A stretch of 28,737 nucleotides of DNA, taken from the NCBI GenBank assembly GCA_964359435.1, contig CAYHSY010000002.1, positions 1 through 28,737 of the forward strand, given 5' to 3'. Position 1 is the stretch's first letter. Each line of letters begins with the position of its first letter. The position numbers and the translations under genes were made by a program. This DNA is from an uncultured Candidatus Saccharibacteria bacterium. GTDB taxonomy: Bacteria > Patescibacteriota > Minisyncoccia > UBA6257 > JAUSGH01. The notes beneath the pieces were generated by a model that worked only from the letters and a program-made list of their open reading frames with translations, was not told the origin of the DNA and searched no databases. This document shows, piece after piece, positions 1 to 28,737 of the stretch.

Positions 1-71
1 TGCGCTGTTTTTATGGAGTGTTAAACGCGCGATTGTATCATATGAAATTATTCGCCGTCGTTCATGAGAGC

Positions 72-113
72 CATAGAACCAAAAAGCCCCTTACGGGGCT
101 TTTTGGTTCTATG
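72..113. terminator. Perfect 19-bp hairpin, probable bidirectional intrinsic terminator
   Basis: CATAGAACCAAAAAGCCCC-TTAC-GGGGCTTTTTGGTTCTATG; GC core flanked by A-run and T-run. Confidence 0.6.
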
Positions 114-193
114 AAATTTTGTTTCTTTCCGAAGGCCAGTCTTGCCTCCGTATATTAATTAAACCCTCTATATCGGTATTTGGTTTCATCAAC

Positions 194-222
194 ACAAAAG
201 CCCCTTTTACAGGGGCTTTTGT
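194..222. terminator. 12-bp hairpin related to the one at 72-113
   Basis: ACAAAAGCCCCT-TTTAC-AGGGGCTTTTGT; shares the AAAAGCCCC..TTAC..GGGGCTTTT core. Confidence 0.55.
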
Positions 223-396
223 CTATGGGAAATAAATCATCCGGTCGCGTGAGTTTTATTCTCATGCGCCTCACGGAGAACCCATCTCAAAAATAATCTC
301 GGCTTGGGAGTATTTTTGAAATGAGTTCTCATATACAACCCCGGCTTGACGTTTTTGGTTTCATGGGTTGAGAAGCATTGTTAATATGGGGTTAAG

Positions 397-507
397 TTAA
401 TTCAGCCCATGGCATCCTTTGGGGACTAAAGGCGAAGTGCAGCCCTCGTTACCAGCCGGAGGCACGAGGGCGAAACGGTTCCCGAAGGATGCCATGGGCT
501 GAATTAA
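397..507. repeat. 111-nt long inverted repeat (structured RNA or MITE-like element)
   Basis: Perfect 23-bp arms at 397-419 and 485-507, extended by 7 pairs including two G-U; internal 8-bp stem 442-449/464-471. Confidence 0.75.
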
Positions 508-579
508 ACACAAGCGCTTGCTTTTTTTGTTGGGATGCTCTAATATCAATAATACAAATTTACTTCCGCGCGATTTATT

Positions 580-1839
580 ATGATCAGCCGTCAAAAATCC
601 ATTGTTGTGTTTACCATAGTCATGCTTTTGGCTATTATGGCTGCTCTATTCGTCTACCCGAAATATCTGGGTAGTCGGTTGCGTCCTTGGCGATTGGGGC
701 TGGATTTGGTGGGTGGGTCTCACTTGGTGTATGAAATTGATATGTCGGCAATCGGGGACGCCGATAAAGACCTGGTGGCCGGCGGCCTCCGGGATGTCAT
801 CGAAAAACGTGTCAACCTTTTTGGGGTCTCCGAGCCGCAGGTGACCATTTCCAATCGCGGCGATTCTTATCGTTTAAACGTGGAGTTGGCCGGTATTAAA
901 GATGTTAAAGAGGCCATTCGCCAAATTGGCGAAACGCCGCTTCTGACTTTTTCTGAAGTTGAATTTAAAGAAGGGGACAAAGAGCCCAAGTTTACTGCTT
1001 CCGCCTTGACCGGTCGGTATGTTGAAAGGGCGCAATTAACTATTGATAATGTGGTCGGACGTCCGCAGGTGTCGCTGGAATTCAATAGCGCGGGTGCCAC
1101 GTTGTTTGAAGAACTGACGGCCAAAAACATCGGCAAACCGATTGCCATTTTTTTGGACGGCGACTTGATTGAAATGCCGGTTGTCCAGGAGCGCATCGGC
1201 GGCGGCAAAGCGCAGATTACCGGCCAATTTACTTTTGAAACTGCCCGTAAATTGGTGGAAAGATTCAACGCCGGGGCTCTGCCGGCGCCAATTACGTTAA
1301 TCGGTCAAAGTACTGTTGGCGCGTCCCTTGGGGCCGATTCATTAAAACGCGCTCTTTTGGCGGGTCTAGTCGGCACCTTGGCGGTTATGCTTTTCATGAT
1401 CGGCTATTACAAGGTCCTGGGTTTTTACGCGTCATTGGCCTTGTTGGTTTATACTTTGTTGACTACCGCGATTTTCAAGCTCTTCGGAGTTACCATGACT
1501 TTGGCCGGTATTGCCGGCTTCATTCTTTCCATTGGCATGGCGGTGGATGCCAACATCTTGATTTTTGAACGCGCCAAAGACGAACGCAAAAAAGGCGTTT
1601 CCAAATTTGGCGCTTTGACCGAAGGTTTTCATCGGGCCTGGCCGTCCATCCGCGATTCCAATATCAGCACCATGCTCACGGCCGTCATCCTTTATTATGC
1701 GACCAGCGGTTTTGTGCAGGGCTTCGCTCTGACGCTTTTGATGGGCGTTGTGATGAGCATGTTTTCTGCCATTACCGTCACCCGCGCTATTATCGGAGTT
1801 TTCGCCCGTCGTGAAGCCCCGGTTAACCCTAAACCCTAA
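580..1839 (+). CDS. secD: Protein translocase subunit SecD
   Basis: LGLDLVGGSHL motif, DVIEKRVNLFGVSEP, six TM segments, AVDANILIFER; adjacent to secF. Confidence 0.97.
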   Translation: MISRQKSIVVFTIVMLLAIMAALFVYPKYLGSRLRPWRLGLDLVGGSHLVYEIDMSAIGDADKDLVAGGLRDVIEKRVNLFGVSEPQVTISNRGDSYRLNVELAGIKDVKEAIRQIGETPLLTFSEVEFKEGDKEPKFTASALTGRYVERAQLTIDNVVGRPQVSLEFNSAGATLFEELTAKNIGKPIAIFLDGDLIEMPVVQERIGGGKAQITGQFTFETARKLVERFNAGALPAPITLIGQSTVGASLGADSLKRALLAGLVGTLAVMLFMIGYYKVLGFYASLALLVYTLLTTAIFKLFGVTMTLAGIAGFILSIGMAVDANILIFERAKDERKKGVSKFGALTEGFHRAWPSIRDSNISTMLTAVILYYATSGFVQGFALTLLMGVVMSMFSAITVTRAIIGVFARREAPVNPKP

Positions 1840-1859
1840 ATCATATTTTCCATTCATTT

Positions 1860-2768
1860 ATGAATATCATTGGACACAAATACACCTATCTGACGTTTTC
1901 CGGAGCGCTGATTGTTGTAAGTATCGCGGCCATCGCCGTTTTCGGTTTGAAATTGGGCATTGATTTCACCGGTGGCACTCTTTGGCAGATTGGTTTTGGG
2001 GGCGAGGCGCCAGCCGCCGCGGATTTACGGGCTTCGTTGGATAAGGCCGGCCTCAAAGATGCGGCAGTGGTTTTTGAGGCGGAAAGCTCCGGCGCGCTTA
2101 TCAAATCCAAAGAGATGAGCGAAGCGGACCATGTCGGTTATTTTAATGAACTTCGAAAAGGTTTTCCTAAGCTGGAAGACCTCCGTTTTGAAAGTATCGG
2201 CCCGACTGTCGGCGGAGAATTGAAACGTCGCGCCATTTGGGCGTTCATTTTTGTGGTTCTGGGCATTTCATCTTATATTGCCTTCGTTTTTCGCAAGGTC
2301 TCGCGCCCGGTATCTTCTTGGAAATATGGCATCATCACGCTCGCCACTCTTTTCCACAATGCCGTTATTCCCACCGGCCTTTTGGCCTTGCTGGGCAATT
2401 TGACCGGCGCGGAAGTTGATACTAATTTCGTAGTCGCTATTTTAGTAGTCATGGGTTTTTCGGTTCATGACACCATTGTGGTCTTCGATCGAATTAGGGA
2501 AAATTTGCGTCTGGAGCGCAGCTTCCGTTTCGATTTTTCGTCCTTGGTCAACAAAAGCGTTAATGAGACCATTGCGAGGTCAATTAATACTTCGCTGACT
2601 TTGGTATTTATGCTACTGGCCCTCTACTTGCTTGGTTCGGCCAACTTGTCTTATTTTGTGCTGGTCATTTTGGTTGGCACGGTCTTTGGCACCTATTCCT
2701 CCATATTCGTCGCGAGCCCCCTATTGACTTTGTGGAATAAAAATGATTATAATGTAAATAATAGATAA
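1860..2768 (+). CDS. secF: Protein translocase subunit SecF
   Basis: LGIDFTGGT, HDTIVVFDRIREN, TIARSINTSLT motifs. Confidence 0.97.
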   Translation: MNIIGHKYTYLTFSGALIVVSIAAIAVFGLKLGIDFTGGTLWQIGFGGEAPAAADLRASLDKAGLKDAAVVFEAESSGALIKSKEMSEADHVGYFNELRKGFPKLEDLRFESIGPTVGGELKRRAIWAFIFVVLGISSYIAFVFRKVSRPVSSWKYGIITLATLFHNAVIPTGLLALLGNLTGAEVDTNFVVAILVVMGFSVHDTIVVFDRIRENLRLERSFRFDFSSLVNKSVNETIARSINTSLTLVFMLLALYLLGSANLSYFVLVILVGTVFGTYSSIFVASPLLTLWNKNDYNVNNR

Positions 2769-2830
2769 AATCACATTCTTATCCATTATTCAAGGTTCGG
2801 CAGTAAATATTAAAATATTATAAAAATTAT

Positions 2831-3874
2831 ATGAAAATAGTCGTGGACAAATTGGTTGCGGGGTTCCTTGCTGGCCTGCCTAAGCGTCAGCAAGATGTTT
2901 TGGAAGGTCGGTATGGTCTTAAAAACGGTCGGGATATGACGCTCGCCGCGTTGGGTGACCGTTATGGCGTCACTCGTGAGCGCATCCGCCAAATTCAGAA
3001 TTTGAGTTTGGACGATATTAGGTCCAAGTCCGATAAAAACGGCTTGGCTAACTTTGCCGTCTTGGTTGCCGGCCACATGGATTCATTCGGCGGACTTCGG
3101 CGCGACGATATGTTGATCTCTGATATCGCCGGTTTGACCGAAGATAGGGGTGATAAGGCCACTTTCCCCAACCGGATCCGTTTTCTTTTGGAGGCGTCCG
3201 ATAAAGTCAATTATCATCCGGCCGACAAGGACAACAATGCTTTCTGGTATAGGAATAGCCAGGATGTGTCCCGCGCCGAGAAATTTATCGGTACTTTGGT
3301 TGTTTCTCTGTCTGATAATAAAGACGCGGTTTTGACCGGTAAGAAATTTGACGATTATTTTGCCGACGAAGCCAAAAACTCCGGCCTTCGCGATATGGTC
3401 GCCGGTAACTTTGTGGCCATCTCCCGCCAGTTCATGGCCAACCATTACGGGGACATGGGCCTTTCCGCTTGGTCCGAGATTAACCCCAAGACCTCGCGCG
3501 ACTATGCCTATCTGGTTCTAAAGAAAGAAGATAAACCGTTGCATTTCACCGCCATTGCCTCGCGGATCAATGATGTCCGTCGCCACAAGAAAACCAATTA
3601 CCAGACCGTTCACAACGAACTCATTAAAGATGAACGCTTTGTATTGGTTGGCCGCGGTATCTATGGCCTAAAAGAATTCGGCTTGATGGCCGGGACTGCC
3701 AAAGAAGTGATGTCCGTGATTTTGAAGCAGCATGGGCCTCTCCGCAGTCGCGACTTGGTTAAACTGGTTTTGGAAAAGCGTATTTTTAAAGAAAATACCC
3801 TGCTTCTTAATCTGCAGAACAAGAGCCACTTCAAACGCTTGGAAGACGGCCGTTACTTTCTTAAAGAAGTGTAA
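2831..3874 (+). CDS. Sigma70 region-4 HTH protein with C-terminal winged-HTH (RNAP delta/HARE-HTH-like) domains
   Basis: N-terminal DVLEGRYGL..MTLAALGDRYGVTRERIRQI matches sigma 4.2; C-terminal YLVLKKEDKPLHFTAIA..TVHNELIKDERFVLVGRGIYGL; no sigma region 2. Confidence 0.75.
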   Translation: MKIVVDKLVAGFLAGLPKRQQDVLEGRYGLKNGRDMTLAALGDRYGVTRERIRQIQNLSLDDIRSKSDKNGLANFAVLVAGHMDSFGGLRRDDMLISDIAGLTEDRGDKATFPNRIRFLLEASDKVNYHPADKDNNAFWYRNSQDVSRAEKFIGTLVVSLSDNKDAVLTGKKFDDYFADEAKNSGLRDMVAGNFVAISRQFMANHYGDMGLSAWSEINPKTSRDYAYLVLKKEDKPLHFTAIASRINDVRRHKKTNYQTVHNELIKDERFVLVGRGIYGLKEFGLMAGTAKEVMSVILKQHGPLRSRDLVKLVLEKRIFKENTLLLNLQNKSHFKRLEDGRYFLKEV

Positions 3875-3887
3875 ACTGAATACACTA

Positions 3888-3924
3888 ACACCCTCGACGC
3901 CTAGGTCGGGGGTGTGTTGTTTTT
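3888..3924 (+). terminator. Putative intrinsic terminator
   Basis: ACACCCTCGAC-GCCTAG-GTCGGGGGTGT stem followed by GTTGTTTTT, just after the stop at 3874. Confidence 0.55.
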
Positions 3925-3983
3925 GGGCCCGTGATATAATAGAAATATAGTTATTTTCGCCCGAGTTTTTTTAATCTTTATAT

Positions 3984-5324
3984 TTGATCATGTTTGGACT
4001 TGATCCGCTTTTTGCCCAAATCGTTGATGCTTTGCGCGATGCTCTTTATATTGCGGTGGAAATATTCAAGGCCACTTGGTGGTTTTGGCTGTGGGTGGTG
4101 CTCCTGCCATTATTCCGTGACGCTTGGCTTTTTTGGCGGCAGGAGTTGTTTCGCCGTAGTCAGAAATATGCTTTTTTGGAAATCCTCATACCCAGGGAAA
4201 TTCTTAAGGGCCCGCGAGCCATGGACCAGGTTTTTCAGGCCATCCATGCGCTCACCAATCAGCAAGGTGATTTTGAGGAACAATATCTGGATGGTGAATT
4301 GCCCCGTCCTTTCAGCTTCGAAATCATTTCTTTTGGCGGTGAAACTCATTTTTATATCCGCGCGTATCATAAAATCAAGGGACTGATCCAATCTTCGTTT
4401 TTAGCTCATTATCCGGACGTCGAAGTGGTTGAGGCGGAGGATTATATGAGCAAACTGCCGCGCTCTCTGGAAGAGTTGTCTTCCAAAAATTACGAGATGT
4501 ACGCGACCGAACTGGTATTAAACCGTCATCCCATTTTTCCGACGCGTAGCTACATTGATTTTGAGACAGCGGCTGAAGAACTTCAAGTTGACCCCATTGG
4601 CACCATATTGGAAGTTATGGGCAAGCTCAAGAAAGATGAGTTTATTGGGGTTCAGATCAATTGCCAAAAAACCTTCGATCCTAAATGGGGTCGCGGAAAA
4701 GACGGAGCTTTGAATGATCCTAAGGCGGACAGGATTTATAAACAACTTCGCGAAACCAGCAAGTACGATCCGACAACCGGCATGTGGACTTATGATACCC
4801 GCTCCAAACGCGAACAGCAGGTCTTGGAGGCGGTTGATAGAAACATCGCCCTGCCGGCTTTCGATACTATTGTTCGGCTGATGTACTTCTCTCCGCGCAG
4901 CGTTTTTTATGACAGTTTCCCTCGCCGTGGCATCATCGGCGCTTTTAACCAATATAGCGCGGATGACATGAATAGTTTTCGGCAAAACTTCGGCGTGATG
5001 ACTCTTACTAAGCTTTTGTTCAAGCCGTATATTTTTCCACGGTATCGGGCGATCATTAGAAAAAAGAGAATCCTTCACTATTATCGCGAACGCGTGATTC
5101 CCCAGCCAACCAGAACCGGCCGCCTCATGAGGAATAATATGTTTGGCTGGGATCAATCCGAATCAATAATTCTAAGCTCGACTGTTTTGGCGACGCTTTT
5201 TCATCCGCCCATGAACGTGGTTTTGACGGCGCCGCACTTGCGTCGGTCCGAGAGCAAGAAAGCCGGGCCTTCTTCCGGTTTGCCCATATATGGCGAAGAA
5301 AAATCCCTCGAAAAGTTCCAATAA
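3984..5324 (+). CDS. Conserved hypothetical membrane-anchored protein, resembling the N-terminal module of CPR VirD4-like coupling proteins (start TTG 3984 or ATG 3990)
   Basis: N-terminal TM segment; FLEILIPREILKGPRAMDQVF, FSFEIISFGGETHFYI, LATLFHPP motifs; upstream of a VirD4-like ATPase. Confidence 0.65.
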   Translation: MIMFGLDPLFAQIVDALRDALYIAVEIFKATWWFWLWVVLLPLFRDAWLFWRQELFRRSQKYAFLEILIPREILKGPRAMDQVFQAIHALTNQQGDFEEQYLDGELPRPFSFEIISFGGETHFYIRAYHKIKGLIQSSFLAHYPDVEVVEAEDYMSKLPRSLEELSSKNYEMYATELVLNRHPIFPTRSYIDFETAAEELQVDPIGTILEVMGKLKKDEFIGVQINCQKTFDPKWGRGKDGALNDPKADRIYKQLRETSKYDPTTGMWTYDTRSKREQQVLEAVDRNIALPAFDTIVRLMYFSPRSVFYDSFPRRGIIGAFNQYSADDMNSFRQNFGVMTLTKLLFKPYIFPRYRAIIRKKRILHYYRERVIPQPTRTGRLMRNNMFGWDQSESIILSSTVLATLFHPPMNVVLTAPHLRRSESKKAGPSSGLPIYGEEKSLEKFQ

Positions 5325-5330
5325 AGCCAA

Positions 5331-5447
5331 TGCAAAAATCAAATATTAAAAATCAAACTGACAAATAATAAATCAAAATTTTAAAATCATCCCGATGTCC
5401 ATCGGGATACCATAATTTTGAACTTTGAGTTTTACATTTTGAATTAA
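5331..5447. repeat. AT-rich intergenic element with AAATCAAA/TTTTGAA repeat arms and a central 9-2-9 palindrome
   Basis: Three AAATCAAA copies on the left, TTTTGAA/TTTGA copies on the right; ATCCCGATG-TC-CATCGGGAT at 5389-5408. Confidence 0.65.
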
Positions 5448-5454
5448 TCTTATT

Positions 5455-6081
5455 ATGCCCCCTCCCCCCCCAAAAAAACCAGTCGAACCGCCTAAGGATT
5501 ATTGGTTTGAATTCATGATTCTGATACTTTTTATCGGCGTTTTTGGCGTCGCGTTGCTGGTCCTGGTATATACGCAGTTATCGGGACTTAAAGAAGTCGT
5601 CCTTGATATCTTGGATCAGTTCGTTAAGCCGGTTTTTTTGGTGCTTGATGCGGTCATCCTGGTCGGCTTTATTTATGTATTTTACGAAGGTTCTAAATTG
5701 CGTCCGTTGTACAGCATTTTTGAAGAGCCGATTCCGGGTGAAAAACCCAAGGGCGGCAAGGATCCGGAAATTGCCAAACGTTGGGCGCATATTTTGGAGC
5801 GTGCCGCTAAAGGCGATCATGGCGATTTACGTTTGGCGATGATTGAGGCCGACGCTTTGGTGGATGCTTGCCTAAAGCAGGCCGGCTATCAGGGTGAACA
5901 CATGTCCGACCGGCTTTCGCAAATCGATCCCCAAGAAATCGGCAGTTTACAAATGCTCTGGCGGGCGCACAAATTAAGGAATGATATAGTACACACCCCC
6001 GGTTTTATAATTTCCACCGATGAAGCGCGGATCGCGTTGAAATCATTTGAGGTCTTCATGACCGACCTCGGCGCCCTATGA
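5455..6081 (+). CDS. Hypothetical membrane protein (two TM segments, C-terminal helical domain)
   Basis: 208-aa ORF; LAMIEADALVD..LKQAGYQGEHM.DRL..AHKLRNDIVH; ATGA overlap with the next gene. Confidence 0.7.
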   Translation: MPPPPPKKPVEPPKDYWFEFMILILFIGVFGVALLVLVYTQLSGLKEVVLDILDQFVKPVFLVLDAVILVGFIYVFYEGSKLRPLYSIFEEPIPGEKPKGGKDPEIAKRWAHILERAAKGDHGDLRLAMIEADALVDACLKQAGYQGEHMSDRLSQIDPQEIGSLQMLWRAHKLRNDIVHTPGFIISTDEARIALKSFEVFMTDLGAL

Positions 6082-7469
6082 CGGACAATAAAATCCAAAC
6101 TATAAAATACGCGCCGCCTCCGCCGGAGTTGCCGGTTTTGGGCAAAGTGGATTCGCGCGATGTTTCTTTCGTCGGCCGCACCAATTACGTCGCGGCGCTG
6201 GAAGAAAAGAAATTTATTTTCGGCATCAATCGCGCCGACCGGCGGCGCCATCTTTACATCATCGGCAAAAGCGGGGTGGGGAAGTCCAAACTGCTGGAGC
6301 TTTTGGTGCGCCAGGACATCGCCTTTGGCCACGGCCTGTGTTTTTTGGATCCGCACGGCGACGTGATCGAGACCATTTTGGATTTTATTCCGGAAAATCG
6401 CATTAACGACGTGGTGTTGATTGATCCGTCCGACAACAAGTTTCCGGTGGCCTTCAACCCGCTCGCGAACGTCGATCCCAACTTCAAGCATCAGTTCGCC
6501 CAAGGCCTGATCGAAGTAATGGAAAAACAATTTGGCGCCAACTGGACGCCCCGTTTGGAACACGTTTTCCGTTTTACGACCCTCGCGCTTTTGGATTATC
6601 CCAAAGCTACCATGCGCGGGTTGATTTCCATGTTAACGGACCGGCAGTATCGCCAGGAGGTGATTGAATATATTCAGGACGACATGGTGAAGCGCTTCTT
6701 TGCGATTGAGTTTGCCGATTGGTCAGAGAAATTTGACACGGACGCCATCATCCCATTGGTCAATAAGCTCGGCCAGTTTTTGTCCGACCCGATGCTCCGC
6801 AACATTTTCGGCCAGACGGAAAACAAAGTTGATTTTGAAAAACTCATCAACGAAAAAAAGATCGTGTTGATCAATTTGGCCAAAGGCAAAATCGGCGAAG
6901 AAAACTCCAGCTTTTTTGGTTCCATGTTCATTACCAAAATCAAGCAGGCCGGCATGGCCCGCGCGCATCTGCGCGAAGACGAGCGTCAGGATTTTTATCT
7001 CTATGCCGACGAGTTTCAAAACTTGGTTACGGAAACCTTCGAAAATCTTTTGTCCGAAGCGCGCAAATATGGTTTGGCTCTGACAGTGGCCCATCAATAC
7101 ATGGGCCAGCTTTTGCCCGGCGTCCGGGCGGCTGTTTTGGGGAACGTCGGCTCGCTGGTGGTTTTCCGCGTCGGCGGCGCGGACGCGGAAGTGCTGGAGT
7201 CCGAAATGGCGCCCATTTTCAAGGTCAAGGACATGATCAATTTGGGTCGTCAGGAATTCTATATCAAACTCATGATCGACGGCCAGTCATACGACCCGTT
7301 TTCCGCCGAAACATTGAAGGTTTTGCCGCCCAACCACCCGCCATATCGCGACCGCGTCATCTCCACTTCCCGCGCTAAATACGCCGTCCCGTTAGCGGAA
7401 TCCCATCGCGACGACAAACTCTCCCGCCCGCCAGAAAAAGCCGCCTCTCCCCCAGAACCCCTGATTTAA
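6078..7469 (+). CDS. VirD4/TraD/HerA-like P-loop ATPase (type IV secretion coupling-protein family)
   Basis: DRRRHLYIIGKSGVGKS Walker A, LDPHGD, LYADEFQN Walker B, LSEARKYGLALTVAHQY. Confidence 0.88.
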   Translation: MTDNKIQTIKYAPPPPELPVLGKVDSRDVSFVGRTNYVAALEEKKFIFGINRADRRRHLYIIGKSGVGKSKLLELLVRQDIAFGHGLCFLDPHGDVIETILDFIPENRINDVVLIDPSDNKFPVAFNPLANVDPNFKHQFAQGLIEVMEKQFGANWTPRLEHVFRFTTLALLDYPKATMRGLISMLTDRQYRQEVIEYIQDDMVKRFFAIEFADWSEKFDTDAIIPLVNKLGQFLSDPMLRNIFGQTENKVDFEKLINEKKIVLINLAKGKIGEENSSFFGSMFITKIKQAGMARAHLREDERQDFYLYADEFQNLVTETFENLLSEARKYGLALTVAHQYMGQLLPGVRAAVLGNVGSLVVFRVGGADAEVLESEMAPIFKVKDMINLGRQEFYIKLMIDGQSYDPFSAETLKVLPPNHPPYRDRVISTSRAKYAVPLAESHRDDKLSRPPEKAASPPEPLI

Positions 7470-7473
7470 AAAA

Positions 7474-7502
7474 TTGCAGTATTGAAATATTTTTGTTATA
7501 AT
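7474..7502 (+). promoter_or_regulatory. Sigma70 promoter for hicBA
   Basis: TTGCAG-17 nt-TATAAT with TGn extension. Confidence 0.6.
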
Positions 7503-7512
7503 TACCAATAAT

Positions 7513-7764
7513 ATGGGCAGAATTCAAAAAGTTAGCCGGGTTTTAAATTTCAACGCTGTTTTCGTGGAAGAAAAAGACGGCGGTTTTAGCGTTTCGGTCC
7601 CGGCTCTTCCCGGCTGTTTTTCTCAAGGCGACAACTTCGAAGATGCTCTGAAAAATATTAAAGAAGCCATCGAGCTTTATTTGGAAGACGAGCCAAAATT
7701 GGTCAAAGAAAAGAAATCCGGTGGCCGCGAGTTTGTGGTACCTATTGAGGTTTATGGGCGATAA
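7513..7764 (+). CDS. hicB: HicB-family antitoxin (short form lacking a DNA-binding domain)
   Basis: EEKDGGFSVSVPALPGCFSQGDNFEDALKNIKEAIELYLE. Confidence 0.9.
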   Translation: MGRIQKVSRVLNFNAVFVEEKDGGFSVSVPALPGCFSQGDNFEDALKNIKEAIELYLEDEPKLVKEKKSGGREFVVPIEVYGR

Positions 7765-7987
7765 ATTGCCGCAGATATCGGGTAAAGAAATGGGTCGCGC
7801 GCTGGGGCGACTCAATTTTAATTTCAAAAGCCAAAAAGGTAGTCATATGAAATTTGAAAGAAAAGAAACTGGGTATCCCAGAGAAGTCATCACTATCCCC
7901 AATCATCGTGTTCTCCGCAAGGGCACGTTAAATAATATTTTGAAAAAATTAAAAATTGATATTCAAAAACTGAAAGAATTGCTTTAA
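7754..7987 (+). CDS. hicA: HicA-family toxin (start revised to ATG 7754)
   Basis: KLPQISGKEMGRAL..SQKGSHMKF..ITIPNH..LRKGTLNNILK; overlaps the hicB stop. Confidence 0.9.
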   Translation: MGDKLPQISGKEMGRALGRLNFNFKSQKGSHMKFERKETGYPREVITIPNHRVLRKGTLNNILKKLKIDIQKLKELL

Positions 7988-8004
7988 CGGGAGACAGTTT
8001 TCAT

Positions 8005-9738
8005 ATGGCTTCTAACACCCCCCAATTTGATGCCGCTCTGGACGCTATCCTCGCGCCCCTAAAACCGCATACTCGTGTTTGTAAAGAATGTGCCAAGAGT
8101 TTTGAGATTTTTGCCGAAGACGTCGTCTTTTATAAAAAACTGCGCGTCCCACCGCCGACTTTTTGCCCCGATTGCCGTTCCCAGAGGCGTCTCGCGCATC
8201 GCGTCAGTTTTTTGCCGATTTTTTATAAAAAACCCTGCTCTGCTCCCGGGCATGGCGAGCCGGTCATCACCTTTCATCCGCCAGAAAGTAGCGTTAAAGT
8301 TTTTGATGATAAATATTATTTGAGCGATGCCTGGGAGGCAACCGAATACGGGCGCGATTGCGACCCTCAAAAATCTTTCTTTGAACAATTCCAAAAACTC
8401 GCGCTGGACATCCCAAATCAAACCCTTTTCAAAGACCCCCAATCAATTGATTGTGACTACACGATTTCTGGGGCACATTCTAAGAATTGTTATTATCTGG
8501 CCGTGCCTTTCTACTCAGAAGATGTTTATTACGGCTTCTTGCCGCCTTATGCAAAAAATTGTGTTGACGTCGTTGTTTTAGCTAATTCCGAATTTTGTTA
8601 TAGAAGCGCAGAATCCGAACGCCTATATAATTGTAACTTTGTTTATGAATCTAATAGCTGTGTGGATAGTTCATTTTTATACGACTGCAGAAATTGCTCC
8701 AATTGCTTTGGTTCCACAAATCTTCGTCATAAGCAGTATTATTTTTTAAATCAACCACTTACCAAAGAAGAATATGAAGTAAAAATGCGTCAGATATATT
8801 TGGGTTCCCATAAAAAACTCCAGGAATATTCTAAAAGATTTGGAGAATTATATCAGAAAGCCGTGAGAAGAAATGTCTATAAATATTTATCAGAAGGAAG
8901 CATCGGGGATAATCTGCTTCAATGCAAAAATTGTTACTGGGCATTTGTGAATTTAAGCGAGTCAGAAAACTTGCGCTATACCAACTCTACGGATAAGGCT
9001 CGTGATTCCATGGATGTTTTTGGTGGCACTAATTTTGAGCTCTGTTATGATTCGTCAGCCGCCCTTAACTGTAATCAGGTTAGATTTTCTAAAATGATTC
9101 GCGCCGGTTTGGAGGTAGAGTATTCTGCCGAGTGCAGTAATTGCGAATATCTCTTCGGTTGTTTCGGGCTTCGCAATAAAAAATATTGTATTTTTAATAA
9201 GCAATATAAGCCGGAAGATTATTGGATGCGAGTGGATGAAATAAAAACCGCGATGCTTGCTAGGCGGGAATACGGCGAATTCTTTTCGGTCAAAGATTCG
9301 CCACATCCGTATAATGATTCTAACGCGGCCATTGAATTTCCCTTGACCAAAGAAGAAGTTCTGCGCCGCGGTTGGTATTGGCGCGAAGAGGATAAGCCCG
9401 CCGAACTCTCCGGCCCGGATATTCTCCAGGCCAAAGACGTGCCGGATAATATCGCGGATGTATCGGACGATATTTTAAACAAAACCATTGTCTGTGAAAA
9501 AACCGGCAAGCCATTTCGTATTACCAAATTTGAACTGGATTTTTATCGCCGTAAAAATTTATCACTTCCCACAGTCCATCCCCTGGAGCGTATTAAGGAC
9601 TTGTTCAATTATCGCCATCTGGGTAAACTCTGGAAAGACAAATGCAAAAAATGCGGAGTTGAAATGTGGTCCAACTATTACCCCGCCAAAAACTACACCG
9701 TCTACTGCGAGCAATGTTACCAAAAAGAAATTGTATAA
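8005..9738 (+). CDS. Large Cys-rich zinc-ribbon protein of unknown function (paralog 1)
   Basis: CKEC..PPPTFCPDCR N-terminus, repeated CxNCxNCFG blocks, CKKC..YCEQCY C-terminus; more than 25 Cys. Confidence 0.8.
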   Translation: MASNTPQFDAALDAILAPLKPHTRVCKECAKSFEIFAEDVVFYKKLRVPPPTFCPDCRSQRRLAHRVSFLPIFYKKPCSAPGHGEPVITFHPPESSVKVFDDKYYLSDAWEATEYGRDCDPQKSFFEQFQKLALDIPNQTLFKDPQSIDCDYTISGAHSKNCYYLAVPFYSEDVYYGFLPPYAKNCVDVVVLANSEFCYRSAESERLYNCNFVYESNSCVDSSFLYDCRNCSNCFGSTNLRHKQYYFLNQPLTKEEYEVKMRQIYLGSHKKLQEYSKRFGELYQKAVRRNVYKYLSEGSIGDNLLQCKNCYWAFVNLSESENLRYTNSTDKARDSMDVFGGTNFELCYDSSAALNCNQVRFSKMIRAGLEVEYSAECSNCEYLFGCFGLRNKKYCIFNKQYKPEDYWMRVDEIKTAMLARREYGEFFSVKDSPHPYNDSNAAIEFPLTKEEVLRRGWYWREEDKPAELSGPDILQAKDVPDNIADVSDDILNKTIVCEKTGKPFRITKFELDFYRRKNLSLPTVHPLERIKDLFNYRHLGKLWKDKCKKCGVEMWSNYYPAKNYTVYCEQCYQKEIV

Positions 9739-9759
9739 ATCACTATAAGGTGTTATAAA
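9731..9759 (+). promoter_or_regulatory. Sigma70 promoter for the second TA pair
   Basis: TTGTAT-17 nt-TATAAA with TGn extension; ATG 6 nt downstream. Confidence 0.5.
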
Positions 9760-9765
9760 TGATAC

Positions 9766-9960
9766 ATGACTCGGGTTTCTATCATTGAGCAAACAAAAAA
9801 ATACGTGGTGGTACGCATTTCGCGCCATTTGGCGGGCAGGTTGGGTTTATCCAAGAACCAGCTTACCGAAGACGAAGCGTTTAAAATTTTAAGCCGTGGT
9901 TTGAAAGAAGCTAAGAAAGGCGCTACGCGCCGGTTAGTTTCTTTGCGCGACTTCAGGTAA
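9766..9960 (+). CDS. Putative antitoxin, 64 aa
   Basis: Small ORF directly upstream of a RelE-like toxin; C-terminal ILSRGLKEAKKG...LVSLRDFR typical of RelE-partner antitoxins. Confidence 0.6.
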   Translation: MTRVSIIEQTKKYVVVRISRHLAGRLGLSKNQLTEDEAFKILSRGLKEAKKGATRRLVSLRDFR

Positions 9961-9976
9961 TTTTTGGTTAAGTATC

Positions 9977-10237
9977 ATGGAAATTGAATATTCGGCGCAT
10001 TTTAGGCGTGTCTATTATAAACTCCCGCCAGCGATCCAACGCAAAGCCGAAAGGCGAGAGGCCATATTCCGTTCCAATCCCTTTGATCCGCGCCTTGATA
10101 CTCATAAGCTACACGGTAAGCTCAAGAATTTTCATTCTTTTTCAATTGACTCCAAATACCGCATTGCCTTTTACTTTCTAAAACCCAAGAGCCGCGTGGT
10201 TTTTCTTGACGTTGGCGACCACGATATTTATAGATAA
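9977..10237 (+). CDS. RelE/ParE-superfamily mRNA interferase toxin
   Basis: IEYSAHFRRVYYKLP..NPFDPRLDTHKLHGKLKNFHSFSIDSKYRIAF..LDVGDHDIY. Confidence 0.88.
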   Translation: MEIEYSAHFRRVYYKLPPAIQRKAERREAIFRSNPFDPRLDTHKLHGKLKNFHSFSIDSKYRIAFYFLKPKSRVVFLDVGDHDIYR

Positions 10238-10267
10238 TTCAATCGGGTTGAAATTTAAAGTAATCTA

Positions 10268-10299
10268 ACATTCCAACATTCTGCAGAATGTTGGAATGT
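10268..10299. repeat. Perfect 32-bp palindrome
   Basis: ACATTCCAACATTCTG/CAGAATGTTGGAATGT, no spacer, ending 6 nt before ATG 10306. Confidence 0.85.
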
Positions 10300-10305
10300 C
10301 AAATC

Positions 10306-12066
10306 ATGCGAGAAAAAGAAGTCAAAACCTGTCAGAATTGCAAAAGCCAATTTACGATTGAACCGGAGGATTTTGAGTTTTATGAAAAAATAAAAGTCCC
10401 GCCACCTACGTTTTGTCCGGAGTGCCGGTTTATAAGGCGGGCTATTTTTTGGAACAACGGCCAACTATTTCGTAAAAAAGACGTGCGCACCGGTCAGGAA
10501 ATCTTTTCAACTTACCCGGAAGAATCGCCTATTAAAATTTACGATCGGGATTTTTGGTGGTCAGACGGCTGGGACGCTTTGGCCTATGGCCGTGACTACG
10601 ATTTTAATAAGCCATTTTTTGCGCAGTTCGAAGAATTACTTTACGCGGTGCCGGCTGCTTCCAAATCGGTTAAAAATATGGTGAACAGTGATTATTGCAA
10701 CCAGGCCGGCCAGTTAAAAAATTGTTACTTGTGTTTTAACGCCGGTGACTCAGAAAACTGTCTTTATAGCAGTAGTATTGTCAATGTCAAGGATTCCGTG
10801 GACATGCTTACGGCCGCGACCTCCGAGCTCTGTTACAATTCATTTTTCGTGGTTGATTCTTATCAGGTTTTCTGGAGCGTTGATTGCAATAATTGTAAAA
10901 ATGTTTATTTTTCCTATAATTGCGAAAACTGTAGCGATTGTTTCGGCTGCGTCAATTTGAAACATAAGCAATACTATATTTTTAATAAATCATATACCAA
11001 AGAAGAATACGAACAAAAACTTAAAGAGTTTAACTTGGGTTCATATGAATCATTGAAGAAAATTGAAGAAATAGTTTTTAATTTCCGGAATGCTTTTCCC
11101 CGCAAATTCATGACCGGTACCAAGAACGTGGATGTAGTCGGCGATTATGTGGACAATTCCAAAAACGCCAAGTATTGCATGCAAGCGCTGGACTTGGAAA
11201 ATGCCAGATACGCATTCGACAGTTCTTTGGGCATCAAAGATGTTTACGATTACATCAATTGGGGTAATAATGTTGAATTGATGTACGAAACGGTTGAGTG
11301 CGGCGAGAATTGCCGAAACTTGAGATTCACCTTCAATTGTTGGCCCAATGTCAGCGACATCGAATACTCCATGGACTGCCATTCCTCACTCAATCTTTTT
11401 GGTTGTGTCGGATTGAGAAATAAACAATACTGCGTATTCAACAAACAATACTCCAAAGACGACTATGAGAATTTGGTGGCTAAAATCAAAAAGCACATGG
11501 ATGAGATGCCATACCGGGACGCCAAGGGCATAGTTTACCGTTATGGCGAATTTTTCCCGGCCGAACTCTCGTCTTTGGCATATAACGAAAGCGCCGCTAA
11601 CGCGTATTTCCCGTCTGATAAAGAAGCGGTTGTGGTCAAAGGTTTGCCTTGGCGTGATATTAATCCCAGAGAGTACTCAATAACCGTCCCAGCCGATCAA
11701 TTGCCGGATCATATTAATGAAGTCGGCGAGTCCATATTGCAAGAAGTCGTCGGTTGTTCGTCTTGTCACCGTGCTTATAAAATTACTCCTCAAGAATTGG
11801 CTTTTTATAAAAAATTCAGCATTCCCTTGTCGCGCCTCTGTTTTGACTGTCGTCACAAAAAACGTCTGTCATATCGCAACTCGCCTCGATGGTATCCCCG
11901 CGCCTGCCGCTGTTCCGGCGTATCTGCCGAAAACGGTGTGTACAAAAACACCACAGAGCATTTCCACAGAGCCGATCATTGCCCCAATAAGTTTGAAACC
12001 ACCTACGCCCCCGATCGCCCGGAGATTGTGTATTGTGAGGCATGCTATAATGCAGAGATAGCTTGA
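10306..12066 (+). CDS. Large Cys-rich zinc-ribbon protein of unknown function (paralog 2; start probably ATG 10306)
   Basis: CQNCKSQFTIEPED..PPPTFCPECR, CENCSDCFGCVNL, FGCVGLRNKQYC, YCEACY; same architecture as 8005-9738. Confidence 0.8.
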   Translation: MREKEVKTCQNCKSQFTIEPEDFEFYEKIKVPPPTFCPECRFIRRAIFWNNGQLFRKKDVRTGQEIFSTYPEESPIKIYDRDFWWSDGWDALAYGRDYDFNKPFFAQFEELLYAVPAASKSVKNMVNSDYCNQAGQLKNCYLCFNAGDSENCLYSSSIVNVKDSVDMLTAATSELCYNSFFVVDSYQVFWSVDCNNCKNVYFSYNCENCSDCFGCVNLKHKQYYIFNKSYTKEEYEQKLKEFNLGSYESLKKIEEIVFNFRNAFPRKFMTGTKNVDVVGDYVDNSKNAKYCMQALDLENARYAFDSSLGIKDVYDYINWGNNVELMYETVECGENCRNLRFTFNCWPNVSDIEYSMDCHSSLNLFGCVGLRNKQYCVFNKQYSKDDYENLVAKIKKHMDEMPYRDAKGIVYRYGEFFPAELSSLAYNESAANAYFPSDKEAVVVKGLPWRDINPREYSITVPADQLPDHINEVGESILQEVVGCSSCHRAYKITPQELAFYKKFSIPLSRLCFDCRHKKRLSYRNSPRWYPRACRCSGVSAENGVYKNTTEHFHRADHCPNKFETTYAPDRPEIVYCEACYNAEIA

Positions 12067-12078
12067 AATTATGGGGGA

Positions 12079-12107
12079 TTGATTTTTAGACAGATTAATG
12101 CTATAAT
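12079..12107 (+). promoter_or_regulatory. Sigma70 promoter for the disulfide/copper cluster
   Basis: TTGATT-17 nt-TATAAT with TGn extension, overlapping the ORF-track TTG start. Confidence 0.6.
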
Positions 12108-12114
12108 AGATATA

Positions 12115-12489
12115 ATGACCAGATTTTGGGGTACAGCCATTTTGATTGGTTTTACGGCGCTTTCCGTCTTCGGTTTTTTGGCTTTCATGCATGACGAGCA
12201 CAGCCATGTTTTAGCTTGCATGGCCGGTTTTAACGAGGGCTCTCTTTGCCCGGCTAATCCTTTCGACTGGGTGGCTTTCCATCTCAGTTTTTTGAAATCG
12301 TTTTCTATGGCTGTGTTTGCGGCCGTGATACTTGGCTTCGTTGTTGTAGTTTGGAGGGCTAGCGCGATTCCATTTGGCGCCGATTTGAACTTGGCTAGGT
12401 TTTTGTGGCAGTCGACGCCAACGGTACCGACTTTTAAGTTTAAAACCTTGCAGTGGCTTGCCATGCATATCGCGAGTCCCTCTTTTTAA
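12115..12489 (+). CDS. Hypothetical membrane protein with His/Cys motif (start probably ATG 12115)
   Basis: TM helix, MHDEHSHVLAC..LCP..FH, second TM; first gene of the copper cluster. Confidence 0.55.
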   Translation: MTRFWGTAILIGFTALSVFGFLAFMHDEHSHVLACMAGFNEGSLCPANPFDWVAFHLSFLKSFSMAVFAAVILGFVVVVWRASAIPFGADLNLARFLWQSTPTVPTFKFKTLQWLAMHIASPSF

Positions 12490-12544
12490 TACCCGACTTT
12501 TGTTCTTCGGTACGCGTGTCTGCATTATTAAGCAACATTACTTT

Positions 12545-13201
12545 ATGGAAAGATTACTAATTTGGTTTACGGCTATTGGTCTGGTCGCTGTAGCTTTGGC
12601 TGCCGTCATCGGGTTGAATTTGCCCGCCTCCGGTTCCAATTTGGATTTTACGGCTTTAGCTCCCGAAACCTTGAGTTTGACCCGTTGGGCCAAGGGCAAT
12701 GAAGAAGCAAAGATTATTTTGACGGAGTTCAGCGATTTTCAGTGTCCGGCTTGCGGTGCTTATTATCCGATCATGAAAAAAGTTGCCGAGGACTTCGGTG
12801 ATCGCGTGAAATTCTCATACCGGCATTTCCCGTTGAAAGACATTCATCCCAATTCCGAATTGGCGGCCCGGGTTGCCGAAGAGGCTGGCCTCCAGGGGAA
12901 ATTTTGGGAAATGCACGATGTGATTTTCGAGAATCAGGAACTTTGGTCCGCCTCAACCAATGCCCGACAAATGTTTTTGACTTATGCCGGTGTCATCGGT
13001 TTGGACGCGGATAGATTGGAAGCGGATATTGATTCTCCGGAAGTCGCGGACAAAGTGGAGTCCGATTATCAAACGGGCTTTACTCTTCAAGTTTTTGGCA
13101 CCCCGACCTTTTTCCTGAATGGGGTGAAATTAACTCCCAATCCTCGCTCTTATGACGAATTCAAAATCATTCTTGAAACCGCTCTTAAACAAGCCGCTTA
13201 A
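12545..13201 (+). CDS. DsbA-family thiol:disulfide oxidoreductase (start probably ATG 12545)
   Basis: N-terminal TM anchor, EFSDFQCPAC, YRHFPL, GTPTFFLNG. Confidence 0.92.
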   Translation: MERLLIWFTAIGLVAVALAAVIGLNLPASGSNLDFTALAPETLSLTRWAKGNEEAKIILTEFSDFQCPACGAYYPIMKKVAEDFGDRVKFSYRHFPLKDIHPNSELAARVAEEAGLQGKFWEMHDVIFENQELWSASTNARQMFLTYAGVIGLDADRLEADIDSPEVADKVESDYQTGFTLQVFGTPTFFLNGVKLTPNPRSYDEFKIILETALKQAA

Positions 13202-13646
13202 TTGGCTTATCCCGGTTTTGCTTCTTTTAAGCTTTATCGGCTTTATTGACGCGACTTATCTTGCGGCCAAGTTTTATTTGGGTGAACCGGTAACCTGCCT
13301 GCTTTTTACCGGCTGTGATACGGTGGCGCAAAGCCCTTATGCGACGGTTATGGGCATTCCCATATCTTTACCGGGCGCGCTTTACTATGCGGCAGTTTTC
13401 TTTCTCTTGGTTCTTTATCTGGATATCCGGCAAAATTGGATTCCGCGTCTTCTGGTCTCATTGACGCTACTGGGGTTCGGCGTTGCGCTTTACCTTACCT
13501 ATCTGCAGGTATTTATCATCAAGGCGTTGTGTTTTTATTGTCTGGTCTCGGCGCTGGATTCAACCTTGTTGTTCGGTCTGAGTGTTTGGGTGATTAAGAA
13601 ATTAGAGTCTACAAATCAAAATGAATCAGAAATTACGAAAAACTAA
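13152..13646 (+). CDS. Vitamin K epoxide reductase (VKOR) family protein
   Basis: C..TGCDTVAQSPYATVMGIP, IIKALCFYCLVS CxxC motif, four TM segments. Confidence 0.9.
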   Translation: MTNSKSFLKPLLNKPLNWLIPVLLLLSFIGFIDATYLAAKFYLGEPVTCLLFTGCDTVAQSPYATVMGIPISLPGALYYAAVFFLLVLYLDIRQNWIPRLLVSLTLLGFGVALYLTYLQVFIIKALCFYCLVSALDSTLLFGLSVWVIKKLESTNQNESEITKN

Positions 13647-14979
13647 TCTGAAGATTCTCGGCACTAGATGCCAAAGTTGCGAGTTGTTCATCGCGGATAA
13701 TTTAAGGTCGGTTGCCGGTATCGAAAAAGTATCGGTTGATTATCGTTCCGGCGAAGCGGTTGTGTGGCACAACGCGCCTCTGAATTTCCGCGAAATGGAG
13801 CGCGCTGTCTCCGGCCATGGCTATAAAATCATGCCGTGGCGGACCGATGTTTCCGGGGCGCCTACGGGCAATACTTCGCGGGATTATCTGGAGATCGGGT
13901 TGGCCGCGGTCGCGGTTGCCGCGCTTTATGCATTGTTTAAGCAATTTAATTTTTTGCCCGATGGCTTGGGTATCAGCGACGCCATGAGTTACTGGGTGGT
14001 CTTGGGGCTTGGAGTGGTCGCGGCATTTTCCACTTGCATGGCGACATCCGGGGGTTTGCTTTTGGCTGTTTCCGCGCGCTATGCCGAAAAGTATGCCGGG
14101 GACTCCGCGGCCAAGCTTGTGCCTAATATCTACTTCAACATCGGGCGGCTGGCTTCTTATGCCGTTTTTGGCGGGATTATAGGCGCCGTGTGTAAAACCT
14201 TCGCCATTTCGCCGGTCGTAAATGGCGCGCTGATCGTCGCGGTGAGTTTGGTGATGGTGGCTCTGGGACTTAAAATGTTGAATTTATTCAGAGGGCTCGG
14301 CGTGTCGCTTATCCCTGCCTCTGTTTCTGGTAAAATGTATGATTTTGGCAAAAGAAAATCCGGCGCTTTTTTGGCCGGCGCTTCAACTTTTTTCCTGCCG
14401 TGCGGTTTTACGCAAGCGTTGCAGATCTATGTGCTGGGAAAAGGTGGCCTGCTGTTTGGGGCCGCGACGATGCTGGTTTTTGCTCTCGGCACCTTGCCGG
14501 CACTCGTTTCTTTGGGGGCGGTTTCCAGTTTTTCTAGCGGCGCCTTCCGCCGGATGTTTATCAAGATGGCTGGCGTGGCCGTGATTGTTTTTGGGTTAGG
14601 AAATATCGGCAATGGCTTCAATTTAGCCGGCTATAATATCGGTTCGGCTTCACTGGCCGTTGTCGCGGATGATGGATCCGGTCAAGAAATTGAAGTTTCC
14701 GGCAATCAACAAACTGTTAGAATGAAAGTTGTGGGCTTGGAATATGAGCCGGCTAATTTTACAGTGAAGCGTGGCGTGCCGGTGGAGTGGCTGATAGACG
14801 GTTCGGGCGCTCGTGGTTGCGCGCGGGTAATCGTCGTCCCAAAACTTGGGCTCACGTCTTATCTAAAGTCGACCGGCATCAAGAAAATAACTTTCACGCC
14901 GCAGGAAACCGGTTTTATCGCTTTCAGTTGTTCCATGGGCATGACCACTCCCGGCGCCGGCTTCCGAGTGGTGAATTAA
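13621..14979 (+). CDS. HMA + DsbD_2/TauE-like membrane domain + cupredoxin-like fusion
   Basis: N-terminal GTRCQSCE, STCMATSGG, FFLPCGFTQA, C-terminal GCARVIVVP..FSCSMGM. Confidence 0.82.
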   Translation: MNQKLRKTNLKILGTRCQSCELFIADNLRSVAGIEKVSVDYRSGEAVVWHNAPLNFREMERAVSGHGYKIMPWRTDVSGAPTGNTSRDYLEIGLAAVAVAALYALFKQFNFLPDGLGISDAMSYWVVLGLGVVAAFSTCMATSGGLLLAVSARYAEKYAGDSAAKLVPNIYFNIGRLASYAVFGGIIGAVCKTFAISPVVNGALIVAVSLVMVALGLKMLNLFRGLGVSLIPASVSGKMYDFGKRKSGAFLAGASTFFLPCGFTQALQIYVLGKGGLLFGAATMLVFALGTLPALVSLGAVSSFSSGAFRRMFIKMAGVAVIVFGLGNIGNGFNLAGYNIGSASLAVVADDGSGQEIEVSGNQQTVRMKVVGLEYEPANFTVKRGVPVEWLIDGSGARGCARVIVVPKLGLTSYLKSTGIKKITFTPQETGFIAFSCSMGMTTPGAGFRVVN

Positions 14980-14983
14980 AAAC

Positions 14984-15409
14984 ATGAAAATCCTTAAATT
15001 GTCCCTGGCTATCTTCGTTATTGCTTTCGTGTTGAATTGGATTTGGGAAAATCTCCATGCGCCGTTCTACGGCGGTTATGAAAACTTTTTCCAATTTCTG
15101 CCGCTGATTTCTATCGCGAGCGTTTGGGACGGCATTATCGTGTTGGGTATCTATGCGGCTATCTCCGCCTTGTTGCGCGATATGTCTTGGATTAAGCAAC
15201 TAAACCGCGTACCAGTTCTCATTTCAATAGTTCTGGGCTTGGTGGTTTCGGTCTATATAGAAACCAGGGCTTTGGGCGAGGGCCGTTGGAGCTACAAAGC
15301 CATCATGCCCATCATCCCGATTTTGGACGTCGGCTTACTGCCGGTCTTACAGATGGTTGTTTTGCCGCTCGCGACCTTCAAGCTGGTTTCAAAAATTATA
15401 AAACAATAA
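14984..15409 (+). CDS. Hypothetical membrane protein
   Basis: 141 aa with four hydrophobic segments; [12 protein letters not shown]; operonic spacing. Confidence 0.65.
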
Positions 15410-15420
15410 AAATTAATTCG

Positions 15421-17724
15421 ATGAAAAAGAATCAATTTCCGATTTCCGGCATGCACTGCGCGTCTTGCGCGGTAAAAATTGAAAAGTCGCTTCAAGCCGT
15501 GTCGGGTGTGAAGAGCGCCAATGTTAATTTCGCGACCGAAAAGGCCACGGTTGAATATGACGATAGCGTAGAAGAGGCCGCTTTAGTTCAAGCCGTTAAA
15601 AATACCGGTTATACGCTGATCGCGGAAATACCTCCGGTTTCGGCTGAGGGTGTGCACGGCGAGCATCGAATGTCTTCGGCGGCTCCCGGAGATACTCATG
15701 ATCATCATCGGATGCTTAAAGAGGCGGAGATTGCCAAGCTGAAAAGAAAATTTTCCGTCGGCGCGGTTTTATCGGCTTTAGTTATGGTTTTGAGTTTTCC
15801 GGATTACCTGCCGTTTCTGCGCGATGTTTTTCCGGAATCCCTGCGGATGTTTTTGCTTTTAGCCATCACGACTCCGGTTGAGTTTTGGGTTGGAGCGCAG
15901 TTTTGGAAAGGCGCCTTGATGGGCGCGCGCTCATTTTCCGCCAACATGGATACGCTTGTGGCGCTTGGCACCGGCGCGGCTTATTTTTACAGCGCTGCCG
16001 TGACTATTCTGGCCATCGGCGGTTTTTCTCTGGACGTCGGCTCCGTCAAACTGGACGCTTATTTTGATGTGGCGGCGGTTGTGACCACGCTGGTCCTTTT
16101 GGGCAAGTATCTAGAAAGTCGCGCCAAGGGCTCGGCTTCGGAAGCGATCAAAAAATTGCTGAAACTCCAGGCCAAAACCGCTCATCTGTTGCATGAAGGC
16201 AAGCACGAAATGGATGTCGCGATTGAAGATGTCAAACTCGGCGACATTCTTTTGGTTAAGCCCGGTGAAAAAATTCCGGTTGACGGCGTGATTATTGAAG
16301 GTGCTTCGACTTTGGACGAATCCATGGTCACGGGCGAGTCCTTGCCGGTAGATAAAACCGCGGGTGATCCGGCGATTGGTGCGACCATCAACAAAACCGG
16401 TGTCTTCAAAATGAAAGCGACTAAAGTCGGTAAAGATACTTTTTTGTCGCAGATTATCAAAATGGTGGAAGAGGCGCAGGGGTCGAAAGCCCCGATTCAG
16501 CGGTTGGCTGACAAGATCACCGAATACTTTGTGCCGGTGGTTATGACGATTGCGGTTTCGACGTTTGTCTCGTGGTGGGTTTTTGGGCCCGTTCCGGCGC
16601 TGGCTTTTGCGGTTGTAAATGCGGTAGCTGTTTTGGTAGTCGCATGCCCGTGCGCGCTTGGTCTCGCGACCCCGACCGCCATTATGGTCGGCACCGGCTT
16701 GGGGGCCGAACACGGCATTATTATCCGCGACGCGGAGGCCTTGGAGCTGGCCGGGAAAATAAACGCGGTTGTATTGGATAAAACCGGAACTATCACAAAG
16801 GGCGAACCGGCTGTGACCGATATCGTGGCTTTAAGCGGCATAAATGAAAACGATGTTCTGGCTTTGGCCGGCTCGCTTGATCAATTTTCTACGCATCCTA
16901 TCGCTAACGCCATCGTAGCTAAGGCAAAAAGCGATAACCTGGAACTTCGCGAGCCGAAAAACGCCAAAGTGATTCCCGGGCGGGGAATGGAGGGGGATTT
17001 AGAGGTCTCGGGTAAGACAGAACATCTATACATCGGTAATGCCGTTCTTTTTGAGGAAAGAGGTATTCCTACGAGCGCATTCGCGGCAACCTTGGAACGT
17101 CTGGAAGGCGAAGGGAAAACCGCATTGTTTTTGGGTGGCAGCAAAATTTTGGGTATGATTGCGGTGGCCGATACCTTGAAAGAGTCCGCCGTCGAGGCCG
17201 TAAAGCGCATGCGCGATGCCGGATTGGAGGTCTGGATGATTACGGGCGATAATGATCGGACGGCTAAAGCCATTGCCGATAAAGTTGGTATTAAAAATGT
17301 GATGGCGCGCGTTCTCCCGGCTGATAAGGCCGCGAAAATAAAAATGCTTCAAGGGGAAGGCAAGCGCGTGGCCATGGTAGGGGATGGCATCAACGATGCC
17401 CCGGCCCTGACTCAAGCAGATGTGGGTATCGCTATTGGCACCGGTACCGATATCGCCATCGAGTCCGGCGATATTACGCTTGTTGCCGGTGATCCGCTGG
17501 GCGTTTATAAGGCCATTAAGTTGAGCCGGTCCACGCTTCGCAATATCAGGCAAAATCTATTTTGGGCTTACATCTATAATGTTATACTTATACCAGTGGC
17601 TGCTGGCGCGCTTTATCCGATTTTTGGGATATTGCTTAATCCGATTTTGGCCGGCGCGGCGATGGCTTTTAGTTCTGTTTCTGTTGTTCTCAATTCGCTA
17701 AGGTTGAAGCGGATTAAGCTATAG
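15421..17724 (+). CDS. copA: Copper-translocating P1B-type ATPase (start probably ATG 15421)
   Basis: GMHCASC HMA domain, His-rich linker, [32 protein letters not shown] and MAFSS Cu(I)-site motifs. Confidence 0.95.
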
Positions 17725-17775
17725 CAGTGTTTCAGAGTCCGTCATTCCAGTATATTATTAACTAATTAGATTAAT

Positions 17776-18129
17776 ATGAATACCAAGAATATAGAATGGG
17801 TTCTTCGCATCGCGGTGGCGGGCGAGTTTTTGGGGCACGGTGTTTTTGCGCTCCAGGGTAAGGCAGCTTGGGTGGGTTGGTTCAACCAATTATTTGGTAT
17901 CGAAGCGGGCCTCGCGACGCAAGTGTTATTTGCTATTGGTTTAGTGGATTTGGCCGTGGCCGCGGTGGTGCTTTTCCGGCCTTTGAATTTCGTCTTGCTT
18001 TGGGCCGCTTTTTGGGGCTTCGCGACGGCGCTGGTCCGGCCGATGGTTGGCGAGCCGATCTGGGATTTTGTGGAACGCTGGGCCAACTGGGGCGCTCCTC
18101 TGGCCCTTTACTTGTTAAGAAAAAAATAA
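17776..18129 (+). CDS. DoxX-like membrane protein
   Basis: LRIAVAGEFLGHG, four hydrophobic segments. Confidence 0.55.
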   Translation: MNTKNIEWVLRIAVAGEFLGHGVFALQGKAAWVGWFNQLFGIEAGLATQVLFAIGLVDLAVAAVVLFRPLNFVLLWAAFWGFATALVRPMVGEPIWDFVERWANWGAPLALYLLRKK

Positions 18130-18168
18130 CTTTACGTTTGGTCCCAAAATCGATCTGCGTTGCCCGTA

Positions 18169-18192
18169 AGCCGGCCGCGCGGGTCGGTTTTT
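18169..18192 (+). terminator. Possible intrinsic terminator
   Basis: AGCCGGCC-GCGCG-GGTCGGTT stem with G-U pairs, followed by a T-rich tail. Confidence 0.4.
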
Positions 18193-18233
18193 GTATTTGC
18201 TACCGGATGATATAAATGGTAGTATAATGACAA

Positions 18234-19127
18234 ATGAAAAATATCATTTTCATCGGGGCCGGTAAAATCGGTACGGCAATCGGCGTGGCTCTTCAAGCCA
18301 AGGATTTATGTTTGGCCTTTTGGGATAAAGATCCGTCAAAGGTGCGGGAACCTCAAGACTTGAAAGTTTTGGTTCCAACCGCCGACTTTTTGTTTTTCTG
18401 CGTGCCGAGTTGGGTGCTCCGCGATGCGGTTAGAGAAGTTTCCCCGTTTATAAAAAAAGGCACCATAGTCATCTCGCCGTCTAAAGGCATTGAGATAGCG
18501 ACTAACAAATCAACGGATGAAATTTTGCGTGAACTTCTGCCGGCGGGCGTTGAGTTTGCTTTACTCTCCGGCCCTATGCTCGCCGACGAGATTTGTAAAG
18601 GCAATCTCGCGGCGGCGGTCGTGGGCACGGAAAAAATCGAAACTTACCAAAAAATTAAAGAACTTTTCATCGGCACCAACCTAAAAGTTGAGCACTCCGC
18701 GGACATTCACGGCGTTGCTCTCGGTGGTATTTTTAAAAATGTCTACGCGCTCGCGCTCGGTATGGCGGAAGGGCTGGGGTGGGGGAGCAACGAAAAAGGC
18801 ATTTTGGTTACCAAGGCCGTAGCCGAGATGCAGGCAATTTTCAAACTTTTGGGCGGTCAGCCGGATACGGTTTTCTCCGTTGCCGGTCTCGGTGATTTCA
18901 TCGCGACGGGTTTCAGTTCTTGTTCCAAAAATTATACGGCCGGCCTTGAGCTCGCCCGCGATGGCGCGGCAAAGACTAAGAGCGAGGGGTTGTCTTCATT
19001 CGATTCGGTAATGGCGCTCTTGGGCGAAAATCTTTCCCGTTTCAAACTGCTCTCGACTATAAAAGAAGTCGTCGTTGATCAAAAACCCGCCAGCGAGGCC
19101 TTTACCTGCTGGGCCGGAAATTGCTAA
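18234..19127 (+). CDS. gpsA: NAD(P)H-dependent glycerol-3-phosphate dehydrogenase
   Basis: IGAGKIG Rossmann motif, SPSKGIE, LSGPMLADE, GGIFKNVYALALG, GLGDFIAT..SKN. Confidence 0.9.
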   Translation: MKNIIFIGAGKIGTAIGVALQAKDLCLAFWDKDPSKVREPQDLKVLVPTADFLFFCVPSWVLRDAVREVSPFIKKGTIVISPSKGIEIATNKSTDEILRELLPAGVEFALLSGPMLADEICKGNLAAAVVGTEKIETYQKIKELFIGTNLKVEHSADIHGVALGGIFKNVYALALGMAEGLGWGSNEKGILVTKAVAEMQAIFKLLGGQPDTVFSVAGLGDFIATGFSSCSKNYTAGLELARDGAAKTKSEGLSSFDSVMALLGENLSRFKLLSTIKEVVVDQKPASEAFTCWAGNC

Positions 19128-19152
19128 CGCAACTTCATGGAGCAGAGATTTA

Positions 19153-19192
19153 TTCCTCCTTTCTTAAAGGAGGTGGCGAAGCCGGAGGATTT
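19153..19192. repeat. REP-like palindromic element
   Basis: CCTCCTTT-CTT-AAAGGAGG hairpin (19155-19173) followed by TGGCGAAGCCGGAGGATTT. Confidence 0.5.
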
Positions 19193-19267
19193 TTTCTCTA
19201 CTTGCGCTAACCACGGATAAATGTTAACATCTAACTGTTCCTATCAGTTCTTTGAAAGGGTCTAACA

Positions 19268-20020
19268 GTGGAAGCCCCCAAACCTTGGAAGCTCCGATTT
19301 TCCCTGCGCCAGCTCTTCGTGTTCGTCGTTTTCCTGTCCTTCATTCTTTGGGCCATTTTCCAGCCCGAAAAGTACGAGCGCGAAGAAGTCGTTTCAACCT
19401 ACGGCTATCCGCCCGAATACCGCATCAAGCCCATCGACGAACAGATCGCCATTCTCAAACAGCATTTCCCGAATCTTATATCCGTGGATATATCAGTGGC
19501 TTCGAAGCCTTTGCCTGCGGGCGCCGAAGGATACTTCGCCATCCCGAGGTGGCAAAAGATCGCCCCGACCTATGCGCAGGCAGTGGACAAGGTTTTGGAT
19601 GCTATAATGCAAAGACGCGTGTTATGGGGTAGTGCCGCCGGACCTGTCCTGGAAACCGCCAAAAAATCCGACAGCATTTCGCAGATTTCACGAAACCAAA
19701 ACACCCCCAACATCCTCATCGTGCCCGCTCAATTCGGCCTCCGCCATCGCGGCCGGTCATTTAGGCGAGTCCGTGCCGTGATGGGCTATCGCGAGTTCGG
19801 ACTCGGCGCTTACGAAGTCAGCATAATGCTTCTTGCACATCCAGAAAGGTTGGGATGGTCTAGTGGTTTGTTATGGATCACTTGCGCCGGTGACGCCGAT
19901 GGCGGCTTCTCGGTCGCGCCGCTCTTCAGCTTCGGCGGCGGCGAGGTCGGGTTCGGCGCCGTCTGGTGCGGCCGCGCCCACGAGTACTGCGGTTCCGCGT
20001 CGGCCTTCCTCTCGCAGTAA
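19268..20020 (+). CDS. Probable DGR target protein (N-terminal TM anchor, C-terminal variable region)
   Basis: TM helix at aa 13-31; YGYPPEY..KPIDEQIAILKQHFP, PAQFGLRHRGRS, EFGLGAYEV, HPERL; ends APLFSFGGGEVGFGAVWCGRAHEYCGSASAFLSQ; 3' end has 8 A in 137 nt. Family resemblance to CPR DGR targets is from recall. Confidence 0.75.
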   Translation: MEAPKPWKLRFSLRQLFVFVVFLSFILWAIFQPEKYEREEVVSTYGYPPEYRIKPIDEQIAILKQHFPNLISVDISVASKPLPAGAEGYFAIPRWQKIAPTYAQAVDKVLDAIMQRRVLWGSAAGPVLETAKKSDSISQISRNQNTPNILIVPAQFGLRHRGRSFRRVRAVMGYREFGLGAYEVSIMLLAHPERLGWSSGLLWITCAGDADGGFSVAPLFSFGGGEVGFGAVWCGRAHEYCGSASAFLSQ

Positions 20021-20051
20021 TTGAGGCTCGATCCCTTGAGAGCTCGATCCT
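19881..20051 (+). other. Putative DGR variable region plus downstream IMH-like tandem repeat
   Basis: 19881-20017 is about 74% GC with 8 A and is dominated by NNC codons; TTGAGGCTCGATCCC/TTGAGAGCTCGATCCT tandem at 20021-20051. Confidence 0.7.
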
Positions 20052-20118
20052 TTCATCACCCCCCGCTATCTTTAGTCACCATCCTTCACCCATACTTCGG
20101 CATTACATTCATCCCCGT

Positions 20119-20148
20119 TACAGGCTAATTCGCACGAATTAGCCTGTA
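20119..20148. repeat. Hyphenated palindrome, copy 1 (14-2-14)
   Basis: TACAGGCTAATTCG-CA-CGAATTAGCCTGTA. Confidence 0.9.
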
Positions 20149-20176
20149 TTGTTTTTTATATAAGTTATGTTATAAT
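20149..20176 (+). promoter_or_regulatory. Sigma70 promoter for tgt
   Basis: TTGTTT-16 nt-TATAAT with TGn extension; ATG 7 nt downstream; abuts palindrome copy 1. Confidence 0.55.
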
Positions 20177-20183
20177 GTAGCCA

Positions 20184-21362
20184 ATGATTCAATTCAAAAT
20201 CCTTAAAAAATCCCAAAAATCACGGGCTCGTCTCGGTGTCTTGAAAACGCCTCATGGTGAAATAGAAACTCCGGCTTTGGTTCCGGTTGCGACGCAGGCG
20301 ACGGTCAAGGCGCTTTCGCCGGAGGATTTATCGAAAACTAAAACGCAGTTGGTTATATCGAATACTTTTCATCTCAATTTGAAGCCAGGTGAGAAAATCG
20401 TGAAACGGCACGGCGGGCTTCATAAATTCGCCAAGCTTAACCTGCCCATTATGACCGACTCCGGCGGCTATCAGGTTTTTAGTTTGGGTTTTGGCCGCGA
20501 CCTCCAAATCGGTAAAGTCTCAAAAATAGAAAGTTATTCCCCGAGCCATGCCTACCGGCAGGCAGGCCTGTCGAGGGGACACTCTATTCTAAAAGGCACC
20601 CAGCCCAAACTTTTAAAAATCAAAGACAACGGCGTGTTGTTCCGGTCGCCCATAGACGGCCGCGAGATTTTTATCGGTCCCCGGGAATCCATAAAGATCC
20701 AGGAAGAATTGGGCGCGGACATAATCTTTGCTTTCGACGAATGCCCGCCGCCAAATGCCGATTATGAATATATGCGCAAGTCCGTCGAGACGACTGGTCG
20801 CTGGGCGCGCGAGTGCCTTCAATATAAAAAGTCCAAACAAGCTCTCTATGGCATCGTGCAAGGCGGCCGTTTTAAAGATCTGCGCGAATCCTCCGCCAAG
20901 TTTATCGGCGCGCTTCCTTTTGACGGCTTTGGTATCGGCGGAGAGTTCGGCGCGGATAAGTATCAAATGAAACGGATGCTCGCCCTCGTTGTGGATAATT
21001 TACCCGAATCCAAGCCGCGCCATTTGCTCGGCATCGGCGGCGTAGCCGATTTGCGGCCCATTATCCAATCCGGTATGGACACCTTTGACTGCACTATCCC
21101 GACGCATTACGCCCGCCACGGCATCGCTTTTACTTCATCGGGCAGAGTGGATCTCAATAAATCTGTTCATCTTAAGGATAAAAGTCCGGTTGATAAAAAA
21201 TGCGCTTGCGAAGTTTGCGCTACTCATTCCCGCGGCTACCTCTCGCACCTTATCCGTGCGCGCGAAATCACCCCGCTCCGACTCCTCACTATCCACAACC
21301 TTTTTTACTTCAACTCGTTGGTCGAAAATTTGCGCGCTCACCTCAAATCCGGTAAATTATAA
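20184..21362 (+). CDS. tgt: tRNA-guanine transglycosylase
   Basis: GEIETPALVPVAT, MTDSGGYQVFSLG, FDEC, GIVQGG, DTFDCTIPT, CACEVC..H Zn site. Confidence 0.95.
   Translation: MIQFKILKKSQKSRARLGVLKTPHGEIETPALVPVATQATVKALSPEDLSKTKTQLVISNTFHLNLKPGEKIVKRHGGLHKFAKLNLPIMTDSGGYQVFSLGFGRDLQIGKVSKIESYSPSHAYRQAGLSRGHSILKGTQPKLLKIKDNGVLFRSPIDGREIFIGPRESIKIQEELGADIIFAFDECPPPNADYEYMRKSVETTGRWARECLQYKKSKQALYGIVQGGRFKDLRESSAKFIGALPFDGFGIGGEFGADKYQMKRMLALVVDNLPESKPRHLLGIGGVADLRPIIQSGMDTFDCTIPTHYARHGIAFTSSGRVDLNKSVHLKDKSPVDKKCACEVCATHSRGYLSHLIRAREITPLRLLTIHNLFYFNSLVENLRAHLKSGKL
20538..20579. repeat. Nested palindromic element within the tgt reading frame
   Basis: CATGCCTACCGGCAGGCAGG (18/20 match to the perfect palindrome CCTGCCTGCCGGCAGGCAGG) inside TCCCC...GGGGA arms; encodes SPSHAYRQAGLSRG. 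Confidence 0.7.
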
Positions 21363-21373
21363 ACTACTCCGGC

Positions 21374-21405
21374 TTATCGGCTAATTCGCACGAATTAGCC
21401 GATAA
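21374..21405. repeat. Hyphenated palindrome, copy 2 (15-2-15)
   Basis: TTATCGGCTAATTCG-CA-CGAATTAGCCGATAA. Confidence 0.9.
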
Positions 21406-21451
21406 AACTGCCGGGATAATTTTAAGAAAAATAAACTATAAATACGGCAAT

Positions 21452-21703
21452 ATGGAAAAAATTTTAAAGGCCTTGGCGAACAAGAGGCGATTGGCAATAT
21501 CGAGATATTTAAAAAGTCGGGAGGAGGCCCCAGTGGGAGATATCGCTAAAGAAATCGGCTTATCGTTTCGCTCAACCTCTAGGCATCTCGCCATACTTCG
21601 CGCGGCGGATATTTTAGAAAAAGAGCAGCGCAGCCTCTCGGTATTTTACAGGTTATCCAAAGACTTGAAACCCATTGCCCGCTATATAATAAAACTGTTA
21701 TAA
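21452..21703 (+). CDS. ArsR/SmtB-family winged-HTH regulator
   Basis: ILKALANKRRLAI..VGDIAKEIGLSFRSTSRHLAILRAADIL..VFYRL; no Cys and only one His, so the classic metal sites are absent. Confidence 0.85.
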   Translation: MEKILKALANKRRLAISRYLKSREEAPVGDIAKEIGLSFRSTSRHLAILRAADILEKEQRSLSVFYRLSKDLKPIARYIIKLL

Positions 21704-21715
21704 AATTTATTCTTA

Positions 21716-21745
21716 TATCGGCTAATTCGCACGAATTAGCCGATA
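21716..21745. repeat. Hyphenated palindrome, copy 3 (14-2-14)
   Basis: TATCGGCTAATTCG-CA-CGAATTAGCCGATA; 30 bp identical to copy 2. Confidence 0.9.
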
Positions 21746-21777
21746 GTTGGTAATTGATTATTTGGTAAAAAATTAAA

Positions 21778-22887
21778 ATGCCAAAAAATAATTTTGAAAA
21801 AAATTTGGTGCGTTATGACTATGATTTGCCAGAGGAGCTTATTGCTAAAGAGCCCGCTCATCCGCGCGATGCCGCGCGCCTTTTGGTCTATAACAGAAAA
21901 ACCGGCAAGGCAAAAGATGATATTTTTAGAAATATTATCCAGTATTTGCCGCCGAAATCCGTTTTGGTTTTCAATGAGACCAAGGTTATCCCGGCGCGGC
22001 TCGCGGTTAGAAAAAAATCGGGTGGCGTAGTTAGGGTATTATTTGTGGGAATCGAGGGGGGATTGATAAAAGTTTTGTCGCCGAAAAAGTTGAAAATCGG
22101 GGAGTGTTTGGCCGCATCCGTCGCTGTTTATTTTACGGTTGCAAAATCGAAAGATAAATTTTGGTTTTTGCGGCCGTCGTTTCCGGTCAAAGATGTTTAT
22201 AAAATTTTGGAAAAATACGGTGAGATGCCTATCCCGCCCTATATCAAAAATTCGCCTCTCACCGGAGTGGAATTGAAAAAAGAATATCAAACGGTTTTTG
22301 CGCGCCGGTCCGGTTCCGTCGCCGCGCCGACGGCGGCCCTGCATTTCACTAAAAATTTAATGGCGAAGATTAAAAAAGCGGGACATGAAATCGTTTTCGT
22401 CACGCTTCACGTCAATCTCGGAACTTTCTTGCCCGTAACAATCGAAAATTTGGAAACCGGAAAACTGCATGAGGAATATTATGAAATTTCTAAAACAGCG
22501 GCTCGCAAATTAAACCGGGCCAAAAAATCCGGAAGAGCCATTATCGCCGTGGGCACAACTTCGGCGAGAACTCTGGAATCTTCGCTTGGTCGGGATAAAA
22601 AAATCAAAAAACTTTCCGGTCTCACCTCGCTTTTTATCCACGAAAACCTTATACCCCTCATTCGGCCGAATGAGGGGTATAAGGAGGGATATAAGGGGGA
22701 GTTGGTTGATAGTGGAGGATTTGGGTTTGTTGATGGTTTGGTGACCAATTTTCATGTGCCGCGTTCCAGCTTGATGATGCTTGTCGCCGCGCTCATCGGC
22801 CGTCAAAAAATTTTAGAACTTTATAAGCACGCCATCAAAAACCGTTATCGCTTCTTCTCCTTCGGCGACGGGATGTTGATTTTATAA
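21778..22887 (+). CDS. queA: S-adenosylmethionine:tRNA ribosyltransferase-isomerase
   Basis: YDYDLPEELIA, LVFNETKVIPARL, MPIPPYI, YQTVFA..GSVAAPTAALHF, TLHVNLGTF, VGTTSARTLES, TNFHVPRSSL, YRFFSFGDGM. Confidence 0.96.
   Translation: MPKNNFEKNLVRYDYDLPEELIAKEPAHPRDAARLLVYNRKTGKAKDDIFRNIIQYLPPKSVLVFNETKVIPARLAVRKKSGGVVRVLFVGIEGGLIKVLSPKKLKIGECLAASVAVYFTVAKSKDKFWFLRPSFPVKDVYKILEKYGEMPIPPYIKNSPLTGVELKKEYQTVFARRSGSVAAPTAALHFTKNLMAKIKKAGHEIVFVTLHVNLGTFLPVTIENLETGKLHEEYYEISKTAARKLNRAKKSGRAIIAVGTTSARTLESSLGRDKKIKKLSGLTSLFIHENLIPLIRPNEGYKEGYKGELVDSGGFGFVDGLVTNFHVPRSSLMMLVAALIGRQKILELYKHAIKNRYRFFSFGDGMLIL
22647..22684. repeat. Perfect 38-bp palindrome within the queA reading frame
   Basis: CCTTATACCCCTCATTCGG/CCGAATGAGGGGTATAAGG, followed by a partial duplication AGGGATATAAGG. 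Confidence 0.9.
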
Positions 22888-22908
22888 ATTTGGAGTATAT
22901 TAAAAATA

Positions 22909-23280
22909 ATGATCAGTTTTGATGAATTTGCAAAAATTGAACTACGGATCGCGAAAATCGTCGCGGCCGAGCGCGTGGAGGGATCTGATAAATTACTCAA
23001 ACTCCAAGTAGAGGCAGGCTTGCCCGCCGACCCGGTGGCGGGGGACGGCGCGGAGGGCGAGGCGGACACCGCGGTTTTGCGTCAGATTATTGCCGGCATC
23101 GGCAAAATATATGAGCCGAAAAATTTAGTCGGCCAAGAAATCGTGATTGTCGCGAATCTTGAGCCAAAAGAACTGATGGGCCTCACGAGTCATGGCATGC
23201 TTCTGGCGGCGAAAGACGAAAACGGGTTGGCACTGCTTATGCCGGATAAAAATGTGCAAGCCGGGAGTAAAATCGGTTAA
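22909..23280 (+). CDS. Stand-alone tRNA-binding OB-fold protein (MetG C-terminal/Trbp111/CsaA-like)
   Basis: FDEFAKIELRIAKI..SDKLLKLQV..RQIIAGI..VANLEPKELMGLTSHGMLLAA. Confidence 0.88.
   Translation: MISFDEFAKIELRIAKIVAAERVEGSDKLLKLQVEAGLPADPVAGDGAEGEADTAVLRQIIAGIGKIYEPKNLVGQEIVIVANLEPKELMGLTSHGMLLAAKDENGLALLMPDKNVQAGSKIG
23017..23042. repeat. Palindromic element within the tRNA-binding gene
   Basis: GGCTTGCCCGCCGACCCGGTGGCGGG; 25/26 identical to the reverse complement of 26980-27005. Confidence 0.85.
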
Positions 23281-23297
23281 TGTATTATACTTAAAAT

Positions 23298-23807
23298 ATG
23301 GACGAGAATCAGCCGGTTCCGGCGCCTTATAAGCGCCCCGATTGGCAGGAGTATTTTTTAAAAATTATGGATACCGTTGCCTTGCGCGGTAATTGCGATA
23401 GGGGGCGGGCCGCGGCGATAATTGTGCGGGATAAGCGAGTTATCGCGACGGGTTATGTGGGCGCTCCGGCGGGACTGGAAACCTGCGATGAGATTGGGCA
23501 CTTGATTAAAGTTTCTTACGATGAGCGCGGGGGAACGCATAAGAATTGCGTGAGGACTACGCACGCGGAGGCGAATGCCATCGCCCAAGCCGCGCGATAC
23601 GGCACGCCTATAGACGGCGCGGCGCTTTATTGCAAAATGACGCCGTGTCTGGATTGCACCAAACTTTTGATTAACGCGGGAATTAAAAAAGTGGTTAGCC
23701 GTAAACGTTACCACTCTGATCACGACAGTATGGCCACCCTTGTTACTTCCGGCGTGGAGGTGATCATCCTGGATAACACGCAGGAGACGTATCCCGACAT
23801 GAGGTAG
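23298..23807 (+). CDS. Cytidine/dCMP deaminase family protein (ComEB-like)
   Basis: IATGYVGAP, HAEANAI, MTPCLDC Zn-binding motifs. Confidence 0.9.
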   Translation: MDENQPVPAPYKRPDWQEYFLKIMDTVALRGNCDRGRAAAIIVRDKRVIATGYVGAPAGLETCDEIGHLIKVSYDERGGTHKNCVRTTHAEANAIAQAARYGTPIDGAALYCKMTPCLDCTKLLINAGIKKVVSRKRYHSDHDSMATLVTSGVEVIILDNTQETYPDMR

Positions 23808-23810
23808 GCC

Positions 23811-23916
23811 GTCATTGCGAGGCTCTGCGAAGCAATCTTACCTTGATGGTTATTAAAAATATTCATAAGACAATAGTGTAAGATTGCCACGCCCCGAGTA
23901 TGGGGCTCGCAATGAC
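23811..23916. repeat. 106-nt palindromic mini-element (GTCATTGCGAG...CTCGCAATGAC)
   Basis: 11-bp terminal inverted repeat; inner GCAATCTTAC/GTAAGATTGC stem; small GCCCC/GGGGC hairpin. Confidence 0.8.
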
Positions 23917-23927
23917 AAATAATTTGC

Positions 23928-24152
23928 ATGAAAAAAATTTTCGTAACCGCCAAGCCCAACTCTAAGCATCCGTCAGTCAAAGAAATGAGCCCCAGCCATT
24001 TTGTGATCTCGGTTGCGGAGCCGCCCAAAGACAACAAGGCCAACCGCGCCATCATCAAGGCCCTCGCCGCACACTTGGGCGTGCCGCAGTCGTATATAGA
24101 AATCGTCCACGGTTATTTTAGTAAAAATAAGATCATAGAAGTTGTGGATTAA
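23928..24152 (+). CDS. DUF167 (YggU-like) protein
   Basis: KIFVTAKPNSK..ISVAEPPKDNKANRAIIKALAAHLGVPQS..IVHG..SKNKIIEV. Confidence 0.88.
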   Translation: MKKIFVTAKPNSKHPSVKEMSPSHFVISVAEPPKDNKANRAIIKALAAHLGVPQSYIEIVHGYFSKNKIIEVVD

Positions 24153-24174
24153 ACGGTTTGGTATAATTAAAATA

Positions 24175-26520
24175 ATGGTTAATCTTTACCAAAAATCTCT
24201 CGGCATATTTTTATTGGTTGCCATCGCTGCTGTTGTATTGCCCGTTCAAACATTAGCACAGGGCTCAGCCCCACCCCCGTTGCCGGGCCCTGGCGGCATT
24301 GAGGGACCAGGTATTGTCAAACTTTTTTTAAATGACGTAGAGAGGGAAGTGGGAGCCGCCCTACAAAGAGGTGATATTGATAGGGCTAAAGCATGGAGGG
24401 CTTGGGAAAAAGCAGCCAAAGAATTTTTGGCCAAAACACCCTGCAGCGCCCCCTTTGTGGGCCTCACCTCTTCTTTTGAAAATTTTAAAAGGGAGTTATT
24501 AGAAGCCGTTAGAAGCGGCGACGTAAACAAGCTAAAACGATTAAACTTGTTTGAATTTCTAGAAGGTTTTAAGTATACTGATGCAGCCGAGGAAGCCAAG
24601 ATGCTCAAAGAAGAAGTTACGGGCATCATCAATGATTTACTATCAAGCGAGGGCGGTGATAAGCAGACAGCTAAAACTATTAACGAGTTGGCAAAACTAG
24701 CCGAAGAACGTTCAGCCGCACGCATTTCACAAGAAAAATTAGCAACTCAAGAAATCAGTAGAATTTCTCAACTCACTCCGGAAGAATTGGCGGCTGAGCA
24801 GGTAGAGTCAAGAAAAATTGCAGAAAGATTAGTAGCAGAGATGGCGGCCAAAGAGAAACTAGCAAGGGAATCAGCGGCCTTTGCTGAGCAACTAGCTGGG
24901 CGGGAGGCGGGAGCGGTGGGCGTCGGTAGCAGCGGTGCAACACAAACCGGGGTAGGATTGGGGGCGCGGCCAGCGGCCAGCGGCCTCGCTACCGAGGCCA
25001 CTCAAACCGGAGTTTTAGTTACGGAAAAAGCCGCGCAAAAGACGGGGGTTGGTACTGCGGCTGCTTTAGCGGAGCAAGCGGTGGTAAAGAGGGGAGCGGC
25101 GAAAATTATAATTGGGGGTTTGACTAGAGCCGGGCTGGCCGTGCTGCCGCCGGCTTTAGCGGCTTACGGAGCGGGCGATTTAACGGCCGAACTTATAGGG
25201 GCTGTTAGTGAGGGAATTGAAGGAGTGGAGGACGCGGCGCGGCAAGTTTTGGGCGAAGTCGCTAAGGCCAACGATGAGATTAATAGAGAAGTACCTCGTT
25301 ATCAAGAAGCTATCGCTAAAACCGAATCAGAGCTGGATTCTCTAGGATCTAGATATCAGGATGCGCAGAATGCGTTGGATATTGCTAATTCTAACGAACA
25401 AGCCATCTTGAACGATCCAACGGCCAGCGTTGCGGCTAAGGTAGCCGCTCAAGCCAAAGCAGGAGAAGCAGAAAGAGTAGAAGCTGGCTTAAAATCTCAA
25501 ATTGACGCGCTGGACTCCGACCTGGCAGTTTTCAAGGGTGCCTTGAAAGCCGATCAGCAAAAACAAAAAGAACTGCAAGAGGCGCTTAATATAATGCAAG
25601 AAGTATTGGGCTTACCCGAGTCGCAATTGCATCAAGTGGGAATAACGATTCCGGATAGCGCGGTTCGGGTCGCCGTAAGAAGTCGCGGAAATAATTTTTT
25701 GGTCACTGCCGATCCGAAAATACCAGTAATTTTCGATTTTGCTCAGCCGCAATGCCCCCCGCCGTTAGGGGTTGCCTTCTCTTTTGACCCTAAAACCAAA
25801 ATGGCAAGTTTTGTGGGCCCCTCGTTTTCATACGCGACAGTTGATGGGCAGACCTATGGCACCGGCGAAAAAATTCCATATAATGTTTTAAGTGGTAAAG
25901 ATGTCTATATCAACATGTTTTTGAGGGGCGAACAATTTATCAATTCTCCAGACATTACCGCCGGCCTTACTTATGTATTACCGGATACCATGCAAGAACT
26001 TTTCCCCTCTATTTACTCCGGCCCTCGCGTGACTCGGCCGAATCGCCAAGCCGTTGTTATTACCAACTACTCCAATCAAGAACTTCGTGGTGATATTAGG
26101 TTTACAGATGGTACTAATCTAAAAAATATAGTGCTTACTCCTGGTCGCAATGTGGTGGGTTCCATTCCCCGTGTCTCCGGCTCTCTGTCCGCTACCTATA
26201 CGTTTACCAACGAAAGTGGTCAGGTATTTAAGGGTAGCGTTTTGGTGCGTTCGGCCAGCGTAGCTAGTGGCGCCCGTCTGGCACCTATCCAGAAAACGTT
26301 CCCCACTATTTTTTCGTCACAAACGCCTAAATCAGTAATTACTCCAGGCGTATTGCCGACTCCCGGCTTAGTCACGCCAACATTATTTACGCGGCCTCAA
26401 ACATTGCCAACGCCTTCTATAGGAACCGTAGTGCCTTTCAAATATACACCCCCGACCTTCCAAGTTCCTTCTATCTTGTCTCCGCAGTACAATCCGCCTT
26501 CTACTATATTTACACAATAA
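24175..26520 (+). CDS. Large secreted hypothetical protein (start probably ATG 24175)
   Basis: Signal peptide ending VQTLA-Q; coiled coils flanking a Gly/Ala-rich hydrophobic segment; beta-rich domain; Pro/Thr-rich tail. Confidence 0.75.
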   Translation: MVNLYQKSLGIFLLVAIAAVVLPVQTLAQGSAPPPLPGPGGIEGPGIVKLFLNDVEREVGAALQRGDIDRAKAWRAWEKAAKEFLAKTPCSAPFVGLTSSFENFKRELLEAVRSGDVNKLKRLNLFEFLEGFKYTDAAEEAKMLKEEVTGIINDLLSSEGGDKQTAKTINELAKLAEERSAARISQEKLATQEISRISQLTPEELAAEQVESRKIAERLVAEMAAKEKLARESAAFAEQLAGREAGAVGVGSSGATQTGVGLGARPAASGLATEATQTGVLVTEKAAQKTGVGTAAALAEQAVVKRGAAKIIIGGLTRAGLAVLPPALAAYGAGDLTAELIGAVSEGIEGVEDAARQVLGEVAKANDEINREVPRYQEAIAKTESELDSLGSRYQDAQNALDIANSNEQAILNDPTASVAAKVAAQAKAGEAERVEAGLKSQIDALDSDLAVFKGALKADQQKQKELQEALNIMQEVLGLPESQLHQVGITIPDSAVRVAVRSRGNNFLVTADPKIPVIFDFAQPQCPPPLGVAFSFDPKTKMASFVGPSFSYATVDGQTYGTGEKIPYNVLSGKDVYINMFLRGEQFINSPDITAGLTYVLPDTMQELFPSIYSGPRVTRPNRQAVVITNYSNQELRGDIRFTDGTNLKNIVLTPGRNVVGSIPRVSGSLSATYTFTNESGQVFKGSVLVRSASVASGARLAPIQKTFPTIFSSQTPKSVITPGVLPTPGLVTPTLFTRPQTLPTPSIGTVVPFKYTPPTFQVPSILSPQYNPPSTIFTQ

Positions 26521-26565
26521 ACATTGATTTTGTATTGGGATTTGTTTTTCTGTATACTATACAGT

Positions 26566-27369
26566 ATGCCTAGTAGCAGAAAAAAAGAACCCAAAACTTC
26601 GTGGGGTAAGCATGCCAAATGGTATGGCGGCGTGGTAGAAGAAAAAGGCAGCTATCAGCGTGAGTTGATTCTGCCCGGGGTTTTGAAAATGTTGGATTTG
26701 AAAGCCGGTGAAGCGGTTTTGGACTTGGCCTGCGGCGAAGGGTTTTTCGCCCGCGAGTTTGGGAAAGCCGAGGCGAATGTTTTGGGCGTGGATGCGGGCG
26801 CGGGGTTGATCGCCCTGGCGCAAAAGAAATCGCCCAAGAATATCGGCTATCGCGTGGCGGACGCCACCAATCTTTCTTTTTTGAACAACGGTGTTTTTGA
26901 CGCGGTAACTATCATTCTAGCCCTTCAAAACATTGAGGACATCGCCCCGGTTTTGAAAGAAGCCCGCCGGATTTTGAAGCCCGCCACCGGGTCGGCGGGC
27001 AGGCCCTCCAGCCGGCTGGTGATAGTTCTAAACCACCCTATTTTTCGTATTCCCAAATTTTCCGGTTGGGGCTGGGACGAAGGGCAATCGCTCCAATACC
27101 GCAAGGTAAATCGTTATATGAGCGAATTAAAATTGCCGATTGAAATGCATCCGGGCGAGCGTTCGAAAGAAATCACCTGGTCTTTTCACCGGCCCATGCA
27201 AGTATATTTTAAGGCGCTCTCTGCCGCCGGCTTCGCTGTAACAGACTTGGAAGAATGGGTTTCCAATAAAAAAAGCCAGCCGGGTCCCAAAGCCAAAGCG
27301 GAAAATTTGGCTCGTGAAGAATTCCCGCTGTTTATGGCGATCAAGGCCGTACCAGTGATGAATCGATGA
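26566..27369 (+). CDS. Class I SAM-dependent methyltransferase (start probably ATG 26566)
   Basis: VLDLACGEGFF motif I, VADAT, FDAVTIILALQNI, RRILKP..VIVLNHP, SFHRP..Y. Confidence 0.88.
   Translation: MPSSRKKEPKTSWGKHAKWYGGVVEEKGSYQRELILPGVLKMLDLKAGEAVLDLACGEGFFAREFGKAEANVLGVDAGAGLIALAQKKSPKNIGYRVADATNLSFLNNGVFDAVTIILALQNIEDIAPVLKEARRILKPATGSAGRPSSRLVIVLNHPIFRIPKFSGWGWDEGQSLQYRKVNRYMSELKLPIEMHPGERSKEITWSFHRPMQVYFKALSAAGFAVTDLEEWVSNKKSQPGPKAKAENLAREEFPLFMAIKAVPVMNR
26980..27005. repeat. Palindromic element within the methyltransferase gene
   Basis: CCCGCCACCGGGTCGGCGGGCAGGCC; inverted copy of 23017-23042. Confidence 0.85.
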
Positions 27370-27373
27370 ATCT

Positions 27374-28045
27374 ATGATAAAACTCTCCAGGTCTAAAATT
27401 GAACTTTCCATTGAATGCCCCCGATGTTTTTGGTTGGATGTAAAATACAAAATTGGCCGGCCGCCGGGTTTCCCTTTCACGCTCAATAACGCCATCGACT
27501 TTTTATTGAAAAAAGAATTCGATCAATACAGAGCCAAAGGCATCGCGCATCCGTTTATTACCGACAACAAAATCGACGCCATTCCCTACGGTGGTCCGGA
27601 GATGGACGGGTGGCGGCACAACTTTACCGGCGTGCAAGTGGAGCATGCCCCCTCCGGATTTTTGGTTTTTGGCGCCGTGGATGACGTGTGGGTGAACGGC
27701 AAAAAAGAATTGATCGTGGTGGATTACAAAGCCACCGGCTCCGCGGAGCACCATATTTATGACAGTTATAAACGACAAATGGAAATTTATCAGTGGCTTT
27801 TGCGCGGCCGCGGGTTGCCTGTTTCGGAAACCGGTTATTTCGTTTTTGCCCGGGCCAATAAAGATGATGGCTTCGCGGACAGAAAACTTTCTTTCAAGAT
27901 TTTTTTGGAGCCGCTCCTGGGTGATGATTCTTGGGTGGAAGATGCCGTCATGAACGCTAAAAAAATCTACGACTCGCCCCGGCCGCCCGTCTCCGGCGCG
28001 GAATGCGACTATTGTTCCTATGTTGCGCGCCGCCGCTCCGCTTAG
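27374..28045 (+). CDS. PD-(D/E)XK (RecB-like) nuclease family protein
   Basis: LSRSKIEL..CPRCF, GAVDDVW..IVVDYKAT, YKRQMEIYQWLL, C-terminal CDYC. Confidence 0.82.
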   Translation: MIKLSRSKIELSIECPRCFWLDVKYKIGRPPGFPFTLNNAIDFLLKKEFDQYRAKGIAHPFITDNKIDAIPYGGPEMDGWRHNFTGVQVEHAPSGFLVFGAVDDVWVNGKKELIVVDYKATGSAEHHIYDSYKRQMEIYQWLLRGRGLPVSETGYFVFARANKDDGFADRKLSFKIFLEPLLGDDSWVEDAVMNAKKIYDSPRPPVSGAECDYCSYVARRRSA

Positions 28046-28105
28046 TTTGCTTTATTATAAATAAGTTGTTATAATATAATACAGGTATGTTTGGAGGGTC
28101 GGTTG

Positions 28106-28414
28106 ATGAATGTCTGGACTTTCAATTTGACTCGCGACTGGCGGCGCCAGCTTGAAGAGGGGAAAATAGAGGCGGACAGATTGGGTGAGAAGTATGTGTG
28201 GTGGGCGAAGCTTTTTCTACGCAAAGCCATTGAGGCGGTGCTCCAAGGTACGCCTCCGCCAATGGTGAGCGTCGAGGAGTACCGCTGGATTCGTATAATT
28301 TGTGACTTGGTGATTCTGGACGAGACGGACATCGGTCGGGGCAGGATGCGTTACACGCCGGTGTTGTTCGAGGGCGGCAACGGAACCCACATCTTTCGTC
28401 TTACGGAAGAATAA
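28106..28414 (+). CDS. Hypothetical protein, about 102 aa (start probably ATG 28106)
   Basis: Open frame fills the intergenic gap; GGAGG 8 nt upstream of the ATG; TATAAT boxes upstream; terminator downstream. Confidence 0.55.
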   Translation: MNVWTFNLTRDWRRQLEEGKIEADRLGEKYVWWAKLFLRKAIEAVLQGTPPPMVSVEEYRWIRIICDLVILDETDIGRGRMRYTPVLFEGGNGTHIFRLTEE

Positions 28415-28426
28415 ATGCGACTATCT

Positions 28427-28451
28427 GGTCGTCTTCGGGCGACCCTTTTTT
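28427..28451 (+). terminator. Intrinsic terminator with a cUUCGg loop
   Basis: GGTCGTC-TTCG-GGCGACC-C-TTTTTT. Confidence 0.7.
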
Positions 28452-28470
28452 GTAAAATAATTTTAATAAT

Positions 28471-28737
28471 ATGCGCAGAGAAAATATCAGGAACATCGCG
28501 ACCATCGCTCACGTTGACCATGGCAAGACCACATTAGTGGATGCTTTGCTTCGCGCCGCGCACGTTGACCGGCATATCGAGGAAATGGGTGAGCTGATCA
28601 TGGATTCCATGGATTTGGAACGCGAGCGCGGCATCACTATCCGCGCCAAAAATGCCTCCGTTGCCTGGAATGGCGTGAAAATTAACATTATCGATACGCC
28701 CGGGCACGCCGACTTTGGCGGCGAGGTGGAGCGCACG
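28471..28737 (+). CDS. typA: Translational GTPase TypA/BipA, 5' part (runs off the window)
   Basis: [63 protein letters not shown]. Confidence 0.92.

Follow-up and report, generated by a model that had tools for sequence, protein, structure and literature searches.

A gene for a 250-aa protein in the window (by which we mean the whole stretch of 28,737 nt that was analysed, contig C2 of its genome) ends in a DGR variable region (VR) whose 23 mismatches over 124 nt to a matching template repeat (TR) all fall at TR adenines, and the TR in question comes from other organisms. The original prediction that this gene is a DGR target is therefore upheld, and we consider it probable that the gene is a recently orphaned DGR target that is now fixed. 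It is set apart by its orphan state combined with a letter-perfect VR, by a transmembrane (TM) anchor and by a 5-codon deletion at the edge of the TR homology. The features of the gene and its surroundings are as follows.

19268 to 20020, plus strand: ORF of the orphan DGR variable protein, GTG start, TAA stop, 250 aa
19304 to 19360, plus strand: N-terminal transmembrane anchor, residues 13-31 (Kyte-Doolittle 2.26; AF2 helix 13-30)
19367 to 19894, plus strand: conserved family body, residues 34-209 (alignment of 26 homologues), which with the VR forms a predicted alpha/beta C-type-lectin-like fold
19894 to 19895, plus strand: junction where 15 nt (5 codons, EFAPD) are missing in comparison with the family (alignment of 26 and DNA of metagenome relatives)
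19895 to 20018, plus strand: variable region, collinear with the family TR over 124 nt and differing from it at 23 TR adenines and nowhere else
19991 to 20014, plus strand: constant adenine-free 3' VR segment (GS ASAFLS), IMH-like, identical in TR and VR
20021 to 20050, plus strand: 16-nt tandem repeat (period 16, 1.9 copies, 93% match), remnant of a conserved YCTTGR-repeat element
20119 to 20148, plus strand: terminator-like hairpin and then a T run, before tgt

The GTG start is preceded by AAGGG. In the 137 nt before the stop codon (19881-20017) there are 8 adenines (5.8%) at 73.7% GC, compared with 22.5% A and 53.8% GC in the remainder of the gene, and this is the lowest A count among all stretches of that length in the 28.7-kb window; the A-poor 3' end with about 74% GC that had first drawn attention to the gene was thus confirmed. 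About 30 other stretches of the genome have 10 or fewer A (or T), so A-depletion alone is not unique, and a check of the A- or T-poor stretches for hidden VRs found, apart from the known VRs, none that was VR-like at the end of an ORF. The runs of NNC codons and the invariant-looking residues between them, which had been read from the single sequence, coincide with the variable and the scaffold columns of the 26-homologue alignment. No family was matched in a Pfam scan of the protein, no paralogue was found in its own genome, and RT, Avd and TR are all absent from the 28.7-kb window, so that the target stands alone there, as had been proposed. The N-terminal membrane segment was also recovered, as the hydrophobic helix listed above; it carries charges of +4/-1 before it and +2/-4, an acidic stretch, after it. 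Because the positive charges precede the helix and the acidic ones follow it, the positive-inside rule predicts an N-in, C-out topology with the rest of the protein outside the cell. The 5-codon deletion lies between GAC/GAC direct repeats, exactly at the 5' edge of the TR homology.

The origin of the VR was traced by searching metagenome contigs with its own scaffold bases and N at the variable positions, which gave 11 loci. Five of them (L118, L119, L122, L125 and L126) carry a TR that matches 19895-20018 over 124 nt.

L118, 3070 to 2947: matching TR
L119, 3469 to 3592: matching TR
L126, 101 to 224: matching TR
L122 and L125: one matching TR each

Against these five TRs the VR has 23-24 mismatches, every one at a TR adenine, and none at the 94 other positions. 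Compared with L119:3469-3592, there are 16 A>G, 4 A>C and 3 A>T changes, and 7 of the 30 TR adenines are kept; these 30 adenines occupy codon position 1 (12) or position 2 (18) and never position 3, and 17 codons are changed. The match is specific, as the next best TRs differ from the VR at 1 and 3 non-adenine positions and the median over 44 TRs is 18, the range for cognate pairs being 0-2. Next to each matching TR there is an ordinary target of the family, and a DGR RT follows about 450 nt downstream. The contigs that hold the five TRs have no other DNA in common with the genome under study, from which it follows that they belong to other organisms. Since all VR-TR differences are at TR adenines and none of the 94 other positions has changed, the VR is a genuine DGR product that was last rewritten recently; judged by the literature criterion for non-adjacent targets (PMC5758913), 19895-20018 is the product of an L119-type TR. 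A 30-mer of the constant 3' VR segment is also present in high-depth contigs of other organisms from the same samples.

The TR itself varies little among these cassettes. It is identical at 124 of 124 positions between cassettes whose adjoining 1.2 kb (spacer and RT) is 86-87% identical, and 96.8% identical where the flank is 80% identical (the copies compared were L118:2947-3070, L119:3469-3592, L126:101-224 and L121:4974-5097); the non-coding TR is far more conserved than the neighbouring RT gene.

The gene belongs to a family of more than 1,600 homologous proteins, nearly all of about 289 aa, from Paceibacteria-type Patescibacteria, with matches at 47-52% identity over 86-98% of the length (E = 1e-61 to 1e-51). 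In the alignment of 26 the body is well conserved and the last ~45 residues alternate between scaffold and variable positions. The invariant scaffold (CAGD..ADG.FS.AP.F.F..G.V.F.A.W...A....GSASAF) is present in the 250-aa protein, and the variable positions of the family take N, D, G, S, Y, H, C, F, R or V. We sampled 83 loci, 80 from reference genomes and 3 from assemblies; a DGR RT lies within 1-2 kb of the target in 37 of the 83, and a TR was found in 40, differing from the terminal ~131 nt of the homologue at 11-29 positions, all TR adenines. RTs and adenine-only TRs at such frequencies mark this as a genuine DGR target family, with the VR precisely at the place first proposed for it. Its distribution is patchy, since it is absent from a same-genus genome and from 54 of the 60 relatives searched. 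In the other 43 loci the TR is absent within 10 kb, and the VRs there are mostly no less canonical than in TR-bearing members. The first two homologues examined (L010 and L011/L012) had no TR within 10 kb, and a whole-MAG search of two more TR-less relatives (G001 and G004) revealed no matching TR; in two of the four MAGs of TR-less relatives (G001-G004) an RT is entirely absent.

In nearly every family member the stop codon is directly followed by a conserved array, about 55 nt long, of octamer-like YCTTGR repeats, behind which a GC hairpin usually lies. Scored with an HMM of this element, all 40 TR-bearing loci reach 10 bits or more (median 35.6) and 13 of the 43 TR-less loci stay below 10 bits (Fisher p = 9e-5); the score after the gene of the 250-aa protein is 3.1 bits. 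The imperfect tandem repeat that had been noticed after the stop was confirmed at 20021-20050, and we identify it as the first unit of the element, tandemly duplicated, the rest being gone. In the genome under study this HMM also picks out the sequence immediately behind VR2 (34 bits) and behind its C25 paralogue (27 bits), and YCTTGR arrays, built of 8-nt repeats over about 55 nt, are located as follows.

C6, 8746 to 8805: YCTTGR array
C31, 8665 to 8718: YCTTGR array
C25, 12839 to 12892: YCTTGR array
Homologue loci L011-L092: YCTTGR arrays directly after the stop codon

Within that genome, 60-nt stretches with at least four YCTTGR motifs occur only after VR1 and VR2. The array follows the VRs of at least three different target families and not their TRs. 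Because the IMH-like segment is identical in TR and VR, discrimination between recipient and donor needs a downstream mark; the YCTTGR array may be the recipient-site mark of Patescibacteria DGRs, and the flank element is presumably needed for homing. Bordetella phage BPP-1 has, in addition to the IMH, a GC-rich inverted repeat, or cruciform, behind its VR (Guo et al. 2011, PMC3240598). The YCTTGR element resembles this cruciform in that it is found after VRs and not after TRs, and so is placed to mark the recipient; unlike the BPP-1 inverted repeat, it is a ~55-nt array of 8-nt repeats, a putative mark of which the orphan gene has only a remnant. We found no published description of a YCTTGR array after VRs in a limited literature search.

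The VR appears much younger than the rest of the gene. Identity to homologues at third codon positions is 37% in the body, where it is saturated, and 73-83% in the VR. The closest relative, P0002 (locus L010), is surrounded by an identical arrangement of genes (HMA ATPase, gpsA, target, tgt, HTH, queA) with neighbours that are ~75% identical, shows the same TM N-terminus and retains the EFAPD segment that the 250-aa protein has lost; among the 120 best of the >1,600 family members, these two proteins are the only ones with a TM anchor. The shared gene order indicates that the target sat at this locus before the two lineages split. The VR of P0002 has decayed: its identity at third positions is down to 44%, its aligned codons contain 15% A and 15 residues are inserted; the locus is also without the flank element. 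On this comparison, our copy has evidently been rewritten from a canonical TR much later than its split from the P0002 lineage, and the absence of any change at ~30 effectively synonymous scaffold sites points to a recent last homing event. In a same-genus reference genome, gpsA and the target are both missing between the flanking genes.

The genome is Patescibacteria-like, 847 kb in 87 contigs with 100% marker completeness. A search of it for a template and an RT had been suggested. As to the RT, three of DGR type lie on contigs C6, C31 and C13, each with a bona fide TR/VR pair and each with a different small target protein.

C6, 7844 to 10606: resident DGR (target, TR, RT)
C31, 8322 to 10372: resident DGR (target, TR, RT)
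C13, 6230 to 8575: resident DGR (target, TR, RT)

The resident pairs, which were identified by small-word BLAST, show 21 (C6), 19 (C31) and 18 (C13) mismatches at TR adenines, the substitutions are strongly biased to A>G (19 of 21, 12 of 17 and 15 of 18), and the C31 pair also has a few non-adenine differences and a 3-nt gap. An Avd-like gene adjoins RT1, and a TR-less paralogue of the DGR2 target is located at C25:12843-13118. As to the template, neither BLAST of the VR against the 847-kb assembly nor an ungapped adenine-tolerant scan of the whole genome, in which every placement gave at least 47 non-adenine mismatches per 166 nt, found a matching TR.

Metagenome evidence for the gene consists of Logan contigs (2-5x depth), in which minority variants would not be visible. 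One of these, from run X4 of a different study (2025), spans 19859-20009 with one difference, and another, from run X1, joins the unique gene body to 19950 with no difference; contigs break within the VR in three runs (X1, X2 and X5). Assembly of a chimeric VR from abundant relatives was considered and rejected, as independent low-depth contigs connect the unique gene body with 19950 and 19992 with the unique DNA behind the gene, and also cover 19859-20009. An exact 39-mer across the lineage-specific deletion junction had no match among JGI metagenome contigs. Only one sequence makes up the 90% protein cluster of the 250-aa protein, which leaves the record without VR variants.

We therefore favour, as the probable history, that of a target orphaned recently and now fixed. 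The gene would encode a membrane-anchored protein with an extracytoplasmic C-type-lectin-like domain. Mutagenic retrohoming of TR cDNA has written its last 124 nt (19895-20018) from a TR type conserved across one Patescibacteria target family, replacing 23 of the 30 template adenines, all at codon positions 1 and 2, and altering 17 codons. The cognate TR-RT cassette would since have gone from the genome, and the VR flank, a conserved element in all active-looking relatives, has been cut down to its duplicated first unit. With the cassette gone and the flank reduced, the VR would now be fixed and the orphan target kept as an ordinary gene for one binding variant. This history places the cassette as truly lost and not merely unassembled, and the variable domain presumably faces outward and binds a ligand. 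It had been allowed at the outset that the gene might be a fossil target, and this fallback lies nearer to the evidence (no TR in the assembly, a truncated flank), but the fossil would be a very young one.

The history just given has to be weighed against continued diversification by a cognate TR-avd-RT cassette at a remote site, unassembled or unbinned, which we regard as unlikely. As the assembly is in 87 contigs and DGR loci assemble poorly, such a cassette could sit in a gap or in an unbinned contig, and remote DGR targets are documented (Wu et al. 2018, PMC5758913). The unchanged scaffold (0 of 94 against the family TR) would fit ongoing homing as well as it fits recent loss, contigs of three runs break inside the VR, and about half of the family members lack a TR at the locus yet hold canonical VRs; because relatives that are without both element and TR mostly have fresh VRs, loss of the flank may not mean inactivity. 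Against this, marker completeness is 100% and three other DGR cassettes were assembled intact with their VRs; the flank element, a feature of all 40 TR-bearing loci, is truncated here; a sample of another study has the same VR apart from a single change; the single-member 90% cluster offers no VR variant; and whole-MAG searches of two other TR-less relatives found no TR. More speculatively, TR-RT cassettes may be gained and lost, or be horizontally mobile, and rewrite orphan targets when they are compatible; the gene would then be waiting for the next visit, with the YCTTGR flank as its recipient mark. A TR that is near-invariant across species, together with the half or so of the targets that are TR-less yet canonical, leaves room for this reading, which we hold to be distinctly unlikely.

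It is improbable that the VR was imported, that is, that recombination or gene conversion brought in the 3' end of the gene from an already diversified target of a relative. In favour of it, the same samples contain abundant relatives (90x to 1100x) whose VRs belong to this TR type, the gene body is among the most divergent of the family while its VR is among the most canonical, the 15-nt deletion lies exactly at the 5' edge of the VR, and the family is patchy (found neither in the same-genus genome nor in 54 of 60 relatives). However, no sampled VR is close, the nearest differing at 6-14 adenine-derived and 6-17 other positions; the sequence after the stop is not the intact flank of a relative; and no other DNA is common with the relatives' contigs. 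Finally, diversification in trans by one of the resident DGRs (C6, C31 or C13) is highly improbable, for although three intact RT/Avd/TR cassettes are present and their VRs show the same A>G-biased spectrum, local alignment of the VR with the three resident TRs and VRs gave a best TR score at noise level, homing needs TR-VR homology where the adenine-tolerant scan found at least 47 non-adenine mismatches per 166 nt, and the resident RTs are no closer to the family-linked RTs than to each other (46-48%). The original proposal that the target is diversified in trans was accordingly not sustained: the assembly has no cognate TR, none of the three resident TRs aligns, the flank is truncated, and an independent study yielded the same VR with one change.

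The fold of the variable domain was examined on an AlphaFold2 model built from a 26-sequence alignment (pLDDT 78, pTM 0.77). Foldseek of the model against the PDB returned nothing meaningful, and the family profile had no match among PDB sequences. A VIA-align search of 48,161 chains gave a top 50 made up almost entirely of CLec/FGE-fold proteins aligned over residues ~76-250 with Z of 4-6.4; for this predicted model, the individual values were Bd2740 6.4, PvdO 5.7, TvpA 5.5, Lcl 5.0, Mtd 4.0 and TaqVP 3.8, and VIA-align matches are safe alone only at a higher Z (8) than the best obtained here. Matches among AFDB clusters were mostly unnamed, with FGE-sulfatase-like and DUF1566 entries. The C-terminal domain thus probably has a C-type-lectin-like fold, an assignment that is held at this level because the Z scores are modest. 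A CLec fold had been anticipated; the VIA-align list of CLec/FGE proteins, which includes TvpA, Mtd and TaqVP, speaks for it, but the empty Foldseek comparison with the PDB and Z values of at most 6.4 keep it at probable. As in Mtd (1YU0), TvpA (2Y3C) and TaqVP (5VF4), with which the predicted domain at ~76-250 aligns, the VR is predicted to make up the last strands and loops. In contrast to these three proteins, the domain is linked to them by a predicted model at a Z of only 3.8-5.5, with no sequence similarity and no PDB match by Foldseek.

There is ample documentation of CPR DGRs and of their small targets without domains (PMC5758913, PMC8144416), and the family described here is one of the documented CPR DGR target families. 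Like the CPR targets of clade 2 (PMC8144416) and of the 'CPR set' with ungrouped or UVR-class VRs (PMC5758913), the protein is small and its function is unassigned; it also shares with CPR targets a C-terminal VR that runs for ~125 nt up to the stop, differences to the TR at adenines only and AAC-rich TR codons, and, as in CPR DGRs, RTs of ~320-350 aa lie beside the targets of its relatives. Unlike those targets, it is an orphan gene without an adjacent or matching TR, Avd or RT in its own genome assembly, and it departs from its CPR family in that a TM anchor replaces the soluble N-terminus of ~80 aa, 5 codons are deleted at the VR edge and the VR flank is truncated. It is comparable to remote targets such as the TvpA paralogues of Treponema denticola and those of Legionella, which are far from the RT and are recognised by adenine-only TR differences (the criterion of Wu et al.); whereas the TR of the Treponema denticola and Legionella targets lies in the same genome, the matching TRs here are found only on contigs of other organisms. 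Roux et al. 2021 (PMC8144416) describe CPR clade-2 DGR targets as typically without TM domains and ask whether CPR variable proteins act at the cell surface; the 250-aa protein bears on this question, as an explicit membrane anchor is rare among CPR targets.

The gene offers a clean, datable case of what becomes of a DGR target after the retroelement leaves, with a letter-perfect VR, a missing cassette and a decayed sister copy. In addition, an orphan VR can be assigned to its TR type even without a genomic TR if metagenomes are searched with adenine-tolerant patterns. Two observations may be of use to DGR researchers, namely the repeat element that follows VRs across target families and the conservation of the TR far beyond that of the RT gene.

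The surroundings of the gene also vary. In the same-genus locus L113 (G005:C20), positions 1294-2751 hold a gene for a 390-aa Glu/Leu/Phe/Val-dehydrogenase-like protein and a small membrane protein on the other strand. Because L113 has these different genes in place of gpsA and the target, the block from the DoxX-like ORF to tgt is a variable spot. BLAST of the RT regions also brought up short dispersed repeats of ~40-100 nt, which occur in both orientations on many contigs, among them 19124-19200 of the window and C6:4884-5005 (the C6:4890-4984 family is one example); among the read contigs, some of high depth that come from other organisms overlap 19124-19177.

Follow-up and report, generated by a model that had tools for sequence, protein, structure and literature searches.

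Why should three copies of one palindrome surround two tRNA-modification genes and the small regulator-like gene between them? The window, i.e., the whole stretch of 28,737 nucleotides that was analysed, carries on its + strand tgt for queuine tRNA-ribosyltransferase (20184..21362, 392 aa; PF01702, E 8.5e-123), an 83-aa ArsR/SmtB-family winged-helix gene, here called arsR (21452..21703; HTH_20/HTH_5; Cys 0, His 1), and queA for S-adenosylmethionine:tRNA ribosyltransferase-isomerase (21778..22887, 369 aa; PF02547, E 3.6e-110). These Pfam matches agree with the gene identities given in the initial annotation, including a Cys-less ArsR type of 83 aa. The palindromes could be binding sites of the protein encoded among them, borders of a recombining cassette, or copies of a repetitive element, and each reading is weighed below.

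The sequence GGCTAATTCG-CA-CGAATTAGCC is present three times in the whole genome of 847,134 bases: 5′ of tgt, 5′ of arsR and 5′ of queA. Copy 1 (20119..20148) reads TACA GGCTAATTCG CA CGAATTAGCC TGTA, copy 2 (21374..21405; TTATC...GATAA) lies in the gap between tgt and arsR, and copy 3 (21716..21745; TATC...GATA) in the gap between arsR and queA. Their common 22-nt core, GGCTAATTCGCACGAATTAGCC, occupies 20123-20144, 21379-21400 and 21720-21741, with the CA on the + strand in each. The 10-2-10 part is identical across all three copies, and the symmetry extends to 14-2-14, 15-2-15 and 14-2-14, respectively. The initial annotation described outer arms that differ (TACA versus TATC) and yet stay symmetric, as well as a 30-bp identical direct repeat formed by copies 2 and 3 around arsR; both descriptions are borne out by the sequence, in which all three palindromes are perfect and copies 2 and 3 have 30 identical bases in common. 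It also counted the core three times, in one orientation and nowhere else in the window. Indeed, a search with up to three mismatches returned the same three sites in the window, while 100 shuffles gave a mean of 0.01 and none (0/100) reached three. The count can be extended to the whole genome: over all 87 contigs (847,134 bases) with up to two mismatches, these three copies at the tgt-arsR-queA locus are the only ones, and the reversed-pattern control gave 0.

The product of arsR matches NF033788 with 66.5 bits (cut-off 55), PF12840 with 37.1 bits (cut-off 27) and PF01022 with 28.3 bits (cut-off 22), and its sequence matches that of HlyU (E 4.7e-11). An AlphaFold2 model of the protein (pLDDT 95, pTM 0.82), with elements H2-23, E25-27, H28-35, H39-51, E55-60, E63-68 and H74-82, has the predicted winged-helix order α1-α2-α3-αR-β1-β2-α5, and its top PDB fold matches are HlyU, SqrR, NolR, AntR, CadC and CzrA (TMq 0.71-0.77). 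By the curated family model and this predicted fold, the protein is a member of the ArsR/SmtB family, and at least 518 related protein clusters are found in public data. The metal and thiol ligands of ArsR/SmtB metalloregulators (the α3N Cys pair, the α5 Asp/His/Glu cluster and the redox Cys pair) were looked for in the 83-aa protein and are absent. It contains no Cys and one His, the invariant H45 in the recognition helix, and no invariant or nearly invariant Cys was found among 31 relatives. Without Cys and without the α5 His/Asp/Glu cluster, the protein thus has no known sensing site, and, as judged from its residues, its signal cannot be a metal held through Cys or His ligands.

The association of this gene with the palindrome extends far beyond the window. 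Sites were searched for by the core ATTCG-NN-CGAAT in 87 loci of Patescibacteria, consisting of the window, six relatives and 80 GTDB loci at 52-67% identity. Exact cores are found within 300 bp upstream of the gene in 76/87 loci and within 300 bp downstream in 67/87; 61 loci have them on both flanks and 82 on at least one, and the neighbour genes differ among the loci. At the bracketed loci, the two flanking copies have a common spacer in 55 of 61 cases. Their centre-to-centre distance (n = 61; median 339, range 292-450; 341 bp between copies 2 and 3) has no periodicity of 10, 10.5 or 11 bp (Rayleigh p 0.87, 0.99 and 0.30), which neither favours nor disfavours looping. Furthermore, among 61 related genomes, the eight with an ortholog (E ≤ 1e-10) have 3-14 cores each (mean 7.4); the mean is 0.8 in 10 genomes with a weak match and 0.42 in 43 without a match, and the reversed-pattern control gives 0.6-0.75, i.e., the core count is at background in genomes without the ArsR gene. 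Two paralogs in the genome G038 are each flanked by their own arm "flavour" of the core, and so is a 37% identical homolog in G009. The set of exact-match targets is tiny, often only the two flanks of the regulator gene itself. In some relatives, an extra site precedes the upstream neighbour gene by 45-85 bp, like copy 1 in the window; examples are L033, L034, L046, L047 and L064, as well as L051, in which the gene is uvrA. Going by these counts, the ArsR gene and its ATTCG-NN-CGAAT site are a conserved unit in a large group of small uncultured bacteria. Covariation of protein residues with the operator was also tried as a line of support and set aside as underpowered, since its Fisher p of 2e-6, which comes from only three independent pairs located on supported branches, lacks robustness.

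Family sites have a directional flank consensus, ...ATTCTCTAATTCG CG CGAATAGGCGAATA, in which the flanks are what the consensus adds to the core used as the search criterion. Perfect arms have a median length of just 5 nt across the family, with up to 28 nt at some loci, and such directional flanks and short arms indicate that the family site is a motif rather than a structure. A -10 box starts at +28 to +31 from the site centre in 30 of the 76 upstream sites, 18 of them at +29, and in the opposite direction in 1/76. The ATG is commonly at +41 to +43, so that in many loci the predicted upstream operator, next to the promoter, is centred about 41.5 bp before a leaderless start with its right half in the place of the -35 region; often the -10 box of such a promoter is TGn-extended and close to consensus. 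The downstream copy is of another kind. It lies at or just past the stop codon, a relation conserved across the family, and a -10 box at +28 to +31 follows in only 4/67 cases, and a duplicate promoter-operator was rejected on this ground. The next gene often begins 20-35 nt after it, so that this copy differs from the usual operator of a promoter.

In the window, tgt, arsR and queA each start 32-46 bp after a copy of the site. A putative tgt -10 box, TATAAT (20171..20176, + strand), read by eye, begins at +38 relative to the copy 1 centre; with its end 7 nt 5′ of the ATG at 20184, it suggests that tgt is leaderless or nearly so. For queA, a putative extended -10, TGgTAAAAA (21763..21771, + strand), has its hexamer at +36 from the centre of copy 3, followed by the ATG at +48. 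The arsR candidates are at +26 and +48, and the arsR ATG is 62.5 nt from the centre of copy 2. The initial annotation let copy 1 abut the -35 box of tgt, a plausible but weak assignment: TTGTTT does begin directly 3′ of the palindrome (20149-20154), but it is a poor -35 and the promoter scan of the window did not list it. When the 847-kb genome was scanned at a threshold of 12 bits with a matrix built from 141 sites of other genomes, the three window sites alone came up (20-30 bits; copy 1 20-21, copy 2 23-25 and copy 3 27-30 bits), against 0 in the reversed genome.

Because the gene and the site co-occur, the bracket is conserved, the promoter geometry is regular and a matrix from other genomes returns just these sites, the palindromes are most likely operators of this regulator, and we lean towards a scheme in which the three copies would be bound by the 83-aa protein and serve autoregulation and repression around tgt, arsR and queA. 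ArsR/SmtB operators are hyphenated inverted repeats of roughly 12-2-12 bound by a dimer; the 10-2-10 to 15-2-15 architecture of the window copies is of this type, and a homodimer is presumably the form in which the 83-aa protein binds. In the family, the module would consist of a 5′ operator about 41.5 bp before the leaderless start and over the -35 region, then the gene, and then a second operator at or after the stop codon. Binding at the 5′ site would most likely give negative autoregulation, and the 3′ site would most likely be another operator, at which transcription leaving or entering the gene is blocked or attenuated; alternatively, it may form a loop with the 5′ site. In the genus of the window organism, this module lies between tgt and queA, where copies 2 and 3 are the predicted 5′ and 3′ operators of the bracket, and copy 1, likewise a likely operator, lies directly 5′ of the tgt promoter. 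A copy precedes each of tgt, arsR and queA, and all three genes are probably held down by the same protein. Several observations count against the operators: the perfect arms, 13-15 nt long in the window and as long as 28 nt at other loci, are more than a small dimer should need, most copies of the exact 22-mer examined in other organisms have no ArsR-like gene beside them, a second, five-copy family of core-bearing palindromes exists in the genome without a second regulator, the -10 spacings in the window are off the family mode of +29, and the same-genus genome G001 has no site before tgt-arsR.

The initial annotation proposed an ArsR-type repressor of queuosine tRNA modification. The part in which the palindrome would serve the neighbouring ArsR-type protein as its operator is supported by the co-occurrence, the bracket, the geometry and the matrix, whereas the queuosine part does not hold family-wide. 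Only in 2/87 loci, the window and G001, do tgt and queA flank the regulator, so control of queuosine genes would be the wiring of this genus and not a property of the family. Regulation of tgt and queA by the 83-aa protein is something that we infer from sequence only.

The sign of regulation could also be the reverse. The same sites would then be used by the protein to recruit RNA polymerase, from a class II-like position (about -41.5) in the case of its own gene and from just 5′ of the -35 in the case of tgt and queA. The operator centre about 41.5 bp before the leaderless start, with its right half in place of the -35, would suit an activator, as would the window sites, which stop just short of the presumed -35 positions; the PDB entries of HlyU, the closest solved relative, describe it as a transcription activator. 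However, the TGn-extended, near-consensus -10 boxes of many promoters should need no activation, the intercistronic, convergent and intragenic copies would make no sense, and most characterised ArsR/SmtB proteins are repressors. On balance, activation seems improbable to us.

Somewhat less improbable, though still unlikely, is that the palindrome is a short, duplicating REP-like element that works as a DNA or RNA hairpin, for instance at 3′ ends or boundaries or as an mRNA stabiliser, with the ArsR-like gene as its "home" or partner, like a RAYT gene flanked by REPs, and not as a classical regulator of tgt and queA. Strong RNA hairpins are predicted at copies 1, 2 and 3 (-20.2, -29.7 and -19.6 kcal/mol, respectively; z -5.3 to -7.4), the copies within one genome are near-identical over 22-32 nt, and most brackets have a common spacer. 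At least 128 metagenome stretches contain the exact 22-mer, with perfect arms of 10-24 nt, and an ArsR-like gene is beside it in 17 of the 79 fetched loci and not nearby in the other 62; hidden ArsR genes were sought in 46 small ORFs beside 22-mers, and Pfam ArsR-type matches were obtained only in loci that tblastn had flagged. Dispersed 22-mers are enriched about twofold in convergent intergenic regions (21/68 vs 37/230, p = 0.009), and 8 of 85 copies are inside ORFs. Palindromes with the core are also found in frame inside queA, where they occupy identical codons in two species, and inside a Mur-ligase-like gene (two genomes), MnmA and a glycosyltransferase. The queA example in the window, a 38-nt perfect palindrome (22647..22684) with the ATTCG-NN-CGAAT core and the spacer GC, belongs to the second, five-copy family and is below the 12-bit threshold of the matrix scan; Rfam gave no family at E ≤ 1 except chance microRNA-like matches on it. 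A true RAYT (PF01797) is present in this genome, on contig C48, flanked by its own, different palindromes. The local REP-like cluster proposed in the initial annotation is wrong for this genome, which has three copies only, all at one locus, but it has a counterpart in the 22-mer dispersed in other organisms and in the related in-frame palindromes within genes.

The median family arm points the other way, too, as with 5 nt most sites cannot form a useful hairpin, and yet the core and the directional flanks are conserved. The upstream copies, at a fixed distance from the -10 box and before a leaderless start, would not be in the transcript of the gene. Only 5/85 dispersed copies have at least six T within the 9 nt that follow the stem, a winged-helix protein of 83 aa lacks a catalytic domain with which DNA could be mobilised, and the fall of the motif to background where the gene is absent fits a protein-dependent element. 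Copy 1 is followed by TTGTTTTTT, and so it also resembles an intrinsic terminator for the upstream ORF, with a terminator-like match in the promoter/terminator scan. As a general identity of the sites, an intrinsic terminator was rejected: the T-run, which also favours a hairpin element, is at copy 1 only, and family sites are followed by a mean of 1.8-2.0 T in 10 nt. REP/RAYT systems consist of a Y1 (HUH) transposase gene between palindromes that have many dispersed copies. The present unit is alike in that the flanking palindrome is also found in intergenic spacers and gene ends in near-identical copies, but the flanked gene is of the ArsR type and not a Y1/HUH transposase, the copies number three here and 3-14 in the eight ortholog genomes instead of hundreds, and the RAYT on C48 is a separate one; hence a REP/RAYT system was dismissed. 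Rickettsia palindromic elements are in-frame insertions into protein-coding genes, as are the ATTCG-NN-CGAAT palindromes in the four genes named above, but these palindromes are much shorter (about 30-40 nt), few in copies and tied to the gene of a DNA-binding protein.

Could arsR instead have been inserted, and be excisable, by recombination between the two 30-bp direct repeats, as the initial annotation also considered? The identity of these repeats, the occurrence of the site-gene-site unit in many genomic contexts, with only this genus having it between tgt and queA, and the genome G005 of the same family, in which tgt adjoins queA with no arsR between, would all suit a cassette. But the G005 spacer contains neither an ATTCG palindrome nor a single-repeat scar, a different repeat being found there, so the tgt-[one repeat]-queA arrangement looked for among relatives did not appear in it. 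No contig joining across arsR was found in the Logan contigs of four runs (X1, X3, X4 and X5), at a depth of about 4-5 and in contigs that drop rare variants, while error-free contigs bridge the repeats (copies 2 and 3 in X1 and X3, copy 3 in X4, copy 2 in X5). No recombinase family was found among 160 immediate-neighbour proteins scanned against Pfam, and each copy has a conserved relation of its own to the gene, with a promoter at the 5′ copy and stop-codon overlap at the 3′ copy. The relatives do keep arsR together with the repeats, so that the cassette is not refuted by the criterion of the initial annotation; it found no support in these low-depth contigs and in G005, and we regard it as very improbable. 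Integron- or dif-module-like site-specific recombination was discarded on the same evidence, that is, no empty site with a single repeat, no junctions and no recombinase family within these samples. Two operators would be a better explanation of the flanking repeats than a cassette.

With the palindromes taken as operators, known regulators offer partial parallels. The window protein is like ArsR/SmtB repressors (SmtB, CzrA and CadC, and the non-metal HlyU, NolR, BigR and SqrR) in its family model, fold and 2-bp-spacer inverted repeat, and its gene adjoins the predicted site, as autoregulation expects. Unlike them, it has only 83 aa and no known sensing site, and it goes with a second predicted operator at the 3′ end of the gene, an operator position of about -41.5 before a leaderless start, and a tiny exact-match target set. 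In the CapK/CapS "controller of adjacent pathways", CapS is a winged-helix repressor with a palindromic site in its own promoter and a second before the downstream operon, regulates itself and the downstream genes, and belongs to a module found beside varied payloads, namely immune operons (EMBO J 2026, PMC13373217). The winged helix, sites on both sides of the own gene and varied neighbours are common to both systems. CapS differs in its STAS sensor domain, partner kinase, TTAA half-sites at two spacings and immune operons as payloads (PMC13373217). The protein of the window has the winged helix only, and no partner was seen for it. Among the papers listed in the literature searches, none described the motif or the module.

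A broader and quite tentative reading, to which we give about the same low credence as to the REP-like element, is that the ArsR-like gene with its two sites is a portable "bracketed controller" throughout Patescibacteria, acting as a protein-dependent boundary or roadblock, spreading its sites like Rickettsia palindromic elements, serving LexA-independent control of stress or damage, and rewired here onto queuosine. The protein would occupy both ends of its own leaderless gene and a few intercistronic, convergent and intragenic copies, which would be roadblocks in genomes of long co-directional gene arrays with few terminators. The same bracket surrounds unrelated PaaX-like regulators in 7/22 loci, suggesting a general design rule and not a one-off. 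A damage regulon of SOS (LexA-like) type, in function only, was considered as well. Repair-type genes (uvrA/B/C, PIF1, AlkD-like, DinB, MgsA and NUDIX) make up 32/160 immediate neighbours versus 10/135 in the local background (p = 0.0014, for a gene set picked after seeing the neighbours), and the wider site sets of G038, G005 and G009 have no repair theme. LexA was found in 2/8 ortholog genomes versus 21/53 others; this difference is not significant (p = 0.70), and complementarity to LexA was given up. A role at the replication terminus (Tus/RTP-like) was dropped as well, as 70/79 upstream and 67/86 downstream genes are on the same strand.

Almost nothing is known about the control of transcription in Patescibacteria (CPR), which cannot be grown alone. 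The unit described here offers a concrete, testable, predicted regulator-operator pair for them, with a defined motif and promoter geometry. Its layout, a regulator gene bracketed by its own predicted site, is unusual, and in the same genomes it is also seen around genes of another regulator family that is unrelated to the first. For the genus of the window organism, the prediction is that tgt and queA would be regulated, not constitutive. If the 3′ and intercistronic copies are roadblocks, they would explain how tiny genomes partition their long co-directional gene arrays.

The three palindromes that precede tgt, arsR and queA share a 22-nt core, GGCTAATTCGCACGAATTAGCC, located at 20123-20144, 21379-21400 and 21720-21741 of the window, with CA on the plus strand each time. 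Copy 1 (20119-20148) precedes tgt (20184-21362), copy 2 (21374-21405) precedes arsR, the gene of an 83-aa HTH_20/HTH_5 protein (21452-21703), and copy 3 (21716-21745) precedes queA (21778-22887). All three are perfect palindromes, and 30 identical bases are common to copies 2 and 3. The initial annotation had described this layout correctly in all details, including core positions, palindrome extents and genes. Its claim that the core occurs nowhere else in the window also holds: a search at up to three mismatches adds no match, and none of 100 shuffles had three matches. The genome-wide count that it proposed gives the three copies only, at up to two mismatches in the whole assembly (847,134 bases, 87 contigs, completeness rating 100%). 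Furthermore, in a scan with a matrix trained on 141 sites of other genomes, the three copies, scoring 20-30 bits, are the only positions of the 847-kb genome to exceed 12 bits, and no site of the reversed genome does so.

As judged from genome comparison, the ArsR-type gene and the core site, ATTCG-NN-CGAAT, form one unit. Among 87 loci, comprising the window and 86 ortholog loci (52-67% identity; 6 in relatives, the other 80 in GTDB genomes that carry Parcubacteria/Patescibacteria labels and span many candidate phyla), an exact core is found within 300 bp upstream of the start of the arsR ortholog in 76 and within 300 bp downstream of its stop in 67; 61 loci have it on both sides and 82 on either side, gene calls in foreign loci being simple longest-ORF calls. 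The centres of the flanking sites are 292-450 bp apart (median 339; 341 in the window), and the 3′ copy often overlaps the stop codon of the ortholog, the TAA of ...CTAATTCG being the stop. Tgt or queA stands beside the ortholog in no locus other than the window and that of G001, a genome of the same genus, and the neighbours are highly diverse elsewhere. Among 61 related genomes, an ortholog is present in 8, which harbor 3-14 cores each (mean 7.4), while mean counts are 0.8 in 10 weak-match genomes, 0.42 in 43 without a match and 0.6-0.75 in the reversed-pattern control (Mann-Whitney p = 1.5e-6 by ortholog presence, related genomes not being independent). Five other genomes of 600-800 kb have only 3-5 exact cores each, two of them flanking the gene.

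There are also different flavours of the site. A 36%-identical paralog in the relative G038 and a 37%-identical homolog in another relative, G009, each have the core on both flanks. In G038, each of the two paralogs is flanked by its own arms round the common core, TCTAATTCG..CGAATAGGTAAAT versus TTGTACCATTCG..CGAATGGTACAA, and more copies of each arm flavour are found elsewhere in the genome; G009 has a third flavour in 5 copies. Over 77 loci, Ser and Ala at the first recognition-helix position are distributed between symmetric and asymmetric operators as 21:5 versus 12:39 (Fisher p = 2e-6), with only three phylogenetically independent pairs on supported branches, and it is thus suggestive only that this residue tracks operator symmetry.

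By sequence and predicted fold, the arsR product is a member of the ArsR/SmtB family. It scores 66.5 bits against an NCBIfam ArsR/SmtB subfamily model (cut-off 55), and a profile of the product and six orthologs matches the solved structures of HlyU (E 4.7e-11), CzrA, NolR and BigR. A structure predicted from 31 relatives (pLDDT 95) has the layout a1-a2-a3-aR-wing-a5, with HlyU, SqrR, NolR, CadC and CzrA as the best fold matches. The product has no Cys and a single, invariant His located in the recognition helix, so that it lacks the sensing sites of the metal and thiol sensors of the family. Public data hold at least 518 clusters of relatives at E<=1e-10, typically 86 aa long and with only generic names. 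The ArsR/SmtB operator consensus is a hyphenated repeat, an architecture matched by the window site.

Alignment of the flanks yields a directional consensus, ...ATTCTCTAATTCG CG CGAATAGGCGAATA, oriented as the gene at both ends, ATTCG-NN-CGAAT itself being the search criterion. Across family sites, the median perfect arm is 5 nt and only about 2 T follow within 10 nt, therefore the family conserves no long hairpin and no intrinsic terminator. Of 76 upstream copies, 30 have a -10 box (at least 5/6 matches to TATAAT, in many cases with TGn) that begins +28..+31 from the centre of the site, +29 being the position in 18; in the opposite direction the count is 1 of 76. The start codon is commonly at +41..+43. 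This spacing would therefore give a leaderless transcript with the operator centre near -41.5, over the -35 region. Only 4 of 67 downstream copies have the -10 geometry, and the next gene frequently starts just 20-35 nt past their centre, therefore the 3′ copy is intercistronic, within an operon of arsR and its payload, and no second promoter. It is probably a second operator working as a roadblock or looping partner. No helical phasing between the two flanking sites was seen.

Local geometry in the window departs somewhat from the family mode. Read from the sequence, TATAAT starts at +38 and ATG at +51 from the copy centre for tgt, TGgTAAAAA at +36 and ATG at +48 for queA, and GATAAT at +26 or TATAAA at +48 and ATG at +63 for arsR. 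For all three genes the presumed -35 position coincides with the end of the palindrome or comes just after it, and no Shine-Dalgarno sequence is visible by eye before them. Boxes of the -10 type 6-9 nt ahead of start codons without Shine-Dalgarno are found at 20171-20186, 21437-21454 and 21763-21780, and in many related loci. The sequences suggest that leaderless transcripts are widespread in these organisms. Five loci of other genomes (L033, L034, L046, L047 and L064) likewise have a third site, located before the upstream neighbour, and one locus (L051) has one site 50 bp ahead of uvrA. In G001, arsR comes immediately after tgt, without spacer or upstream site; between arsR and queA the site is present, the queA ATG being at +44, and the same palindrome occurs once more inside queA. 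By eye, the window tgt has about 14 extra residues relative to that of G001 (about 20548-20570), and this stretch includes a one-mismatch copy of a genome repeat, CCTGCCTGCCGGCAGGCAGG, also seen at C5:21190 and C17:16497.

Two other explanations of the repeats have been considered. In the initial annotation, arsR could be a cassette inserted or excised by recombination between the repeats, leaving excision junctions in reads and tgt-[one repeat]-queA in relatives. Neither trace was found: contigs from four runs contain no joint across arsR, a weak result given the low depth and the loss of rare variants from contigs, and the repeats are spanned by error-free contigs. In G005, of the same family and another genus, tgt adjoins queA with no arsR between, and the 140-bp spacer has a different repeat and no ATTCG palindrome, that is, no scar; the arsR ortholog is beside uvrC on another contig. 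With no joint seen, no scar in G005 and a different role for each copy, the repeats can be explained without recombination between them. The main rival is a REP-like or boundary-element reading of the palindromes, which is compatible with protein binding. At least 128 metagenome stretches, taken from many samples, contain the exact 22-mer, and only 17 of 79 fetched loci have an ArsR-like gene within 85 bp, with no hidden ArsR genes among small ORFs adjoining it in the remaining loci; tgt or queA is beside it in none of the 79. Its 85 distinct copies, with perfect arms of 10-24 nt, lie in co-directional (36), convergent (21) and divergent (10) spacers, inside ORFs (8) and at contig edges (10). 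Convergent spacers are enriched (21/68 versus 37/230, p = 0.009), and a terminator-type T-run follows only 5 of 85. The three window copies have predicted RNA folding of -20 to -30 kcal/mol. Copy 1 with TTGTTTTTT (20119-20160) scores as an intrinsic terminator for an upstream ORF of unknown family (19268-20020), and may be both terminator and operator. In the metagenome loci (L174-L252), a longer perfect palindrome usually surrounds the 22-mer, its outer arms being variable, and on some contigs 3-5 copies are clustered within a few kb.

A second palindrome family with the same core, TATACCCCTCATTCG-GC-CGAATGAGGGGTATA (TATACCCCTCATTCGGCCGAATGAGGGGTATA), has five copies in the window genome (C22:11831, C63:3863, C69:1671, C71:901 and window 22647), three of which are in frame within long ORFs, namely queA, a Mur-ligase-like gene and a 477-aa ORF. 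The queA copy, a perfect 38-nt palindrome at 22647-22684, lies in an inserted loop, and the corresponding codons and loop of G001 queA (L007 541-572) contain another palindrome built on this core, ATT-CGN-NCG-AAT being read as I-R-P/A-N; G005 queA is without this loop. These ORF-internal copies resemble the in-frame insertions of RPE. By the known properties of REP and RPE elements, the dispersed and in-frame core palindromes resemble both, and dispersed copies do not make purely a classical-regulon picture. A core palindrome is also seen within a Mur ligase gene of G009 (L151). In all, the window genome contains 97 perfect palindromes (arms 10 nt or longer, 0-4 unpaired central bases), among them several multi-copy families besides A/T-flanked terminator-type hairpins.

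As for the module, arsR with its two flanking sites, immediate neighbours in loci L005-L110 belong to repair, replication or nucleotide-sanitation families in 32 of 160 cases versus 10 of 135 in a random sample of genes from these loci that do not adjoin the module (Fisher p 0.0014 for the strict and 0.02 for the lenient set, the set having been picked after the neighbours were seen and related genomes not being independent). Upstream (18/75) they are UvrB x3, UvrC x4, PIF1 x2, AlkD-like x2, DnaX x2, PD-(D/E)XK x2, ExoX, RNase H and Ham1, and downstream (14/85) PIF1 x3, NUDIX x3, MgsA x2, DinB, MPG, AlkD-like, TatD, Xth-like and GIY-YIG. No repair theme appears in the wider site sets of G038, G005 and G009, and no complementarity of LexA presence with the module was seen. 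The DNA-repair neighbourhood counts only as a lead.

Looping between flanking operators is known from lambdoid immunity regions. For CapS (PMC13373217), one site is in its own promoter and a second lies between its gene and the downstream payload, the same two-site layout as the module; CapS, however, also has a sensor domain and a partner kinase. In literature searches on motif strings, Patescibacteria/CPR ArsR palindromes, transcription-factor motifs and operators, no paper listed gave a description of the motif or module. In the window genome, a RAYT-like Y1 transposase gene (PF01797; C48:245-1032, L121) is flanked by three copies of TTTCGGAAGTC(G/C)GACTTCCGAAA, which is the REP-RAYT arrangement in its classical form, here in a CPR genome. 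The genome has other regulator genes with a bracket like that of arsR: two PaaX-like genes (winged helix and Cas2-like domain; PF20803) at C3:18314-19055 (L119) and C41:5754-6482 (L120) each have a long perfect palindrome of their own, one copy on either side. Among 22 PaaX-like loci of this genome and relatives (L152-L173), a private palindrome shared by both sides brackets 7; in 8 the long palindrome is confined to one side or is not common to both, and 7 have none at the threshold used. Could a regulator bracketed by its private palindrome be a general design?

Follow-up and report, generated by a model that had tools for sequence, protein, structure and literature searches.

A 24-nt GC-rich hairpin repeated in two genes of a groundwater Patescibacteria genome is probably a tiny non-autonomous insertion element

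Elhai et al. (2008, Genome Res 18:1484), in a report cited in PMC3116915 and PMC5861425, described small dispersed repeats, SDR1-8, in heterocyst-forming cyanobacteria. These repeats are said to be hairpin-forming sequences of 21-27 nt that are dispersed and seemingly mobile. Reportedly, they are numerous, lie mainly between genes and lack a known mover. REP sequences of group 3 are about 20-23 nt long and consist of the 4-nt 5' tag GTAG, a short perfect stem and a loop (PMC8266576, PMC3333891, PMC3116915). The Rickettsia palindromic elements (Ogata et al. 2000), as far as they are outlined in PMC10969869, measure about 100-150 bp and occur in dozens per genome in Rickettsia only; they form the sequence families RPE-1 to -10, each of which encodes a conserved peptide.

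The window analyzed here, i.e., the whole stretch of 28,737 nt, carries a GC-rich hairpin sequence twice, and the two occurrences are probably copies of a 24-nt insertion element that is tiny, non-autonomous and of non-coding origin and that belongs to a low-copy family. The bases at 23017-23042 (+) (GGCTTGCCCGCCGACCCGGTGGCGGG) and the reverse complement of 26980-27005 (GGCCTGCCCGCCGACCCGGTGGCGGG) are identical at 25/26 positions, with a single mismatch, and 0/100 dinucleotide-preserving shuffles yield a match to the 26-nt repeat at ≤3 mismatches, i.e., none is expected by chance. The true repeat unit is 24 nt, at 23019-23042 (+) and 26980-27003 (-); the two further matching bases (GG) are flank, and their agreement is coincidental. 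Copy 1 reads CTTG-CCCGCC-GACCCGGT-GGCGGG and scores 36.8 bits with the covariance model R1, while copy 2 reads CCTG-CCCGCC-GACCCGGT-GGCGGG on the minus strand and scores 39.1 bits. They lie inverted, 3.9 kb apart, and are the only two copies found in the source genome by a genome-wide search that included R1; the next best match there reaches 19 bits, and true copies, at 34.9 bits or more, are set apart from all else. No Rfam family and no tRNA gene is found within the whole window. The source organism is an ultra-small groundwater bacterium (Patescibacteria).

Copy 1 is located in the gene at 22909-23280 (+), which encodes a stand-alone tRNA-binding domain protein (MetG C-terminal/CsaA-like; 123 aa; PF01588, E 6e-24) and in which the element is read as (G)LPADPVAG. 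The protein-level alignment gives VEAG--------DGAEGE for the nearest homologues, P0122-P0124, and VEAG[LPADPVAG]DGAEGE for the source genome. Copy 2 is located in the gene at 26566-27369 (+) for a class I SAM-dependent methyltransferase (Methyltransf_11/25 and related families) of 267 aa from ATG, the open frame of which starts at TTG 26524. Here, the plus strand reads PATGSAGR, a peptide missing from all 119 other homologues aligned; the homologues P0002/P0003 read an insert-free LK--------P[SR]GR, and the 11 orthologues in related genomes are likewise all without it. The insert-free homologues P0003 and P0122 are encoded by one 132.5-kb JGI contig. Judged from these alignments, each copy is an insertion of 8 codons whose empty site is seen at the protein level. 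The AlphaFold model of the tRNA-binding protein places the insert within a predicted 21-residue coil (36-56) joining two strands, in which residues 43-53 have a pLDDT <50, and that of the methyltransferase places it within a predicted coil (137-149) between the helix 126-136 and the strand 150-156, where the pLDDT falls to about 69. The sequence-only reading had described a 25/26-identical repeat in two unrelated genes, inserted in-frame and in opposite orientations at loops that are shorter in homologues; the repeat is confirmed by the shuffles, and its placement is borne out by the homologue alignments and the models.

In assembled contigs from public groundwater runs, the insert of the tRNA-binding gene recurs without a single change in two studies (P1 and P3) and the methyltransferase insert in P1, with a P2 contig spanning the latter insert to 12 bases past it. 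Since contigs from other studies reproduce the inserts, a single faulty assembly cannot account for the element. Among the contigs of these runs, no empty allele or new insertion site was found, and the sole 120-base joint, with sides of 21 bases, probably comes from other organisms; one metagenome scan gave nothing above 67% identity.

Of 185,579 species, only 2 others contain the exact 24-mer, both with uncultivated small genomes and one named Minisyncoccia; there, it lies in an MBL-fold-like gene (...GPATGSAGKPAKK...) and in the tail of a VanX-like gene; the orthologues of the source genome are only 30-42% identical to those of these two genomes. Additional copies in the same two genomes are carried by TatD-like and RsmH-like genes and two pilin-like leader sequences, and a LeuRS-like gene is also among the hosts elsewhere. 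The family comprises 27 distinct copies gathered from 14 Patescibacteria genomes, with 1-6 canonical copies per genome, in several families of one Patescibacteria class; 24/27 are within open frames of 150 codons or more, in both orientations and in 5/6 orientation/phase classes. The dominant variants are letter-identical between genomes, and the CTTG and CCTG tails, one of which belongs to each source-genome copy, are both present in other genomes. The class-level scan returned 21 matches vs. 6 in the control, and 7/13 genomes of one family were positive; a search of 400 further genomes from the same order for the 26-mer at ≤3 mismatches gave no match, and the 24-mer gave none in viral contigs. 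A literature search found no published description of the motif or of palindromic insertions of this kind in Patescibacteria.

These counts uphold the proposal that the family resides within coding sequence, where it creates additional peptide loops. However, an abundant family in the source genome is not supported, as the census gives two copies only, and neither is a meaningful link to tRNA genes: the queA and tgt inserts belong to other repeat families, and members elsewhere reside in TatD-like, RsmH-like, pilin-like, LeuRS-like and other genes. The supposed shared 12-nt end motif, GGCRGGCAGGCC, fares no better: it occurs only 3 times in the genome, and the count of GGCAGGCC does not exceed that of its reversed control. 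The GGCAGGC taken for this end in the tRNA-binding gene is host sequence, as the E-A-G codons are encoded by insert-free relatives too.

The 24-nt unit is composed of a CYTG tail, the stem half CCCGCC, 8 loop bases and GGCGGG. The tail of copy 1 (CTTG, 23019-23022) precedes a predicted hairpin at 23023-23042 (+) with a 6-bp stem, CCCGCC/GGCGGG, and an 8-nt loop, which folds as single-stranded DNA at -7.3 kcal/mol (z about -1.9), modestly better than shuffles; the same fold is predicted for every variant tested. All copies carry the same stem bases, and hence no compensatory changes are seen that would show a role of the pairing. Across the 27 distinct copies, the borders are sharp at 24 nt, the 5' tail is always CCTG or CTTG (27/27), and the flanks are devoid of a target duplication, showing only a bias toward G at -1 and +1 (20/27 before and 15/27 after the element, against a background of 21%). 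The persistence of the element inside genes is accounted for by a length that is a multiple of three, by the lack of stop codons in all six frames, and by the Gly/Pro/Ala/Arg-rich peptides that it encodes, which are tolerated by surface loops.

The unit can alternatively be described as a pair of imperfect 10-nt inverted arms, CCTGCCCGCC and GGCAGGCGGG or CGGTGGCGGG, which are conserved, match at 8/10 positions and enclose 4 variable bases; same-arm variants have other centres, which vary in sequence and in length from 4 to 20 nt, with total lengths of 20-21 and 33-39 nt. Such arms and centres, together with the low copy number and the failure to find an autonomous partner, would suit an origin as excision footprints, in which the 24-mers are scars of a departed larger transposon, the arms its ends and the centre junction filler. 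We consider this unlikely, as no long element bounded by the arms was found at any locus, solo left arms in half-site searches of five genomes are near chance (about 9 vs. 5 in the control), and random filler would not give dominant variants that are identical across genomes. We also know of no bacterial transposon that leaves constant, frame-preserving scars, which counts against a footprint.

That there are two copies only in the source genome, near each other and inverted, with a junction microhomology of 2-3 nt (GG/CC), could point to local templated mutation, in which one copy served as the donor and the other arose via a replication template switch or short-patch ectopic conversion, with no mobile element involved. 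However, the same 24-mer occurs in other genes of distant genomes, and both tail variants of the two copies are found elsewhere. Furthermore, neither copy is an ancestral donor, because the nearest relatives lack the insert at each of the two sites; both being derived, they do not conform to a quasi-palindrome template switch, which copies from nearby ancestral sequence in the same genome. Very doubtful overall, such a process is mostly ruled out as the way in which the element arose, and it could still have been the source of the second copy.

Templated addition at DNA breaks, by a repair or reverse-transcriptase-type enzyme that copies a conserved small RNA or DNA, is barely credible. It would explain letter-identical inserts in very distant genomes and the absent target duplication, and the G bias at the junctions matches the 3' end of the element itself. 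However, the marker-complete source genome holds no third copy or template-like locus, the window contains no Rfam family, and the length variants are hard to derive from a fixed template. Finally, chance resemblance, convergent codon usage or an assembly artefact is refuted: GC-rich islands are indeed numerous in the source genome (877 windows with at least 20/24 bases G or C), but no shuffle yields a match, independent runs of other studies carry the same sequence, and selection on the peptide cannot explain two copies that are read in different frames and strands. The genome-wide list of these 877 windows was also tried as a definition of insert families and was rejected as too unspecific.

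As an insertion element, the hairpin would have entered a loop codon of the tRNA-binding gene and the methyltransferase gene, in opposite orientations, after the split from the nearest sampled relatives. It may move in single-stranded form, as a hairpin, with an enzyme acting in trans that either copies it or cuts and joins it, by analogy with the manner proposed for REP sequences and the ends of IS200/IS605, and the family may be active, as the sequence-only reading supposed. Among candidate movers, a Y1 HUH transposase (RAYT-like) is the most plausible, albeit unproven. The source genome and the two other species with the exact 24-mer have 1, 7 and 2 Y1_Tnp genes, respectively, and that of the source genome scores 41 bits vs. 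NF047646, below the cut-off of 80. However, the RAYT-like Y1 HUH genes are bordered by their own AT-richer, perfect palindromes of 21-25 nt, and none abuts the 24-mer. The RAYT-like protein of the source genome (contig C48:277-981), searched against all element loci, revealed only one locus where such a gene lies no farther than about 1 kb away and no element-flanked gene, and the family loci share no gene that accompanies the element consistently. Additionally, a search for a parent insertion sequence with the ends of the element found none.

More tentatively, and somewhat short of an even chance, the 24-mers and their 20-39-nt same-arm variants might be among the smallest mobile DNA units, with a dedicated Patescibacteria mechanism that inserts a bare hairpin in single-stranded DNA beside a G, with no target duplication, continually writing new loops of 7-13 residues into essential proteins of genome-reduced bacteria and spreading between distant lineages. 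If the units truly move, a mobile element would be reducible to about two dozen bases, and minimal-genome bacteria would have a steady supply of new surface loops in their essential proteins. The inserts distort alignments and are mistakable for lineage-specific functional loops, and as strain markers they could be of use in groundwater metagenomes; identification of the mover would be relevant to the long-standing question of REP-like hairpin dispersal.

The 24-nt element resembles REP sequences, the small dispersed repeats of cyanobacteria and the Rickettsia palindromic elements. It is also similar to a MITE of a DDE transposon in its short inverted arms (8/10 matching), variable centre and non-autonomy; however, it has no target-site duplication and no parent insertion sequence, and it is far below any described MITE size. 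Compared with the cyanobacterial repeats by their description only, it shares a length within 21-27 nt, hairpin formation and dispersal but belongs to another phylum, is low in copy number and is mostly intragenic; the sequences of those repeats are not known to match that of the element. The size class of REP sequences and their architecture of a 4-nt tag, stem (here 6 bp) and loop (here 8 nt) are reproduced, and, as in REP/RAYT systems, RAYT-like Y1 HUH genes occur in the same genomes. However, the tag is CCTG/CTTG rather than GTAG in 27/27 copies, the copies are few (2 in the source genome) and mostly intragenic instead of numerous and extragenic, and, unlike a REPtron, in which a cognate tnpA_REP is flanked by the same repeats, the Y1 genes are flanked by other palindromes; REP doublets (REPINs/BIMEs) were not seen among the element copies. 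From the Rickettsia palindromic elements as outlined in PMC10969869, the present element is set apart by size alone, being 24 nt long, and it further differs in its 1-6 copies per genome, its occurrence in Patescibacteria and its reading in five phases. Nevertheless, on the same outline, the two have in common that they are palindromic, inserted in-frame in unrelated housekeeping genes, translated, tolerated by the protein and without a known transposase (PMC10969869).

Two stretches in the window, 23017-23042 on the plus strand (GGCTTGCCCGCCGACCCGGTGGCGGG) and the reverse complement of 26980-27005 (GGCCTGCCCGCCGACCCGGTGGCGGG), share 25 of 26 bases and lie in frame within a 123-aa tRNA_bind protein (PF01588) and a class I SAM methyltransferase, respectively. 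The junctions, which in element orientation are GCA GG^CTTGCC...GGCGGG^G GAC in the tRNA-binding gene and GGA GGG^CCTGCC...GGCGGG^CTT in the methyltransferase gene, resolve this match into a 24-nt insert and two flank bases that agree by chance. The window is contig C2 of a genome of 847 kb and 87 contigs (48.9% G+C, 100% complete by marker genes), which holds only these two copies by substitution-tolerant matching (<=6 mismatches), and short-word BLAST returns the same two only; a family-derived covariance model scores them at 39.1 and 36.8 bits, with the next best hit at 19 bits. The runs containing window DNA are groundwater metagenomes, and the homologues of window genes bear the source names Parcubacteria or Patescibacteria.

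Each insert comprises eight codons. The methyltransferase has 30 residues where 11 orthologues from related genomes, and likewise 119 of the 120 best database homologues, have 22; its nearest homologues (83% and 79% identical) read LK--------P[RS]GR vs LK[PATGSAGR]PSSRL here. The loop length of the tRNA-binding protein is variable across its group; where this protein reads VEAG[LPADPVAG]DGAEGEADTAVLRQ, its three closest homologues (identity 74-66%) have VEAG--------DGAEGEAD..LRQ. Since homologue alignments lack the eight residues at both sites, they indicate that each gene gained 24 nt after this lineage had diverged from the closest relatives sampled. The AlphaFold models show both inserts within coils that link secondary-structure elements, at lowered confidence.

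Among 27 distinct copies, conservation begins and ends sharply at the 24-nt borders, while the flanks are unconserved except for G at -1 (20/27) and at +1 (15/27), against a background of 21%, and show no target duplication. Open frames of at least 150 codons hold 24 of the copies, in both orientations and five of six phases; thus, this is a DNA element and not a selected peptide. By inspection, its two main variants (that of this genome and an AATT one) are stop-free in all six frames. All variants tested have the same predicted fold, a 6-bp stem with an 8-nt loop, preceded by a 4-nt tail (-7.3 kcal/mol, z ~ -1.9). The arms can also be taken as an imperfect inverted repeat of 10 nt, in which CCTGCCCGCC and, as reverse complement, CCCGCCTGCC agree at eight positions. 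Same-armed variants total 20-21 nt with shorter centres and 33, 36, or 39 nt with longer ones, several of these length variants also lying in open frames. A GC-rich hairpin of 22 nt, CCTGCCCGCCGGCAGGCAGGGG (C3:13386-13407), which lies in an AT-rich spacer between genes, has the left arm of the element and a different right half, scoring 17 bits with the covariance model.

With one genome per species (185,579 species), the exact 24-mer occurs in two further genomes. One has it in an MBL-fold-like gene, where its translation is GPATGSAGKPAKK; the other, named Minisyncoccia, has it in a VanX-like gene, where it falls in the C-terminal tail and is read in another frame. The orthologous proteins of these genomes are only 30-42% identical to those here, and relaxed searches yield 2-3 and 5-6 copies in them. 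Further hosts include a TatD-like gene (IHAR[PARLPGGG]DAY), an RsmH-like gene, an open frame of 178 codons, and two homologous pilin-like leader peptides, directly ahead of the G|FT(L/I)VEL cleavage motif. A class scan of 300 genomes gave 21 hits vs 6 control hits; in one family, 7 of 13 genomes were positive, with CCTGCCCGCCAATTGGCAGGCGGG, also of 24 nt, as the main variant. The MBL-fold-like gene also carries, about 100 nt away in opposite orientation, a same-armed 36-nt variant, CCTGCCCGCC-17 nt-GCAGGCGGG (locus L071, 930-975 = G401:C1:184938-184973).

Across distant genomes, a constant short sequence has been placed in many unrelated genes, with no target duplication and with preference for a G neighbour, and it persists where the protein can bear eight more residues. 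It is probably a non-autonomous hairpin element moved by a trans-acting enzyme. Group 3 REPs, which it resembles in size and in having a 4-nt tag with a short stem-loop, are cleaved and rejoined as single strands by Y1 HUH transposases (PMC8266576). Each of the three genomes with the exact 24-mer has Y1_Tnp genes (1 copy here, 7 and 2 in the others), the one here scoring 41 bits against the REP-transposase model, under the cut-off of 80. That an HUH step moves the element is nevertheless doubtful, because each of these genes lies between perfect palindromes of its own, AT-richer and 21-25 nt long, the 24-mer flanks none of them, and the tag differs from the GTAG of REPs. Copies of a 23-nt palindrome, TTTCGGAAGTC-G/C-GACTTCCGAAA, stand on either side of the single RAYT-like Y1 gene here (C48:277-981, minus strand; locus L091), and one more lies in frame within the gene, where it is read as FSEVRLPK; the three are at C48:245-267, 790-818, and 1010-1032.

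Alternatively, the inserts could be excision footprints of a longer element with the same ends, which would fit the conserved arms and variable centre; however, a long element with such ends never turned up, and solo arms are about as frequent as chance would give. Templated addition at breaks would call for a template locus, and none was found. Local template switching between the two sites cannot be the origin, since both are in the derived state and other genomes have the element too. Chance or artefact is excluded by dinucleotide-preserving shuffles (match absent from all 100, 3 mismatches allowed) and by contigs of independent runs, in which the tRNA-binding-gene insert is identical (studies P1 and P3) and the methyltransferase insert is recovered (P1; in part P2).

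The sequence-only reading had taken the motif GGCRGGCAGGCC as the element's end, which it is not; the motif occurs three times in the genome, and GGCAGGC in the tRNA-binding gene is host sequence. The neighbouring inserts that it counted in are real but belong to other families, and hairpin inserts in genes are thus a general habit of the lineage rather than being tied to tRNA genes. The perfect 38-nt palindrome in queA (22647-22684), at which the protein has ~22 residues more than its G029 orthologue, is one of five genome copies of the TATACCCCTCATTCGGCCGAATGAGGGGTATA family (others at C22:11840, C63:3870, C69:1666, and C71:901); at the same site, a sister species of the genus (G001) has a different perfect palindrome, CATTCGCTTATTCGCGCGAATAAGCGAATG, and a 9-nt tandem repeat. 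The core of the tgt insert, GCCTACCGGCAGGCAGGC (20550-20567), resembles a different 24-nt GC-rich unit, CCCTGCCTACGGCAGGCAGGCGGG (C25:12911-12934, C31:8623-8646), whose right arm, GGCAGGCGGG, is common to it and the 24-nt family. Three copies of a palindrome TA(TC/CA)GGCTAATTCGCACGAATTAGCC... (20119-20148, 21375-21404, 21716-21745) lie between tgt, a small gene, and queA.

Other repeats across the genome include a MITE-like family of about 20 elements of ~70-125 nt, mostly between genes, whose ends are inverted (GCTACGAAATACGA...TCGTATTTCGTAGC) and whose interior contains a TACGAATATACGAA motif (e.g., C4:4873-4957, C6:4890-4973, C13:14699-14783). The spacer past the deaminase gene holds an inverted-repeat pair, GTCATTGCGAG...CTCGCAATGAC (23811-23915); in four groundwater runs, the stretch 23880-23917 reaches a summed contig depth of 60-740x and shows numerous loose ends, and is thus common to many organisms there.

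A literature search found no paper on such elements in Patescibacteria. Cyanobacterial small dispersed repeats (Elhai et al. 2008) are reportedly of the same size. The element lacks defining features of REPs and of Rickettsia palindromic elements, and probably of these repeats; it is built like a small REP and behaves like the Rickettsia elements (PMC10969869).
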